From positions 22,486-86,485 of the IMG/VR virus record IMGVR_UViG_3300037761_000271: a stretch of DNA of 64,000 bases, one strand, 5' to 3'. Positions 1 through 64,000 of the stretch are shown here, piece after piece. The stretch's first letter is position 1; each line of letters starts with the position of its first letter. The position numbers and the translations under genes are program-made. The notes beneath the pieces were generated by a model, which saw nothing but the letters and a program-made list of their open reading frames with translations, did no database searches and was not told where the DNA came from. The DNA is from a virus. Taxonomy: Duplodnaviria; Caudoviricetes.

Positions 1-780
1 CTTGCGGACAGGGTGGCGGCCATCGACACCGAGCGGGGCCGGCTGAGGGAGCACGCCCGCCGGTTCAAGTTCGACCACTTCGCACCCGAGCGGTACGACC
101 CCCGGGATCTGATCAAGCTTCTCGGGCAGGCCGGCGCGGCCGGCTACGACGGGGTGCTGGTCGACTCGCTGTCGCACTACTGGTTCGGCAGCGGCGGCGC
201 CCTTGAGTTCGTCGACACCCACACCAAGCCGGGCGGTAGCAAGTTCTCCAGCGGCTGGAACGAGTTCCGCCCGATCGAGAACGCGATGCTCGAAGCGCTG
301 CTGTCCTACCCCGGCCACGTCATCGTCACCATGCGCGTCAAGACCGCGTACGTGGTCGAGACCCTCCCCAATGGGAAGCAGAAGCCGACCAAGGTCGGGC
401 TTAAGCCCGAGCAGCGTGAAGGCATCGAGCACGAGTTTTCGATCATCGGAGACCTGTCCCGTGACCACGTCATGACGGTCACCAAGTCGACATGCGAGGA
501 CCTGATGGACGCGGAGATCACCAAGCCTGGCACGGAAACCGCGGCGATCATCGCCGAGTGGTGCTCAGACGGCACACCGACGCCGGACGCGATCGAGTAC
601 CGCGACCGGGCGCTGGAGGCGCACATGACCCAGCAGCAGCTGCGGGGCCTGTACGACGAGGCGAAGGGTCGCAAGATGCTCGGCGCGGCGATCGTGGACG
701 AGCACGGCGACGACACCACCCTCGGCGCGATGATTGTCCGGCTCGGTCGCGAGCGGCGACCTGTGGCGGTGGCGGCATGA
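1..780 (+). CDS. AAA-family ATPase (AAA_24/Sak4-like recombination protein), 5'-truncated by window edge
   Basis: Frame is open from base 1; IDTERG and Walker B-like VLVDSLSHYW motifs; GLKPEQREGIEHEF typical of phage AAA_24 proteins. Confidence 0.8.
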   Translation, partial: LADRVAAIDTERGRLREHARRFKFDHFAPERYDPRDLIKLLGQAGAAGYDGVLVDSLSHYWFGSGGALEFVDTHTKPGGSKFSSGWNEFRPIENAMLEALLSYPGHVIVTMRVKTAYVVETLPNGKQKPTKVGLKPEQREGIEHEFSIIGDLSRDHVMTVTKSTCEDLMDAEITKPGTETAAIIAEWCSDGTPTPDAIEYRDRALEAHMTQQQLRGLYDEAKGRKMLGAAIVDEHGDDTTLGAMIVRLGRERRPVAVAA

Positions 781-1295
781 CGGACATCCGCAGCGCGACC
801 CGCCTGGTGATGGCGACCCGGCTGATCGGTGACGTGGTGAAGGACGAGACCGACGCGGCGAAGGTCCTGTCCCGTGAGCTGATGCAGCAGACCGGCATAG
901 AGCGGGTGCGGGTCAATGACGAAGCCGGGAACAGCCTCGGAACCGTCTCCCTGACCGTCGGCCGGGTGTCGGCCCGGGTCACCGACGAGGCGGCGTTCAC
1001 CGCCTGGGTGCAGCGCAATCATCCCGACGAGACGGTGACGGTGGTGCGGGACTCGTTCCGGAAGAAGGTGCTCGACTCGGCCACCGGCAAGGCGGAGCAC
1101 GGGGACCCGACGGCAGTCGGCCCGGATGGGGAGGTGCTGCCCGGGGTGGAGGTGGTGCACGGGCTGCCGTACATCATGGTCCGGCCGACTGTGGAGGCGC
1201 GGGACCGGATGCGGACCATGCTCGCCAACTCCGGGCTGCTGGCTCTGGCTTCCGGTGCGACGCCGGCGGAGGAGGTGCCCGGCGATGCGGCGTAG
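777..1295 (+). CDS. Phage protein, Gp157/Gam-like neighbour of the recombinase
   Basis: ATGA overlap; VTDEAAFTAWVQRNHPDE motif; synteny. Confidence 0.5.
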   Translation: MTDIRSATRLVMATRLIGDVVKDETDAAKVLSRELMQQTGIERVRVNDEAGNSLGTVSLTVGRVSARVTDEAAFTAWVQRNHPDETVTVVRDSFRKKVLDSATGKAEHGDPTAVGPDGEVLPGVEVVHGLPYIMVRPTVEARDRMRTMLANSGLLALASGATPAEEVPGDAA

Positions 1296-1812
1296 CGCGA
1301 TGCCGCGCGGCACCAAGCCGCTGCGGACCCTCACCCCGCTGATCCGTCGCATCGGGCTGGTGCAGGTCGGGCGCAAGCGGCAGGCCGAGGCGGAGGCGGC
1401 CGGGAAGCCGGTCAAGCCGGCCCTGACCACCCGCCCGCGCGCGACGGTTCCGGCGGACAAGCGGGCAGCGCTGGCCAAGCGCTCCGGCGGGGTGTGCGAG
1501 ATCCAGTTGCCGGGCCTGCCGGGCCGCCCGGGCTGCACCTGGTGGGCCACCGACGCGTGCCACCGGCGCACCCAGGGCATGGGCGGCCGGTTCGGCGAAG
1601 CCAAGGAGGAGATCGACCAGCTTTCCGACGTGCTCGCCGGGTGCCGCACCTGCCACCGACACACGCACGATCAGCCGGCCGAGGCGATGGACGACGGGCT
1701 CCGGCTCAAGGACTGCATGGACCCGTTGGCCGAGCCGGTCCTGTACCGGGGAGAGCTGTCCTACCTGACCGACGACGGTCGGGTCCTGAGCTACGAGGAA
1801 GTGGGAGCCTGA
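1285..1812 (+). CDS. HNH-like zinc-binding endonuclease
   Basis: RSGGVCE..C...HRR...LAGCRTCHRHTH. Confidence 0.7.
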   Translation: MRRSAMPRGTKPLRTLTPLIRRIGLVQVGRKRQAEAEAAGKPVKPALTTRPRATVPADKRAALAKRSGGVCEIQLPGLPGRPGCTWWATDACHRRTQGMGGRFGEAKEEIDQLSDVLAGCRTCHRHTHDQPAEAMDDGLRLKDCMDPLAEPVLYRGELSYLTDDGRVLSYEEVGA

Positions 1813-2333
1813 TGGAGATCACTGTCAATGTCGACACGACGGGTATCGACCTGTCGACCCCGATCGGGCAACGGTACGGCGACGACGGGCAGGAGCCGCG
1901 CACTGTCGGGGACGAGGTTGTGCGCCAGCTTGTCGCCTCGATCACCCGGTCGGACGGCTACTCGGGGATTCCCGCGCGGCTGCGGGAGCTGCGCGACCAG
2001 GAGATCCGCGAGCAGATCCGTCCCGTCATCGCTTCGGCGGTCGCGGAGCCGTTGCAGCGCACCAACGAATACGGCCGGCCGGTTGGCGACTCCAAGCCGC
2101 TGGCCGAGCTGATCGTCGATGAGGTCCGGTCCTACCTGACCCGCCGCGCCGACACCTACGACCGTAGCGGCCGGAGCGTGGTCCAGAAGCTGATCGCCGA
2201 CGAAATTGATCGGGTGATCACCGGCGAGCTGAAAAGGGCGATCGCCGACGAGAAGGCCAAGGTCGTCGCTGCGGTGCGGGCGAAGGCTGCCGACCTGATC
2301 GCCCAGGCGGTCAAGGAAGGCGTGGGCCGCTGA
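1812..2333 (+). CDS. Hypothetical phage protein
   Basis: TGATG coupling, GC3-rich coding. Confidence 0.65.
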   Translation: MEITVNVDTTGIDLSTPIGQRYGDDGQEPRTVGDEVVRQLVASITRSDGYSGIPARLRELRDQEIREQIRPVIASAVAEPLQRTNEYGRPVGDSKPLAELIVDEVRSYLTRRADTYDRSGRSVVQKLIADEIDRVITGELKRAIADEKAKVVAAVRAKAADLIAQAVKEGVGR

Positions 2334-2788
2334 TGGGCCAGCCGACGATCACCTGGGGTCCCGGCGACCTGCGCCCGGACTCCCCGGAGGATCTGGCCTA
2401 CCGGGACGGTGAGGCGCAGCGGCAGGCGGAGGTGGTCGAGTGCGCAGACGACCGCGGCCACGCCTGGTGGCTGGAGCTGGAACACCCCGAAGACGGCTCC
2501 GGTATCAGCCTCTCGTGCGAGCACTGCCCGGCAGGGTTCGACGACCTGTACCCGGATGGGGTGGACGCGGTGAACGCCGACGTGGCCGGGGTGGAGATCG
2601 CCGCCGGCTGCCACAACTCGCCGGTGCCGCTGCTGATCCCCGTCGACTGCGAGGTGCGCACCACCCACATCTCCAACCCGATCGTCGGTGAGGACTGGGA
2701 TGTGGAGTTCACCGTCGCGGCGCGTGGTCCGGCCCGGCCGGTGATTTGGCCGCCCAACCAGAGCAACGACAACAGCCAGGAGGGCTGA
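2333..2788 (+). CDS. Hypothetical protein
   Basis: Coupled ORF, CxxC. Confidence 0.6.
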   Translation: MGQPTITWGPGDLRPDSPEDLAYRDGEAQRQAEVVECADDRGHAWWLELEHPEDGSGISLSCEHCPAGFDDLYPDGVDAVNADVAGVEIAAGCHNSPVPLLIPVDCEVRTTHISNPIVGEDWDVEFTVAARGPARPVIWPPNQSNDNSQEG

Positions 2789-2789
2789 C

Positions 2790-3116
2790 ATGGCAGCGAA
2801 GACCAGGCCCATGCGGGTGATCCATTTCGCGGAGATCGAGCAGCGGTTCCGGCTGGTGCCGCTGATCATGGGGAAGGTTCACCCGGCGGTGGGCAAGGAC
2901 GAGCGGGGCGAGGGCTACTTCGCCCGGGTCCTGGTGTCATCCATCCCGGGCACTTACGGCGGTTCGCTTGACCGGTACACGTACTTCCGGTTCGACAACG
3001 ACGGCACCATCGCCGAGGCACCACGCGGGTTTGCGAAGGACTACCGGCCGGGCCGGGTTCCGGTGGAGGAGCTGGACGCGGCCGTGGCCAAGTACGCGAA
3101 AGCGGTGGTCCGGTGA
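2790..3116 (+). CDS. Hypothetical protein
   Basis: RBS GGAGG, operon position. Confidence 0.6.
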   Translation: MAAKTRPMRVIHFAEIEQRFRLVPLIMGKVHPAVGKDERGEGYFARVLVSSIPGTYGGSLDRYTYFRFDNDGTIAEAPRGFAKDYRPGRVPVEELDAAVAKYAKAVVR

Positions 3117-3322
3117 GTCGGCGGGCTCAGGCCGCCGTTGTCGTGGCGGCGTTGCTGGTCAGCCTGACCGGGTGCAATCAGAAGCCGGCCGGCGATCCGG
3201 GCGGCCCGAAGGGGTCGTTCAGGGTGGCGACCGTGGACGTGGATGGCCGGCAGGTGGTGTGCATCACCTGGGCCGATTCCTACAAGGGCGGTATCTCGTG
3301 TGACTGGGAGGGGGCACGCTGA
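3113..3322 (+). CDS. Small lipoprotein
   Basis: Signal peptide with lipobox-like LTGC. Confidence 0.6.
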   Translation: MSRRAQAAVVVAALLVSLTGCNQKPAGDPGGPKGSFRVATVDVDGRQVVCITWADSYKGGISCDWEGAR

Positions 3323-3693
3323 TGGCCAGGGTGGAGAGCGCCACCTTCCCCGCGTCGGTGCCGACCGTGGAGCCGGTGCCGTGCCCGGCCGGTGACAACT
3401 GCCTGGGCCACCCGGCACTACCCGAGGGCTGGACTTCCTGGCAGGAAGCGCTGCACCGGGACGACAACTTCGCCACCTGGTCTACATGGCACCGGACCGA
3501 GCCGCTGGTGCGGGCGGAGTCGCTTGGCCACCAGGTGGAGTGGGACCCGCCGGCCGCGCTGACCACCGGCCGCCGCTGGACATGCAAAACGTGCGGCGAA
3601 GCGGTGCTGATCTATCACAACAACATCTACGGCGGGGCCATGGAGCGGACCTGCCAGGAGTCGCTGGAGTTACGGAGGGAGCGCCGTGGCTGA
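3322..3693 (+). CDS. Hypothetical protein
   Basis: Coupled ORF, CxxC. Confidence 0.55.
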   Translation: MARVESATFPASVPTVEPVPCPAGDNCLGHPALPEGWTSWQEALHRDDNFATWSTWHRTEPLVRAESLGHQVEWDPPAALTTGRRWTCKTCGEAVLIYHNNIYGGAMERTCQESLELRRERRG

Positions 3694-3958
3694 GTGGGAG
3701 CGCCGGGAGCAGCACCTGGTGACCGTCACCGGCCCGGCGGTGGCCGACGCGGACGACGTGATCCGGGAGCTGCACGCCGCGATGTCGGAGTACCGGCAGA
3801 TCGCCGCTGAACCACCGAACACGCAGGTGCCGCCTGGTGCAGTCACCCTGTCCGCTGCCGGTGGGGTGATCACCGTACGGGTGGATCACGTGGAGTCGGC
3901 AGATGTGCCGGACGTGGAGGAGCCGCCGGAGTTGCGGCCGGGGGTGCCCGGTGGGTAG
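3686..3958 (+). CDS. Hypothetical protein
   Basis: Overlapping operon ORF. Confidence 0.5.
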   Translation: MAEWERREQHLVTVTGPAVADADDVIRELHAAMSEYRQIAAEPPNTQVPPGAVTLSAAGGVITVRVDHVESADVPDVEEPPELRPGVPGG

Positions 3959-4172
3959 GCGGCTCGTCCTGGACACCGGCGCCGGGGCGCTGGTGATCGA
4001 GGCTGGGGAGCGGCCGGGGGAGCTGCTGGTGTGGCTGGGCCCGGACGACGGCCGGCGGGTGGCGCTCGCCCCAGGGCTGGTGCTGGAGCTGTGCGGCTGG
4101 CTGGAGCGGGAGCAGGTGCTGGCGCAGGCCCGGGAGGCGTTCCAGGGCAGCTTCCACGGCGGTGCGGCGTGA
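3951..4172 (+). CDS. Hypothetical protein
   Basis: GTG start overlapping the upstream stop. Confidence 0.5.
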   Translation: MGRRLVLDTGAGALVIEAGERPGELLVWLGPDDGRRVALAPGLVLELCGWLEREQVLAQAREAFQGSFHGGAA

Positions 4173-4555
4173 ACGGTGTGGTGGTGTGGCCGGTGCGGAT
4201 GCGCCGCTGGTCCCCGACCGCCGGCTGGGTGTGGGCGCTGTGGGCGTGGACCGGCCGGGATCCGCTGGCCGTGACGGTGGAAGTGGCGCTCGGCTCGGAG
4301 TGGACGCTGGCCCGTGCGCTGCTGCGGCAGGGGCTGAGCAGGCCGGCGGGGCTGGGTGCGGTGCAGGTGTTCCCGCACCGGGGCGCCGTCGCCGTCGGGC
4401 TGTACGGGCCGGGTGTGCTGACCCTGTACACCGCCCGCCGGCGGGACCTGGGCGGGTTCCTCGCCGCCACCTACCTGGTGGTGCCGGACGGGGAGGAGCG
4501 GGTGGATGTGGACGCGGCCATCGCCCGCGTGCTGGGGGAGGTGACCCGTGGTTAA
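4169..4555 (+). CDS. SsgA-family (SALP) sporulation/cell-division regulator
   Basis: DPLAV..EWTLARALLRQGLSRPAGLGAVQVFP..DLGGFLAATYLVVPDGEE matches the SsgA-like pattern. Confidence 0.8.
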   Translation: MNGVVVWPVRMRRWSPTAGWVWALWAWTGRDPLAVTVEVALGSEWTLARALLRQGLSRPAGLGAVQVFPHRGAVAVGLYGPGVLTLYTARRRDLGGFLAATYLVVPDGEERVDVDAAIARVLGEVTRG

Positions 4556-4988
4556 GGAGTGGCGGATCGCTGCCCTATGCCAGTACACCGATCCGGAGAT
4601 TTTCTTCGTCGATAAAGGTGGCTCGGTCCAGCCGGCCCTGCGGGTCTGCGGCCGGTGCGAGGGCTGGGTGCGGCAGGCGTGCCTGGCCGACGCGCTCGGG
4701 GTGGAGGCCCGGGTCGGGGGGAAGCCGTACGGCGTCCGGGGTGGGAAGACCGCCCTGCAGCGGGAAGCCCTACTGAAGGAGCGGCGTAGCCAGCCGGTGC
4801 CGGAGTCGCCGACGGTGGCGCGGGTGCGCCGGCTGGCGGCGGCGGGGATGCGGGACCACGAGATCGCCCGGCGGACCGGCAAGTCGCCGAAGGCGATCAA
4901 CACGCTCCGTCGCCGCAAGCACATCCCAGCTGGCCAGCCGACCGGCGGCGGGCGGCTGCGGGACACCGTACGGGCGGGTGTGCTGTGA
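4548..4988 (+). CDS. WhiB-family transcription factor with C-terminal HTH
   Basis: C..DPEIFF..C-x2-C..C, G(V)RGG turn, then GMRDHEIARRTGKS HTH. Confidence 0.88.
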   Translation: MVKEWRIAALCQYTDPEIFFVDKGGSVQPALRVCGRCEGWVRQACLADALGVEARVGGKPYGVRGGKTALQREALLKERRSQPVPESPTVARVRRLAAAGMRDHEIARRTGKSPKAINTLRRRKHIPAGQPTGGGRLRDTVRAGVL

Positions 4989-5350
4989 CTGGGCTGCCGA
5001 TGAGCGAGGACGAGCTGGTGACCAGCGTGTGTGACCTGGCCGCGACGGTCGGTCTGCGGGTGGCCCACTTCCGGCCGGCCCGCACCAACCGCGGCTGGCG
5101 CACACCGTTGCAGGGCAACGGTGGGGCCGGGTTCCCGGACACGGTGATCTGGGGGCCGGGCGGGCTGCTGCTGCGGGAGCTGAAACAGGACCGGGCCTAC
5201 CCGTCGCAGGTGCAGCGGCAGCGGGCTGACGAGTTGCGGGCCGCCGGCGCCGACGTGGGCGTGTGGAAGCCACGTGACTGGCACTCGGGGCGCATCCATG
5301 ACGAGCTGCGGGCGATCAGCCGCTACGCGGACAGGGGGAAACGTGTCTGA
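4985..5350 (+). CDS. VRR-NUC-like nuclease
   Basis: GFPDTV..RELK..Q..GADVGVWKP (PD-(D/E)xK). Confidence 0.8.
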   Translation: MTGLPMSEDELVTSVCDLAATVGLRVAHFRPARTNRGWRTPLQGNGGAGFPDTVIWGPGGLLLRELKQDRAYPSQVQRQRADELRAAGADVGVWKPRDWHSGRIHDELRAISRYADRGKRV

Positions 5351-5538
5351 GACGACCGAGCAGGCCGAGCCCGTGGTCCGGTTCACCCTGGCCCCCACCA
5401 GCGGGGAGAGCGGCCGGACCGGTCCGCTGCTGGTGGTGCCGCTGCCCACGGACGCCCGGCTGGTCACCGCGGTGATGCTGGCCGCCTCCGGCTGGTGGGA
5501 GCACCGCTACGGCCGGGCAAGCGAGCCCTGGAGGTGCC

Positions 5539-6804
5539 ATGCTGACCGGTCGTAGGTACCTGCTCGCGTTGACACCTGAGCAGGAGCAGTACGCCGAGCA
5601 GGTCGCCGGGATCTGTCGGGCGGTGTGGAACACCGGCCTGGAGCAACGCCGCGTCTACCGTCGGCGAGGTGCGTTTGTCGGCTACGCGCAGCAGTGCCGC
5701 GAGTTGGCGGGGGCGAAGCGGGAGCCGGGTTTGGAGTGGTTGGCCGACGCGCCGAGCCACTGCCTTCAGCAAACGTTGCGGGATCTCGACCGGGCGTGCC
5801 GGACCCATGGTACGTGGAAGGTGCGGTGGCGGTCGAAGTCTCGCACGGCACCGTCGTTCCGGTTTCCCGAAGGACCCGAGATCATCGTTGAGCGCGTGAA
5901 TCGCCGCTGGGGTCGGGTTAAGTTGCGGAGATTCGGTTGGGTGCGGTTCCGCTGGACCCGCACGCTCGGCGGCCAGATCCGCAACGCGACTGTGCTGAGG
6001 GACGGTGGCCGCTGGTGCATCTCGTTCTGCATCGAGGACGGTGTCGAGCCGGCCACGCCGAACGGGCATCCGCCGGTGGGTGTCGACCGGGGTGTGGTTG
6101 TGGCGGTGGCCACGTCCGACGGCCAGCTGCGGGACCGCGAGGTGGCCACATCCGGCGAGGCGATGCGGCTGCGGCGGTTGCACCAGCAGCTTGCCCGGTC
6201 GCGGCGGGTGCATGGCCGTAACCGTGCCTCCCGGCGACGGGACGCGACCCGACGGAAGCTGGCCGCGCTGCATTCCCACATCCGGGCGCGTCGCACCGAC
6301 TTCAACGCCTGCACGGCTCACCGCCTGACCCGAGACCACGGCCTGATCGTCGTCGAGGACCTGCGGGTTAGGAACATGACCCGATCCGCCAAGGGCACCA
6401 TCGAGGCGCCCGGCACCAATGTTCGGCAGAAGGCCAGCCTGAACCGATCGGTCTTGTCGAAGGGATGGGGGCAGCTAGTCGCCCGGCTGGAGCACAAGGC
6501 CCGGTACCACGGCTCGACCGTGGTCAAGGTCAACCCTGCATACACGTCGCAGCGTTGCTCCGCCTGTGGGCATGTGGACCCGAAGTCCCGCGAGAGCCAA
6601 GCGGTCTTCCGGTGCACAGCCTGCGGGTATACGGACAACGCGGACGTGAACGCGGCTAAGAACATCCTTGCCGCAGGGCTTGCGGTGACAGGGCGTGGAG
6701 ACCTCGCCGTTGGGCGGTCCGCGAAGCGCCAACTACCCAGAGGGAGCACGGCATTGAACCGTAACCCTGGGAACCCTTTGCCTTCAGGCGGGGGTGGACG
6801 TCAA
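5539..6804 (+). mobile_element. IS200/IS605 (IS1341-like) remnant: tnpB plus right end, no tnpA or left end seen
   Basis: Right-end hairpin GGGAACCCTTTGCCTTCAGGCGGGGGTGGACGTCAA at 6769-6804. Confidence 0.7.
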
Positions 6805-6966
6805 GAGCAGCTGTTCAGGGAGCAGGCAGCGGCAACCTCCAACGAAACGCCGGTTTCGTTGGAGGTTGAGCCCGAACGTGCAACAGACATTGGGGGTGGG
6901 GACAGGCACTCCGCCGTGGAGGACCAGCCGCCGCTCCCAGACCAGACGGGAGCCGATCGTGGCTGA
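5539..6966 (+). CDS. tnpB: TnpB RNA-guided endonuclease #1; ORF reads through the right end
   Basis: RuvC D (VGVDRG), E (VVEDL), D (NADVNAA); CxxC..CxxC zinc ribbon. Confidence 0.93.
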   Translation: MLTGRRYLLALTPEQEQYAEQVAGICRAVWNTGLEQRRVYRRRGAFVGYAQQCRELAGAKREPGLEWLADAPSHCLQQTLRDLDRACRTHGTWKVRWRSKSRTAPSFRFPEGPEIIVERVNRRWGRVKLRRFGWVRFRWTRTLGGQIRNATVLRDGGRWCISFCIEDGVEPATPNGHPPVGVDRGVVVAVATSDGQLRDREVATSGEAMRLRRLHQQLARSRRVHGRNRASRRRDATRRKLAALHSHIRARRTDFNACTAHRLTRDHGLIVVEDLRVRNMTRSAKGTIEAPGTNVRQKASLNRSVLSKGWGQLVARLEHKARYHGSTVVKVNPAYTSQRCSACGHVDPKSRESQAVFRCTACGYTDNADVNAAKNILAAGLAVTGRGDLAVGRSAKRQLPRGSTALNRNPGNPLPSGGGGRQEQLFREQAAATSNETPVSLEVEPERATDIGGGDRHSAVEDQPPLPDQTGADRG

Positions 6967-8017
6967 GCACAGCAGCATCGAGTGGACGGAAGCGACCCTC
7001 AACGTCGTCACCGGCTGCACGAAGGTCAGCGATGGGTGCATCCACTGTTACATCGAGCGGACCCCACCGTTCCGCAAGGATGGGCGCCGGTTCGACAAGC
7101 CGGGAATTGGCGGCTCGACTGGGCTGGTGTTCCACCCGGAGCGGCTGGTGCTGCCGATGCGGTGGCGAAAGCCCAGGCGGATCTTCGTAAACAGCCTCAG
7201 CGACTTGTGGCATGACGATGTGCCGGACGGGCTGATCGCCGCCTTGTGGTTCATGATGGGCCAGTCGGCCGGGATGATCCCGGAGCGGTACCGCGGCCAC
7301 ACCTTCCAGATCCTCACGAAGCGGCCGGCCCGGATGCGGGCGTGGCTGCGCAGGTGGGCCGACACCGGTGACCCGGCGATCCAGCCGATGGACCCGGCGG
7401 CCAGCCGTTGCGGCCGGGCCGAGCTGGTTGAGGCGGCGGCGGAGTATCTGGGCGGGCCGACCGCCTACGACTGGATGGATGGCCCCCGGTACTGGCCCAC
7501 CGCCCTACCTGGTGTGTGGCTCGGCGTATCGGCCGAGGACCAGCGGTCGGCCGACAACCGGATTCCGATCCTGAATGAATGCCCGGCGGTGGTGCGGTTT
7601 GTGTCCGCCGAGCCGCTGCTGGGGCCGGTCGACCTGACTCACCACCTGTCGTTCGGTCACTGCCCCGAGCATGACTTTCCGGGCGGGTTTTGCGTGCAGC
7701 GCCAGCATCCCGGCGTGCATCACCTGAACTGGGTGATCGCCGGCGGGGAGAGCGGTCCGGGGGCGCGGCCGGCCCACCCGGACTGGTTCCAGTCACTGCG
7801 TGATCAGTGCCGGCAGGCGGGCGTGGCGTTCCACTTCAAGCAGTGGGGGGAGTGGGTCTACCGCAACCAAATGCCGGAGGAAACGTACGTCCAGCTCGAC
7901 CAGGCGATCAACCTAGCCCAGGCCCACCCCGAACCGTTCCGAGTGGGGAAGAAACGCGCTGGCCGGCTGCTGGACGGGCGCACCTGGGATGAGTACCCGG
8001 AGGTGTCCCATGCCTGA
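6959..8017 (+). CDS. Phage Gp37/Gp68 (DUF5131) radical-SAM-like protein
   Basis: SIEWTEATLNVVTGCTKVSDGCIHCY; FVNSLSDL; FVSAEPLLGPVDL; WVIAGGESGPGARP. Confidence 0.92.
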   Translation: MAEHSSIEWTEATLNVVTGCTKVSDGCIHCYIERTPPFRKDGRRFDKPGIGGSTGLVFHPERLVLPMRWRKPRRIFVNSLSDLWHDDVPDGLIAALWFMMGQSAGMIPERYRGHTFQILTKRPARMRAWLRRWADTGDPAIQPMDPAASRCGRAELVEAAAEYLGGPTAYDWMDGPRYWPTALPGVWLGVSAEDQRSADNRIPILNECPAVVRFVSAEPLLGPVDLTHHLSFGHCPEHDFPGGFCVQRQHPGVHHLNWVIAGGESGPGARPAHPDWFQSLRDQCRQAGVAFHFKQWGEWVYRNQMPEETYVQLDQAINLAQAHPEPFRVGKKRAGRLLDGRTWDEYPEVSHA

Positions 8018-8018
8018 C

Positions 8019-9310
8019 CGGGATGTAGCGCGCAGGCTCCTGGCCTTCAGGCCGGTGATAGCGCACCCATTCCGTGATGACAGGACCACGTGCTATTCTG
8101 TCAACCATGTCGGGTCGGGTGGTGAGGCGGGCGTACAAGTACCGCTTCTACCCCACCCCCGCGCAGGCCGAGCAGCTGGCCAAAACGTTCGGGTGCGTCC
8201 GCTATGTCTACAACCGGGCATTGGCGGAGCGGTCGAGGGCATGGACGCAAGAGCAGCGGCGGGTCACGCATGCCGAGTCCGACCGGTGGCTAACCGCATG
8301 GAAACGGGACCCGGATACCGGGTGGCTCACCGAGCCGTCGAAGGGGCCGTTGCAGGCCACGCTGCGGCACCTGCAAACCGCGTACGTGAACTTCTGGCAG
8401 AAGCGAGCCAGGTACCCGACGTTCAAACGGAAGGGCAGGACACACGACTCGGCCACCTACTTCCGCGGCTGCTTCACCTACCGGGACGACAAGGTCACAC
8501 TGGCGAAGCAGGACCGGCCGCTGGACATCGTGTGGTCCCGCCCGCTGCCGGAGGGTGCGGTCCCGTCGCAGGTCACGGTGTCGCGGAACTCACGCGGCCA
8601 GTACCACATCTCGATCCTGGTCGAGACCACCGTTACGCCGCTGCCGACGACGGGTTCAACGGTGGGCGTGGACGTGGGGATCACCAGCCTGGTCACTCTG
8701 TCGAGCGGGGAGAAGGTCACCAACCCGCGCCACGAGAAGTGGGACCGGGCCAAGCTGCGACGCGCCCAGCGGGCGCTAGCACGGAAGCAGAAGGGATCGG
8801 CGAACCGGGCGAAAGCCAAGCTCCGGGTCGCCCGCATCCACGGACGGATCGCCGACCGCAGGCGGGACGCCCTGCACAAGCTCACCACGAGACTGGTACG
8901 CCAGCACGACGCGATCACTATCGAGGATCTGTCGGTGCGGAACATGGTGCGCAACCACAGCCTGGCCCGAGCGATTTCGGACGCATCGTGGTCGGAGCTG
9001 CGGCGGATGTTGGAGTACAAGGCCGACTGGTACGGCCGGAAGGTGATAGCGATCGACCGCTGGTACCCGTCCAGCAAGACCTGCTCGGCGTGCGGCGTGA
9101 TCGTGGAGAATCTGCCGCTGGGGGTGCGGGAGTGGACGTGCCGCTGCGGCGCGGTCCACGATCGAGACGTGAACGCGGCCAAGGTCATACACGCGGCGGG
9201 GCTCGCCGTGTCTGCCTGCGGAGGCTGAGTGAGACCGCCCCGCACTTAGTGCGGGGAGGCGTTGGCCGATGAACCAGGAATCTCCCTGCCTTCAGGCGGG
9301 AGAGCGTCAC
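8019..9310 (+). mobile_element. Complete non-autonomous IS605-type element (left end, tnpB, right end) inserted after CTGAC
   Basis: Left hairpin GGCTCCTGGCCTTCAGGCCGG; right hairpin TCTCCCTGCCTTCAGGCGGGAGA-GCGTCAC; removing it restores ATG CCT GAC|CAG CAT CAC in frame. Confidence 0.8.
8107..9228 (+). CDS. tnpB: TnpB RNA-guided endonuclease #2
   Basis: RAYKYRFYPT HTH; VGVDVG, TIEDL, DRDVNAA; zinc ribbon; leaderless promoter TGcTATTCT-7 nt-ATG. Confidence 0.95.
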   Translation: MSGRVVRRAYKYRFYPTPAQAEQLAKTFGCVRYVYNRALAERSRAWTQEQRRVTHAESDRWLTAWKRDPDTGWLTEPSKGPLQATLRHLQTAYVNFWQKRARYPTFKRKGRTHDSATYFRGCFTYRDDKVTLAKQDRPLDIVWSRPLPEGAVPSQVTVSRNSRGQYHISILVETTVTPLPTTGSTVGVDVGITSLVTLSSGEKVTNPRHEKWDRAKLRRAQRALARKQKGSANRAKAKLRVARIHGRIADRRRDALHKLTTRLVRQHDAITIEDLSVRNMVRNHSLARAISDASWSELRRMLEYKADWYGRKVIAIDRWYPSSKTCSACGVIVENLPLGVREWTCRCGAVHDRDVNAAKVIHAAGLAVSACGG

Positions 9311-9546
9311 CAGCATCACGTGTCGACGGACTGGTTTCGCCGCCGCGGCGGCTGGGCGTGGTGGTGTTCCTGTCTGACCGACGGTGAGGGGGTGTACCCG
9401 GACGGGGACGGTGCCCGCCGGTCCGGGGCCCGGCATCAGGCCGAGCGGGTGGCTGAGGCGTTGGCCCACGGCGCACCCCAGGTTGCAGCCGCTGCCGGGC
9501 TTGTAGGTGCGTGGGATGCCGGTAGCCCACAAGGCGGTGACGGGAA

Positions 9547-10053
9547 GTGAGCGGAGTCACCACGTTGGAGCGGCCAGCGGCGGTGGAGCCGGGTCATCTG
9601 GAGCGGATGCCGGCGATCACCGTTCACCAGCCGTACGCGACCGCGATCGCCCGGCACGGCAAGCGCACCGAGAACAGGGGATGGCCGGCGCCGCTCAGCA
9701 TGGTCGGGCAACGGCTCGCCATCCACGCCAGCCAGCGGTGGGTGGCCGGAGAGGACATCTACCCGGAGGCGACGCTGCCGCAGTACGACCCGGTGGTCTA
9801 CCCGGCCGGGGTAGTGCTCGCGGTGGCCCGGTTGGCGTGGTGCTGCGCGGCCGGGATCGCAGGGGACCCGTGGTGCGAGTGCGACGTGTGGGCGCGGGAC
9901 GACCTGTACCACTGGGGCCTGGCCGACGTGGTGGCGCTACCGGAGCCGGTGCCCTGCCGGGGACACCAGCGGATCTGGTACCTGCCACTGGACGTGGCCG
10001 CGGAGGTGGCCGCCCAGCTTGACCAGATCAGCCAACGGGAGGGACGGGGATGA
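9547..10053 (+). CDS. ASCH-domain protein
   Basis: AITVHQPYATAIARHGKRTENRGW...AIHA. Confidence 0.85.
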   Translation: MSGVTTLERPAAVEPGHLERMPAITVHQPYATAIARHGKRTENRGWPAPLSMVGQRLAIHASQRWVAGEDIYPEATLPQYDPVVYPAGVVLAVARLAWCCAAGIAGDPWCECDVWARDDLYHWGLADVVALPEPVPCRGHQRIWYLPLDVAAEVAAQLDQISQREGRG

Positions 10054-10101
10054 TCCCGATTCTTGCGCTTGTCACGATCCTAGCCAGGGAGGAGGACGGG
10101 G

Positions 10102-10527
10102 ATGCTGCGATTGGTGGTGACCGGCTCCCGGACGTGGGACGAAATCTCGTATGTGTGGGACCTGCTCGACGCCTTGCTGGAGGAGCATGGCGCGGTTGCC
10201 CTGTACCACGGGTACTGCGGGCGTGGGCTGGACGCGATCGCCGACTTGTGGGCTCGCCAGCGCCGCGACGAAGTAGGCCCACTGGTGGAACTGCACCGGG
10301 TGCCGGTAGACCGCCGAGTGGACGGGACATGGCCGGCCGCCGGGCCGAGGCGCAACGCCCGCATGGTCGCGAGGTTCGTCGCCGAGTTGGTGCCGGGTGA
10401 GCCGTTCGCCTGCCAGGCGTTCAACCGCAACGACAGCCCGGGCACGAAAGGCTGCGCCGGGCTAGCTAAGCGTGCCGGTATTCCGACCACGGTCCACCGG
10501 TACGAGGAGGTGGTCACTGGTGGCTGA
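10102..10527 (+). CDS. SLOG-family (DUF2493/YspA-like) protein
   Basis: LVVTGSRTW..HG..G.D..A..W...AGPRRNARMV...SPGTKGC. Confidence 0.8.
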   Translation: MLRLVVTGSRTWDEISYVWDLLDALLEEHGAVALYHGYCGRGLDAIADLWARQRRDEVGPLVELHRVPVDRRVDGTWPAAGPRRNARMVARFVAELVPGEPFACQAFNRNDSPGTKGCAGLAKRAGIPTTVHRYEEVVTGG

Positions 10528-10891
10528 GGCGCAGCGGCCGGCGGTGACGGTCGAGCCGAGTGTCCGTTTCGGTTACCCGCACATGCGTGGGGTGCCCACG
10601 GACGCGATCGCCGGGATGGTGTGGGCCGGGGAGACCCCGGGGGTCGTGGCCGACGAGTTCGGCCTGCCGGGCCGGATGTGGGTGCTGGTGGCCTGCTGGT
10701 ATGAGGCGCGGCACGGCCAGCCGCGGACGGCCTACCGGCGGGCGTGGAAGCAGTGGGCGGAGCGGGCCGGGAAGGCGATGTGGGCCAGCAGTGTCAACTA
10801 CGCGGCGATCCCGGACCCGCCGAGCAGAGACAAGATCAACCAGAGGGAGACGGCCACTACAACACCAACCACCCCGACGTGGTGGAGGTGA
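10520..10891 (+). CDS. DUF433-like HTH protein
   Basis: VEPSVRFGYPHMRGVPTDAIAGMVWAGE..VADEFGL. Confidence 0.7.
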   Translation: MAEAQRPAVTVEPSVRFGYPHMRGVPTDAIAGMVWAGETPGVVADEFGLPGRMWVLVACWYEARHGQPRTAYRRAWKQWAERAGKAMWASSVNYAAIPDPPSRDKINQRETATTTPTTPTWWR

Positions 10892-10897
10892 CCCCGG

Positions 10898-11392
10898 ATG
10901 GCCGGCTCTACGTCGCAGCCTGAGACCCGGCAGCAGCGGGCCGAACGGCTCGCCCCCCTGGCCGTGGAGTGGGCCGCCCGGCTACGCGACGAGCAGGTGG
11001 ACACGCTGGCGGGCGAGCTGCTGGACCCGCTGCCCCGGCGGGACCTGTACGGGCTGATCGGGCTGCTGGGCGGCGCGGCGGATGTGGGTGTGTCGCCGGA
11101 CCTGTGGTGGCGTTGGGTGCGGCTGCGGGACCTGCCCGCGCTCGCGGCGCCGGTGCGGGAGCCGGAGGAGGCCCTGGTCGAGGACACGGCCCCTCCTCCG
11201 GTGCGCGACCCGGGCGGCCAGCCCTCCGCTGCGGAGGAGGCGGCCGTGGGTGAGCTGCTGGTGTCGATGCTGGAGCAGTGGTACCCGGATGCGGAGATCG
11301 CCGCAGCGACCGGGCTGTCGACCAACGCGGTGAAGAAGCGGCGGCATCGGCTGGGCGTGTTCCGCCGGCCGGCCCGGGCGGGGGTGGGCTGA
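10898..11392 (+). CDS. Hypothetical protein with C-terminal HTH
   Basis: DAEIAAATGLSTNAVKKRRHRLG. Confidence 0.65.
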   Translation: MAGSTSQPETRQQRAERLAPLAVEWAARLRDEQVDTLAGELLDPLPRRDLYGLIGLLGGAADVGVSPDLWWRWVRLRDLPALAAPVREPEEALVEDTAPPPVRDPGGQPSAAEEAAVGELLVSMLEQWYPDAEIAAATGLSTNAVKKRRHRLGVFRRPARAGVG

Positions 11393-11399
11393 GGTGCGG

Positions 11400-11714
11400 T
11401 CAGGACTTTCGCCGAGGCTTCTTCGGCGTATCCGCGCGTCGTTGGTGCTCCCGCTTGACCGGCCCGCGCCACTCGCCCGGCAACGGTGCGTCCGGGTTCT
11501 TGACCCGCCACTCGATGTAGGCCCGGACATCAGCAGCGCGGCCGCCGTCGCCTACCACGTCGGCGTATGCATCCCACAGCGCCCTGTCCACTCGGATGCG
11601 CCGCTCGTCTCCTTGGCCGAGTGCCACAAGCCGAGGGTACGAGTCGGACCCTTCCGAGGGCAACAGCGAGGACCACAAGTCTGGGGGTTTGGTGCGGTGT
11701 TTGCCAGCGTCCAT
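11400..11714 (-). CDS. Small ribbon-helix-helix-like regulator
   Basis: RRIRVDRALWDAY..RAADVRAYIEW; own leaderless promoter TATCAT-7 nt-ATG. Confidence 0.6.
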   Translation of the reverse strand: MDAGKHRTKPPDLWSSLLPSEGSDSYPRLVALGQGDERRIRVDRALWDAYADVVGDGGRAADVRAYIEWRVKNPDAPLPGEWRGPVKREHQRRADTPKKPRRKS

Positions 11715-11844
11715 GGTTCCGATGATAGCGTAAGCGGGACCCTGATCGGGACCCTATACGACTGCCCGCCGTGAATAGCCCTCCTAGATCACGGGGGAGC
11801 AACGAAAGTGGATCAAGTGCACAGGAGGGACACGTGGACCGCGG

Positions 11845-13122
11845 ATGGGGGTGAAGCTGATGGTCGAGGTGCTCGACCACGCGCCTGGCGCCTGGACGCC
11901 GCCTGAACGCCTGCTTGTCGTAGCGATCGCGGAGCAGGCGAACGACGTAACGCGGCAAGCTTTTTGCGGTCCCGAGCTGATCGCGCACCGTGCTGGCCTG
12001 GCGGATGTCAAGAGCGTCGCCAGGTCGCTTCGCCGGATAGCCGAGAAGGGCTACGAGCTGCGGGTTCCCGCTGGTGCCGACGCAGCCGGCCGGGCGCTCT
12101 TCGCCTACCGCGGGCATCGGACGGTCTACGAGATCCCTCGCCTGTGCCCAAGTCCCGTTCACGACACCCACGCGTGCATCGAGCGGCATGCGGCCGGGCA
12201 GTCCGTCCCTGACCACCCCACCCGAGAAAGGGTGGCAGCAGGTGCCACCCAAACGGAGGGAAAGGGTGGCCGATTGAGCCACCCTAAGGCAGGCGTCCCA
12301 CCCGAGAAAGGGTGGCAGCAGGTGCCACCCAAACCTGAGGGATTCGGGGAGAAAGGGTGGCAGCCAGACACCGAAAGGGTGGCAGTACGCGACGCAAAGG
12401 GTGGCACTAGCAGCCACCCCTCCCCTCAATCCCCTCAATCCCCTCAGGGGGGTGTGGGGGGGCAGACCCCCAAGCCGCCGTCGCTACCCGCCACCGCTGG
12501 CGCAAGCCGCCAGTCGGCACTGTTCCCCGTCGGCGACCTGAAGCTGCCCGAGTCGGTGCAGATCGTCTTCGACTGGGGCCGCTGGAACGGCTACGAGGAC
12601 ACAACCCCCGATCAGGCCCGGGCGGTGCTGCAAGCGTTTCGCAAGCGGTACGGGTCCAAGCCGGTCGGCTACATCCGGAAAGTCGCCGGGCTGGACGGCG
12701 GCGGTTTCGATGACCTGTTCCGCGAGGTCCGGGACCGGAGTGCCGCAGCGGCCAAGGTGGCGATCGAGGTCCTGGAGCGGACCGAGCCGGACTGCGAGCA
12801 TGGCACCCGCGCTGGGCGGGCCACGCACCCGGCCACGGGAGCCCTGCTCTGCCCGATGTGCCGGGCCGGCGTGAACATCGTCGCAGCCAACGGCGCGACG
12901 ACGGACGCGCCGGTTGCCGCGGTCGTGGATGCCTACCGGCTCGCCTACCGCGCCACGCTCAACGCCGCCCCCCGCTCGTCGCTGCTGATCGATATCACCC
13001 AGCAGGCCGCTGCGCTGCTCAGCCGGGGCGCTGACCCTGGCCTGCTCGTTGACCTGGCCCGCCGTGCTGGCGCACGCGGCGAAGGGCTCATTACCGCCGC
13101 CACCCGAGGAGGGCAAGCATGA
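11845..13122 (+). CDS. Phage replication initiator (N-terminal winged helix)
   Basis: ERLLVVAIAEQAND..GPELIAHRAGL; upstream of DnaB; internal iterons. Confidence 0.75.
   Translation: MGVKLMVEVLDHAPGAWTPPERLLVVAIAEQANDVTRQAFCGPELIAHRAGLADVKSVARSLRRIAEKGYELRVPAGADAAGRALFAYRGHRTVYEIPRLCPSPVHDTHACIERHAAGQSVPDHPTRERVAAGATQTEGKGGRLSHPKAGVPPEKGWQQVPPKPEGFGEKGWQPDTERVAVRDAKGGTSSHPSPQSPQSPQGGVGGQTPKPPSLPATAGASRQSALFPVGDLKLPESVQIVFDWGRWNGYEDTTPDQARAVLQAFRKRYGSKPVGYIRKVAGLDGGGFDDLFREVRDRSAAAAKVAIEVLERTEPDCEHGTRAGRATHPATGALLCPMCRAGVNIVAANGATTDAPVAAVVDAYRLAYRATLNAAPRSSLLIDITQQAAALLSRGADPGLLVDLARRAGARGEGLITAATRGGQA
12217..12446 (+). repeat. Iteron-like origin repeats inside the initiator gene
   Basis: AAAGGGTGGC x6, inverted GCCACCC copies, 38-bp direct repeat at 12217 and 12297, TCCCCTCA(A) x3. 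Confidence 0.75.
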
Positions 13123-14462
13123 CCATCACCGGCACGCCAATCGCCGACGCGCTGGCCGCGGAGCAGGCACCGACATACGACCTCGGGGCGGAGCGGACCC
13201 TGCTGGGCATCCTGATGGCGGACCCGGCGAAGGTCGGGGAGGTGTTGGACCTCGACCCGGAGCTGTTCTACAAGTCGCAGCACGGTGAGGTCTTCGCCGC
13301 GATCCTGAAGCTGCACGCCGAGGGCAAGCCGACCGAGCCGCAGTCGGTGACCGCGTATCTCGCCGACGAGGGTTCGATCAGCCGGCTCGGCGGTGCGGAG
13401 TACCTGGCTGAGTGCTACGAGTCGGTGCCGGTGACGGCCATGCTGGGGCACTACGTGGACCGGCTGGTCGTCACCGGAGAGCGGCGCAACTACCAGGCCG
13501 CCGGCATCCGCATCACCGACGCTGCCACCAGGCCTGGCCAGGACCCGGCCGGGCTTGCCGCGCTCGCACAGGAGCTGATCGCCAAGGCCCGGATCGGGCG
13601 CCGCGAGTTGGAGTTGCACCAGCTCGGAGCCCTGATCAACCCGTGCCTGGACGACATCGAGGTCCGGCAGCACAAGCCGAAGGGCATCAAGTGCGGCTTC
13701 ATCGACCTGGACAGGGTGATCGGCGGCATGTCGCCGAAGCAGCTCATCACCGTGGCTGGGCCTACCGGCTCGGGGAAGAGCGTGTTCGTGACGGACATCG
13801 CCCGGCATGTGGCAATCCGGGGGCGGTTGACGGTGGCGTTCTTTTCGCTCGAAATGTCCAAGGAGGAAATCTTCGATCGGGTGATCGCCGCGGAGGCGGG
13901 CGTGCCGCACATGGCCGTTCGTGACGGCACCCTCAGCGAGCGGGACTGGTCGAAGGTGACCGCGAAGATTGGGCCGATGTCGCACGCGCCGCTGTTCATG
14001 GCCGACGACGGGACCTTGACGGTGGCGCAGATTAAGCACCGGTGCAAGCGGCTGAGGGATGCCAGGGGATTGGACCTGATCGTGGTTGATCATATGCACC
14101 TGCTGGCACCGAGCGCGCGATGCCGGGATGAGCGGGAGCGGATCGAGGACGTGAGCCGGGGACTGAAGGAGCTGGCGATGGGGATGGACATTCCGGTGAT
14201 GGCGGCGGCGCATATGAACCGGAACCCGGCGCTGCGTGCGGACAAGAAGCCGCAGCTACCAGACCTCAAAGGGGCGTCGGGGATCGAGCAGAACAGCAAC
14301 GTGGTGCTGATGCTGCACCGTGAGGACTACTACGACCCGTCCTCGCCGCGCCGGGGTGAGCTGGACGTGGTGGTGGCGAAGAACCGCAGCGGCGAGATGC
14401 GGTCGGTGGTGCTGGCTGCGCAGCTAGATAAGAGCCGGTTCGTCGATATGGCAGTCGTGTAG
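13119..14462 (+). CDS. dnaB: Replicative DnaB helicase
   Basis: Walker A GPTGSGKS, FSLEMS, IVVDHMHL, GIEQNSNVV, VAKNRSG. Confidence 0.96.
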   Translation: MTITGTPIADALAAEQAPTYDLGAERTLLGILMADPAKVGEVLDLDPELFYKSQHGEVFAAILKLHAEGKPTEPQSVTAYLADEGSISRLGGAEYLAECYESVPVTAMLGHYVDRLVVTGERRNYQAAGIRITDAATRPGQDPAGLAALAQELIAKARIGRRELELHQLGALINPCLDDIEVRQHKPKGIKCGFIDLDRVIGGMSPKQLITVAGPTGSGKSVFVTDIARHVAIRGRLTVAFFSLEMSKEEIFDRVIAAEAGVPHMAVRDGTLSERDWSKVTAKIGPMSHAPLFMADDGTLTVAQIKHRCKRLRDARGLDLIVVDHMHLLAPSARCRDERERIEDVSRGLKELAMGMDIPVMAAAHMNRNPALRADKKPQLPDLKGASGIEQNSNVVLMLHREDYYDPSSPRRGELDVVVAKNRSGEMRSVVLAAQLDKSRFVDMAVV

Positions 14463-14899
14463 GACGGGGAGGTACGGCATGATCAGGCATATCGCCTGGG
14501 TGTTCGATGAGTTTCTGATGGAGCACAGCTTCGTCATCACCGACCCGGGTCCAGGCCAGCGGCGGACGGCTGTCCGCGGCGACCTGTCGTATGAGATCGG
14601 ACCGCGCTGCCGCTGCGACTACTGCCCAGAGTCGCAGCACCCGAACTACCGCTGCATCGCGGGCGTGGCCTCGTGACGGTGGATAGGGTGCCGATCCGGC
14701 TCGGTCCGGGCATGGGCGGCGGGCTGGACGGGCCGCCGTGCCTGCAGCGGGACACCCTGGCGCAGGGCACCCCGGCGGGGATGCTGCCCTGCGGGGCGAT
14801 GTGCCGCCGCTGCGGGCGGGTGACCGCCCGGCGGGACCCGGACGGGCGGGCGTGGTGCGGCGGACAGCTACCGGCACCGGCGGGGGAGAGGAGCAGGCG

Positions 14900-15331
14900 G
14901 TGAGCTGGGTGTGGTTCTGGACACCGTGCTGGTACTGGCACGGATGGCGGACGCTGCTGCCGGTGCAGCGCGGCGGTGACGAGTACGGCCGGCGGACGCT
15001 GATCTTCGGCTGGACCGTCACCGGCAGGGTAATCGTGGCGATATCCCGCCCGGGTCGGCTGTACCGACCGGAGTGGTGGCAGCACCGCGACATGCTGACC
15101 GACACGGTCGTGTGGGCGTCGATCTACCCCTACGGCGGCGGAGAGCAGGAGCACGGCATCCAGCTCACCGTGGCGTCTGCTGAGAGCCGGTGGCAGGCGC
15201 TGGCCGTGGTGCGTCTCCCGCAAGAGGCGGTGCGGGGGTTGGCCGAGCTGATCGACGCGTCCCGGTCGCTGGTGTGGCACGACCCGCGCGACGCCGACGA
15301 TCCGTTCTGGAACCCGCAGGAGGAGCGATGA
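14900..15331 (+). CDS. Hypothetical protein
   Basis: RBS, coupled to the next gene. Confidence 0.5.
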   Translation: MSWVWFWTPCWYWHGWRTLLPVQRGGDEYGRRTLIFGWTVTGRVIVAISRPGRLYRPEWWQHRDMLTDTVVWASIYPYGGGEQEHGIQLTVASAESRWQALAVVRLPQEAVRGLAELIDASRSLVWHDPRDADDPFWNPQEER

Positions 15332-17076
15332 CGACCAGCATCAGTCTCGGCGCCGGGCTTGTGCTTCCGGACGAGGCGGTCACGGAGACATTCGCGGTGC
15401 TCGGTAAGCGCGGGTCCGGGAAGACCACGCTGGCGCGGGTGCTGTGCGAGGAGCTGCTGACCGCGCAGCTTCCGGTCGCGGTGATCGACCCGACCGGGGT
15501 GTGGTGGGGGCTGCGCACGTCGGCGTCGGGCAAGTCGGACGGGTTCCCGGTGGTGATCTTCGGCGGAGACCATGCGGACGTGCCGCTGTCGGACACCGCC
15601 GGGACGGTGATTGCTGACGTGATCGTTCAGCAGCGGGTGCCGGCGGTGCTGGACTTGTCGCTGCTGACCAAGACCGCGGCGCGTCGGTTCTGCACGGACT
15701 TTCTGGAGCGGCTGTACCACCGCAACCGGGACCCGCTCCACTTGGTGGTGGACGAGGCGGACCTGCTGGCGCCGCAGCGTATACCACCCGGGGCGGAGCG
15801 GCTACTCGGCGCGATGGACGACGTGGTGCGCCGCGGCCGGGTGCGGGGGCTGGGGGTCACGCTGATCACCCAGCGGCCGGCGGTGTTGAACAAGGACGTG
15901 CTCGGTCAGGCGGAGGTGCTGGTGGCGCTGCGGATGACTGGTCCGCGGGACGTGCAGGCCATCGACGAGTGGGTGCGGCTGCACGCCGATGAGGATGAGG
16001 CCCGGGAGCTGAAGGGCAGCCTGCCGTCGCTGCCGGTGGGCACGGCCTGGTTCTGGTCGCCCGGCTGGCTCGGGCTGCTGCGCCGGATCGAGGTACGCCG
16101 GCCACGCACCTACGACTCTTCAGCGACGCCGAAGCCGGGCCAGACCCGGCTGCCGGTGAAGCGGATGGCCACGGTGGACCTGCGCGTCCTGGGGGAGCAG
16201 ATCGCCGCCACCGTGGAGCGGGCCAAGGCCGAGGACCCGAAGGTGCTGCGGGTGCGGATCGCCGAGCTTGAGCGCGCCCTGGCCGCGGCCAGGGCGGACC
16301 TGCCCGAGCCGGAGCGGGTGGAGGTGTCGGTGCTCACCGACACGAACCTGGCCGATCTGCGGGCCGCCGGCGGGCAGCTGACCGCGGTACGGGACCAGCT
16401 GGACCTGGCGGCGCGGGAGGCGCACGAGCAGATCAGCGCCGCGCTGGAGCGGCTGGCCCCGACCGTGGACGCGATCACCGCCGCCGGCCGTACCCCGGCA
16501 GCCGTACCGCCGCCGGCCCGGCCCGTCTCACCGGTACCACCGGTGCCGCCCGCTTGCCCGCCGCCGAGCCGGCAGCCGCAGGCCGGCGGCGGGGCAGGGG
16601 TGGCACTGCCGAAGGCGCAGCGGGCCGTCCTGACCGTGCTGGCGCAGCACGGCACCCGCACCGTCGTGCAGGTGGCGCTGCTGGCTCGCTACTCGCACAG
16701 CTCCGGCGGCTACCGCAACGCCCTGTCCGCGCTGCGCACGGCGGGGTACATCGAGGGCCGGGGTGAGATCACCGCCACCCCGGAAGGGCTGGAAGCGCTG
16801 GGCGACTGGGAGCCGCTGCCGTCCGGCCGGGCGTTGGTCGACTGGTGGAAGCAGCATCACCTGGGGAAGGCGGAGCGGGCCATCCTCGACGTGCTGGTGG
16901 ACCGGTACCCGGCTTCGGTGCCGGTGCAGGACATCGCCGAGTCCACCGGCTACTCCGCAGGTTCGGGCGGGTTCCGCAACTCCTTGTCGCGGCTGCGGTC
17001 GCTGGAGTTGGCCTCCGGTCGGGGTGAGCTGTCGGTCAACCCGACGCTGATGGAGGAGGGCGCAGGTGTGCCATGA
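15328..17076 (+). CDS. HerA/DUF87-like P-loop ATPase with coiled coil and tandem C-terminal winged helices
   Basis: GKRGSGKT, VIDPTG, LVVDEAD, RRGRVRG..TQRPA. Confidence 0.8.
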   Translation: MTTSISLGAGLVLPDEAVTETFAVLGKRGSGKTTLARVLCEELLTAQLPVAVIDPTGVWWGLRTSASGKSDGFPVVIFGGDHADVPLSDTAGTVIADVIVQQRVPAVLDLSLLTKTAARRFCTDFLERLYHRNRDPLHLVVDEADLLAPQRIPPGAERLLGAMDDVVRRGRVRGLGVTLITQRPAVLNKDVLGQAEVLVALRMTGPRDVQAIDEWVRLHADEDEARELKGSLPSLPVGTAWFWSPGWLGLLRRIEVRRPRTYDSSATPKPGQTRLPVKRMATVDLRVLGEQIAATVERAKAEDPKVLRVRIAELERALAAARADLPEPERVEVSVLTDTNLADLRAAGGQLTAVRDQLDLAAREAHEQISAALERLAPTVDAITAAGRTPAAVPPPARPVSPVPPVPPACPPPSRQPQAGGGAGVALPKAQRAVLTVLAQHGTRTVVQVALLARYSHSSGGYRNALSALRTAGYIEGRGEITATPEGLEALGDWEPLPSGRALVDWWKQHHLGKAERAILDVLVDRYPASVPVQDIAESTGYSAGSGGFRNSLSRLRSLELASGRGELSVNPTLMEEGAGVP

Positions 17077-17312
17077 CCACCGAGCCGACCGTGCGCTGCA
17101 ACCGCTGCCGCAGAGTGCTCTCCGACCCGCGGTGGTGCGCTGTCGGGTTGGGCCGGGTGTGCGCGGCCCGGCTGGGGCTGGTGCTGCGCTCCGAGCTGCG
17201 GCGCCGGATACGGGTGCGGGCCGGTGGGGGAGTGGGGGAGCCGGTGCTGGACGGGCTCGCGGAGCTGATGGAAGAGATCGACGAGAGCGAGGGGACATGG
17301 GTGGGAAGGTGA
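17073..17312 (+). CDS. Small zinc-ribbon protein (DUF6011-like)
   Basis: CNRCRRVLSDP..GLGRVCA. Confidence 0.6.
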   Translation: MTTEPTVRCNRCRRVLSDPRWCAVGLGRVCAARLGLVLRSELRRRIRVRAGGGVGEPVLDGLAELMEEIDESEGTWVGR

Positions 17313-17865
17313 GGTGGCAGGCCCGCCGGGGGGCGCTCGCCAGCTGGCTGGCGTGGGTTGGGCTGTGGACATTGCTCGGCTGGGCCGCGCTCGGCTGGCT
17401 GGTCGCCCTGGTGCTGCTGGGCCTCGGTGCCGTGGACGCCGGCCTTGGGGCGTTCGGGGTATGGATTGTCGCGGTGCTGCTGCTGATGGCGGTGGTGTTC
17501 AGCCATGACTGACCTACGTGAGCCGGGCCGGGTCCGGCTGATCACACTGGCCGTCGATCATGTGGCGCTGGCGTGCGTCCGGTGCGGGGAGTCGCTGGGG
17601 TGGGCGTCGGCCCGGCCGCCGTACCGGGTGCTGGAGTTCGGCCTGGTGGAGCTGGCCGCGATGCTGGCCGGCCACCGGTGCGCCGGCGGGGTGGTCGAGT
17701 GGTGAGCACCTTGACCGCCCCACCTGCCGAGCTGTGCACCTGGGAATGGGGCGGCATCACCTGGTGCCCGGAACGCGCCTACCACCGTTGCACCCGGCCA
17801 GCCAGTCACCTCACCCCGCACCGCTGCGGGTGCGGCACTACCGCCAGACGAGAGGACGCGAGCTG

Positions 17866-18171
17866 ATGGCCTGGAGCATCACACCCAACCCGGACGGCAC
17901 CTGGTCATGGTCCGCGTTCCAGTCCGCGTACGGCGCGGCGTCCGGCACCGCGCCCACCTTCGCCGCGGCGAAGGTGGAGCTGGCGATCGCCGAGGCCGCG
18001 ATCTGCGGGACCCCGTACCCGCCGTCGGTCGAGCGGGCGATGCGCGTAGACCCGGCCTGGTTCGCCGCCGACTTCCCGGACCCCACCACCACCACCACCC
18101 GAGAGGACACGCCTGAGCATGGCAACCCGCGACGAACTGGTCGCCGCTGCGACCGAGATCCACGACCGTGA
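17866..18171 (+). CDS. Hypothetical protein
   Basis: RBS GAGG, operon position. Confidence 0.5.
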   Translation: MAWSITPNPDGTWSWSAFQSAYGAASGTAPTFAAAKVELAIAEAAICGTPYPPSVERAMRVDPAWFAADFPDPTTTTTREDTPEHGNPRRTGRRCDRDPRP

Positions 18172-18273
18172 GGGCTGCGCCTGTGACCGCCGGTACCTGA
18201 TGAGCTGCACACGGCTGGCCGCCGCGGTCCTGCGAGCCGGTGCCGAGATGCGCGACCGGGAGGCGATCGACCG

Positions 18274-19467
18274 ATGACCGCCACCGACCAGTCGCCGGCC
18301 GGGAGGGCCCGCCCGGACGCACGGGCTGGTTTCCGCAGCGATCCGAGCTATGGGAGAGGACCGAGGATGACCACCCACAAGCCGCCACCACCACCACCGA
18401 GCAAGCCGCCGGACCAGCCCAAGCCGCAGCCGACCACGGCATCCCATGGTGTCGGCGCCGTCTTCCCGCACGTCGCCGGCCGTTGCCCTGCCTGCCGGGG
18501 CAGCTCGCTGTTCCGGGGCGAGGCCGGGCATGTCACCTGCTCACGGCTGGACTGCCCGGACCCGTGCGCGGCCGATGACCTGCTACACGCCGACCGGCCG
18601 GAGCTGCTGGTGGACCCGGCCGCCGCCCAGGTGCTGGCCGCGGCGCGGGCGTGGTGGGATTCCCTGAGCCCTGACGGCCGGGAGCACCTGAGGCACGCCA
18701 GCGCCGACGGGGCGCTCAAAGCGCTCGCGGCCGCCATGGACGCGCTCGGGGACACCACCGAGGCCGAGCATGACCGCCGCATGGCCGCGGGCGAGCCGGT
18801 GCTGGTGGTCGGCACCCCGCCGCCGTGGCGGGTGGAGGCCGCACCGCCGCCGACGGCCGGCACACCGTCGGAGCCGGCCGGGCGTGACCACCACTGGATT
18901 GAGCCCGAGCAGGCGGTGGGCTCGACACCGCCGTGGCGCAAGGAGCCGGTCGCTACGGCCAATTTGGCCGTAGCTAGCCACGGATTGGCCGAGGTGCTCA
19001 TGCGGCTGCGGGTTGCTCTGGACGCCGGCCAGGACGTGCCCGACGCGGACCTGGTGCCCCTGGCCGGCACCCACCGGGAGGCGCTGGCCCGCGCCGTCCG
19101 GGCCAACGAGGAGCAGACCGCTGAGGCGGAGCGGCTACGGGCCGAGCTGGCCAGGGTGCGGCGGGAGCTGGCCGAGGTGCAGGGCCGGGTGGAGGATTAC
19201 CGCCGCGATGCCTGGGACCGGACGGCAGCGGTCGACGCCCTCCGCGCCGAGCTGGCCACCGCCCGCCGGGACGCCGAGCTGTGGGAGCGGGCCGCCGGGG
19301 ACATGGAGGCCCGGGACCGGCACGCCGCCGCCGACACGCTCGACTGGGCCGCCGGAGAGTGGCACCGTACGGCAGTCGGCACCAACGAGTGGCCCACCCG
19401 GGATCAGCTCCACCAGTGGGCCACCGAGATCCGCGCCGGCACCCGCAGCATTGGAGATGTCAGGTGA
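18274..19467 (+). CDS. Hypothetical protein (Cys-rich domain plus coiled coil)
   Basis: CPACRGSSLF..HVTCSRLDCPDP. Confidence 0.6.
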   Translation: MTATDQSPAGRARPDARAGFRSDPSYGRGPRMTTHKPPPPPPSKPPDQPKPQPTTASHGVGAVFPHVAGRCPACRGSSLFRGEAGHVTCSRLDCPDPCAADDLLHADRPELLVDPAAAQVLAAARAWWDSLSPDGREHLRHASADGALKALAAAMDALGDTTEAEHDRRMAAGEPVLVVGTPPPWRVEAAPPPTAGTPSEPAGRDHHWIEPEQAVGSTPPWRKEPVATANLAVASHGLAEVLMRLRVALDAGQDVPDADLVPLAGTHREALARAVRANEEQTAEAERLRAELARVRRELAEVQGRVEDYRRDAWDRTAAVDALRAELATARRDAELWERAAGDMEARDRHAAADTLDWAAGEWHRTAVGTNEWPTRDQLHQWATEIRAGTRSIGDVR

Positions 19468-20210
19468 CGGCCGTGCGAATCCCACTGCATCATGGTCTGT
19501 TTCTGCTAGTCGATGATGCCGATGCGGAAGCTGTCTCCCAGTTCAGGTGGCGTCCTGTGACGAAGCGGGAAACCTACTACGCACGACGACGCTTCCTGGA
19601 ACCTGATGGGGATTCCGTGCGAGAGCGAGGTCAGTTCGTGCACACCTTCTTGACCCGATGGCCGATGGTTGACCACATCAACGGCAACGGCCTGGACAAC
19701 CGGCGCTGCAACTTACGACCTGCGACTGAATCACAGAACCAAGCCAATCGCAAAAAGACCAGGGGAACATCTCGCTACAAGGGCGTTGTTTGGGACACGT
19801 CGAGGCTTAGGTGGCTAGCGAGGATTTACCCGCAGGGGAAGCAGATCAAGCTTGGCCGCTTCATGTCGGAGGAGGATGCAGCGCTCGCCTACGACGATGC
19901 AGCGCGCCGCTACTTCGGTGACTACGCTGCCCTGAACTTTCCGCGTCCTGGCGAGCAGTCGGCCCTTGACAGGGTGGCGCCGGTAGCCAGGGGGCTTCCC
20001 TTGGTCGGCCGTGGGATCAGGGGTCACCGCCTTGTACGCGTCGCCGCCAAGGAATATCAATGCTCCTGCGGATGCCCACTTGTCTTCGCCCCGCACGGAA
20101 AGAGTCAGACTCGCGCTAGGGAAGCAATGAAGGCACACTGCCAAGACCTCCTCAAGGTCCGCCCCGTCCCCGGCAGCCAGCAGCCGGACGGAGGTGGCGA
20201 CGATGGGTGA
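19464..20210 (+). CDS. HNH-AP2 endonuclease
   Basis: VDHINGNGLDNRRCNLR; SRYKGV..W.ARI..LGRF..EEDAALAYD AP2; lower GC. Confidence 0.92.
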   Translation: MTAVRIPLHHGLFLLVDDADAEAVSQFRWRPVTKRETYYARRRFLEPDGDSVRERGQFVHTFLTRWPMVDHINGNGLDNRRCNLRPATESQNQANRKKTRGTSRYKGVVWDTSRLRWLARIYPQGKQIKLGRFMSEEDAALAYDDAARRYFGDYAALNFPRPGEQSALDRVAPVARGLPLVGRGIRGHRLVRVAAKEYQCSCGCPLVFAPHGKSQTRAREAMKAHCQDLLKVRPVPGSQQPDGGGDDG

Positions 20211-20520
20211 ACCGGCCTGCGACCTGATCTCGTACACCGAGCTGGCCGACCTGCTTGAGCAGCTTCCGCTGCTGGTCCGCGAGGCTCGCCGCGCCCGCCG
20301 GCTGACCATGCACCAGGCCGCCGAGCAGATCGGGGTGGCCGCGTCCACGGTGATGCGGCTGGAGCACGGCGAGGGTGGCGACCGGGCGGTTGCGGTGCTG
20401 GTGCTGCGCTGGCTGGACAGGTCCGGCAGCCCGGAGCCGGCCCCGGACCAGCCCGAGCAGTGGATCACCACCGACCGGGTGCGTAACCCCCGGCTACCGA
20501 GACGGGAGGCCGAACGATGA
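20203..20520 (+). CDS. XRE-family HTH regulator
   Basis: REARRARRLTMHQAAEQIGVAASTVMRLEHG. Confidence 0.85.
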   Translation: MGEPACDLISYTELADLLEQLPLLVREARRARRLTMHQAAEQIGVAASTVMRLEHGEGGDRAVAVLVLRWLDRSGSPEPAPDQPEQWITTDRVRNPRLPRREAER

Positions 20521-20849
20521 TCACGCTGCTGAGCATCTGGGGATGGCTGCTGATCGGCGCCGTCATCGGCCGGGTGGCGTTCGTGCGGATCTTGGGCGAC
20601 CAGCCACGCCGCGGTTTGGTCGATCGGAAGGATGATTGCGGCAGGCGGTACACGGCAGAGATTGGGTGGACGGACGCCTTCGGTCGCGCCCTGTGGGCTG
20701 GCATCGCCTGCGTCGTCGCCTGGCCGCTGGCGCTGCCGCTGCTGCTGATGCTCGCCCACACCGGCGCCGAGAAGCTGCGCGCCAAGCGTGAGCGGCTGGC
20801 CGCCGAGGTGGCTCGGTTGGAGCGGGAGGCCGACGACGATGTCGGCTGA
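20517..20849 (+). CDS. Small membrane protein
   Basis: Two hydrophobic segments. Confidence 0.6.
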   Translation: MITLLSIWGWLLIGAVIGRVAFVRILGDQPRRGLVDRKDDCGRRYTAEIGWTDAFGRALWAGIACVVAWPLALPLLLMLAHTGAEKLRAKRERLAAEVARLEREADDDVG

Positions 20850-21132
20850 CCGCTACGATCCCGCCACCGTGAGGCTGGTGGCCGAGGTGCTGCACCAGGA
20901 AGGATGCGAGGACCCGTGTCCAGGCAACTGTGCGAGCGACGCCGTGGCGGTGCTGAACGCACTCACCGCCGCCGGCAAGCTCCGCCGCAGCCCGTACGCC
21001 GCCGATGGTGAGCCGCGCTGCGGTGAGCCATACCCGGGTGACGGCCCGCCGTGCCAGCTCCGCCCCGGCCACGACGCCCACGCCCGGCCGGCATCGGGCG
21101 GGTTCGACGCCTGGAGGCGCGAAGATGCCTGA
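20839..21132 (+). CDS. Hypothetical protein
   Basis: Coupled ORF. Confidence 0.5.
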   Translation: MSADRYDPATVRLVAEVLHQEGCEDPCPGNCASDAVAVLNALTAAGKLRRSPYAADGEPRCGEPYPGDGPPCQLRPGHDAHARPASGGFDAWRREDA

Positions 21133-21700
21133 GCAGCCGTTCACCGACGCCGATCTGGACGCCGTGAAGGTGCTGATCGCCCACCAGCGCCTTGACATCG
21201 GCAGTTGCATATGCGGCTGGGGTGTCGATACGGGCGACCTGGGCCGTGACCACTCGCTGCACATCTGGCGGGAGCTGCAACGCGTGGCGCTACCTGCCTA
21301 CGATGCCCGGGTCCGGGCCCGGGCCGGGGAGGATGCCGCTCGGGGGGAGCGGTGGCGTGTCGGCACCTCCCCGGGCACCCACGGCCGCACCATCTACCGG
21401 CACATGCCGGACGGTCCGGAGCGGGGGAAGCTGATCGGGCTGATGGACACCAGAGAAGATGCCGCGCTGGCGGTAGAGGCGGTCAACCACCAGCTCCACG
21501 CCACCGGCTGGCGGTGGGAGTACGGAGTGGAGATGGTGTGGCCAGACGGGCGGAGTCACGTGGACCTGCGTGGCAGCCGGGAGGCGGCCGAGGGTGTGCT
21601 GGCTGCGCAGGCGGAGATCACGGGCAACGTGGTGACCTCCCGGCTGGTCCGCCGGCTGCTTACCTTCGGCCTGGTGGAGGAGGTGCCTGACGGTGACTGA
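21125..21700 (+). CDS. Hypothetical mosaic protein
   Basis: Coupled ORF. Confidence 0.55.
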   Translation: MPEQPFTDADLDAVKVLIAHQRLDIGSCICGWGVDTGDLGRDHSLHIWRELQRVALPAYDARVRARAGEDAARGERWRVGTSPGTHGRTIYRHMPDGPERGKLIGLMDTREDAALAVEAVNHQLHATGWRWEYGVEMVWPDGRSHVDLRGSREAAEGVLAAQAEITGNVVTSRLVRRLLTFGLVEEVPDGD

Positions 21701-23198
21701 GGTCGGACTGCCACCGGCCCAGATGGGGGAAGCCTGCCGCAACTGTGGACGGGCAATCCGGGCCGGGAACACCTCGACTGGTTGGACCCACGTCGGCGGC
21801 TGGCAGGGTGTGCGGTGCCCGGGGGATCTGTGTGGGGCGGCGCCCCGGCGCAGCCCGGAGGATGTGCTGGAGCGGGTGGACGCTGCGGTGGAGGGCCGCT
21901 GCCCCTGTGGCGCGGACCCGCGGCCAGGGTCGGCGTGGTGCTCACCTGATTGCGAGCCGACCCACCGTGGCCCGGATACCGACGCGTGGGGTTCGGGGCC
22001 TCCGACCGCCGCCCGCTGGCGGCCGGACCTGGTGACCGTCTTCGACGACACCGGCCTGACCCTGCTGGACTCCACCCACCGGGACGACACGGGCCTGGAC
22101 TACCGGGTCTACACCGACTCGGAGTCTGTCCGGGCGTTCCTGCGGGTGGATGACGGGCACCGGTTCGTCGGGTTGGAGGTGCCGTGGTCGGAGCTGGAGG
22201 CGTCGGGTCCGTCCGGGTCGTTCCGCCGGTTGGAGCGGGAGCTGGGCGACCGGCGCAGGCTCGACCCCGAGCCCAGCCTGCCGCCTGCCCCGCTGCCGGT
22301 CGGGCAGACGACCGAGGAGTTCGCGGCGGCGGCAACAGCTTGGCATCGGTTACTATGGATACCAAACCCTCCGGCCGACCCTGACGCGCCAACTCCGGCA
22401 GAGCTAGCTGGCGGCGTGGACCTGACGCCCAATGTGGCGGCCGTGTACCGGGAGCGGGTTCCTCGCTACTCCCCGGCAGGCCAGTCTTCGACCGGCATGT
22501 GGGTGGATGAGGCCCGTCGGCTATTCGGGATCCCGGTGGTGGTTAGCCCGAACGTGCCACCCGACCAGGTGCTGGTGGTGGGCGAGGGCGGTCAGCGGAC
22601 GATCCTGACTGCCGACCCGGACCGGCTCGGCCGGGCGGTGGCCGGGACGTTGCGCACCCGCCGCCGCTGGCGTGAGGCGGTCGTGTGGTTCACGGCCTGG
22701 CTGATCGCTACTCCGCTGTGGGCCTGGCTGATGATGGTGGTTGCCGGTGCCGGGCTGGGCGACCGTCACCCGTACTGGGCCTGGCTGCTGCTGGCCGGTG
22801 TGGTCCCACCGGCCTGTGAGGCGATCAGCCGACTGTGGCGACTCGGGAAGGTCCGCTGGCGCCGCCGCCGGCCGCGGGTCAACCTGCGGGTGGACACTAG
22901 CCAGTACGAGGAGGGCATGGCCCAGGCGTCGGAAGCGTTCCGCCGGGCGGGTGAGCAGATCGCCACGGCCGGCCCGCCGATCCGCGCCGTCGGTGCAGCC
23001 GCCGCCGGGCTCGGTCGGGCGGTCGCCGCGGCGGTGCAGGCCGAGTCGGACCGGGTGGCGCTGCGGGCGGTCTGCTCCGATGAGGCGATGTACGAGCGGG
23101 CGCTAGTCGCAGCCGAGGAGCGCGGTGTGTCGGTGCAGCAGATGTTCTGCGCGGTGGCCGAGGGCCGGTACACCGACAGCGGGTGGTCCGAGTCGTGA
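21693..23198 (+). CDS. Hypothetical protein with two TM segments
   Basis: Long coupled ORF, CxxC motifs. Confidence 0.6.
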   Translation: MTEVGLPPAQMGEACRNCGRAIRAGNTSTGWTHVGGWQGVRCPGDLCGAAPRRSPEDVLERVDAAVEGRCPCGADPRPGSAWCSPDCEPTHRGPDTDAWGSGPPTAARWRPDLVTVFDDTGLTLLDSTHRDDTGLDYRVYTDSESVRAFLRVDDGHRFVGLEVPWSELEASGPSGSFRRLERELGDRRRLDPEPSLPPAPLPVGQTTEEFAAAATAWHRLLWIPNPPADPDAPTPAELAGGVDLTPNVAAVYRERVPRYSPAGQSSTGMWVDEARRLFGIPVVVSPNVPPDQVLVVGEGGQRTILTADPDRLGRAVAGTLRTRRRWREAVVWFTAWLIATPLWAWLMMVVAGAGLGDRHPYWAWLLLAGVVPPACEAISRLWRLGKVRWRRRRPRVNLRVDTSQYEEGMAQASEAFRRAGEQIATAGPPIRAVGAAAAGLGRAVAAAVQAESDRVALRAVCSDEAMYERALVAAEERGVSVQQMFCAVAEGRYTDSGWSES

Positions 23199-23335
23199 AC
23201 CGGCACCAGCGTACGGCGATCGACCGGCACTGCCGCCTGTCGATCGAGACGATGCACCCACGCTTCGGCCGGGCGCTGCCCAACGGGCTGTCGGTCGTAT
23301 TGACGGTCAACTCGGGGTACGAATGACTGGAGGCG

Positions 23336-23740
23336 TTGGCGCCTGGTCAGGCGCATCCGGAGCGAACCGACGCTCATGGCTTCGGCCGTCAGGTGTCCGG
23401 TCCGCCTGTCGGCGTCCTGGCCCCTGGGCCGGTCTGGCACGCGAGCGTGGCGACCCGGCAGCCGATCCCGATCCCGGCGATGCTGGAGCGGGAGGCCGTA
23501 CGGCAGCTACAGGGCGTCGGCGATCCGTCCCTCGGCGAGTGGCGGGAGTGGTCGGGCCGGGCGTTCCACCTCCGGCGGCGGCTGTCGGCTCGCGAGCAGC
23601 GGACGGTGGGGCCGGTGGTTGACGTGCGCGGCACACCTGAGGCGGCCCGGCGGGCGGAGGTGCTGGGGGATCTGCTGCGGCACGCGCCACCCGAGGTGCT
23701 GGTCGACGAGCTAGGCCCGGAACTAGCTGATAACGGCTGA
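23336..23740 (+). CDS. Hypothetical protein (true start uncertain)
   Basis: ORF in the early-operon direction. Confidence 0.45.
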   Translation: MAPGQAHPERTDAHGFGRQVSGPPVGVLAPGPVWHASVATRQPIPIPAMLEREAVRQLQGVGDPSLGEWREWSGRAFHLRRRLSAREQRTVGPVVDVRGTPEAARRAEVLGDLLRHAPPEVLVDELGPELADNG

Positions 23741-23830
23741 AACCTGCGCAGGTTGAGCGATGGTCGGATCGGCCGCGGGAATGAGGGTCCCGGTAGGCTG
23801 GCGTGATTCACGATGTACGTGGGTAGCGAC

Positions 23831-24814
23831 TCACCTTCCGAACATGTCCAGGGCGATGATGAATGACGGGTGCCGGGCCGGGTCGAATCCGGACCGGTTG
23901 TACAGGCTGGTGGTGCGTGCGTCCTCATGGCCGGCTGCGTCCTTGAGGTCGGCGAGTGGGATGCCCAGTTCGTGCCCGCGGGTGATGTAGGCGTGCCGCA
24001 GCGTGTGAGGTCCGATGGGCGACTCAATACCTGCCCGCTGACCCAGCCGGCGGAGGGTCTTCCACGCGGCCTTCCGATCGAGTCGGCGCCCGCTCTCCGT
24101 AGCCAGCAGCGGACCCCCCTTGCGCCCCTCCACCATCGGCTGCACCCGCTGCCAGGCCGGCGGAGACAGCGGCACGTCCTCTTCCTTGTCGCCTTTGCGG
24201 GTGACGTGCACGAACCGGACGCCCTTGCGGGGTGGGGTGATGTCCTCAACGTTGGCGCCCAGCGCTTCGGAGACCCGCAGGCAGGCCATCACCAGCAGCG
24301 CGACCAGCGCGGCCGTGCGGGGGCTGTCAGCGTCGGCTGCCGCGACCAGCGCCCGGACCTCGGCAGGTTCGAGGTAGGGCTGACGGGATGTGCGCTTGGC
24401 CTTCGGCCGGTCCTGCGGCGGCACTGGGTTGCGGTCGGTCTTCTGGTCGGAGATGGCCCGGCGGTAGTAGCTGGAGATCGCGGCCATGTGCCGGGCGACG
24501 GACCGGCGGGCCAGCGGCCGGGGTTTGCGGGAGGCCGGGTTGCCGACCGTCTCCAGCGCGGTGGTGTATGCCTCAAGGTCGGACCGTTGGGCGTCGAACG
24601 GCGGTACCCCGGTGGCCACGCACCACAGACGCCAAGATCGCCACACGGCGGCGTACTGCGCTTTGGTGTCTGGCGCGAACCGGGGGCTGCGCAGCCACAC
24701 GCCGGCCTGCGCGTCGGCCCGGGTCCACGGGTCGTCGCCGTTGAGCGCGTCCTGCTCGGCCTGACGGGCTGCGGCAAGGCTGCCGACGACGACCGGAAGG
24801 TTGCTCTCCACCAT
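23831..24814 (-). CDS. Tyrosine recombinase (XerC/D-like)
   Basis: Catalytic R (LRVSE), K (TRKG), HxxR (HTLRH), H (AGH), Y (TTSLY). Confidence 0.93.
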   Translation of the reverse strand: MVESNLPVVVGSLAAARQAEQDALNGDDPWTRADAQAGVWLRSPRFAPDTKAQYAAVWRSWRLWCVATGVPPFDAQRSDLEAYTTALETVGNPASRKPRPLARRSVARHMAAISSYYRRAISDQKTDRNPVPPQDRPKAKRTSRQPYLEPAEVRALVAAADADSPRTAALVALLVMACLRVSEALGANVEDITPPRKGVRFVHVTRKGDKEEDVPLSPPAWQRVQPMVEGRKGGPLLATESGRRLDRKAAWKTLRRLGQRAGIESPIGPHTLRHAYITRGHELGIPLADLKDAAGHEDARTTSLYNRSGFDPARHPSFIIALDMFGR

Positions 24815-24862
24815 GGTCCAGACCGTACCACTAAATCAGAGTTTCGTGGTATCGTCGTACGC
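24815..24862. promoter_or_regulatory. Back-to-back leaderless extended -10 promoters
   Basis: Minus strand TGgTACGGT-7 nt-ATG(24814); plus strand TGgTATCGT-7 nt-GTG(24863). Confidence 0.65.
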
Positions 24863-25483
24863 GTGTCGAGTATCCATGAGGACATGGCCGAGGCCATGCA
24901 TCGCGAGTTCATGAGCACCCGGGACGGCGCGACGGCGCTTCAGGTTTACGTTCAAGGACTCACCGAGGGCCGATGGGACGACAGCTACCTAGAGCAGGTG
25001 GGCCAACAGCACCGCGGTATCAGATCGCGGTGGTCGATCCAGGAGATCGCCGCATTCGCCCACCTCCACAGCGCACTCATGGCCGGCAATATGTTCGAGG
25101 TAGAGATTAGCGCCCGTGGCGAGCCCGGACCGGACTCCGACCGCGAGGGGAACGCGGCGAAAATCGGTCAACTGCCGGGACCCTTCGTGGCCACCGTCAG
25201 CCGGAGCCAGAGGAACGCTGACCAGGACGGTTGGCTCTACTGGGACGAGCCGATCAAGATGGAGAAGTCGGTCAACGTCCCTTACACCGACGGCGTGCAT
25301 GGCACCCAGCCGATCAGGTGCGTGGTCGACGTTCCGCCGGGCCGGGTGCCACTGGAGATCGGCACAACCAAGCCAAGCCGTACTCTCCTCCATTGCCGGA
25401 TGGACGGTGGCGTGGCCCGCTGGCCGTACGGCCACAACCGGCTCATCCTGTTCATGTCCGCCATGCAGCTACCTACCGGGTAG
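24863..25483 (+). CDS. Orphan protein (206 aa) divergent from the recombinase
   Basis: Promoter-positioned GTG; 3' part of ORF 23870..25483. Confidence 0.6.
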   Translation: MSSIHEDMAEAMHREFMSTRDGATALQVYVQGLTEGRWDDSYLEQVGQQHRGIRSRWSIQEIAAFAHLHSALMAGNMFEVEISARGEPGPDSDREGNAAKIGQLPGPFVATVSRSQRNADQDGWLYWDEPIKMEKSVNVPYTDGVHGTQPIRCVVDVPPGRVPLEIGTTKPSRTLLHCRMDGGVARWPYGHNRLILFMSAMQLPTG

Positions 25484-25601
25484 GCTGCGGGTGGACGGCG
25501 GCGGCCCGGGTGTGCATCCCGGGCCGCCAGCGTATCCCCCGCCACTCCCCCGTGGTCGGCTGTCGACCAGCCTACCGCCAGATGTGAACGGGGACCCGCC
25601 G

Positions 25602-26537
25602 ATGCATCCTGCTGCTGCGTCTTCACGCTTTGCCGACGAACCGCGTGGCGGCTCGTGCCCGGCCTGCCGCCGGCGGGACCCGAAGATGGGGCTGGTGTGC
25701 GACCCGTGCTGGGACTGGCTGCCTACCGCCCTGTCCGGGGTCGGGAGCCGTTACCGGCAGCTTCCCGCCTACCTGGTGCCATCGGACCAGGTAGGCGAGC
25801 GGGTGTCCGGCACCCCGGACCCGGCGGCTCCGCTGAACTTGGACGTGGAGGACCTGCTGACCCGGGTGGTGCGCCTGGGTGGGCAGCCGGTCGACGGGGT
25901 GACCGTGGCGCTGGCCCCGGCCACCGAGCTGGAGTTGGCACGTAAGCGGATGGCCACCTTCGACCCGCAGTCCGCCGAGCACACCTGGTGGTGGGTGGAG
26001 GCGTACGAGCGGCGGCCGGTGCTTGGCCTGGACGGTCAGCCGGTGCTCCGCCCGATCGCCGACCAGGTGGGCTACCTGCCGGTGGCGCAGGTGCTCGACT
26101 CGTGGGCCAGGGAGTGGGTGGAGATGCGTGGTATGCGGGAACATCACCCGTCCCCGACGGTGGCGGTGCTGGTCGACTGGCTGGCCGCCCGGCTGGACTG
26201 GGCCTGCCGCCGCTTCGGTGCGGTCGGCGACTTCGCCGAGAGCATGCGTACCCTCCGCGGGCAGCTCATGTCGGTGCTGGGCGAGTTCGACCCGCCGCCG
26301 CAGCCGTGCGACGGGGTGCAGTGCAAACGCTGCGATCGGCGGGAGCTGTTCGTGGTCCCGGATGGCTCCGGCGACAGAGCCTGCGCCAACGAATCGTGCA
26401 TGCGTGTCTATCGGGAGGAGGAGTTTCACGACTGGGTGCGGCACCTAGCCGGGTATGAGCGGTCCCGCCGCACTGCGGAGGAGATCCGGGAGCTGCTGCA
26501 CCCCTCATACCGCCGACCCGACCCGGATACGGCCTGA
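25602..26537 (+). CDS. Zinc-ribbon phage protein, probable late regulator
   Basis: Multiple CxxC motifs; position upstream of the packaging module. Confidence 0.6.
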   Translation: MHPAAASSRFADEPRGGSCPACRRRDPKMGLVCDPCWDWLPTALSGVGSRYRQLPAYLVPSDQVGERVSGTPDPAAPLNLDVEDLLTRVVRLGGQPVDGVTVALAPATELELARKRMATFDPQSAEHTWWWVEAYERRPVLGLDGQPVLRPIADQVGYLPVAQVLDSWAREWVEMRGMREHHPSPTVAVLVDWLAARLDWACRRFGAVGDFAESMRTLRGQLMSVLGEFDPPPQPCDGVQCKRCDRRELFVVPDGSGDRACANESCMRVYREEEFHDWVRHLAGYERSRRTAEEIRELLHPSYRRPDPDTA

Positions 26538-26668
26538 CCAGCGTGTCGGCCCCACCCCACTTGCCCATTCGCGATCACGGGCGTTACTCTGCGGGTGGAT
26601 TCCTGTGCCCACTTCCGCCCCGACTCCTGCTGGTCGGGGTGTTGTCGTGCCCGCCGCCGGGGGTGTTC

Positions 26669-26971
26669 ATGCCCCAGGCCGGCCCCGACACGGGGGTTCC
26701 TCGCGCGTTCGCCGCCGCCCGGCTTGGCGTGTCCCCGCACACGGTGAGCATGTGGGCGGCCCGCGGCTATGTTGCCCGGTGGACCGACGACGCTGGCGTG
26801 GAGCACACCGAGCACCGGCCGGTGCGCACGGTCGGCTGGTGGCGTGGCCACCGGCTCTACCGGTGGGGTGACCTGGTCGAGGCCGAGCACCACACCCGCA
26901 ACACCGTCCTGTCGGCGCGCCACCAGGACCGCTCCCCCGCCACCGGCTCCCATGTCGGTGCCCAGGCCTAG
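26669..26971 (+). CDS. MerR-like HTH DNA-binding protein
   Basis: AAARLGVSPHTVSMWAARG..HRLYRWGDL. Confidence 0.7.
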   Translation: MPQAGPDTGVPRAFAAARLGVSPHTVSMWAARGYVARWTDDAGVEHTEHRPVRTVGWWRGHRLYRWGDLVEAEHHTRNTVLSARHQDRSPATGSHVGAQA

Positions 26972-27116
26972 ACTCATCCCACGGCCCCGACCAACCCAGT
27001 TCGGGCGGCCCCCGACCCTTCCCCGCTGACCCCCCGCTCACGCAAGAGGGGTCGCCGAGGGCCGCCCACAACTTCCCCACCTTCTCGCGGCCCAGTCAGC
27101 CCGAACCAAACCAAAC

Positions 27117-28433
27117 CCCGGCGTGATGCCGGTTGACGTCCTCCACGCCCAAAAGGCGTCGGATTCCAACCTAGGCTGCGAGCAGCTCGGGTTGAGGTTC
27201 GCGGTTCACGGGCTCGCCCAGCGGCGAGCCTCCCCGCGCAGTCACGGCGCGCCCCGCCGCGATGTCCCTGATGTTGCAGGCCGCGTTCACGTCGGCGTTG
27301 GCCACGTGCCCGCAGGCGAGGCACCGGAACACCGCTTGGCTCTCGCGGTTCTCGGCTGCGCAGTGCCCGCAGGCGTTGCAGGTCAACGACGTGAACGCAG
27401 GCTTAACTTTGGCGATGCGGCCAGGCGCCTTACCTTCCAGGCGCTCGACCAGTAGCCCCCAGCCAGCGGACAGAATCGCCTTGTTGAGGCCGGTCTTTTG
27501 CCTAATGTTCCGGCCCGGCGCCTCGACAGTGCCTCTGGCCGACCGGGTCATGCTGGCGATCTTCAGGTCCTCTACCGCGATCAGGTCGAACCGGCGGGCC
27601 AGGTCGGTGGTGGTCTTCTCCACCCAGTCCTTCCGCCGGTCCGTCTCGCGCGTCCTCAGCCTGGAGATTGCCAACTTGGTTCTGCTGCGCCGGGTGGACC
27701 CTCGTTTGGCGCGAACCAGCTTTCGCCGGAGGCTGAGCAGCCGACGCCGCTCAGCTGGCCGAAGGGTCGGCACGGTCGACAGCTCACCGGTGGACAGCGC
27801 GACCGCCGCGACCACGCCCCGGTCCACACCCACCTCTGCCCCGTTGCCCGGCCCCGGGATCGGCTCCGGGATCGTGGCGAACGCGACATGCCACCGCCCC
27901 GCTCGGTCACGGGTGACCCGGTACGACTTCACCCCGTCGGGCACCGGTCGGGACCAGCGGAAACTTATCCAGCCGATCTTCGGCACCTTGACCTGACCGA
28001 CGTTGCGCGACAGCCGACGAACATCCCAATGGGTGCCGACCCCAGTACCTCGCTGGCCAACGACACGGAATCCTTCGTCCCTGCCTGCCTTCCGCCACTT
28101 CGGCAGTCGGTGGCTGCCTTCGTAGAAGAGCGCCATCGCGGCAGCGAAGTCCCGCAGTGCCTGCTGCTGGACGGTCACGGAGCCGCCGCGCAGCCACTCG
28201 TGCTCGGCCCGGGCCGCGGTCAGCTGCCGACACTGTTCGGCGAACCTAGGTGCCGGACCGCGTTGCCGGCTCCACCAGGAGTGCTGCTCAACGGCCAGGT
28301 TCCAGACGAACCGGGCGTGTGCGCAGTGCTCCAGCAGCGCCGCCTCCTGGGCGGCCGTGGGCTGAAGACGGTAGCGCGACACAACGGCACCATACGACAC
28401 AGGTGTGACAACAGCTCCCGGCGTGATGCCGGT
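27117..28433 (-). mobile_element. tnpB element with right end (..GGAGGACGTCAA ending at 27133), flanked by a 17-bp direct repeat
   Basis: CCCGGCGTGATGCCGGT at 27117-27133 and 28417-28433; no left-end hairpin or tnpA seen. Confidence 0.8.
27171..28382 (-). CDS. tnpB: TnpB RNA-guided endonuclease #3
   Basis: MSRYRLQPT start; VGVDRG, AVEDL, NADVNAA; zinc ribbon. Confidence 0.95.
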   Translation of the reverse strand: MSRYRLQPTAAQEAALLEHCAHARFVWNLAVEQHSWWSRQRGPAPRFAEQCRQLTAARAEHEWLRGGSVTVQQQALRDFAAAMALFYEGSHRLPKWRKAGRDEGFRVVGQRGTGVGTHWDVRRLSRNVGQVKVPKIGWISFRWSRPVPDGVKSYRVTRDRAGRWHVAFATIPEPIPGPGNGAEVGVDRGVVAAVALSTGELSTVPTLRPAERRRLLSLRRKLVRAKRGSTRRSRTKLAISRLRTRETDRRKDWVEKTTTDLARRFDLIAVEDLKIASMTRSARGTVEAPGRNIRQKTGLNKAILSAGWGLLVERLEGKAPGRIAKVKPAFTSLTCNACGHCAAENRESQAVFRCLACGHVANADVNAACNIRDIAAGRAVTARGGSPLGEPVNREPQPELLAA

Positions 28434-28508
28434 GAGAGCCCCGAGACCACCGGTCCGGGGCTTCTCTGCCGCCCCGTGACGGGGCTATCCGTGAAGGAGC
28501 AACCACCC

Positions 28509-28790
28509 ATGCCCAAGGAGAGCGTCTACTGCGTCGCCGACCGGCAGTACCGGGTCGATGTCGGCTGGAGCCGGGACCGCGACCACGTGGAGATCGGCAC
28601 CGACACCAACACGGCCGTGGGCATCCACAACCTGGTCCAGCACCTCCCGGACTCGGAGACACCCGGCGTCCGCTACGAGGGTCCGATCGCCTGGAACGGT
28701 CTGCACTGCCAGCTCGACCGCCGCGCGGTCAACGACCTGATCTATCTGCTGCGTAGGGCGCGGGACCAGGCGTTCGGCAAGGACGCATAA
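28509..28790 (+). CDS. Hypothetical phage protein
   Basis: RBS AAGGAG. Confidence 0.65.
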   Translation: MPKESVYCVADRQYRVDVGWSRDRDHVEIGTDTNTAVGIHNLVQHLPDSETPGVRYEGPIAWNGLHCQLDRRAVNDLIYLLRRARDQAFGKDA

Positions 28791-28886
28791 CCCGCACCAC
28801 TTCGACCGGGGCCGGCCCCGTGTCCCGGGATGTGCCCGGGGCCGGCCCTGCAAACATCCCGCCGCATCCCGAACCCTGGAGTACCC

Positions 28887-29219
28887 ATGTCCGACCCGGT
28901 GATCACCGGCACGGCTGATGTGCGTCACCTGCCGGTGGCCGAGTTTCGCCAAACCGGCTTCCTGCAAGAGGTGAACCGGCAGTTTCTGCACCCGCTGGGC
29001 CTGGCCCTGTCGGTCGAGCTGGCCCCGGACGGGTCGGAGCGGCTGGGCGCGATCTGGGACTGCCGGGACGACCCGGAGGGTATCCGGTTCGTGCCGTCTG
29101 CGGTCGACCCGGACAAGGCGCGGCGGGTGGCCGAGCAGCGGGAGCGCCTGGCAGGTTCGCGGCAGGCCCGGCTGGGGTACGTGGTGCAGCCGGCCCCTGA
29201 TGCTGGGGCGCCGGCATGA
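28887..29219 (+). CDS. Hypothetical phage protein
   Basis: RBS GGAG; GFLQEVNRQFLHPLGLAL. Confidence 0.65.
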   Translation: MSDPVITGTADVRHLPVAEFRQTGFLQEVNRQFLHPLGLALSVELAPDGSERLGAIWDCRDDPEGIRFVPSAVDPDKARRVAEQRERLAGSRQARLGYVVQPAPDAGAPA

Positions 29220-29463
29220 CGTGGCAGGCGTTCGTCGTGCCCGACTACCTCAGCATGGGCCGTGGCGTACACATCTACCTCGGACTAAAGCGCCCGGATG
29301 GCTCCATGACGGCGACGTGGCCCATGCTCTGCTCGATGCGCTCGCAGCGCACTACGGCGGCACGTCGGATCTTCGGCGGCTGCGGGCCGACTACGACGCC
29401 GAGCGGCGCCGGGTGGACAAGATGATTGACCGGTTGACGCTGCCCGAGCGGCCCGCTCGGTGA
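29216..29463 (+). pseudogene. Probable frameshifted small gene
   Basis: N-terminus in the frame of 29216; plausible C-terminus (HALLDALAAHYGG..DYDAERRRVD) in the frame of 29200. Confidence 0.45.
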
Positions 29464-29996
29464 CGGTCATCGTCGGGCTGGTCCACAACGGTGTGGTGCA
29501 CCTGGGTGGTGACTCGGCCGGCATCTCCGGCTGGGATCTGACTGTCCGCGCCGACCCGAAGGTGTTCACTGTCGGCCCTTACGCGATCGGGTACACCACC
29601 AGCTTCCGCATGGGCCAACTGCTGCGCTGGTCGTTCGACCCGCCCAAACCGGACACGGCCAAGCTGGACCGGTTCATGACGACCACGTTCGTCGACGCCG
29701 CCCGGGCCGCGTTCAAGGCTGGCGGCTGGGCGAAGAAGGACAGCGAGCAGGAGGAAGGCGGCCAGTGGCTGGTGGGCGTGGCGGGCCGGCTGTTCGAGGT
29801 CGGCGGCGACTACCAGGTGGGTGAGCCGGCCGGCGGGTACGCGGCGATCGGCTGCGGCGGCCAGGCTGCCCACGGTGCCCTGTACGCCACCCCGACCCTG
29901 GCACCACGGCGGCGGTTGCAGCTGGCGCTGGAGGCCGCGCAGCATCACAGCGCCGGGGTCCGCGGACCCTTCACCTACGTGAGGAGCCGGGCGTGA
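29460..29996 (+). CDS. Ntn-hydrolase (HslV/proteasome beta-like) protein
   Basis: N-terminal M-T-VIVG..GGDS..; AIGCGG..A.GAL. Confidence 0.7.
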   Translation: MTVIVGLVHNGVVHLGGDSAGISGWDLTVRADPKVFTVGPYAIGYTTSFRMGQLLRWSFDPPKPDTAKLDRFMTTTFVDAARAAFKAGGWAKKDSEQEEGGQWLVGVAGRLFEVGGDYQVGEPAGGYAAIGCGGQAAHGALYATPTLAPRRRLQLALEAAQHHSAGVRGPFTYVRSRA

Positions 29997-30231
29997 GCGG
30001 CCTGGAGGGCATCGTCGAGGAGCTGGTGATCCGGCCCGGTGACACGCTGGTGGTGCGGGTCCAGGCTGCCATCTCACCTCAGCAGGTCGACGAGCTTAAG
30101 CGGGAGCTGAGCGAGCGCCTGCCGGGCGTTAAGGCGCTGGTCGTTGCCGCCGAGCAGATTGCCGTTTACCGCCCGGCACCCGGCTGGCGGAGGTGTGCAG
30201 CCCAACCTGGCGCTGGTAGCGTGTGACGGGA

Positions 30232-30401
30232 TGAGCAGCACAGACACCACCACCAGGTCAGGTCGCCGCACCGTCTCGGTGAAACTCTCGTGGGCTGGTG
30301 TGGCCGAGTTGGACCGGCTGGCCGCCGCTGAGGGTGTGGACCGGTCGGAGTTGATCCGCCGGCTGCTGCGGGAGGCCATCCAGGCGAGGCGGACACGATG
30401 A
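30232..30401 (+). CDS. CopG/RHH regulator
   Basis: VSVKLS..ELDRLAAAEGVDRSELIRRLL. Confidence 0.7.
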
Positions 30402-30828
30402 GACTGCCACGGTGGGTGCACCGGTTGTACGCTGCGGCGGGCGGCTGGTTCTGGCTGCCGTGCCCGGCATGCGGCGAGCACTTCGGCGGGCATGAGGCCG
30501 GCAACTGCTCCCGCGGTACCCGCACGGTGTGCCGCCGCTGCTCGGCCAGCCTCCGCTGCTGTGGTGGCGTGACGGTCAACGGCGAGCGGTTGCACCTGTC
30601 GTACGCCGGCCAGCCGGCAGGAGTAGCAGCTGTGACGCGGCTGGTCTGCTGGCTACGCGGGCATCAGCCGGTGAAGGTCATCGAGCGGGTCAAGCTGGAC
30701 TCTGTCACACCGTGGGGAGCGGTCTGGGGCATAGTTGCTGCTCGGCTGGAATGCAGGCGGTGTGGTAGGACCGTAATCGGGGTCCCGCCGCGCCGCAGGG
30801 GTGAGCTGCCCGGCGGGTGGGTCGTGCC

Positions 30829-31272
30829 GTGACTGACCCGACCCCCGACTATCCCACGCAGTGGATCACCACCGATGCGGTTCGCAACAGCAGGCCGCCA
30901 GCAGGTCAGGCCCGGACCTACCGTCAGCCGGCGTACACGGTCGGCTGGGTATGCGCGGTCGGCTCGTTGGCGCTGGCCCGTCTGATCGACCCGGACTGGC
31001 TGGCCGCTGTGACCGTGCTGGTCGCCTACCTGGCCGGTGGCTGGTGGATGCGTACCACCTACCGGCAGGCGAGGCCGGACCCGGTGCTCGTGTACGACCG
31101 CTGGCTTGCCCACCGCCGCCGCTGGACACCTGCCGACGTGGCCGCCTGGCTGGTCTACCGGTCGGGCCGCCTGGCCTGCCGGCTGCTGCGACGCCACAAC
31201 GTGAGCTGTCGCGGCCGCCTGGACCATGTACGTCCCGACGGGACCGTGATCGAGGCGGGCAGCCGTGGCTGA
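30829..31272 (+). CDS. Membrane protein
   Basis: Two TM segments. Confidence 0.5.
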   Translation: MTDPTPDYPTQWITTDAVRNSRPPAGQARTYRQPAYTVGWVCAVGSLALARLIDPDWLAAVTVLVAYLAGGWWMRTTYRQARPDPVLVYDRWLAHRRRWTPADVAAWLVYRSGRLACRLLRRHNVSCRGRLDHVRPDGTVIEAGSRG

Positions 31273-31591
31273 CCCGGCTTTGCCCAACCGGGTCGAGGTT
31301 GAGGCGTGGCTGGCATCCCGCGCCCACCCCACCGGCTGGGCCACCACCTTGACGGGCCTGCCGTGGGAGATCATCCACCCGGTGTGCCGCATCGCCGCCG
31401 CCAGCCGTGTCCACCCGGCCGTAGTGCTCGGGGCGGCTGCGGCGTACACCGGCGACCGGGGCGACCGGGGCGTCCGGCAGGCCATCACCCAGCAGCTGAC
31501 CCACCACGGCCACACCCCACCCCCAGGCACCGGACCCAACCGCGCCACCCGCCGCGCCCAGACCAGGAACAGCCGCCGCGCTGCGAGGTGA
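31265..31591 (+). CDS. Hypothetical protein
   Basis: Coupled ORF. Confidence 0.5.
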   Translation: MADPALPNRVEVEAWLASRAHPTGWATTLTGLPWEIIHPVCRIAAASRVHPAVVLGAAAAYTGDRGDRGVRQAITQQLTHHGHTPPPGTGPNRATRRAQTRNSRRAAR

Positions 31592-31597
31592 GCCACG

Positions 31598-31900
31598 ATG
31601 GCCCGCCACAACCACCAGCCCACCACCACCCAACGCGGCCTGGGCCACCCCCACCAGCGGCTCCGCGCCCGGCTGCTACCCCAGGCGTACGGCCACCCCT
31701 GCCCCTACTGCGGACGACCGATGCTGGAAGGTCAAGACCTGGACCTCGACCACCCGCTGCCCCGCGCCCTGGGCGGGAAGCCTGGTGAGGGTCGCATGGC
31801 ACACCGACACTGCAACCGCTCACGTGGATCGAAGCTAGGCAATGCCTTACGCGCAGCTCGACGGCAGCCGCCACGCCGCGTCACATCACGACGATGGTGA
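31598..31900 (+). CDS. Packaging-associated HNH endonuclease
   Basis: CPYCG..LDLDH..AHRHCNRSRG, upstream of terS. Confidence 0.88.
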   Translation: MARHNHQPTTTQRGLGHPHQRLRARLLPQAYGHPCPYCGRPMLEGQDLDLDHPLPRALGGKPGEGRMAHRHCNRSRGSKLGNALRAARRQPPRRVTSRRW

Positions 31901-31904
31901 ATGC

Positions 31905-32045
31905 ACAGGGGCACCCGGGGGGGCGGGTCCCGACGCATTTCGGACAATCCCTGACCCGCTTCCGAGCCAGGTGATTTTTACACACGGCGTTTTTCCGTTT
32001 CGTGTAGGGCCCGGCCCGGCCCTGACCTGCACGTATAAACGTTAT
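31905..32045. other. Probable cos/packaging-initiation intergenic region
   Basis: Non-coding gap between HNH and terS with G-run and T-tracts; exact cos not identifiable. Confidence 0.4.
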
Positions 32046-32131
32046 TCTATGTCCGCCTCCTGACGTGGACTAGTGTCGATATCTCGCGTAAGCCCCTTGT
32101 GCCAACTCCGCCTTGTCGGTGACGGCTGTCG

Positions 32132-32458
32132 ATGTTTCGGAGCGGGGAGGTCCGGCTCGTGGCAGCTCGAACAAGGCGGCTCCGTGCGGTAGGGCCAGGT
32201 GAGTCCGCGCAGGGAAGGAAGCCACCGCGTGTGACGGTAGCGGCCCAGAGCGGCAGCCACAGGGATCTGCTGGTCGCTCTGCGGTCCAGGATTGCCCAGG
32301 CAGTCGAGGACCCGAACACGCCACCCCGGGATCTGGCGTCACTGTCGCGGCGGCTGCTGGAGATCGCTAAGGAGATCGAGGCGATCGATGCCGACGACCA
32401 GGGGGACGAAGTTGGTGCGGCAGCCGCGACGCCGGACGAACCGTGGGCTGCTACCTGA
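32132..32458 (+). CDS. Terminase small subunit
   Basis: RDLLVALRSRIA..PPRDLASLSRRLLEIAKEIE; synteny. Confidence 0.75.
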   Translation: MFRSGEVRLVAARTRRLRAVGPGESAQGRKPPRVTVAAQSGSHRDLLVALRSRIAQAVEDPNTPPRDLASLSRRLLEIAKEIEAIDADDQGDEVGAAAATPDEPWAAT

Positions 32459-33902
32459 GGCCCGTCACCTGATCTTGCCGAAGGGGATCCGGTCGTCCGG
32501 GTTCCCTTCGGTGCGGGAGACGTGCCGACGTGTCGGTATCGAGTTCGACCGGTGGCAGCAGGATCTGAACAGGTGCCTGCTGGCCAAGGACGCGGCCGGG
32601 TTGTACGCGGCCGACACCGCGGTGCTGTCGATCGCGCGCCAGGTGGGTAAGACCTTCGACGTGGGTGCGGTGGCGTTCGCGTTGTGTATCGCCACGCCGG
32701 GTCTGACGGTGGTGTGGACGGCGCACCGGTTCAAGGTGTCGCGCGAGTCATTCAACGAGATGCGGGCATGGGCGAAACGGCGCCAGCTCGCCGCGCACAT
32801 CGACTACGACGAGATCACCACTGGGGCGGGGAACGAGCAGATCCCGTTCCGCAATGATGCCCGGATCGTGTTCGCGGCCCGGGAGCGTGGGGCGATCCGC
32901 GGGTTCACCAAGGTCGGGGTGCTGGTGCTGGACGAGGCGCAGATCCTGACCGAGGCGGCGCTGTCGGACCTGGTGCCGACGACCAACCAGGCGCCGAACC
33001 CGCTGGTGATCCTGATGGGCACACCGCCGAAGCCGACCGACCCGAGTGAGGTTTTTGTCCGGCTGCGGCAGGAGGCGCTGGACGGCGAGTCGGATGATGT
33101 GCTGTACGTCGAGCTGTCCGCCGACGCGAACGCCGACCCGAACGACCGTAGGCAGTGGCGCAAGGCGAACCTGTCGTACCCGGCCCGCACGTCGGAGCGG
33201 GCGATCCTGCGGCTGAAGAAGCTGCTGTCGGCCGAGGATTTCCTGCGGGAGGGGCTGGGGGTCTGGCCGGAGGGCGGCCTACCGAAGTGGCAGGTAATCA
33301 GCGAGGCGGCGTGGCTGGCCCGGCAGAAGACCACCCGCGCGCAGCTTCGGCTGGTCGACCCGGTGACGCTGGGGGTGGATGTCACCCCGGACCGGACCTG
33401 GTCGGCGGTCGCCGCCGCCGGTGACCGGGTCGGTGGCGGCCGGGCGGTGGAGGTCACCGCCGACCCGCAGGCGGCCGAGCTGCGGGACCGGGTGGACTAC
33501 CGGCCGGGCACCGGCTGGGTGATACCCCGGCTGAAGACGCTGGTGGAACGCAACCGGCCGTGTGTGATCGTGATATCGGACCGGGCGCTGTTCGAGGAGG
33601 CCGAGGCGGCTGGGCTGCCGGCCTACCGGGCCAGCACCGGCGACCTGGCGTCGGCGGCGGCGAAGCTGTACGACGGGATCGCCGGCACCACCCCGGACGT
33701 GTGGCACTCACCCGACCCGGACCTGGCCGATGCGGCGGCGGGGGCGACGAAGCGTCCGCTCGGCGATGGGTGGGCGTGGGACCGCCGCTCGGTCAGCGTC
33801 AACATCTGCACCCTGGTCGCCACCAGCCTGGCGTTGTGGGGGGCGGCAACACCTCGCATCCACGTTGCCCGGTTGACCCCGTTCGCCCTCGTCGGCAGCT
33901 AG
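32415..33902 (+). CDS. Terminase large subunit
   Basis: IARQVGKT Walker A, LVLDEAQ Walker B, MGTPP, LGVD nuclease motif. Confidence 0.93.
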   Translation: MRQPRRRTNRGLLPEARHLILPKGIRSSGFPSVRETCRRVGIEFDRWQQDLNRCLLAKDAAGLYAADTAVLSIARQVGKTFDVGAVAFALCIATPGLTVVWTAHRFKVSRESFNEMRAWAKRRQLAAHIDYDEITTGAGNEQIPFRNDARIVFAARERGAIRGFTKVGVLVLDEAQILTEAALSDLVPTTNQAPNPLVILMGTPPKPTDPSEVFVRLRQEALDGESDDVLYVELSADANADPNDRRQWRKANLSYPARTSERAILRLKKLLSAEDFLREGLGVWPEGGLPKWQVISEAAWLARQKTTRAQLRLVDPVTLGVDVTPDRTWSAVAAAGDRVGGGRAVEVTADPQAAELRDRVDYRPGTGWVIPRLKTLVERNRPCVIVISDRALFEEAEAAGLPAYRASTGDLASAAAKLYDGIAGTTPDVWHSPDPDLADAAAGATKRPLGDGWAWDRRSVSVNICTLVATSLALWGAATPRIHVARLTPFALVGS

Positions 33903-33905
33903 ATA

Positions 33906-34000
33906 CCCTCGCCTTGCCCCGCCTGGCCAAGCCAGGCCCGGCCTTGCCGCACCTAGCCATGCCCGGACTCGCCGTACCCAGCCGTGCCCCGCCAGGCCAC
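33906..34000 (-). ncRNA. NN-GGY pentamer array 3 (putative guide RNA)
   Basis: 18 consecutive 5-nt units at 33911-34000 (17 GGY, 1 GTC) plus a terminal GAGGG; starts right after the stop codon at 34002. Confidence 0.85.
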
Positions 34001-34001
34001 G

Positions 34002-34541
34002 CTAACTTTCTCCTCGCTCCAGCCGCTCCAGCCGAGCCTTGAGTTCCGCGATCTCCTCCTCGGACCGCTCGTGACGCTGGTCCATCGACGACAGGGACTC
34101 CTCCAGCCGTTTCTGTCGGATGTCCATCCGCCGGTTGAAGTCCATCTGTGCGGCGAATGCCCGCGCAACCAGCTCGAATGCCTGCCGGGTGTCCGGGTCC
34201 ATGCCCGAGAAGTCGACGTGGACCACCTTCGAATGACCGGAGCGTAGCGCCCGGTTCGACTTCCGCTGCTGCTGGCGGGCAAGCTGCATGTGCTCGGGTG
34301 GCCTCACCACCCGATAGCCCTGGTTGGGGACCGCCTCGACCGCCCGCTTGTCGATCAGCTCATGTTCGCGGGCGGCCCGCCGCATCGCCATCTGTAGCTG
34401 GTGCCGGTCCCGGACAGGATGCAGGCCGAGGGCGTCACCCATCTGCTGGTAGGTGAGGGTGTGGGCGGTCTCGGTGGCCCGGAGCAGGTCGTAGACGATC
34501 CGCCACCGGGGTTGCTCGCCGAGTGGCTGGAATGGTGCCAT
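34002..34541 (-). CDS. Accessory protein: winged-helix-like N-terminus, coiled-coil C-terminus
   Basis: TLTYQQMGDALGL..AMRRA..VPNQGYRV; TGATG-coupled to the RAMP gene. Confidence 0.75.
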   Translation of the reverse strand: MAPFQPLGEQPRWRIVYDLLRATETAHTLTYQQMGDALGLHPVRDRHQLQMAMRRAAREHELIDKRAVEAVPNQGYRVVRPPEHMQLARQQQRKSNRALRSGHSKVVHVDFSGMDPDTRQAFELVARAFAAQMDFNRRMDIRQKRLEESLSSMDQRHERSEEEIAELKARLERLERGES

Positions 34542-35113
34542 CACGCGGTCTCGACCTTGGCGATGAACCGGCCGTAACGGGGGCGCCAGTCGCCCAGCCC
34601 GATCAGTTGTCCGGCGGTTTCGGCGATCGCCTCGACCTCGGCCAGGTCGATGACGTTGGTATCGATGTAGCCGAGGGCATCGGTGCGCCACTCGCGGAAC
34701 ATGGGCCGGCAGCGCATGACCCGCTGCTGCCCGACCTTGGCGGACGCCAGCAGTCGGAAGTTCTCATCGGCCCACAGTCCGGCCGCGTCGCGTGGCCCGC
34801 GGTAGGCGAGCGGGTTCAGGTCGGACTTGATGAACACGCCTTCCTTGACCTTCGGCCCGCGCTTGGACTTCTTCGCCGCGTCGTAAAGGGCGCGCCAGAT
34901 GTTCTCACCGGGGATGAATGGGCCGATCTCCGAGTCGATGTAGAGCGACCCGGCGTGCTCCAGCCGGGCGATCTGTTCGTGGTCATCGTCGGTCTTGTTG
35001 CGCTTCCCGGTGATCCGCTTCATGGCCTTTGCGGCTGGGTCGAGCGGGTTGGACAGCCTGCCGCTGTGCATGAGCAGGCTGGTTGTGCCTTCGATGGTGA
35101 TGCGGAAGTCCAT
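34541..35113 (-). CDS. Stand-alone Cas7/RAMP-like RNA-binding protein (190 aa)
   Basis: ITIEGTTSLLMH first strand, PFIPGENIWRAL (cf. RAMP PYIPGSSLKGAL), C-terminal G-loop IGLGDWRPRYGRF; RBS GAGGAG. Confidence 0.8.
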   Translation of the reverse strand: MDFRITIEGTTSLLMHSGRLSNPLDPAAKAMKRITGKRNKTDDDHEQIARLEHAGSLYIDSEIGPFIPGENIWRALYDAAKKSKRGPKVKEGVFIKSDLNPLAYRGPRDAAGLWADENFRLLASAKVGQQRVMRCRPMFREWRTDALGYIDTNVIDLAEVEAIAETAGQLIGLGDWRPRYGRFIAKVETA

Positions 35114-35139
35114 TTCCCCGTGCTCCTCGTGTTGGTAGT

Positions 35140-35214
35140 TCCCTGCCGCGCCCAGCCGTGCCTCGCCGAGCCCAACCTAGCCAGGCCGCGCCGGGCCCGG
35201 CCCCGCCCCGCCTT
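35140..35214 (-). ncRNA. NN-GGY pentamer array 2 (putative guide RNA)
   Basis: 14 perfect NN-GGY units at 35145-35214 plus a terminal AGGGA. Confidence 0.87.
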
Positions 35215-35217
35215 GCG

Positions 35218-35259
35218 TGCGGTGGTCGGGAGTCGAACCCGACTGATGACCATCACCGC
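35218..35259 (-). ncRNA. tRNA-like minihelix between arrays 1 and 2
   Basis: GCGGTG/CACCGC stem plus GTCGGG-TTCGACT-CCCGAC T-arm, followed by a discriminator-like A. Confidence 0.75.
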
Positions 35260-35261
35260 GC

Positions 35262-35336
35262 CCCATGCCCCGCCTCGACAAGCCGTGCCAAACCAAGACT
35301 CGCCACGCCCAGCCTCGCCTGGCCAAGCCGTGCACC
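35262..35336 (-). ncRNA. NN-GGY pentamer array 1 (putative guide RNA)
   Basis: 13 units at 35267-35331 (11 GGY, 2 GTC) plus a terminal ATGGG. Confidence 0.85.
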
Positions 35337-35339
35337 CGC

Positions 35340-35380
35340 AATATACCACGCTTTACGGGATACATACCACGTCTATACCG
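35340..35380 (-). promoter_or_regulatory. Extended -10 promoter of the cassette with direct repeats
   Basis: TGgTATATT at 35348-35340, about 7 nt before array 1; ATACCACG at 35343 and 35364 (21 bp apart). Confidence 0.65.
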
Positions 35381-35398
35381 TGATAGAGGGGATGCTGT

Positions 35399-36787
35399 GT
35401 GAGCTGGTGGCGGAGGCTGCTGGGGCTCCAGCGGGCCACCAGCACCGAGTTGCAGAAACGGTCGGCCCTGTCCTGGCAGGATTATGTTGATCTTTTCAGT
35501 TTTGGTGGCTCCAGCTATCCGCTGCTGAACACCACCATGGCCTCGATGAACGAGGAGGCCATCGGGTCGACCCTGTCGCAGGTGGCCAAGTCCAACGGGC
35601 CGGTATTCGCGCTGCTGCTCGCCCGGCTACAGGTGTTCTCCCAGGCCCGGTTCCAGTGGACCCGCTTCGACCGGGGGGCGCCCGCCGACCTGTTCGGCAC
35701 GGACGAGCTGGCTGTGCTGGAGCGGCCGTGGCCGGGTGGAACCACCGCGGACCTGCTCGCCCGGATGGAGATCCAGGTCACCACTGCCGGGAACGCCTAT
35801 GTGCGCCGGGTCGGCCGGGGCGAGAAGTCCCGGCTGATCTGCCTGCGGCCGGAGTGGATGTACATCGTCCTCGGGTCGCAGACCGACGCCGACCACCCGG
35901 CCGAAGCCGCCGACGTGGAGCTGCTCGGCTACGTCTACAAGCCACCCAACGCGAAGATGGTCACGTTCCTGCCCGAGGAGATCGCTCACTACGCGCCGAT
36001 CCCGGACCCGGACGCCACCTACCTGGGCATGTCCTGGATCACCGCCGCCCTGCGGGACATCTCCGGCGACAACCTGATGACCGACCACAAGCGCGCCTTC
36101 CTCCGCAACGCGGCCACCCCCAACATGGTGATCAAGTTCGACCCCAGCATCACGCTTGCGGCGGTCAAGGAGTTCAAAGAGGTCTTCGAGGCCGAGCACC
36201 AGGGCGCGCTGAACGCATACAAGACGGTGTACCTGGGCGGCGGCGCCGACGCGACCGTGGTCGGCAAAGACTTCCAGCAGTTGGAGTTCGCGGTCACCCA
36301 GGGCAAGGCCGAGTCGCGGCTGGCATCCTGCGCCGGGGTCCCCCCGTCCTGGGTCGGATTCTCCGAAGGGCTCCAGGGTTCGTCGCTCAACGCGGGCAAC
36401 TTCACCGCCGCCAGGCGCCGCTTCGGCGACGGAACCATGCAGCACATGTGGATGAACGTCGCCGCCAGCCTGGAGATCCTGGTCCGCCGACCCAGCGTCG
36501 GCGTGTACCTGTGGTTCGCCACGAAGGGCATCCCGTTCCTGCACATGGACGCGAAGGACGCGGCCGAGGTGCAGGCCACCGAGGCGCAGACCATCACCGC
36601 GCTGGTGCGGGACGGGTTCACCGCCCAGTCGGCGATCCTCGCGGTCCAGAACCACGACTGGTCCCGCCTGGTGCACACCGGGAGGGTTTCTGTCCAGCTC
36701 CAGACCCCCGGTGAGGCGGACGCGGCGCAGGTCAACGGCAACGGCGCCCGGCGCGGAGAGCTGATCGTCGGTGCCCTGCGGCCATGA
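35399..36787 (+). CDS. Portal protein (HK97-like)
   Basis: GNAYVRR, LRPEW, FLRNAATP, VPPSWVG; position after terL. Confidence 0.92.
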   Translation: MSWWRRLLGLQRATSTELQKRSALSWQDYVDLFSFGGSSYPLLNTTMASMNEEAIGSTLSQVAKSNGPVFALLLARLQVFSQARFQWTRFDRGAPADLFGTDELAVLERPWPGGTTADLLARMEIQVTTAGNAYVRRVGRGEKSRLICLRPEWMYIVLGSQTDADHPAEAADVELLGYVYKPPNAKMVTFLPEEIAHYAPIPDPDATYLGMSWITAALRDISGDNLMTDHKRAFLRNAATPNMVIKFDPSITLAAVKEFKEVFEAEHQGALNAYKTVYLGGGADATVVGKDFQQLEFAVTQGKAESRLASCAGVPPSWVGFSEGLQGSSLNAGNFTAARRRFGDGTMQHMWMNVAASLEILVRRPSVGVYLWFATKGIPFLHMDAKDAAEVQATEAQTITALVRDGFTAQSAILAVQNHDWSRLVHTGRVSVQLQTPGEADAAQVNGNGARRGELIVGALRP

Positions 36788-36809
36788 CAACTCCAGGACG
36801 GAGACGGAT

Positions 36810-39317
36810 GTGACCACCACAACGGTGACCGGTGTGGACCTGCGGTCCGCGCTGCGGCTGTGCTACCGGTCGGTGGAGTTCCGCGCCACCGGGCCGGTCG
36901 GCGACGGGCGCACCCTGGAAGGCTACGCCGCGGTCTTCGACACCCCCACGATCATCGAGTCGTTCGCCGGGGACTTCGAGGAGGTTGTCAAGCGGGGCGC
37001 GTTCCGCAAGACGCTGCGGGACCGCATGCCGGTGATGCAGTTCGACCACGGCAACGACAAGCGCACCGGCAGTGTGCCGATCGCCTCGATCGAGGATCTG
37101 CGGGAGGACGACGAAGGTCTGTTCGTCAACGCGCGGCTGTTCGCCAACGACGTGGTGGAACCGATCCGGCAGGCAGTCGCAGGCAAAGCCATCCGCGGCA
37201 TGTCGTTCAAGTTCCGGGTGATCCGGGACCAGTGGGTCGACCGTGACGGGAAGAAGATCCCCGCCGACGACCTGGCCGGCCTGCTTGAGAACCCGGGCGA
37301 CCGCGGGCCGATCCGCCGGGAGATCCAAGAGGTCGAACTGTTCGAACTGGGCCCGGTGGTGTTCCCGGCCTACACGCAGACCAGTGTCGGCGTACGTGGC
37401 TCCCGGTTCGACTCTAACGCCGTGGCGGTGCGGGGTGTGCTGGGCCAGTTCGGGCTGGATGAGCGTTGCGTGCAGCGGCACCTGGCCGGGTTCGACCCGC
37501 AGGAGCGGCAGGTCCTCGCCGAAGAGGTGGTGGCCGCGTTCCCGGAGCTGGCCGACCTGCTGACCGCGCGGGCCACCCCACCGGCCGACCCGGCGCCGGC
37601 TGCCGAGCCCGAGCCTGAGCCGACCCCACCCGCACCAGTACCCACCCCGCCCCCGGCGCCTTCCCCGGCCCCGCCGGGCGGTGCCCAGAGCTCCCCGCAG
37701 CCGGCCGCGGCCACTGCGGGACCCACCACCACCGAGCCGGCCCCCAGCCACTCGGCGTCCAAGCCGGAGCCGCGTAAGCACTCCAAGGCACCCAAGCCGC
37801 CGGTAGCCAGCCGTGCGGCGACCAAGCCAGCCACAACTAGCCAGAGGAGTGACAACGTGCAGCCCACGATGACCGTGGACGAACGGCGGGAGCGGCAGGA
37901 GGAGATCCGCGCCCGCCTCACCGAGATCGACAACGAGTACATGGGTGCCGCCCTGCCGGATGAGACCCGGGAGGAGTGGGGCCGGCTGTCCGAGGAGCAC
38001 CAGACCCACCAGGTGGCCATCGACGACGCGGAGCGGCGCCGGGTCAACCTGGAGAGCCTGTTCGCCCAGGGCCGCGGCGTGGAGGGTGGCGCCGGGATCA
38101 CCACGGTGACCACCCCGGGTCTGCTGGCCAAGCGCACCGACTCGGACCTGTACGACCTGCGGGAGATCCGCCGGTCGGCATCCTCGGAGGATGACCTGCG
38201 CCGGCTGTACCGGGAGCGGGCCTACGAGGCGGTGGAGCGGGCCAAGTTCCCCGGGCAGAAGAACAAGGAGCGGGCGCAGGCCCGGGCGCTGGAGCTGCTG
38301 GACACGGTCGACGACGAGTCGGCGACCCTGGCCCGGCGGATGCTGGCCACCGGATCCCCGCTGTACGACCGCGCGTTCGGTAAGGCGGTGCTGGCCCGGT
38401 CCACCTCCGGGCTGACCGCGGAGGAGGCCCGGGCGCTGTCCGTGGGCTCCGACTCCGACGGCGGGTTCGCCGTCCCGTTCCAGCTCGACCCGACGATCAT
38501 CCTCACGTCGGACGGGTCCAGCAACCCGCTGCGGCAGATCAGCCGGGTGGAGACGATCGTCGGCAAGGAATGGCAGGGTGTCACCTCCGCCGGGATCACG
38601 GTCACCCGCACCCCGGAGGTGCAGGAGGCCACCGACGACGCGCCCGAGGTGGACCAGCCGGTCGTTCGGCCCAGCGCGGTGCACGCGTTCGTTCCGTTCT
38701 CCATGGACGTGGAGCAGGACTGGACGCGGCTGCGGGCCGAGATGACCCGGCTGCTGAACAACGCCAAGGACGACGAAGAGGCCGAGTCGTTCGTCAACGG
38801 CGACGGGTCCCTGATCAGTGGCGGCGGGCACACCCCGGACGGCATCGCCGCCGGGCTGGCCGCGGCCAGCGAGGTACCCGGCGGCGCGTCGTTCACCTCC
38901 CAGGACCTGTACGACCTGGAGGCCGGCGACAACGGGCTGGGTGAGCGGTTCCTCGCCCGGGCCGTCTGGCTGGCCAACCGCAGCATCTACAACCTGGTGC
39001 GGCAGTTCGACACCTCCGGTGGTGCCGACCTGTGGGTGCGGCTCGGCGCGGGTCAGCCACCTGAGCTGATCGGCTACTCGGCCTTCCGCGCCTCGGCGAT
39101 GCCGTCCAGCCCCACCGGCCGGTACCTGATCCTGGGCGACTTCAACGAGTTCCTGGTTGTGGACCGTGTCGGCATGTCGGTCGAGCTTGTGCCTCATTTG
39201 TTCGGTGCGGCCCGGCGGTTCCCGACCGGGCAGCGGGGCATCTACGCCCGGTGGCGGAACACCACCAAGATCCTGGTGGACAACGCGTTCCGAGTCCTGA
39301 CGGACGACGAGTCCTGA
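36810..39317 (+). CDS. Fused HK97-type prohead protease, linker and major capsid protein; internal start at 37857
   Basis: LEGYAAVFD, FDHG, MSFKF, ELFELGPVVFPAY protease; DGGFAVP capsid; internal GAGGAG RBS. Confidence 0.92.
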   Translation: MTTTTVTGVDLRSALRLCYRSVEFRATGPVGDGRTLEGYAAVFDTPTIIESFAGDFEEVVKRGAFRKTLRDRMPVMQFDHGNDKRTGSVPIASIEDLREDDEGLFVNARLFANDVVEPIRQAVAGKAIRGMSFKFRVIRDQWVDRDGKKIPADDLAGLLENPGDRGPIRREIQEVELFELGPVVFPAYTQTSVGVRGSRFDSNAVAVRGVLGQFGLDERCVQRHLAGFDPQERQVLAEEVVAAFPELADLLTARATPPADPAPAAEPEPEPTPPAPVPTPPPAPSPAPPGGAQSSPQPAAATAGPTTTEPAPSHSASKPEPRKHSKAPKPPVASRAATKPATTSQRSDNVQPTMTVDERRERQEEIRARLTEIDNEYMGAALPDETREEWGRLSEEHQTHQVAIDDAERRRVNLESLFAQGRGVEGGAGITTVTTPGLLAKRTDSDLYDLREIRRSASSEDDLRRLYRERAYEAVERAKFPGQKNKERAQARALELLDTVDDESATLARRMLATGSPLYDRAFGKAVLARSTSGLTAEEARALSVGSDSDGGFAVPFQLDPTIILTSDGSSNPLRQISRVETIVGKEWQGVTSAGITVTRTPEVQEATDDAPEVDQPVVRPSAVHAFVPFSMDVEQDWTRLRAEMTRLLNNAKDDEEAESFVNGDGSLISGGGHTPDGIAAGLAAASEVPGGASFTSQDLYDLEAGDNGLGERFLARAVWLANRSIYNLVRQFDTSGGADLWVRLGAGQPPELIGYSAFRASAMPSSPTGRYLILGDFNEFLVVDRVGMSVELVPHLFGAARRFPTGQRGIYARWRNTTKILVDNAFRVLTDDES

Positions 39318-39388
39318 CCCCGACCATGATGATCCGCCGGCCGGGGCTGTGGTTCCGGCCGGCGGATCTCACCCAAGGAGACGACGAC

Positions 39389-39823
39389 GTGAGTGATCTG
39401 TTCGTGGCGCGGCAGTCCGGCACGGTGATGCTGGATGGCCGGCGGCACGCGATCCGCCGCGGGGTGACCGTGGCGAGGGCGGGATCCGAGATGCTGGCGA
39501 GGCATCCCCGGCTGTTCGAGCCGATGAAGGTGCACTACGACGCGCCAGCGAAGGGGCGTCGTAGTGCGGCGCCGGTGGAGCAGGCCACAGCCGTACCGGG
39601 TGAACGGCGGGCGGTCCGACTGCCCGAGCCGGAGCCTGAGCCCGACCCGGGCCCGGAGCCGAAGCAGGCTGTCCCGCAGCGCCCACCCACGTCCGGTGCC
39701 GGGTCCTCGGCTCCGGTGTGGCGGGAGTACGCGGCGGCGGTCCTCGGGGCACCGGCCGAGACGTACGCGACGCTGGGCCGGGACGAGATCATCGCCCTGC
39801 TGAATGCCCAGCCGGTGGGCTGA
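39389..39823 (+). CDS. Capsid-adjacent virion protein
   Basis: RBS AAGGAG; WREYA..GRDEIIALL C-terminus. Confidence 0.6.
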   Translation: MSDLFVARQSGTVMLDGRRHAIRRGVTVARAGSEMLARHPRLFEPMKVHYDAPAKGRRSAAPVEQATAVPGERRAVRLPEPEPEPDPGPEPKQAVPQRPPTSGAGSSAPVWREYAAAVLGAPAETYATLGRDEIIALLNAQPVG

Positions 39824-40628
39824 GATCCCCGCCAGCCGCATCACCGTCTCGGTGCCGTACTGGCATGCGGCCGGCACGGTCCGCCGGACCGTCGAGTCGG
39901 TGCTCGCCCAGACGTGGCGGGACCTTACTGTCGTCGTGATCAACGACGGTGACGATGTGCGCCAGCTGCACGCCGCGCTGCGTGGCATCCGCGACGACCG
40001 GTTGGTCGTCCACAGTCTGCCGGCCAACCACGGCATGTACTTCGCCACCGCGGTGGTATTGGGTGGCACCGGCGACCGGCTGTGGTCGCAGGTCGACGCC
40101 GACGACTGGATCGAGCCGCACCGGTTGGAGAAACTGGCCGCCGGGCTGGGCGACGCTGACGCGGTGTTCACCCCATGGACGAACCACAACCTGGACGGCA
40201 CCACCCACATCCGTGGCATCCAAACCCCGGAGTACCAGGCCGAGCAGGGCTGGACACTGCGGGCTGTCGCCCACATGTGCAACCTGTGGACCACGGGGTT
40301 CGCCCGGCAGATAGTTCACCCGGGGTGCCGGCTGGCGTGGGACCAGATGATGACCCAGCTCGCCTGGCGGTTCGGAACCATCACTGTGGTCGACGATCCG
40401 AGCCACCACCGGCAGATGACCGCCGGGTCGCTGATGGCCTCGGCCCGCACCGGCCGAGGCAGCCCAGCTCGCCGCCGGGACCGGCGGCATCACAAAAGGT
40501 TGTGGCCGCAGCTGACCGCCTGCGCGGACGTGGCGCAGGCGAGCAGGTTGCTCCGCCGCGACAGCGGCCGGCCGGTCGTGAACGAGCTGAAGGCGGAGGT
40601 ATGGCGGATGAGGCAGGCACTCGCATGA
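39804..40628 (+). CDS. Glycosyltransferase family 2 (GT-A)
   Basis: VSVPYW..VESVLAQT..VVINDGD..VDADD. Confidence 0.88.
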   Translation: MPSRWAEIPASRITVSVPYWHAAGTVRRTVESVLAQTWRDLTVVVINDGDDVRQLHAALRGIRDDRLVVHSLPANHGMYFATAVVLGGTGDRLWSQVDADDWIEPHRLEKLAAGLGDADAVFTPWTNHNLDGTTHIRGIQTPEYQAEQGWTLRAVAHMCNLWTTGFARQIVHPGCRLAWDQMMTQLAWRFGTITVVDDPSHHRQMTAGSLMASARTGRGSPARRRDRRHHKRLWPQLTACADVAQASRLLRRDSGRPVVNELKAEVWRMRQALA

Positions 40629-41554
40629 TCGTCGGGGTGACCGGCGGTGCCGGGTTCATCGGCGGGTATGTCTGCGAGGAGCTTCAACGGCGCGGGCACG
40701 AGCCGGTCGTGTTCGATCACCTGGGCCGCGGCGACGGTAGCGTGATGCTCGGCGACGTACGCGACGCCACGGCGATGACGGAGCTGGCCGCGCACGTGGA
40801 CGGGATCATCCACCTGGCCGCCTGTCTGGGCACCCAGGAGACGATCCGCAACCCGCGACCGGCGGCCGAGACGAACATCCAGGGCGGGCTGAACTTCCTG
40901 GAGGCGATCGCCCAGTACGGCATACCCGGCTGCTACATCGGCGTCGGGAACCACTGGATGGACAACACGTACTCGATCTCCAAGACGGCTGTGGAGCGGT
41001 TCGTCCGCATGTTCAACCGGGAGCGGCGGACCCGCTGCAACGTGGTGCGGCTGGTCAACGCCTACGGACCCCGGCAGTCGGTGGCACCACCGTTCGGACC
41101 CGCCAAGGTACGCAAGATCACCCCTGCGTTCGTGTGCCGCGCCCTGACCGGGCAGCCGATCGAGGTGTACGGCGACGGGCAGCAGGTCTCCGACATGGTG
41201 TGGGTTGGTGACGGAGCCCGGGCACTGGTCGCCGCGCTGGAGGGCGCCGATCGGGGTGCCGTACACGACCGGGTGGTCGAATGCGGGCCGGCGCAGCACA
41301 CCACGGTGGAGCGGGTGGCCGAGCTGGTGCGGCGTCACGTCGCCAGGCTCGGGTACGAGCCACAGGGGGTAGTCCACCTGCCGATGCGCCCCGGGGAGGT
41401 CCCCGGGGCGAAGGTGATCGCCGACTACGAGACGCTGCGGCTGGTCGGCATCGACCCGGAGACCCTGAAACCACTGGACGAAGGGATCGCCGAGACAGTC
41501 CGCTGGTACGCGGAGCACTGGTTGCCCGGATATCTAAAAGGGCAGGGCCGGTGA
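40625..41554 (+). CDS. NAD-dependent epimerase/dehydratase
   Basis: VTGGAGFIG, YSISK (YxxxK), NAYGP, GDGQQVSD. Confidence 0.93.
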   Translation: MIVGVTGGAGFIGGYVCEELQRRGHEPVVFDHLGRGDGSVMLGDVRDATAMTELAAHVDGIIHLAACLGTQETIRNPRPAAETNIQGGLNFLEAIAQYGIPGCYIGVGNHWMDNTYSISKTAVERFVRMFNRERRTRCNVVRLVNAYGPRQSVAPPFGPAKVRKITPAFVCRALTGQPIEVYGDGQQVSDMVWVGDGARALVAALEGADRGAVHDRVVECGPAQHTTVERVAELVRRHVARLGYEPQGVVHLPMRPGEVPGAKVIADYETLRLVGIDPETLKPLDEGIAETVRWYAEHWLPGYLKGQGR

Positions 41555-42441
41555 TCGACGGGCGGCGGGTGATCGCCTGGGTGCCGTATGGCCGCGAGCC
41601 CACCGTCTCCATCCTGGTCGAGTACCTGCGGCGGGAGGTCGAGCGCCACCTCATTGACGAGGTGTGGCTGTACATGAACACCGACGAAGACCAGGTGGCG
41701 GACCGGAAGTACGCGCAGACCCTGGCCGCAAGGCATGCGTTCGTGAAGCTGCTGCCCATCCCCAAGACGGTCCCCCTGGTCCGGCGTACCAGGCACGGAG
41801 GGCTGCGGCCGGTCAAGAAACAGCGCCGCACGATCGGCGCCTACCGGTACATGACCGACCGGAACGCGGTCTACGTCCGGTTCGACGACGACATCGTGTA
41901 CATCCACCCGGATGCGGTGGAGACCCTGGTGCGGCGCAAGATCGAAATGCCGGCCACACTGTGCTGCTTTCCGATCATCTGGAACAACGCGATCTGCTCC
42001 TGGTGGTTGCAGCAGTGCGGCATCATCCCTCGGGACCTAGGCATCGTCGAGCGGCCGTACTGCATGGACCCGGTCGGTTGGGCCGACGGCGACTTCGCGG
42101 TAGGCATCCACCGGCTGCTCCTGGACCGCATCGAGGTCGACGACGTGGAGTCGCTGTTCACCTACCAGGACTTCGCCCTCGATATCGGGCAGCAGTTCAG
42201 CGTGTCGTGCTTCGCCGCCCTCGGCTCTTACTACGCCGGGCTGCGACCACCCGGTGCGCTGCCCACCCACGAGGAGGAGACGCACCACACCGTCCACGCC
42301 CCCACCGCATCCAGGCAGCCCAACGTGGTCATAGGCGACGCCTTGGTCGCCCACTACACCTTCCGGCCCCAACAGCCGGTCGTGCACGCCACGGATGTCC
42401 TGGACCGGTACCGGAAGCTGGCCGTAGAGCAGACAACGTGA
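41551..42441 (+). CDS. GT-A-fold glycosyltransferase-like protein
   Basis: YVRFDDDIVYI DxD motif; cluster context. Confidence 0.7.
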   Translation: MIDGRRVIAWVPYGREPTVSILVEYLRREVERHLIDEVWLYMNTDEDQVADRKYAQTLAARHAFVKLLPIPKTVPLVRRTRHGGLRPVKKQRRTIGAYRYMTDRNAVYVRFDDDIVYIHPDAVETLVRRKIEMPATLCCFPIIWNNAICSWWLQQCGIIPRDLGIVERPYCMDPVGWADGDFAVGIHRLLLDRIEVDDVESLFTYQDFALDIGQQFSVSCFAALGSYYAGLRPPGALPTHEEETHHTVHAPTASRQPNVVIGDALVAHYTFRPQQPVVHATDVLDRYRKLAVEQTT

Positions 42442-43400
42442 TCGTCCTCTGCGCCAACTCGACCTCATGGGACGACCAGCGTGACGAGCTGATCCCCGGC
42501 GGGCAGGGTGACCGGTACCTGCGGCCAATCCTGGCCGCGCTGCCGGAGGGTCGCGCGGTCGTCGCCCGCCAGCCGCGGCCGGGCAGGTCGCACGTCAACG
42601 TGTACATGAACCACCGCGTCATCTACGACCGGCAGGCCGGCCGTGGCGAGCGGTATTCGGTGCTGATCTCGCACGGCATCGCCAGCAAGACCTACCGCAA
42701 CGGCGCCCGGGCCAAGGGATTCCGCTACGTGGTTGTGCCCGGGCCGGCATTGTTCGCCGAGGTGGTCGGCTCGGGTATCCCACCGAGTAGGGTGCGGCAG
42801 CTCGGCTACCCGAAGCTGGACCCGATCCACAACGGTCAGGTCACCAGCCCGTGGCCGGAACGCGACGGGCGGGTGCGGGTGCTGTGGGCACCCACCCACG
42901 GTGGTGGCAGCGAGCGGTACCCGGATGGCAACCGGGACGCACCCGGCGCCCGGGCCACCAGCTGGTGGCATCGGGAGGATCTGCTCGGCCTGACAGACCC
43001 GCAGCGGCATCTGGTCCTGGAGGCGCCACACCCGCGTCACTCACCCGGCCGGCAGGCCACCCTGGCCCAGTACGTCGGCGCGGACGTGGTGATAGCCGAT
43101 GGCGGGTCCACGATGTATGAGGCGTGGTGCCTAGGGCTTCCGGTGGTGCTGCCAACCTGGCTGACGGCCGACCGGTGCCTAGAACGGGCGGGTGGCGCGA
43201 CCTTGGAGGGCCGGGTGTACCGGGACCGGATCGGCTGGCACGCCGACAGGCCGGACCAACTCGCTGAGCTGGTCGACGCCGCCGCCGCGGTAGGGATCAC
43301 ATCCGATGAGGTCGCGTTCGCGGAAGAAGTGCTCCCGGCCGCGTTTCGTGGCCACGGTGGCCGGCTGCACGCGGCGTTTCTGTTGAACCTCGACCGCTGA
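42438..43400 (+). CDS. CDP-glycerol glycerophosphotransferase-like (TagB/TagF, GT-B) protein
   Basis: SHG, LGYPKLD, LWAPT, HP, DVVIADGGS. Confidence 0.78.
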   Translation: MIVLCANSTSWDDQRDELIPGGQGDRYLRPILAALPEGRAVVARQPRPGRSHVNVYMNHRVIYDRQAGRGERYSVLISHGIASKTYRNGARAKGFRYVVVPGPALFAEVVGSGIPPSRVRQLGYPKLDPIHNGQVTSPWPERDGRVRVLWAPTHGGGSERYPDGNRDAPGARATSWWHREDLLGLTDPQRHLVLEAPHPRHSPGRQATLAQYVGADVVIADGGSTMYEAWCLGLPVVLPTWLTADRCLERAGGATLEGRVYRDRIGWHADRPDQLAELVDAAAAVGITSDEVAFAEEVLPAAFRGHGGRLHAAFLLNLDR

Positions 43401-43469
43401 TCGCCGAGCAGGAACAACCCGAGGCGTGAACGGGGGAAAGGCCATGGCGGCACCGACGGAGGTCCACAC

Positions 43470-43736
43470 ATGACGGGCACACCAAGCCAGCGGACCGGGA
43501 CGCCGATCGACCGGGCCAAGCTGCTGTCCATCGGCTACCTGGCGGGTGGCCGCACCCGTGACCGGGTGGCCGAGGGTCGCAGCCATCCGGAGACTGGCCG
43601 GCCGTACAAGACGACGACCAACGAGGCGGGCGCGGTGACCGAGCACGCCACCAACGACGACCGGGTGGACGCGGTGGCGCGGGTGGCCACGGTGCGCGCC
43701 ACCGCCACCAACAATGGAAGGCTGGCCAACCCGTGA
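43470..43736 (+). CDS. Hypothetical protein
   Basis: RBS GGAGG. Confidence 0.55.
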   Translation: MTGTPSQRTGTPIDRAKLLSIGYLAGGRTRDRVAEGRSHPETGRPYKTTTNEAGAVTEHATNDDRVDAVARVATVRATATNNGRLANP

Positions 43737-44080
43737 CCGCAGCACCGGGCTCCTACTCGCAGGCCCTCGCCCAGGCCAAGAAGCTGATCAACGCGGGTAA
43801 GCTGGCCGACCCCGGCGAACACTTCCCCTACAAGCACAAGCACATCAGCGGTTTGATCGCGCAGGATCCGCCGGCCGGGCCACGCGGGCCGGATGACCGG
43901 ACGCTGAGCTTGACCGACTACATCGACCAGGACGTTGCCGACGCCGCCGCCGAGTACATCGCGGCGCAGGCCGCCTACCTGGCGAAGCCGACCGCGGCCA
44001 ACCGGCGCCGCTACCACATCACCCGCGACCTGTTGATCATGGCACGGCGTGCGCACCGGCGCGGCCAGGGAAGGGCGTAA
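43733..44080 (+). CDS. Hypothetical protein
   Basis: Coupled ORF. Confidence 0.5.
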   Translation: MTAAPGSYSQALAQAKKLINAGKLADPGEHFPYKHKHISGLIAQDPPAGPRGPDDRTLSLTDYIDQDVADAAAEYIAAQAAYLAKPTAANRRRYHITRDLLIMARRAHRRGQGRA

Positions 44081-44082
44081 CG

Positions 44083-44565
44083 ATGGCGATCACCGCATCC
44101 GGGTTGTACCTGCCGACGTGGCGGGATGAGTTGGACGCCACGGATATCGGCCTGGACCTGTCGCTGGCCACCCACAAGCTGGCGCTGGTGGCCGACGCGT
44201 ACACCCCGGACTTCGACGCCCATGACACGTTCGCCGACCTGACCAACGAGGTGTCCGACGGCGTATGGGCGGCCGGTGGGAGACCGCTGTCGACCGCAGC
44301 AGCGGGTGACACATCCACCGCACCGACGCTGACAATCAGTCCGGCCGGCACGCTCATGTACGACATGACCGACGTGGCGGTCGCCGGTACCACGCTCACA
44401 AACGCGATGGCGGCGGTGCTGTACGCGGACGCGTTGACCACCCCGGTCGCCGACGCGCTCATCATGCTGATCGATTTCGTAACCGCGTTCTCGACAAACA
44501 ACGGAACGTTCGGGATCCAGTGGGCCGCCACAGGCTGCGCGACTCTAGACCTCACACCACCGTAA
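44083..44565 (+). CDS. Virion structural protein
   Basis: KLALV..YTPDF..NEV..GG..L..FGIQW pattern common in actinophage head-tail regions. Confidence 0.6.
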   Translation: MAITASGLYLPTWRDELDATDIGLDLSLATHKLALVADAYTPDFDAHDTFADLTNEVSDGVWAAGGRPLSTAAAGDTSTAPTLTISPAGTLMYDMTDVAVAGTTLTNAMAAVLYADALTTPVADALIMLIDFVTAFSTNNGTFGIQWAATGCATLDLTPP

Positions 44566-44598
44566 TCCGAAGGTGCCGGACTAAGGAGGAACAGCTCG

Positions 44599-44910
44599 AT
44601 GGCTGGTTTCGACTCACAAATCGAGAACGCCGAAGACGTGAACAACATCGCGGGACGTTTGGCCTACGACCTGCGGGAGATCATGCGCAGGGCCAAGGCG
44701 TTCCACGACTGGAAGGCCGGCAAGACCCTCAGCGATCCTCCGTACAACATGGGCGACGGTGGTGTGGGGACCAGCGACACCGCCAAGATTGGTAGCTGGG
44801 AGGCCGACGTGTTCCTGTTCTGGCAGCTGTACGTCGGCGCCGCTACGCTGCCCGCGGCCATCAACTTCGAGCGGTTCGCCATCAGCGGGTTCATCTTCGG
44901 CGCAAAGTAG
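44599..44910 (+). CDS. Hypothetical virion protein
   Basis: RBS AAGGAGG. Confidence 0.6.
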   Translation: MAGFDSQIENAEDVNNIAGRLAYDLREIMRRAKAFHDWKAGKTLSDPPYNMGDGGVGTSDTAKIGSWEADVFLFWQLYVGAATLPAAINFERFAISGFIFGAK

Positions 44911-44919
44911 CCCAGTCCG

Positions 44920-47910
44920 GTGACCACCGTCCGGCAGTTCGATGGCACCGTTGGCGACGAGATCCTCTGCAACGTTGGTGCGCTTGCAGACATGGCCTAC
45001 GGCACCATCGCCGTGCTGTTCAAGACGGGCACCGGCGCCGGGGCGGGCGTCGACCGGGCGCTCATGCACCTGCACGACTCCAGCGGGTTCTTCGCCGGCG
45101 GGCTGTACGTCAACGCCGACGGTGACCTGGTCTGGCGGGCCTCCTCCAGCTCCGTCGCCGCCGTTGGGCTGGCCGACGGCGACTGGACGCTGCTGGTGGT
45201 GCGCAAGGCGTCCGGCACCACCGCACCACGGTTCAGCGTCTGGGACGAGGCCACCGACACGTGGACCCACCCGGACGGGGACACGGCCATCGCCGACTGG
45301 TTCGGGGCCGAGGGCGGCACGATCCGGTTCTCGTTCCAGGGCCTAGCGGACTTTTTCGACGGGGCGGTAGCTGCCCGCGCCGCGTGGGCCAACCGGCTGC
45401 CGTGGACAGCCGACGCGGCCGGCGACGCGGACATTGAGGCTGCCGGGCTCACCACCAACCTGGACAACTGGCGCGACGCCGACCCGGATGCGTCGTGGGG
45501 CTTCGGGCAGCCGACGGTCGTCTACAACGTGGAGGACCTGTCCGCTGGGCAGGCGGACGAGATCGACCGGGTCGGAACCACCGTCGTCGAGGACACCAGC
45601 CTCAGCTTCCAGTACGAGGGCGGCGGACTGCTCACCACCAGCCGCAACCACCTGCGCAGCACCCAGGATGAGCCGGGCTCCAGCGGGACCCTGTTCGACC
45701 TGTCCGAGACGCAGGGCACCCCGGGCACCGTGGGCCTGTCCACTTCCAGCGGCGGGTTCGTGGTGGTCCGCGAGTGGCACCGGGAAGTTGGCGCCACCGT
45801 CGGCTCGGCCAGCATCCCCACCTCGCTGCGGGTCACCGCGGTCAGCGCCTCCACCCTGCGGTACCGGTGGCGGGTCGACCAGTACGACAGCTCCGGAGTG
45901 CTCAAGGCCAGCAGCAACTACAGCACCGAGCACAACACCACCGGAATCAAGACCGAGACGCTGACGCTGACCACCACCTGGGCCGCCGGTGACCGGCTGC
46001 GGTTCAGGCTGGAGGAGCGCAAGGCCTCCGGCGGTGGCAGCCGCACCGTGACGGTGGGCCACAACGACCCGGACTCGTGGGCCGAGTTCGAGGTCGCGAC
46101 GGTCACCGACGCGACCGCCACCCCGGCAACGGTTGCGGTTACGGCCAGCGTCCCGGCCCCGGCCGCACAGGCCGGCGCCGCCCCCACCCCAGCGACGGTG
46201 GCCGTAGTTTCCGCGGCTGGTGCCGTGGTCGTCCAGGCCGGTGCAGCTGCCACCCCCGCGACAGTGGCCGTTGCCGCAGCCATCCCGGCCGTCGTCGCAC
46301 CCACCCAGACCGGGCTGATCTCCGGCACCGTCTCCGCCAACCCGGTCACCCTGTCCTGTGGGGTCGGCGAGCGGCTGATCTGCATCGCGTTCAGCCGCGG
46401 CGGCGGCACCACGTTCAGCGTCACCCCCAACGCCGGCGGCGCGTCCTGGATCAACCGGGTGGCCGAGGCGACCCTGCCAGCCAACGACCTGGCCCGCCGC
46501 TCACTCGGCGTGGCCGAGCTGGTCCCCACCAGCGGCATCACCGACGGGCTGTTCACCGCCGCATGGTCGGCCGATAGCACCGACGCTATCTGGCTGCGGG
46601 TCCAGGAGGGTGGCGCGTTCGGTTTCGCCGCCGCTGCCACCGCCGACTCCGATACCGGATCCGTCACGTCCCTGGCCACCGGTGACACCGCCTCGATCCC
46701 GGCCGGGGATCTGCTGCTGCTGGCCGCCGCGGCGATCCGCGACGGTGGTGCGGCCGGCATCGGCTGGGCCGCCACCGATGTGAACCCGGGGCTGGTCGGC
46801 GGCGGTAACTTGCTGCTGGACGCCTACGCCGGGAAGGGGGCGGGCGGGAACGCCGGCGCCGGCGGCTACCTGATCCTGGACGGGCAGGGCGTCGGGGTCA
46901 GGGCGGACACGGTCAGCCTGCCCGGTGGGGACGCCGTCAAGCGGATTACCGCCGCGCTGGTCGTCTGGTCCACGGGGGTCACCGCCGCCGCCGCCCCTTC
47001 CACGGTGGCGGCCGTGGCGGCCATCCCCGCACCGACGGTCACGACCAGCAGCAACGCCACCGCCACCCCTTCCACAGTGGCTGCGGTGGGAGCTGTTGCT
47101 CCGCCGGCCGTCCAGGCCGGTGCGGCCGCCACCCCCGCCACGGTTGCCGGCACGGCGGCGGTTCCGACCCCGGACATCTCCACCGGCGCCACACCCGTTC
47201 CGGTGGTGGTGGCCGTCGTCGGGGCCATCCCAGCCCCGACGGTTACGACCACCGGTGACGCCATCGCCACCCCGGCCACCGTCGCCGGTACCGCCACGGT
47301 CCCCGAGCCCACCGCCGAAGCCGGGGCCACCCCCACCCCGGCTACCGGCGCAGCCACGGCAGCCGTTCCATCGCCAACCGTCCAGGCCGGTGCGGCCCCG
47401 TCCACCTCCACCGTGGCCACGGTCGGCCAGGTCGGCACAGCGCAGGTGTCCGCGGGTGGGACCGCCGGTCCGGCCACCACCACGACGGTGGCCGGCATCC
47501 CCGCGCCGGCGCTGACGACCACCGGCGGCGCCACCGCCACACCAGCCACGCTCACCTGCACGGCCGACATCGACGCCGCCGTTGCCCAGGCCAGCGCCAC
47601 GGTAACCCCCACCACGACCAGCTGCACCGCAACCATCCCCGCCCCCGGGGTCACCGTCTCCGTCTCCGCTACCACCGTCACCGGCATCGCCGCGGTGCCG
47701 ACGGTGACGGTCACAACCGCTGCGACCATCACCGCCCAGACCGTCACAGCCGCGGCGACGGTCTGGGCGGTCACCGTCCAGGCCGGGGCCGCGTTCCCCG
47801 CCTGGGGTGTCGCAACCAGCGTCCCGGCCACCGGGCCCAGCGTCCGGGTGCTGGCGCCCACCGGCCCGACCGCAGCTGCTGTGCCACAGACCATCGGAGG
47901 CGGCGGATGA
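44920..47910 (+). CDS. Large virion protein: LamG-like N-terminus plus Ala/Thr/Pro/Val repeat stalk
   Basis: Beta-rich domains; recurring ATATPATVA/AIPAP motifs. Confidence 0.65.
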   Translation: MTTVRQFDGTVGDEILCNVGALADMAYGTIAVLFKTGTGAGAGVDRALMHLHDSSGFFAGGLYVNADGDLVWRASSSSVAAVGLADGDWTLLVVRKASGTTAPRFSVWDEATDTWTHPDGDTAIADWFGAEGGTIRFSFQGLADFFDGAVAARAAWANRLPWTADAAGDADIEAAGLTTNLDNWRDADPDASWGFGQPTVVYNVEDLSAGQADEIDRVGTTVVEDTSLSFQYEGGGLLTTSRNHLRSTQDEPGSSGTLFDLSETQGTPGTVGLSTSSGGFVVVREWHREVGATVGSASIPTSLRVTAVSASTLRYRWRVDQYDSSGVLKASSNYSTEHNTTGIKTETLTLTTTWAAGDRLRFRLEERKASGGGSRTVTVGHNDPDSWAEFEVATVTDATATPATVAVTASVPAPAAQAGAAPTPATVAVVSAAGAVVVQAGAAATPATVAVAAAIPAVVAPTQTGLISGTVSANPVTLSCGVGERLICIAFSRGGGTTFSVTPNAGGASWINRVAEATLPANDLARRSLGVAELVPTSGITDGLFTAAWSADSTDAIWLRVQEGGAFGFAAAATADSDTGSVTSLATGDTASIPAGDLLLLAAAAIRDGGAAGIGWAATDVNPGLVGGGNLLLDAYAGKGAGGNAGAGGYLILDGQGVGVRADTVSLPGGDAVKRITAALVVWSTGVTAAAAPSTVAAVAAIPAPTVTTSSNATATPSTVAAVGAVAPPAVQAGAAATPATVAGTAAVPTPDISTGATPVPVVVAVVGAIPAPTVTTTGDAIATPATVAGTATVPEPTAEAGATPTPATGAATAAVPSPTVQAGAAPSTSTVATVGQVGTAQVSAGGTAGPATTTTVAGIPAPALTTTGGATATPATLTCTADIDAAVAQASATVTPTTTSCTATIPAPGVTVSVSATTVTGIAAVPTVTVTTAATITAQTVTAAATVWAVTVQAGAAFPAWGVATSVPATGPSVRVLAPTGPTAAAVPQTIGGGG

Positions 47911-48743
47911 TCGACCTCGGTGACACGCACCAGGTGGCGGTAGAGATCCGCGACACCGACGGCCCCGCCGACCCGGCCACCGCCGTGCTCACGGTCACCC
48001 TGCCGGACCTGACCACCGACACCCCCGACGTGACCCTACCGCCAACGGTGACCGGCATCCTGCGGGTGGACTACCCGACCGTGCAGGCCGGGTTGCACCG
48101 GTGGCGGCTGGTCACCACCGACCCGATAACCGCCCACGGCGACACGTTCAACGTCACCGACCCGACCTGGCCGGCGCTGCCCGGGCTGCTGGAGGTCAAG
48201 AACCACCTGAACATCCCGGCCGCCGACACCACCGACGACGACGAGCTGCGCGGGTTCATCCTCTCCGCCTCCGCGGTGGTCGAGGACATCGTCGGGGTGG
48301 TCGCACCGAGGACTTTCGTCGAGACCGCCTCCGGCGGCGGGCGGCACATCGTGCTGGAACGGCGGCCGGTCATCTCCGTCACCCAGATCAAGGTGGGCGG
48401 GGTGGAGGTGGCCGCCAGCAACTGGACGGCGAGCCCGTCGGGGCTGGTCCGCTCCGAGAACGGCGACTGGCCGGCCGGGCTGCGCAACATCGAGGCCACC
48501 TACGTGGCCGGCCGGCCGATCGCATCGCCCAACGTGCTGGACGGAGTGATGGACCTGATCCGCATCAACTGGCGCCCGCAGGCCGGCGGCAACTACGGGG
48601 CGTTCGACGGCGGCCGGGGTGACGACTTCGGGCAGGCCGCCCTGGAGGCAAGCTTGCAGGGCCAGCTCAGATTGGGGTTCTTCGTGCCGAACACGGTCAC
48701 CCAGCGGCTGATACCGGACCGGCGCGGGCCGGTGGTGCTCTGA
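47907..48743 (+). CDS. Head-tail adaptor
   Basis: LLEVKNHLNI..DDDELRGFILSA..VTYVAG-like motif. Confidence 0.75.
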   Translation: MIDLGDTHQVAVEIRDTDGPADPATAVLTVTLPDLTTDTPDVTLPPTVTGILRVDYPTVQAGLHRWRLVTTDPITAHGDTFNVTDPTWPALPGLLEVKNHLNIPAADTTDDDELRGFILSASAVVEDIVGVVAPRTFVETASGGGRHIVLERRPVISVTQIKVGGVEVAASNWTASPSGLVRSENGDWPAGLRNIEATYVAGRPIASPNVLDGVMDLIRINWRPQAGGNYGAFDGGRGDDFGQAALEASLQGQLRLGFFVPNTVTQRLIPDRRGPVVL

Positions 48744-49204
48744 TGGCCTCCTCGATACCGGCAGCCCTGGACTACCTGGTCGCCGCGGTCCGGGACCTGC
48801 CCGAGGCCGGGCCGCCGGTGGCGGTCAGCGACGGCTGGCCGGTGCAACGCTCCGACGACGAGATCGTCATCGGGATCGACACCGACGACGGAAACTCGCA
48901 GGTGGGCGCGGACTACGCCCAGCTGTCCCGGATGGAGGAGGAGGAGGTGGCGGTGCCGTGCGTGGTGGCGGTGCGCCGTGGCGGCTCCGACGCGGCCTCG
49001 GCCGCCCGGACCGCCGCGTTCGGCCTGCTGGACGCGGTCCGCGGCCTGGTCGCCTCCGACCGGACCCTGGGTGGTGCGGTGCGGCAGGGCCTACCCGCCC
49101 GGGTGGCCGGGTGGACGATGGCTCAGACCAGCGACGCCCAGCAGGCCGGTGAGGGCCGGGTCTGCCAGATCACGTTCACCTTGACGTGGCGGCATCGGGG
49201 CTAG
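48743..49204 (+). CDS. Tail terminator-like protein
   Basis: SSIPAALDYL..DRTLGG; synteny. Confidence 0.6.
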   Translation: MASSIPAALDYLVAAVRDLPEAGPPVAVSDGWPVQRSDDEIVIGIDTDDGNSQVGADYAQLSRMEEEEVAVPCVVAVRRGGSDAASAARTAAFGLLDAVRGLVASDRTLGGAVRQGLPARVAGWTMAQTSDAQQAGEGRVCQITFTLTWRHRG

Positions 49205-49532
49205 CCCTCCGGCGGGTGCTGTAGGCCAGCCACCCGGCTCCGACACCACCCGCCCCACCGGCGGCGAGCACCAGCACCGCAACGTTGCGCCAGGCCGCCC
49301 GCCGGTCGTGGCAAGCGGCGCTGATCCCACCCACCACCCCGGTGCGCAGTCCGGCGCCGCCGAGCGTGTCACGCAGGTCGGCCCGGAACGGCTCCGCACT
49401 GTCGACGAACGCCGACCCGCAGGTGACGCCGTACGCGGACAGCGGCAGGAAGCCGACCGCCAGCCCAAGTGCCAGCACCCCGGCCGCGGCCAGGGCCACA
49501 AGCCGCGTGCGCGGCGTGTTCGCAGGGGTCAT
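49176..49532 (-). CDS. Antisense membrane protein (moron)
   Basis: Two TM segments, CGS..C; leaderless TAGCGT-7 nt-ATG. Confidence 0.65.
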   Translation of the reverse strand: MTPANTPRTRLVALAAAGVLALGLAVGFLPLSAYGVTCGSAFVDSAEPFRADLRDTLGGAGLRTGVVGGISAACHDRRAAWRNVAVLVLAAGGAGGVGAGWLAYSTRRRASPDAATSR

Positions 49533-49579
49533 GCCGCGCACGCTACACCGCACACCCTGGGTGCGCATGGGGGTGAACC

Positions 49580-49996
49580 GTGGCCTCCGACTTCTCCGCC
49601 CAGCTTCACATGGCCGGCGCGCACCTACGGGCCATGTCCCGGCAGGTCCGCTCGAAGACCCGCCCGGCGCTGAAGAAGGCCGCGGAGCCGATGGTCGCCC
49701 AGGCCAGGTCCAACGCGTCCTGGTCGACCCGCATCCCCGGTGCGATCCGACTGGCAGTCACCGCACGCGGCGTGGACATCCGCGTCTCCAGCAAGAAAGC
49801 CCCCCACGCCCGGCCCTACGAGGGAATCGGCGGTAACGCCACCTTCCGGCATCCGGTGATGGGCAACCGGGACCGGTGGGTGTCACAGGACACGAGGCCG
49901 TTCCTGATGCCGGCGGTGAGGCAGCACCAGGGCAAGGTGCGGGCCGCGCTGATCCAGGTGGTGCAGGACGCCGCCACCACACACGGATACAAGTAG
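49580..49996 (+). CDS. HK97 gp10-like tail completion protein
   Basis: APHARPYEG..FRHPV..TRPFLMPA. Confidence 0.8.
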   Translation: MASDFSAQLHMAGAHLRAMSRQVRSKTRPALKKAAEPMVAQARSNASWSTRIPGAIRLAVTARGVDIRVSSKKAPHARPYEGIGGNATFRHPVMGNRDRWVSQDTRPFLMPAVRQHQGKVRAALIQVVQDAATTHGYK

Positions 49997-50006
49997 AGGA
50001 GTACCG

Positions 50007-50507
50007 ATGGCCCCGGCACCGCTGAACACCACCGAAAGGTACATCAACCCGGAGGTGACGGTCACCTACTGGCTGACCCTCTGCGCCAACATCAACGCAC
50101 CGACCCGGGAGGAGTTGGACGCCGGGACCAGCGTGGACCTGACCGGTGAGACCGCCGGCATGTCCGGCTGGGAGGTCAGCGCCGAGCGGGTGGCCGTGCC
50201 CGACCTCGGGTCCAAGAAGACCGGTCGGATCACCGGCCGGGTCAACCCGGGCGACGCGCAGATCGTCTACTACGCCAGCAGCGACACGGCCGATGTGCGG
50301 GACGTGAAGGCCCGCGGCGACACCGGATTCATTTTCATCGCCGACGGCGGGGACATCGAAGGGCAGAAGGCGCGGATGTTCGCCGTCGAGGTCTCCTCGC
50401 TCACGCCGACGGTGGACGTGGCCGGCACCGAGGGTGCCCGGATCATGGTCGACTACTCGATCAACGACTGGGCCGAGGAGGTCACCATCCCGGCCGAGTC
50501 GTCGTGA
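50007..50507 (+). CDS. Major tail protein
   Basis: INAPTREELDAGTSVDLT; synteny. Confidence 0.8.
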   Translation: MAPAPLNTTERYINPEVTVTYWLTLCANINAPTREELDAGTSVDLTGETAGMSGWEVSAERVAVPDLGSKKTGRITGRVNPGDAQIVYYASSDTADVRDVKARGDTGFIFIADGGDIEGQKARMFAVEVSSLTPTVDVAGTEGARIMVDYSINDWAEEVTIPAESS

Positions 50508-51136
50508 CCGCACCCCGTAAGCGGGCGCCGGCCAGGCGCCGGACCAGGACGGCCGCGGCCGCTGGGCAGTCACAGCGTGACCGGCTGCTCGGCAGGCCAC
50601 GGCCGTTCCTCGCGTTTCGGCTGCTGGTGGACCAGGCCGGGGCGGAGGCGGCCCGGGCGGAGCTGGCCCGGGTGCAGGCCGCGACCCGCCCGGCGCTGGT
50701 GCGCGAGGCCGAGGGCACCCCGAAGCAGCGGCAGGCGACCAGACGCCGCACCGACGCGGAGGCGGCAGTCGATGCCTGCTACGAGACGCTGACCCTGCGG
50801 GCCCTCCCACCGGCCCGGTGGGAGGAACTGTCCGCCGCGCATCCGCCGACGGCCGCCCAGATGGACCGGTGCAAGGCGGAGCGGGAGCAGGCCGCCAAGC
50901 GGGGCGAGGAGCCGCTGGACTGGCCCAGCTACGACGACGCCACGTTCTGGCCGGCGGCCCTGGCCGAGTGCGTCGACGGGGACATGACCGGCGACGACTG
51001 GACGGCGTTCCTGGCCGAGCATGTGTCCCGCGGCGAGGTCCGCGGGCTGAAACTCGCCGTGTTGCAGGTGAACACCGCCGAGCGGGTCGCCGATCCGCTG
51101 GTGCTCCCAAAAGGCTGGACCGGGACGACCAGCTAG
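50504..51136 (+). CDS. Tail assembly chaperone (G)
   Basis: TLRALPPARWEEL..AHPP; position before the tape measure gene. Confidence 0.8.
   Translation: MTAPRKRAPARRRTRTAAAAGQSQRDRLLGRPRPFLAFRLLVDQAGAEAARAELARVQAATRPALVREAEGTPKQRQATRRRTDAEAAVDACYETLTLRALPPARWEELSAAHPPTAAQMDRCKAEREQAAKRGEEPLDWPSYDDATFWPAALAECVDGDMTGDDWTAFLAEHVSRGEVRGLKLAVLQVNTAERVADPLVLPKGWTGTTS
51106..51112 (+). promoter_or_regulatory. -1 ribosomal frameshift site producing the G-T chaperone (extends to 51441)
   Basis: C CCA AAA slippery heptamer; the -1 frame continues as RLDRDDQLALELMVCRAY.. Confidence 0.8.
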
Positions 51137-51444
51137 CCCTGGAGCTGATGGTATGCCGCGCCTACCGGCTCCCCCACTCGGCGTTCCTCGGCTGGCGCAA
51201 GGACGACCGGGACAAGGCGATCTGGGAGCTTGCCCGCTCCCGGCAGGTGTGTCACGGCTGCGGCACCCGCGAGGCGGAGTGGCTTCCGTCCGAGGGCGGT
51301 AGCCGCCACGCGTACCGGGCCGAGGAGCACATCTGCCCCGGCTGCGAGGTGCTGGAGTACGGCCGGGAGAAGGTCGCCAAGCAGAAGACGCAGGCCAAGG
51401 GTGCGCACATCCGGCTGGTCCGCACACGGGTGAGGCGGTGACCG

Positions 51445-54321
51445 GTGCCGACCAAGGATCTGCACCATAAGCTGACCGGCGACTCGACCAGCCTGGAGCG
51501 GGCGCTGCACCGCGGCGACTCCGCGATGCAGAAGGCGGCGCGGGAGGCCCGCCGGCTGGAGGCCGAGCAGCGCCGGTTGCAGCAGGCGATGGCGTCGGTC
51601 GGCCGGGGGGTGCTGGTCGCCGGGGCGGCGATCGCCGCCGGGCTGGCCCTGTCGGTGCGGGCCGCGATCGAATGGGAGACCGCCTGGGCCGGGGTCCTCA
51701 AAACGGTCGACGGCACCGATACGCAGATGGCTGCCCTTGAGGAGGAGATCCGCTCCCTGACCGGGGTGCTGCCCGCCTCCCACCGGGAGATCGCGGCGGT
51801 CGCTGAGGCGGCCGGCCAGCTGGGCATCCAACGGGAAGACATCGCCGCCTTCACCAAGGTCATGATCGACATGGGTGAGGCTACCAACCTCACCTCGGAT
51901 GAGGCCGCCACCGCCCTGGCGCGGCTGATGAACATCATGCAGACCGCCCCGGCCGACGTGTCCCGGCTGGCGTCCGCGATCGTCGATCTGGGCAACAAGG
52001 GCGCCACCACCGAGAGCGAGATCACCGAGATGGCGCTGCGGATCGCCGGCGCCGGGGCGACGATCGGCCTGTCCGAGCAGCAGGTGCTGGCGTGGGCCGC
52101 CGCGCTGAGCAATGTGGGCATCCGCGCCGAGGCCGGCGGGTCGGCGATCTCCCGCGTGTTCCTGGAGATCGACACCGCGGTGTCGATGGGTGGGGAGAAG
52201 CTGGAAGTCTTCGCCCGCACCGCGGGTATGACCGCCGCCAAGTTCCAGCAGGCGTACCAGCGTGACGCCGGCGGGGCGATCGCCGCCTTCGTGCAGGGCT
52301 TGTCCCGGGTGCAGGAGTCCGGCGGCGACGTGAACGCGATCCTGCGTGAGCTGGGGATCACCGAGATCCGCACCTCGGATGCGCTGCGGCGGCTGGCCGG
52401 GTCCGGCGACAACCTGACCCGCACGTTGCGGATCAGCTCGCAGGCGTGGGATGAGAACACCGCCCTGGCCGCCGAGGCGGAGCGGCGCTACGGCACCACC
52501 GCCGCGCAGCTGCGGATCGCCAGGAACCAGGTCAACGACTTCGCCATCGACATGGGGAACACCTTCCTGCCGATCCTGGGGGCGGCGGCGGAGCATGCGG
52601 CGGCCCTGGCCGGTGTCATCGGCGACCTGCCCGGGCCGGTGAAGGCAGCCCTGGCCGTGATCGCCGCGGCCACCGCCGGCCTGCTGCTGCTGTCCGGTGC
52701 CGCCCTGGTGGCCATCCCCCGGATCGTCGCCGTCAGCGCCGCCCTGGACACGTGGTCGGCGTCCTCAGCCCGGGGTGCTGCCGCGGTCGGGCTGTTCCGC
52801 CGGGCGGTGGGTGCGGTGCCGCTGGGCCCGCTGACCGCCGCGTTCGCCGTCGCGACCGTCGTGGTCGGCATCTTCGCCGCCAAGCAGGCCGAGTCGAAGG
52901 CCCGGGTGGAGGAGCTGTCCCAGACGCTGGACCAGCAGACCGGATCCATCACCGACAACACCCGGGCGTGGGTGGCGCATGAGCTGGAGACCCGCGGGGT
53001 GCTGGAGGCGGCCGAGCGGCTGGGCCTGGATCTGGCCACGCTCACCGACGCGATCACCGGCGAGCGTGCCGCGCTCGACCAGGTCAACCGGGTCATCGAC
53101 GAGAACACCGTCTCCCGTGGCTTCCAGGCGGCGAACACCGCTGACCTGATCCGGCTGGGTCAGGAGCACAAGCAGACGTTGCTGGCCCAGGGCGTCTCCG
53201 AGCGCGACGCGACCAAGCAGTCGATCGCCTTCACGGAGGCGCTGGCCGGGCAGCATTCGGCCGCTGCCCAGGTGCAGGGCGCCACCCGTGGCCTGACCGG
53301 TGATGTCGAGGATGCGGTGGCGGCGCAGCAGCGGCAGGCGGAGGCCAGCGGTCAGGCCGCCGAGGAGATGGAGTCCCTGGATCCGGCTACCCGTGATCTG
53401 GCCGGCGCGTTTGACGTGGCTGCCTCGTCGGCGGAGGATGTCGCCGCCGCGGTCGATGACCTGGACAAGGAGCTTAAGCAGCTGTTCGACCGGGTGTTCG
53501 GCCTGTCCAACGCCCAGGATGATCTTGCCGATGCGTTCGATGCGTTGACCGAGCAGATCCAGCAGCAGAAGGACGCCGGGGTTGAGGGCGCGGGTGCGCT
53601 GGACGGGATGACCGAGGCCGCCCGGGAGAACCGTGACCTGGCGCAGCAGCTGCTGGAGAAGTACGGTGCGCTGACGCTGGAGACGATCCGGCAGACCGGC
53701 TCCCAGGAGGACGCCGAGAAGGCCGCCGCCGACTTCAAGACCGCGCTGGAGGAGCTGGCCGAGGAAACCGGCACCAATGTGGAGGAGCTTGAGGGCTACA
53801 ACGACGTGGTGGCCGAGATCGAGCGGCTGATCCGGGTCACGTTCGAGACCCCTGGGGTGACTGCGGCGGAGGCGGCGGCGAAGCGGCTGCGGGAGCAGCT
53901 CGCCAACATCGACCGGTTTGTGACCATCACGTTCCGGAGCTCCGGTGCCGCGTCGGTGGGCTCTTTCCGGGTGCCGGGGTTGCAGCACGGCGGCGAGGTC
54001 GCCGGGTCGCTGTCCGCACCACCGGACTCGCGGCTGATCGCGGCCACCCCGGGCGAGTTCATGATCCGCCGGCAGGTGGCGCAGCCGAACCTGGCCGCGG
54101 TGGCGGCGTTCAACGCCACCGGCCGTTGGCCGGTGGGCGGCGGCGGATCCGGCGGCGGCGCGGGGTTCGCCGGCGCCAGCGGCGGCCAGTTCACCGGTGC
54201 CCTGTACCTGGACTCCGGGCAGCTGCTGGGCCTGGTGCGGGGGGAGATCCGGCAGGGTCAGGCCGCCCATGACCGGGAGCTGCTACGTGGGATCGGGCAG
54301 GGGGTGGGTGCGGCGCCATGA
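51445..54321 (+). CDS. Tape measure protein (TP901-like)
   Basis: WETAWAGVLKTVDG, LGNKGATTESEI, GIRAEAGGSA. Confidence 0.93.
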   Translation: MPTKDLHHKLTGDSTSLERALHRGDSAMQKAAREARRLEAEQRRLQQAMASVGRGVLVAGAAIAAGLALSVRAAIEWETAWAGVLKTVDGTDTQMAALEEEIRSLTGVLPASHREIAAVAEAAGQLGIQREDIAAFTKVMIDMGEATNLTSDEAATALARLMNIMQTAPADVSRLASAIVDLGNKGATTESEITEMALRIAGAGATIGLSEQQVLAWAAALSNVGIRAEAGGSAISRVFLEIDTAVSMGGEKLEVFARTAGMTAAKFQQAYQRDAGGAIAAFVQGLSRVQESGGDVNAILRELGITEIRTSDALRRLAGSGDNLTRTLRISSQAWDENTALAAEAERRYGTTAAQLRIARNQVNDFAIDMGNTFLPILGAAAEHAAALAGVIGDLPGPVKAALAVIAAATAGLLLLSGAALVAIPRIVAVSAALDTWSASSARGAAAVGLFRRAVGAVPLGPLTAAFAVATVVVGIFAAKQAESKARVEELSQTLDQQTGSITDNTRAWVAHELETRGVLEAAERLGLDLATLTDAITGERAALDQVNRVIDENTVSRGFQAANTADLIRLGQEHKQTLLAQGVSERDATKQSIAFTEALAGQHSAAAQVQGATRGLTGDVEDAVAAQQRQAEASGQAAEEMESLDPATRDLAGAFDVAASSAEDVAAAVDDLDKELKQLFDRVFGLSNAQDDLADAFDALTEQIQQQKDAGVEGAGALDGMTEAARENRDLAQQLLEKYGALTLETIRQTGSQEDAEKAAADFKTALEELAEETGTNVEELEGYNDVVAEIERLIRVTFETPGVTAAEAAAKRLREQLANIDRFVTITFRSSGAASVGSFRVPGLQHGGEVAGSLSAPPDSRLIAATPGEFMIRRQVAQPNLAAVAAFNATGRWPVGGGGSGGGAGFAGASGGQFTGALYLDSGQLLGLVRGEIRQGQAAHDRELLRGIGQGVGAAP

Positions 54322-55214
54322 CCGTGGACCTGTCTACCTTCGACCCGGTGCTGTCGCGGCAGTTGATCGCCATCTCCGGGTTCTCCAACGGGGCGGTTCG
54401 GGTGGAGCGTTCGCTGACATCCGGGTTCAACCTGGCCTCGATCGTGCGCGGCGGGGTGGCGCTTCCGATCTCCGGCGGGGTGGGGCAGCTGTGGGACGCC
54501 GAGTTTCACGCCGACATGCTCAACCACTACCGGGTCACACAAGCCTCATTGGAGGATGTCATGGAGGTTTACTCCGCCAGCGACACGTGGACGAAGGCCG
54601 ACTACCCCGGCCTGGTCGCGGTCTGGGGCTGGTGCGTCGGCCCCGGCGCCGGCGGCGGCGGGTGCGCCACCACCGCAGCCGGTGAGGCGGCGGAGGGCGC
54701 GGGCGGCGGTGCGGGCGAGATCCGCCCGTTCTTTGTCGAGGCCGCATCGCTGGGCACCACCGAGACCATCACCATCCCCACCGGGGGTGCCGGCGGGACG
54801 GCTGGCGCCAACAACGGCTCCGCCGGTAGCGGGTCGACCAGCTTCGGGTCGCACGTGTCCGCCGGCTCCGGTGTGGGTGGCGCCGGAGGTGCGGCAACAT
54901 CGACCAACAACCAGAACGGTGGCGGCACCGGCGGCACCGGCGGATCCGGCGGGCTGCTGTCGATCCCGGGCGAGTTCGGGGAGAACGGCACAGTCCGCAG
55001 CGCCCAGCCCAGCTTCGCCAACCGGGGCGGCGGGTGCATGTTCGGCCCGGGCGCGCGGACCGCGCACAGCTTCGCCACCAACGGCACCACCCCGGCCGGC
55101 GGGTTCGGCGGCGGCGGCTCCGGCGGCCGCAACAACGCATCCCAGGGCACCGCCCGATCCGGCGGCGCCGGCCGGGGCGGCGGACTAATCCTCAACTACC
55201 TCATGGCCACCTGA
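54318..55214 (+). CDS. Minor tail protein with glycine-rich domain
   Basis: GGAGG repeats; post-TMP position. Confidence 0.7.
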   Translation: MTVDLSTFDPVLSRQLIAISGFSNGAVRVERSLTSGFNLASIVRGGVALPISGGVGQLWDAEFHADMLNHYRVTQASLEDVMEVYSASDTWTKADYPGLVAVWGWCVGPGAGGGGCATTAAGEAAEGAGGGAGEIRPFFVEAASLGTTETITIPTGGAGGTAGANNGSAGSGSTSFGSHVSAGSGVGGAGGAATSTNNQNGGGTGGTGGSGGLLSIPGEFGENGTVRSAQPSFANRGGGCMFGPGARTAHSFATNGTTPAGGFGGGGSGGRNNASQGTARSGGAGRGGGLILNYLMAT

Positions 55215-55789
55215 TGTCGGAGACCGCCAGCACTACCCCCAGCCTGGCCGGCAGGGTGTGGCTGAAGTCGATCAGTCATCCGGACCGCAACCGGGTCGTG
55301 CGGGTGGCCGACTACGGGGATGTCGAGCACGCCGACCGGTCCGGCATCTTCCCGGTGGAGGGTCGGGCGTTGCCGACCGGGGTGGAGGAGCTGGCCGGCG
55401 GCCGGGACCACGTGCTGGTGCTGGCCACCGAGGCGCAGGCCGATGAGGACCAGCTGGCGGTGACGCTCCGCTTGGGCGGGGTGTTCTTCATCCACGTGCC
55501 CACCGAGGCGGTGACGGGCATCGAAGGCAACACGCTGCTGCCCGGCAGCATGTACGTCATGATCGGCCGGCCGGTGAAACGCCGACTCGGCGGGGTGTCC
55601 CGGGTGCACCACTACATCCTGCCGCTGACCGAGGTCACCCCACCCGGGCCGGACGTGGTCGGCACCACCATCACCGTCGCCGGGCTGATCGAGCTGCACG
55701 GCTCGATCGAAGCGCTGTGGGCCGCCTACCCGACGATCCGCGACGTGTGGGATGAGATCGGCTCCGGCGAGTCGCTGCTACCTATCTGA
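55214..55789 (+). CDS. Minor tail protein (Dit-like C-terminal part)
   Basis: TPSLAGRVWLKSI..; synteny. Confidence 0.6.
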   Translation: MSETASTTPSLAGRVWLKSISHPDRNRVVRVADYGDVEHADRSGIFPVEGRALPTGVEELAGGRDHVLVLATEAQADEDQLAVTLRLGGVFFIHVPTEAVTGIEGNTLLPGSMYVMIGRPVKRRLGGVSRVHHYILPLTEVTPPGPDVVGTTITVAGLIELHGSIEALWAAYPTIRDVWDEIGSGESLLPI

Positions 55790-55809
55790 GCCGAGGAGGT
55801 GTCGAGCCC

Positions 55810-56499
55810 GTGCCGCTGTCAGTCCCCGACCAGTTCCCCTTCGAGGCGCCGGGCGACCAGCCGCTGCATTCGCTGACTGGTGGGTCGTCCGGCACTGAGC
55901 CGATCCTGGCCGAGGTGCTACAGACCAAGTGGTCGGCGCTGCAAACCACCATCGGCGACCTGGCCGACCGGCTGACCGTGGTGGAGGCGGCATCGGCCGC
56001 GTCCCGGTGGCGGCACATCACCACCGGCAGCCAGACCGGCGGCGCGTCCACCCCGGCGCTGGCGGTCCCGGCCGGGTTCCTGATGCTGCGGCTGTCCGCG
56101 TGGGGGGACATGGCCGACAACCAGGACTTGTTGCTGCGGGTCAACGAGGACTCCGGCAGCAACCACATCTGGGGGCTGAACATCTGGGGGGCCGGGACAG
56201 CTGGTGCCACTACAGATTTTACTCACAGCGGTGGCGGCACCAGCGCGTGGAGGATCGGACGTTGGGCGACAACCGAGTCCAACAACAGTCTGGTCAACAT
56301 CTTCCCCGGTGACGGTGGCCAGAACCCATCCTATCTGTCCTACTCGCACCGGGACTCCACCACCGACACTTCCCATGGCATCCAGCTCGGCAGGGGTAAG
56401 TACCTTGGTGATGTGGTGATATCCAGCCTGAGGATCCTCGCCAATGGCACGACGTTCCAGGATGTCCGCTGGGTTCTTGAAGGGTATCTGTCTGCATAA
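55810..56499 (+). CDS. Tail fibre/minor tail protein
   Basis: Coiled coil then beta-rich domain; RBS GAGGAGG. Confidence 0.6.
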   Translation: MPLSVPDQFPFEAPGDQPLHSLTGGSSGTEPILAEVLQTKWSALQTTIGDLADRLTVVEAASAASRWRHITTGSQTGGASTPALAVPAGFLMLRLSAWGDMADNQDLLLRVNEDSGSNHIWGLNIWGAGTAGATTDFTHSGGGTSAWRIGRWATTESNNSLVNIFPGDGGQNPSYLSYSHRDSTTDTSHGIQLGRGKYLGDVVISSLRILANGTTFQDVRWVLEGYLSA

Positions 56500-56516
56500 T
56501 AGGAGAAAGGGCGAAT

Positions 56517-56843
56517 ATGACCAACCTCATGATTATCCCTGTGCGCAAGTTCATCCAGTACGATGGAACTAACGGAGATGTAATCTTCCAGCTCTTCCAG
56601 GACTCGACCATCCAAAATCCGTCACTGGATCTTGATGATGGGAACACGCTTACGATCGGCTGGGGGTCGACCGACCCAGAGGAGCGTGAAGGCACTACAC
56701 TCCAGAACGGACAATGGATGCAGTATAGCCATAATGAGAACGGACTGCCGCACGTTGGCGCAGCCGCAGTAACCGATCCATTGTTGCAGCCAATCAACTT
56801 TGGGATTGTCATTCGTTCGTCTGGCGTAATCGTCGAACACTGA
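56517..56843 (+). CDS. Hypothetical low-GC tail-region protein
   Basis: RBS AGGAG; visibly AT-richer. Confidence 0.6.
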   Translation: MTNLMIIPVRKFIQYDGTNGDVIFQLFQDSTIQNPSLDLDDGNTLTIGWGSTDPEEREGTTLQNGQWMQYSHNENGLPHVGAAAVTDPLLQPINFGIVIRSSGVIVEH

Positions 56844-59236
56844 TGGCGGCTGTCTGGATGACCGTCGGGAACACTGGTCCGGCCGGGGCAACGTTCGCAT
56901 GCAAGGTGGACGGCGGCGGCCCGGTGCGGGTAGCGGTGGCCGACAACGCCGACATGGCCGGGCCGGTGTTCACCGGCTCGCAGGCGGTCGACGCTCAGGG
57001 CGTCGCGAAGGTATCGATCGCCGGCCTTGCCCCAGGCACCCCGTGGTTCTGGCGGGTCGAGGACAACGGCACCATCGACACGGCCGAGACCGGCCGGTTC
57101 CGAACGCTACCAACAGCTGGGTTACCGGCCAGCTTCACCATTGCGGCCTACGGTGATGCGGGCCTGTCCCCGGTCACCCCCGGCAGCGGCACCAGCTTGG
57201 GCGACAACCTGGTGTCAGACCATGTCGCGTTTGACACCATCCGGCAGGCCGCGCTCGCCGGCGGCTGGCCGCTGGCGGTGAACCTGGGCGACTGGGGATA
57301 CCCCGACTGGGGTGTGACTCTCACCGATACGCTGGCGAACCGGCGCACATTCTGGGATGACAACCTGCTACAGCCCAGGCAGGCGGCGCTGCTGCGGGAC
57401 GTGTCCGGTGTCCTCCTGTGGGATGATCATGACTTTGCCGCGAACAACAGCGACGGAACGTACGCCAACAAGGCCAACGGGCTGACCGTGTACGGGGAGC
57501 GGATGCCCCACCATCCGCTGGCCGGCACCGACGGCATCAACCAGGCGGCACAGATCGGCCGGGGGCTGCTGATCGGCGCCGACGTGCGGTACAACCGCAG
57601 CCCCAACAGCGACCCGGACACCGCGTCGAAGACGATGCTGGGCGCGACCCAGAAGGCGTGGATGGAAGGGCTGCTGACAGCAGCGTCCTCCACGGGGGTC
57701 CGGTACGTGATCTGGCTGATGCCTCAGCAGTGGCTGGGCACCGCCACCGACTCCTGGGCCAGCTTCACCACCGAGCAGGCCGAGCTGGTGCAACTGTTCG
57801 GCGACCACGGGTTCGCCGGGCGGGTGTGGCTGCTGTCCGCCGACTACCACGGTGTGGCACTCGACGACGGCACCAACTCGGCCGGCGGCTTCCCGGTGCT
57901 GCAATGCGCGGCGATCGACGCCACGCCGGGGTTGGGTGGCGGCGGTAGCTACTCCCACGGCAGCTTCGATGGCCGCGACCAGTACGGCACTCTGACGGTG
58001 ACCGACCTAGGGAGCAGCGTCAGCGTGCGGCTGACCGGCTGGCGCGGCACCACTGAGCTGGTCAGCCACCAGTCCGGTTTCGTCCTGTCCACCACGGTCG
58101 CGGTCGCCTCCGGAGCGCTGCGCCGCACCCTGGCCGGCTCCCACCGGCCGCTGCTGGAGGCCCGGGTAGTCACCGGCCATCCCACCGGGGATGACCCGGA
58201 CGGGGAGGAGATCCCCATCCGGGGTGGGGACGTGGTCTACGACGGCACCGCCGAGGTCCGCGCCACCCTCCGCCTGGACACGCTGGGGATCTCGGATGCC
58301 ACCGGGCGAAGCACGTACCCCCGGTTCGCCACCGATCTGCTGTCGCCGGTCCGCGGCGCCGAGATCTTCATCCGCTACGGGCTGGACCTGGGCGGTGCCG
58401 GTGTCCTGTGGACCCCGCTGGGCTACTACCGGATCGAGGACGACGACCAGGGTGAGGCCCCGTACGGCGGGATCGCCCTGGCCGGCAAGGACCGGATGGC
58501 TGCGCTGATCGAAGGCAACCTGCTGTCCCGGCGGCTGTACCCGGCCAGCCGCGCGGTCGGCACCATCGTCGAGGACCTGGTCACCGACATCTACCCCGAT
58601 GCGGTGATCGTGTGGGACGACAGCTCGGACCTGAACCCGCTGGGCCGGGTGCTGGTGGTGGAGGAGTCCCGGTACGAGGCGCTGCGGGATATCGCGGTCA
58701 GCACCGGGAAGCTGATGTACTGGGACGACACCGGGGTGCTGAGGTTCGAGACCCCCCCGGATGAGGACAGCCCGGTGTGGGAGGTCCGCTCCGGCCGGGA
58801 TGGGGTGCTGGTCTCCGCCGCCCGTCGGGTCAGCCGGCAGGATGTGGTCAACGGGTGGGTGGTGGTCGGGCAGGCCGCCGACGATCTGTCCCGGGTCCGC
58901 TCGGTGGCGATCGACAGCAACCCGCAGTCGCCTACCTACTTCTTCGGCGACTTCGGGCAGGTGGTGCGCCGCCACGAGTCGCCGCTGATCTTCAACCAGC
59001 CGCAGGCCGACACCGCCGCGATCGCCCTGCTGCGCCGCAGCCTCGGCGCCCCCCATGAGGTGGAGTTCAGCGCGATCACCAACCCCACGTTGCGGCCGTG
59101 GCAGCCTACCCGCGCCACCTACCGGGATGGCAACCGGGACGTGGTGGTGATGCAGCGGGTCCGTGTGCCGCTGGCCCGTCAGACCATGACCGGCGCCGGG
59201 CGCACCAGGATCCTGGCCGCGATAGGGAGCGTGTGA
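56843..59236 (+). CDS. PhoD-like metallophosphoesterase fused to a tail hub (DUF5047-like) domain
   Basis: GRFRTLP, NLGDWGY, WDDHD, DVRYNRS, MLGATQKAW; C-terminal tail domain. Confidence 0.82.
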   Translation: MAAVWMTVGNTGPAGATFACKVDGGGPVRVAVADNADMAGPVFTGSQAVDAQGVAKVSIAGLAPGTPWFWRVEDNGTIDTAETGRFRTLPTAGLPASFTIAAYGDAGLSPVTPGSGTSLGDNLVSDHVAFDTIRQAALAGGWPLAVNLGDWGYPDWGVTLTDTLANRRTFWDDNLLQPRQAALLRDVSGVLLWDDHDFAANNSDGTYANKANGLTVYGERMPHHPLAGTDGINQAAQIGRGLLIGADVRYNRSPNSDPDTASKTMLGATQKAWMEGLLTAASSTGVRYVIWLMPQQWLGTATDSWASFTTEQAELVQLFGDHGFAGRVWLLSADYHGVALDDGTNSAGGFPVLQCAAIDATPGLGGGGSYSHGSFDGRDQYGTLTVTDLGSSVSVRLTGWRGTTELVSHQSGFVLSTTVAVASGALRRTLAGSHRPLLEARVVTGHPTGDDPDGEEIPIRGGDVVYDGTAEVRATLRLDTLGISDATGRSTYPRFATDLLSPVRGAEIFIRYGLDLGGAGVLWTPLGYYRIEDDDQGEAPYGGIALAGKDRMAALIEGNLLSRRLYPASRAVGTIVEDLVTDIYPDAVIVWDDSSDLNPLGRVLVVEESRYEALRDIAVSTGKLMYWDDTGVLRFETPPDEDSPVWEVRSGRDGVLVSAARRVSRQDVVNGWVVVGQAADDLSRVRSVAIDSNPQSPTYFFGDFGQVVRRHESPLIFNQPQADTAAIALLRRSLGAPHEVEFSAITNPTLRPWQPTRATYRDGNRDVVVMQRVRVPLARQTMTGAGRTRILAAIGSV

Positions 59237-60048
59237 TGACCACCGAACGGCTGGCCCGGGACCTGGCCAGGAAGGTGGCTGCCGCGCCCCAGCCTGTCAC
59301 CGGGTTGGGGCTGCACATGGCCACCCTGCTCACCTGGGACCCGTCCACACTGACCGGCAGCGTCGACCTGGACGGGGACGTGCTGCCGGACCTGCCGGTC
59401 GAGTCGGCGATCGACGCGTTCAGCTGGACGCCGGGTGATACGGTGCTGGTCCACTCCTGGCACCCACCCGACGGTCACCGCCGCCGCGGGTTCGGCTCGT
59501 ACTGGATCCGCAGCCGGGTGTTCCGGCCAGGCGCGGCTAATGCGGCCAAGGTGTTGCAGGCGCTTCAGAACAGCTTCGCCAAGCAGATCGCCGCGGAGAT
59601 CGCCGCCGAGAACATCTTCAGCGCGACCGCTCTTGGCACCGAAACTCGCGCTGACACCGCCGGGTTTGGCACGCTGTCCGGCGGGCCGACATTGACGGTT
59701 TCCGTTGGTAGCACGGGCAAGGTTATTGTACATTTATCGACCTCGATAATCGGTACCGAGGCCGCTGCGGAACCTGGTATCGCCAGAGCCGGTGGTCGGA
59801 TGTCGGTATCGTTGTCCGGGGCCAACACCGCAGCCGGGTCCAGCGATAGGTCGACGGCGATCCTGGGGCAGTTCGCCAGCGCCCCGGGCACTACGGATGT
59901 GATCGAGGTTGGTGGCCGGTTTGGAACGACGTTCGCTCTTGACGGGCTCAATCCCGGAGACACGGTGTTCACCGCTCAGTATGCCCGGCTATTCCCCGGC
60001 ACCACGTGCGACTTCACGGACCGGACGATCGTGGTGCAACGAGCTTGA
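59236..60048 (+). CDS. Minor tail protein
   Basis: Coupled ORF, beta-rich C-terminus. Confidence 0.65.
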   Translation: MTTERLARDLARKVAAAPQPVTGLGLHMATLLTWDPSTLTGSVDLDGDVLPDLPVESAIDAFSWTPGDTVLVHSWHPPDGHRRRGFGSYWIRSRVFRPGAANAAKVLQALQNSFAKQIAAEIAAENIFSATALGTETRADTAGFGTLSGGPTLTVSVGSTGKVIVHLSTSIIGTEAAAEPGIARAGGRMSVSLSGANTAAGSSDRSTAILGQFASAPGTTDVIEVGGRFGTTFALDGLNPGDTVFTAQYARLFPGTTCDFTDRTIVVQRA

Positions 60049-60318
60049 TCGATGGCGGCGTGCTGGGATCAGGTACGGGGTCAGCACAAAACCGGCAGCG
60101 GCCAGGACCGCCGCGCAACCTGCCGGTAGGGTGTCTTCGCTCAGCGCCAGCCCGATCGGCGGAAGCAATGTCGGTAGTGCAGCTACTAATGCTGCCGCTA
60201 CCGCCAGTATCGTGAGTACCGCAATGGTGACCAGCCGAGTGATCGTGTCGTCTTTCATCGGATTGGTGACGGGTCGCATTCGGGCCACGGTGACCGGGGC
60301 TGCGGTAGCGTGCTTCAC
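59989..60318 (-). CDS. Antisense small membrane protein (moron)
   Basis: Two TM segments; upstream CATAAT, 5' hairpin GGCCCCGG..CCGGGGCC (60343-60378), RBS AGGAGG. Confidence 0.6.
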   Translation of the reverse strand: MKHATAAPVTVARMRPVTNPMKDDTITRLVTIAVLTILAVAAALVAALPTLLPPIGLALSEDTLPAGCAAVLAAAGFVLTPYLIPARRHRSSSLHHDRPVREVARGAGE

Positions 60319-60479
60319 AGGGTCCCTCCTATCAGGGATCTAGGCCCCGGTGCTGGCGCTAGCACGCCGCCCGGGGCCGTCTTACACCTATTATGGGTTA
60401 TGTGGGTGACCTGGTCATAGTCAGTGTCGGATGCCCGACCCAGAGTCTGCCCGAACGGCTGACGCTCAGGGGGTGAACG

Positions 60480-61382
60480 ATGCCGACGTACGCCGAGTTG
60501 CAGACCGAGACGTGGTGGGGGCGGGAGATCACCCCCGACCCGCTGCGGGCGCTCGGTGAGCGGCTGTGTCGCGCCTACGGGCGGCCGCTGGCCGCCGCTG
60601 GCACCAAGGGCGACAACCTCCACCTCTCCGGCGCCCACCGCTCCCAGGAGTGGATCCTCAACAGCCGGTACGCCACCAGCCGCAGCTACACCGTCCAGCC
60701 CGGGCTGACCGCGGCCCAGTTGCGGTGCATCTGTGGCCTGGACTTTAACCCGGGCAGCACCGCGCGGATGATCGAGGTGTGCTCCCGGTTGGACCGGGCG
60801 GTCCGCGCCGGCACCCTGGAGGTTGTGCGGGAGTGGTACGGCAACCTCGACGGCGACACGAGGGTGGACGGCTACAACAACATCCTCAACCGGGCGGCCA
60901 CCAGCGACGCCAGCCACCTTTGGCATCTCCATGCCACGCTGGACCGGCGGCAGGTGGCCGACGCCGGGGCGATGCGCCTGGTCGGGGATGTGCTGCTAGG
61001 GCAGACGACAGGAGGGGACATGCTCCCAGAGTTGGGCGACCAGGGGCCGACGGTCGAATACTGGCAGCGGATGCTGCGGATCGCCGGCTACGACCCGGGG
61101 GCCGCCGACGGGGTGTACGGCCCGGCCACCAAGGCGGCCGCCGACAAGTTCCGCGCCGACCACGAGCTCGGCGGGTCCAACTCCATCACCGCCTGGATGG
61201 CGGTGGCCATCCAGGGCGAGGTGTTCGCCGGCAAGGCCGGCCCACCGGGGCCACCCGGACCGGCGGGCGCCGACGGGAAGCCGGGCGCCAAGGGCGACCG
61301 GGGCGAACCCGGCCCGGCCGGACCGGCGGGACCCACCCCCACCGAGGTCACGTTCGCCGGCATCGTCACCAAGACGTCATGA
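60480..61382 (+). CDS. Endolysin (Zn-peptidase-like domain, PG-binding domain, collagen-like tail)
   Basis: GAHRS..GLD..HLWHLH; LGDQGPTV..WQRML..ADGVYGPAT. Confidence 0.8.
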   Translation: MPTYAELQTETWWGREITPDPLRALGERLCRAYGRPLAAAGTKGDNLHLSGAHRSQEWILNSRYATSRSYTVQPGLTAAQLRCICGLDFNPGSTARMIEVCSRLDRAVRAGTLEVVREWYGNLDGDTRVDGYNNILNRAATSDASHLWHLHATLDRRQVADAGAMRLVGDVLLGQTTGGDMLPELGDQGPTVEYWQRMLRIAGYDPGAADGVYGPATKAAADKFRADHELGGSNSITAWMAVAIQGEVFAGKAGPPGPPGPAGADGKPGAKGDRGEPGPAGPAGPTPTEVTFAGIVTKTS

Positions 61383-61403
61383 CCCGGAGAGAGTAGACGC
61401 GAT

Positions 61404-61667
61404 GTGGTTGAGACCGTGGTCGGTCTGGGCGGCGCCGGCGGCCTCCTCGCCGCATTCGGCTACCTCCTCATGGCCAACCGTGGGGATCGGCGCGACTACC
61501 GGCAGGCGGTCGACCAGGAGGAGGCGCGGGCGGAGCGGGCCGAGCAGCGGGTCAGGGACATCAGGGCCAAGCTGGAGGAGCAGCGCACCGCCCGGTACGC
61601 GTGCGAGGAGGCCGCGGCCGGGCTCCGGGCGGAGCTGGCGGCGCTGCGGCGGGACGGTGGCCGGTGA
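61404..61667 (+). CDS. Membrane/coiled-coil lysis-cassette protein
   Basis: N-terminal TM segment plus coiled coil. Confidence 0.65.
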
Positions 61668-62239
61668 GCGCTGAGACACGCCAGCTGGCCCGGGTGAGCG
61701 CCCAGCGGCGGCGCCGGACGGTGGCCTCGGTGGTGGTTGCGGTCGCCGCGTTCGCCGCGCTCGGGTTCTCCGGGTGGCAGTTCGCCGGCCGGGTCAACGA
61801 GCAGGAGCAGCGGGCGGCCGAGGCGCGGGCCGCGGTGGAGCAGCTGTGCACCCAGGTGGAGCAGCTCGGCCGGCGGTGTGTCGTGGACCCGGAGGAGCTG
61901 CGGGGCGAGCCGGGAGCGCCGGGGCTGCCCGGACCGCCGGGGCCGCCGGGGCCTGCCGGTCCGGCGGGTGAGCCCGGCCCGTCCGGGCGCACGGGCCCGG
62001 ACGGTTTGCAGGGGCCGGGCGGGGATCCGGGGGCGGCAGGCCCGGCCGGTGAGATCGGCGAGCCGGGGCTGCCGGGTCCACCGGGTGAGCCGGGGCCGGC
62101 GGGTCCGCAGGGTGAGCCGCCGCTGTCGTGGACGTTCACCATCCAGCGCGGCGGCCAGCTAACCACCCACCGGTGTGTTCGGGACGAGCCATTTGACCCG
62201 GGGGCGCCGAGGTACGAGTGCCAGCCGGTAGAAGAATAG
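61664..62239 (+). CDS. Membrane-anchored collagen-like protein
   Basis: TM segment plus G-x-y repeats. Confidence 0.8.
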
Positions 62240-62243
62240 TGCT

Positions 62244-62762
62244 GTGCAGACCAAACTGAGCCGCAACCGGCAGACCGAGTACGAGATCGCGCGGACTGCA
62301 TGCGACCAGCTCAGCAGTAGTGTCACCATCGCTGGCGACTGCTGGGAGTGGCGGGGCGTACGCACCAATAGGCAGTACGGCCAGGTGTGGGTAGATGGCC
62401 AGTACTGGAGTGTCCATCGCCTAGCGTGGATACTCTTTCATGATCAGGCGATCCCAGATCAGCTCTATATCTGCCACCGGTGCGACAACCCCCCCTGCTG
62501 CAACCCAAGGCACCTGTTCGCCGGAACCCCTGCTGACAACCAGAGAGACCGCGCCAGCAAAGGCAGGGTGACCAATCAGTACACCGGCGTGACGCACTGC
62601 CAGCGGGGGCACCCGTTCGACGCGGCCAACACGTACATGCCTCCGCGCGGTGGACGGGTGTGCCGGAGATGCGTGCAGGCGAGCAGGGACCGGTACATCG
62701 CACGCCAGGCAGTCGTGACGGCCGCCGGCAAGGTGCGGCTGAGCGAGAGGACTAGGGCATGA
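62244..62762 (+). CDS. Free-standing HNH endonuclease
   Basis: [30 protein letters not shown]; THCQRGH..CRRC. Confidence 0.92.
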
Positions 62763-62935
62763 GACGGATACGCAAGCTGGTCGCGGCGATCCTGGGCGGG
62801 CTCACCGCCACCGCGGTGGTTGCGGTTGCACGGATGGCCGGGGTGGAGCTGGCGCCGGAGGTGGCCGGGCTGATCGTGCTGGTAGCGGCATCACTGTCGA
62901 CCTACCTGGCGCCGGCCAACGAGGCGCCGACGTGA
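62759..62935 (+). CDS. Holin
   Basis: 58 aa with two TM segments, [17 protein letters not shown] (below the ORF track cutoff). Confidence 0.7.
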
Positions 62936-63198
62936 CTGACCCGGGCTGGTTGACCTGGTTCTGGCTAGCGTGGCTGACCGTGCTCACCGGCGGGTTCGTC
63001 TTCGCCCAGACGGTCGCACTGGTGGACCCCGGCCGGGGTGGCACGCTGAGCGAGTGGACCAGACGGCAGCTCGGGGTGAACCCACCGCGGCCACGGCGGC
63101 GGTGGGCGGTGGCCACGTTCACCACCGTGCTGGTGGTGCTCACGGTGTGGCTGGTGCCTCACATGACCTACTGGCCGTGGCGCTGGTACTGGGAATGA
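62932..63198 (+). CDS. Small Trp-rich membrane protein
   Basis: Two TM segments, GGTLSEW. Confidence 0.65.
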   Translation: MTDPGWLTWFWLAWLTVLTGGFVFAQTVALVDPGRGGTLSEWTRRQLGVNPPRPRRRWAVATFTTVLVVLTVWLVPHMTYWPWRWYWE

Positions 63199-63263
63199 CC
63201 TAGCCGGGCGGCTCCCAGCGTCGGCCGCGCGCGAGATAATAGACCTGAACAGAGGAGAGCATT

Positions 63264-63479
63264 ATGCGTAAGCTGCTCATCATCGTGGCGCTGGTCGCCG
63301 CCGGCGTCGGCGCCGCGGCCAGCCCGGCCCACGCCGACCCGATCACCTGCCCACCCGGCCAGGAGGCCGCAGTCAACCCGTCCGACGGCGGATGGATGTG
63401 CGTCAACAAGGCCGGCAACGGCAACAACAGTGAGGACCCGCGCCCGCCGAACGCCGACAAGGGCGACTTCCGCCCCTGA
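63264..63479 (+). CDS. Small secreted protein
   Basis: Signal peptide ending ASPA-HA; two Cys; own RBS GAGGAG. Confidence 0.75.
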   Translation: MRKLLIIVALVAAGVGAAASPAHADPITCPPGQEAAVNPSDGGWMCVNKAGNGNNSEDPRPPNADKGDFRP

Positions 63480-63561
63480 CCCAACGTTGGTTGGCGGTTG
63501 CGGCCTGACCTATAACCGAACGGCCGTTCCGTTGCACCCTGCGGTGCGCGGCGGAGTGATG

Positions 63562-63595
63562 GGAGCCCTCCCGGGTGACAGCCCGGGAGGGCTCC
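63562..63595. terminator. Hairpin terminator between convergent genes
   Basis: Perfect 14-bp stem GGAGCCCTCCCGGG/CCCGGGAGGGCTCC. Confidence 0.8.
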
Positions 63596-63618
63596 TTCGT
63601 CGTGCCCGGGATTCAGGG

Positions 63619-64000
63619 TCAGCCGGCCGCGTCGCGGCACTGGGCAGCGTTGTCCCGGTAGTCAGATGAGCCGATCTGCTCGGTCAGCTCTTCCACGTCC
63701 GCAGTGATCGTGTTCAGCTTGTCGGTCAGGTCCTCGACCGCTGCAGCGTCGTAGGCCATCCCAGCCTCGATCCCGTCGTAGATCATCATGGGCATTTCGG
63801 CGGCGATGTCGGCGAAGTCGGCGCTGAACCCCATCAGGTCCTCGGCGTTGTCCAGGGCCTCGAGGCAGACGTCCGGGACGTCGGCGACGGTGACCACGGT
63901 CGCAGGTGGGCTGGTGTCGGTGGTGGCCTCGGCGCCCTCGCCGCTGCCGCCGATGCCGATGCCGATGAGCAGGGAGGCCAGGCCGGTGAAGGTGACCACC
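63619..64000 (-). CDS. Membrane-anchored protein, 5'-truncated by window edge
   Basis: TM segment then C..C helical domain. Confidence 0.65.
   Translation of the reverse strand, partial: VVTFTGLASLLIGIGIGGSGEGAEATTDTSPPATVVTVADVPDVCLEALDNAEDLMGFSADFADIAAEMPMMIYDGIEAGMAYDAAAVEDLTDKLNTITADVEELTEQIGSSDYRDNAAQCRDAAG

What the first reader, a model, noticed from the sequence alone, without database searches (positions are those of the whole stretch)
35262..35509. Array 1 dinucleotides match the adjacent portal gene when every third base is skipped
Array 1 NN series (minus strand): AC TT CA GA TG GT GA TT TT AC TT GA GG. First two bases of portal codons 25-37 (35471-35509, SWQDYVDLFSFGG): TC TG CA GA TA GT GA CT TT AG TT GG GG. 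This gives 20/26 identities, 7 exact dinucleotides and no double mismatch. A rough binomial estimate (p=0.25) is about 4e-8 per register, or about 0.005 across both strands of the window, and the hit lies about 140 bp from the array. Read as codons, the guide spells T-F/L-Q/H-D/E-W/C-V-D/E-F/L-F/L-T-F/L-D/E-G, i.e. a portal homologue. Inference: it targets the portal gene of a related competitor phage while the own allele has diverged. Alternatively, partial (G-T wobble) self-binding tunes late gene expression.
Basis: partly seen in the sequence, partly recalled or inferred. Interest (0 to 1): 0.92.

Follow-up and report, generated by a model that had tools for sequence, protein, structure and literature searches.

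The report
VIPR guide aimed at rival portal genes
The five-base repeat next to this phage's portal gene is a guide RNA of the recently described CRISPR-like VIPR system; read by the published "skip every third base" rule it spells the start of the portal gene as related rival phages carry it, while the phage's own copy is locally altered and recoded, so it is a new example of a known inter-phage weapon with an interesting built-in immunity.

Summary
Observation confirmed: the array-1 dinucleotides match own portal codons 25-37 at 20/26. This is the best hit on both strands of the 86.5-kb record (0 of 3000 shuffled guides reach 20).

The system is known. The 190-aa protein matches the solved SUSP1 Vipr protein (E 1e-30). 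The arrays are GGY/NN vrRNAs, and skipping one base per unit is the published VIPR rule (bioRxiv 10.64898/2026.04.26.720920).

- Related portals match better than the own gene. With the full 14-unit guide the own gene scores 20/28 (71%). The nearest relatives, which lack the cassette at this position, score 23/28 (82%), and two more distant portals score 24/28 (86%).
- The published natural-target threshold is 80% or more.
- No perfect target was found.

The own allele is exceptional at the site.
- It has 13 differences in 39 nt against the closest relative, versus 3% further on.
- The divergent tract ends at the last guide unit.
- 8 of 9 codons end in T, in a gene with 4% T-ending codons. No cassette-free homologue shows this.

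I found the same layout in Mycobacterium phage LittleE against its sisters Squint and Courthouse. Other reports of this scan describe it on other DNA.

Verdict: a new member of a known kind. Two points are unpublished in the papers I searched: the linkage of the guide to an immune allele, and the recoded skip bases.

The parts
35265..35334 (-). Repeat tract of vrRNA1 (array 1): 14 YNNGG units. The NN guide is AC TT CA GA TG GT GA TT TT AC TT GA GG AT.
   Evidence: Read directly and found by the array caller. It fits the published vrRNA definition of 9-16 YNNGG repeats.
35218..35259 (-). Structured 3' tail of vrRNA1: a tRNA-like minihelix with an acceptor-like stem and a T-arm (GTCGGG TTCGACT CCCGAC).
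   Evidence: Sequence and fold. The same element lies next to arrays in Gordonia phage MakoManhole and M. abscessus prophiBWHA-1. ARAGORN calls no tRNA.
35340..35348 (-). Extended -10-like box (TGGTATATT) just upstream of array 1; probable vrRNA1 promoter.
   Evidence: Read from the sequence. The consensus scan found no full -35/-10 promoter, so this is inference.
35471..35511 (+). Near-cognate site for vrRNA1 in the phage's own portal gene (codons 25-38). NN falls on codon positions 1-2 and the skip base on the wobble. Score 20/26, or 20/28 with 14 units.
35480..35506 (+). Patch of T-ending codons (8 of 9) under guide units 4-12. Local GC is 44% against 70% for the window.
   Evidence: T-ending codons are 4.3% in the portal overall. 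A/T-ending codons are 8/14 at this site here, 0-2/14 in 13 cassette-free homologues and 4/14 in one further, more AT3-rich homologue (L037).
35399..35512 (+). Divergent 5' tract of the portal gene relative to the closest relative L005: 11 differences per 40 nt, then almost none. It ends at the last guide unit.
35399..36787 (+). Portal gene (HK97-type).
   Evidence: PF04860 E 5e-31; phrog_12.
34541..35113 (-). vipr gene (190 aa RAMP-like protein, P0001).
   Evidence: Matches PDB 36pp_D 'SUSP1 Vipr protein', E 9.8e-31 over the full length. phrog_4652. Homologues occur in Felixounavirus, Pseudomonas and actinobacterial phages.
34002..34541 (-). vap-like accessory gene (179 aa), coupled to vipr by TGATG.
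   Evidence: Sequence. Homologues sit directly after the Vipr homologue in four actinophages; one is annotated as a DNA binding protein.
35143..35212 (-). Array 2 (14 GGYNN units) between the tail and the vipr ribosome binding site. No target found.
33909..33998 (-). Array 3 (18 units) after the vap stop codon, abutting the terL stop codon. No target found.
32292..33902 (+). Large terminase gene. Its last ~80 nt are also more diverged from L005 than the rest (13 differences in 80 nt).
   Evidence: phrog_9.

Best explanation
Array 1 plus its tRNA-like tail is a VIPR guide RNA (vrRNA1). It belongs to a roughly 1.5-kb antisense cassette (vrRNAs, vipr, vap) inserted between the terminase and portal genes of an actinobacterial phage. 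Its nearest cellular kin are Micromonospora prophages.

By the published mechanism, Vipr protomers coat the repeat tract, hide each GGY and present the NN pairs. These pair with the template strand of a portal gene at codon positions 1-2 and skip the wobble base. The resulting R-loop filament blocks late transcription.

The guide spells the conserved N-terminal portal motif x-F-Q-D-W-V-D-L-F-T-F-D-G as rival relatives carry it. The carrier's own portal has a locally replaced and recoded version (S-W-Q-D-Y-V-D-L-F-S-F-G-G-S) that falls below the match level used to call natural targets.

Guide and resistant allele lie 137 bp apart, so they are inherited together.

Shown by computation: the identity of the system, the match, better matches in cassette-free relatives, and the local divergence of the own allele.

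Inferred: expression of vrRNA1, silencing of rival portals, and immunity of the own allele.
For: - System identity: P0001 matches the solved SUSP1 Vipr protein. The locus has GGY/NN arrays of 14, 14 and 18 units and a coupled vap-like gene.
- Published rule: NN read with a one-base skip, skip mostly at the wobble, either DNA strand, natural targets called at 80% NN match or more, and no self hit at 80% or more.
- Here, only skip 1 gives an outlier: 20 against 16 and 16.
- Match at the homologous site of portal homologues, with 14 units: own 20/28; L005, L006 and L014 23/28; L037, L038 and L039 24/28; L011 and L013 22/28; Micromonospora prophages 18-21/28.
- Null: 2000 shuffles on the 342-kb pool reach at most 23, once. 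Of 30 guides from 12 VIPR loci, only this one is a clear outlier. None of 401 genomes around Micromonospora has a site at 23/26 or better.
- L005 is 96-97% identical in both flanks but has 96 bp where the cassette sits.
- Own allele against L005: 13 differences in the 39-nt site and 19 in the 72 nt before it, against 41 in the next 1278 nt. The tract ends at guide unit 14.
- None of the 120 best portal homologues carries the own WQDYVDLF motif; 29 carry the guide-encoded QDWVD.
- Replicate: the LittleE guide G5 matches the tape-measure gene of cassette-free sisters Squint and Courthouse 16/16 over 8 units, about 350 bp from the insertion point. LittleE's own allele scores 14/16 and is locally recoded.
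Against: - No perfect or near-perfect (above 86%) natural target was found in IMG/VR, GTDB genomes or JGI metagenomes.
- The own allele differs from the nearest rival at only 6 NN positions. There the guide sides with the rival 4 times, with the own allele once and with neither once (one-sided p about 0.19).
- The mismatch tolerance of any Vipr is not given in the texts I read, so 82-86% against 71% may not separate silencing from immunity.
- Many family members score as low as the own allele.
- The divergent tract could simply be a recombination joint left by the insertion.
- The related contigs are short, so rivals may carry VIPR elsewhere in their genomes.
- Nothing is known about expression.
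Confidence: 0.75

Rival explanations
1. Self-regulation. vrRNA1 binds the phage's own portal site despite the mismatches and tunes or times late-gene expression, for example by keeping the late operon shut in the lysogen. The AT-rich wobble bases ease DNA opening and make up for the mismatches.
For: - The best hit in the whole record is the phage's own gene, 137 bp away.
- Two of the six mismatches would be G-U pairs (read).
- The site is the only strongly AT-enriched patch inside the portal gene.
- A T excess on the guide-identical strand could also be a mutational footprint of a persistent R-loop.
Against: - A dedicated self-regulator would be expected to match perfectly. Here the match is 71-77%, below the 80% used for natural targets, and the published surveys found no self hit at 80% or more.
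- Cassette-free relatives match better than the own gene.
- With the 14th unit, the tail-proximal end, from which unwinding is reported to proceed, carries a double mismatch on the own allele.
- Close relatives manage without the cassette.
Confidence: 0.12
2. Relic or generalist guide with no present effect. The guide once matched an ancestral portal allele, or drifts around the family consensus. Today it silences nothing, and the divergent portal 5' end is only the scar of the recombination that brought the cassette in.
For: - No target above 86% was found in any collection.
- Arrays 2 and 3 have no detectable target either.
- Both flanks of the cassette show raised divergence, as at any mosaic joint.
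Against: - The GGY scaffold of array 1 is intact: 11 of 14 units are GGY and the rest differ by one base.
- The divergent tract ends within 3 nt of the last guide unit, and its synonymous recoding is concentrated under the guide rather than spread over the tract.
- The same arrangement recurs in LittleE with a perfect 8-unit match to living sister phages.
Confidence: 0.1
3. Chance resemblance between a T-rich dinucleotide series and a T-rich stretch of the portal gene.
For: - With 14 units the own-gene score alone has p about 0.009.
- Very large databases do yield unrelated 21-22/26 hits, such as the EDCVEFFTFEG protein family.
Against: - Order-preserving controls fail.
- GC-rich homologous sites in relatives score higher than the T-rich own site, so composition is not the cause.
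- The hit is in frame, with the skip at the wobble, as the published rule predicts.
- 401 related genomes hold no site at 23/26 or better.
Confidence: 0.03

Closest known systems
Type II VIPR systems of Escherichia phage SUSP1 and a Pseudomonas fulva prophage (bioRxiv 10.64898/2026.04.26.720920, 10.64898/2026.04.26.720927, 10.64898/2026.10.15.759431)
   Same: - Vipr homologue (E 1e-30 to the solved SUSP1 protein).
- Two-gene vipr-vap operon flanked by vrRNAs made of GGY/NN units.
- Repeat tract followed by a structured tail.
- Target read with a one-base skip aligned to the codon wobble.
- Target is an essential gene of a competing mobile element.
- No self match at 80% or more.
   Different: - The host is a high-GC actinobacterial phage.
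- The tail is a tRNA-like minihelix rather than the SUSP1 pseudoknot.
- The vap protein shows no detectable similarity to enterobacterial phage proteins.
- The target is the homologue of the carrier's own neighbouring gene, in near-identical cassette-free relatives, rather than a satellite or a lysogeny regulator.
- The carrier's own copy is recoded at skip positions. The published papers do not describe this.
Freestanding homing endonucleases of T-even phages and their marker exclusion (e.g. SegG, MobE; from my own knowledge, not tested here)
   Same: - A small selfish cassette sits between conserved genes.
- It recognises a site in a neighbouring conserved gene of relatives that lack the cassette.
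- The carrier's own site is protected by nearby polymorphisms.
- A tract of diverged flank travels with the cassette.
   Different: - No nuclease domain was found in vipr or vap.
- Recognition is by RNA guide, not by protein.
- The published type II effect is transcriptional silencing, not cleavage.
- Gene conversion has not been shown.
Class 1 CRISPR surveillance complexes (Cas7 filaments on crRNA) and phage-borne CRISPR used against rival elements (e.g. ICP1 against PLE; own knowledge)
   Same: A RAMP filament lies on a guide RNA, bases are flipped out periodically, an R-loop forms on DNA, and a phage uses it against a competitor.
   Different: - The code is gapped 2-of-3 rather than 5-of-6.
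- There is no spacer acquisition machinery, no PAM (as published for VIPR) and no Cas3-type nuclease here.
- Self/non-self is set by the sequence of the target allele itself.

Membership tests
VIPR system (type II-like) | Vipr protein: a minimal RAMP homologous to characterised Vipr proteins | tested here: met
   P0001 matches PDB 36pp_D 'SUSP1 Vipr protein' at E 9.8e-31, residues 4-187 of 190. It is 34% identical to Felixounavirus proteins and 41-43% to Pseudomonas phage proteins.
VIPR system (type II-like) | vrRNA: 9-16 (up to about 30) tandem YNNGG units with conserved GGY and variable NN, flanking the vipr gene | tested here: met
   Arrays of 14, 14 and 18 units lie on the vipr strand. The NN differ completely among 11 related loci while GGY is kept.
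VIPR system (type II-like) | Repeat tract followed by a conserved structured 3' tail | tested here: inconclusive
   Array 1 is followed by a tRNA-like minihelix that is conserved in MakoManhole, prophiBWHA-1 and LittleE. It is not the SUSP1-type pseudoknot. Arrays 2 and 3 have no such tail. The RNA ends are unknown.
VIPR system (type II-like) | Adjacent vap accessory gene with a predicted DNA-binding role | tested here: inconclusive
   A coupled 179-aa gene follows vipr. Its homologues always follow the Vipr homologue in actinophages, and one is annotated as a DNA binding protein. It has no Pfam domain and no informative PDB match.
VIPR system (type II-like) | Target recognition by the 1-nt skip rule, with the skip base mostly at the codon wobble | tested here: met
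   Only skip 1 gives an outlier: 20 against 16 and 16. The site is in frame, with the skip at the wobble. Homologues reach 24/28. This is computational only.
VIPR system (type II-like) | Natural targets at 80% NN match or more in other elements, and no self hit at 80% or more | tested here: met
   Rival portals score 82-86% (88% with 13 units). The best hit on the own record is 71-77%.
VIPR system (type II-like) | vrRNA expressed and bound by Vipr; target transcription silenced | not testable with these tools
   This needs sRNA-seq, pull-down and reporter assays.
Homing endonuclease cassette (considered only as a working analogy) | Site-specific DNA endonuclease encoded in the cassette | tested here: not met
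   No nuclease domain was found in vipr or vap by Pfam or PHROGs. The cassette is therefore not filed under this family.
TRAP-like protein-binding repeat RNA (my first idea: triplets bound, NN as mere spacers) | NN carry no information | tested here: not met
   The order of the NN series specifies a portal motif far beyond shuffled controls.

The most novel reading that the evidence does not exclude
VIPR cassettes may behave as selfish poison-and-antidote (homing-like) units. The guide is aimed at the cassette-free allele of the gene next to its own insertion site, and the cassette travels with a short resistant flank.

On top of this, the 'skipped' base may not be neutral. In both cases examined here (this phage and LittleE) the carrier's own site has been recoded at skip positions, with 12 T and 0 A on the guide-identical strand among 22 skip positions, against 1 T in the rival alleles.

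That would mean one of two things:
- The skip base, or local duplex stability, contributes to self/non-self discrimination.
- Persistent self R-loops leave a strand-specific mutational footprint.

Neither point is in the three VIPR preprints I read.
Probability: 0.3. Interest if true: 0.8.

Novelty: new member of a known kind. Interest (0 to 1): 0.5.

Why it matters
The find extends VIPR, so far characterised in E. coli and Pseudomonas phages, to high-GC actinobacterial phages. It gives a concrete natural guide-target pair in which the target is the rival's version of an essential structural gene.

The carrier's own copy shows how a phage avoids silencing itself: a short replaced tract with a few changed read positions and heavy synonymous recoding. 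If the recoding matters, the published statement that the skipped base is not read needs qualifying. That bears on how specific reprogrammed VIPR tools can be.

The close linkage of guide and immune allele also suggests how such cassettes spread and persist. The LittleE/Squint/Courthouse case offers cultured, non-pathogenic laboratory phages of M. smegmatis in which to test all this.

Tried and rejected
1. My first idea was a TRAP-like ring protein binding GGC triplets, with NN as spacers. I dropped it after the shuffle tests and the Vipr PDB match.
2. Rfam and tRNA scans of the region gave only a weak DicF-like hairpin (E 0.12) and no tRNA.
3. Searches for a perfect target:
   - Full 26-base pattern in IMG/VR: 0 hits.
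   - 21-base subset in GTDB genomes and JGI metagenomes: 0 hits. In IMG/VR it gave only L005-type and L011-type portals.
   - Pattern with unit 8 freed, in IMG/VR: 0 hits.
   - Units 4-13 exact in metagenomes: 8 hits, all in an unrelated conserved protein (GCWKEDCVEFFTFEGQI) of about 57% GC organisms. I judge these chance hits multiplied by family redundancy.
   - 401 genomes around Micromonospora at up to 3 mismatches: 0 hits.
4. A protein search limited to the N-terminal region returned only the query.
5. The own recoded patch was searched as exact DNA in IMG/VR: 0 hits, so no donor was identified.
6. Arrays 2 and 3, and 27 guides from 11 related loci, gave no clear outlier match in the 340-kb pool.
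7. A scan of the record for other runs of T at every third base was badly designed (threshold too low, out-of-frame noise) and taught nothing. Its only use was to show that 40-nt GC dips below 45% are rare.
8. The vap protein against the PDB gave only coiled-coil/TPR-like low-complexity hits.
9. A relatives search on the window's own genome is impossible because it is a virus record.
Full report
**What is there**

On the minus strand, the stretch 35334-35265 is a run of 14 five-base units of the form Y-NN-GG. The variable pairs read AC TT CA GA TG GT GA TT TT AC TT GA GG AT.

The run is followed by a 42-nt tRNA-like minihelix (35259-35218) and a second run of 14 units (35212-35143). Next come a ribosome binding site and a 190-aa gene (35113-34541), a translationally coupled 179-aa gene (34541-34002), and a third run of 18 units that abuts the stop codon of the large terminase gene.

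The whole antisense cassette of about 1.5 kb lies between the terminase gene (32292-33902) and the portal gene (35399-36787). The portal gene is followed by a protease-capsid fusion gene.

**Checking the observation**

The first 13 NN pairs, laid on the + strand at 35471 with one base skipped after each pair, give 20 of 26 identities.

- It is the highest score on both strands of the window (next 17 and 16) and of the whole 86,485-bp virus record to which the window belongs.
- None of 4500 shuffles of the order of the pairs, and 1 of 1500 single-base shuffles, reach 20.
- Skipping 0 or 2 bases gives only 16.
- The site is in frame with the portal, so the skipped base is the wobble.

One reservation applies. 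The repeat has a 14th good unit (C-AT-GG). With it the own score stays 20, now of 28, and 26 of 3000 shuffles do as well. On the own gene alone the evidence would be moderate.

**What it is**

My first idea was a protein-binding repeat RNA with NN as spacers.

The 190-aa protein matches the solved 'SUSP1 Vipr protein' (PDB 36pp) at E 9.8e-31 over its full length. It has homologues in Felixounavirus, Pseudomonas and actinobacterial phages.

The preprint that defines VIPR (10.64898/2026.04.26.720920) describes:
- a two-gene vipr-vap operon flanked by vrRNAs of 9-16 YNNGG repeats followed by a structured tail;
- recognition of double-stranded DNA in which only the NN pair, one target base is skipped per unit, and the skip mostly falls on the codon wobble;
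- natural targets called at 80% NN match or more;
- no self hit at that level;
- targets in competing phages and satellites.

The structural preprint (10.64898/2026.04.26.720927) shows one Vipr protomer per unit. The skip base is flipped into a pocket, and unwinding advances toward the 5' end of the guide.

The cassette here is a new, actinobacterial member of that family, with a tRNA-like tail in place of the SUSP1 pseudoknot.

**Testing the interpretation**

IMG/VR holds six related portals. Further ones came from a pattern search, from GTDB genomes (Micromonospora prophages) and from the large protein collection.

Scores at the homologous site with the 14-unit guide:

| Allele | Relation to own portal | Score |
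|---|---|---|
| Own | - | 20/28 (71%) |
| L005, L006, L014 | 96% (L005) and 92% (L006) identical portal proteins; L014 not measured | 23/28 (82%) |
| L011, L013 | - | 22/28 |
| L037/L038, L039 | 62% and 71% identical | 24/28 (86%; 23/26 = 88% with 13 units) |
| Micromonospora prophages | - | 18-21/28 |

- On the pooled 342 kb, 2000 shuffled guides reach at most 23, once.
- Of 30 guides from 12 VIPR loci, this is the only clear outlier.
- None of 401 genomes around Micromonospora holds a site at 23/26 or better.
- The GC-rich rival sites score higher than the T-rich own site, so base composition does not explain the match.
- The guide-encoded core QDWVD occurs in 29 of the 120 best portal homologues. 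The own WQDYVDLF occurs in none.
- No perfect target turned up anywhere. Hits to an unrelated protein family in metagenomes show what chance gives in very large collections.

**The own allele**

L005 is 96-97% identical to the window on both sides but has 96 bp where the cassette sits. L006 and L007 likewise have short spacers. The cassette is therefore an insertion.

Related cassettes (Vipr 61-92% identical) sit in unrelated neighbourhoods with quite different NN, so the unit is mobile.

Against L005, the portal gene has 19 differences in codons 1-24 and 13 in the 39-nt site, then 41 in the remaining 1278 nt. Per 40 nt the counts run 11, 11, 11, 0, 0, 1. The last difference of the divergent tract falls in guide unit 14. 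The last 80 nt of the terminase gene are also more diverged.

Inside the site, 8 of 9 codons end in T, in a gene where 4.3% do. A/T-ending codons number 8/14 at the site here. They number 0-2/14 in thirteen cassette-free homologues and 4/14 in one more AT3-rich homologue.

The positions actually read differ from L005 at only six bases. There the guide sides with the rival four times, with the own allele once and with neither once. Taken alone, that is weak (p about 0.19).

So the own allele is clearly special at the guide footprint. Whether the three net changes at read positions, the recoded skip bases, or both give immunity is open.

**A replicate**

I looked for the same layout in cultured phages. 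In Mycobacterium phage LittleE the vipr-vap cassette with five arrays is inserted between the tape-measure gene and the next tail gene. Its sisters Squint and Courthouse have 82 bp there and gave no Vipr hit.

LittleE's last guide matches the tape-measure gene of both sisters 16/16 over its first eight units. The match lies about 350 bp from the insertion point, with the skip on the wobble of the opposite-strand gene. LittleE's own copy scores 14/16 and has 9 differences in 30 nt locally. Five of its eight skip bases are changed, four of them C to T on the guide-identical strand.

Other reports of this scan describe the same arrangement on other DNA. I did not test those. The three VIPR preprints do not mention homing, recoding or neighbouring targets.

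**Mechanism and odds**

Most likely (0.75): vrRNA1 with Vipr silences the portal, and with it the late operon, of close relatives that enter the same cell. The own allele escapes, and guide and resistant allele are co-inherited.

Shown: system identity, code, better rival match, local divergence, and a replicate.

Inferred: expression, silencing, immunity.

Rivals:
- self-regulation by partial pairing (0.12);
- a relic guide beside a plain recombination scar (0.10);
- chance (0.03).

The most novel reading not excluded is a poison-and-antidote unit in which skip bases also count, or record R-loop damage. Across the two cases the own sites hold 12 T and 0 A at 22 skip positions on the guide-identical strand, against 1 T in the rivals. 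Forced C-to-T choices in two-fold codons and codon bias explain part of this.

**Verdict**

The thing is a new member of a published family rather than a new kind of system. Interest is moderate, and would rise if the recoding proves functional.

Noticed in passing
L001 1650-1693, 2985-3028, 3103-3146; L004 2366-2408; L003 3700-3735 and 3840-3880; window 35218-35259: The tRNA-like minihelix (acceptor-like stem plus a GGTTCGA-type T-arm) recurs next to VIPR arrays in Gordonia phage MakoManhole, M. abscessus prophiBWHA-1 and Mycobacterium phage LittleE. It seems to be the standard tail or separator of vrRNAs in actinophages.
   Followed up: partly
L040 7105-7494 (LittleE gp35): The annotated 'hypothetical protein' gp35 of LittleE coincides with two GGY/NN arrays (L003 2166-2360). 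It is probably a miscalled ORF lying over vrRNA genes.
   Followed up: no
window 35343-35380: ATACCACG occurs twice, 21 bp apart, with a related ATACCGTG. These lie between the vrRNA1 promoter-like box and the portal start and look like operator boxes in the divergent control region.
   Followed up: no
window 35467-35490 and 35494-35537: A short hairpin (CCTG...CAGG) followed by the T-rich patch scores as a weak terminator-like site on the portal strand (0.6 such sites expected by chance). Directly after the site, a GGTGG/CCACC hairpin gives a weak DicF-like Rfam hit (E 0.12). Either could be another reason for the odd codons.
   Followed up: no
window 33825-33902: The last 80 nt of the terminase gene carry 13 differences from L005, against about 1 per 40 nt further upstream. 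This is a second diverged flank on the other side of the cassette. Array 3 abuts it but does not match it or its L005 version.
   Followed up: partly
L002 2400-2500 (Gordonia phage Trine): Trine's Vipr homologue has no array upstream. Instead there is a perfect palindrome (TGTTGACGTATAACGTCAACA). Its arrays lie inside the annotated gene 40 region (L002 3134-3302).
   Followed up: no
L018-L025 (JGI metagenome contigs): A conserved motif GCWKEDCVEFFTFEGQI of an unrelated cellular protein matches guide units 4-13 exactly. It is a reminder that gapped 20-base patterns find chance hits in terabase collections.
   Followed up: partly
window 56400-63300: Several 40-nt GC dips below 45% cluster here in an otherwise 70% GC record. 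This may be a foreign or non-phage segment.
   Followed up: no
L026 and L005: A phage with a 92%-identical Vipr (L026) and the cassette-free phage with the guide-matching portal (L005) come from the same metagenome (IMG 3300037499). VIPR carriers and target-type phages therefore share a habitat.
   Followed up: no
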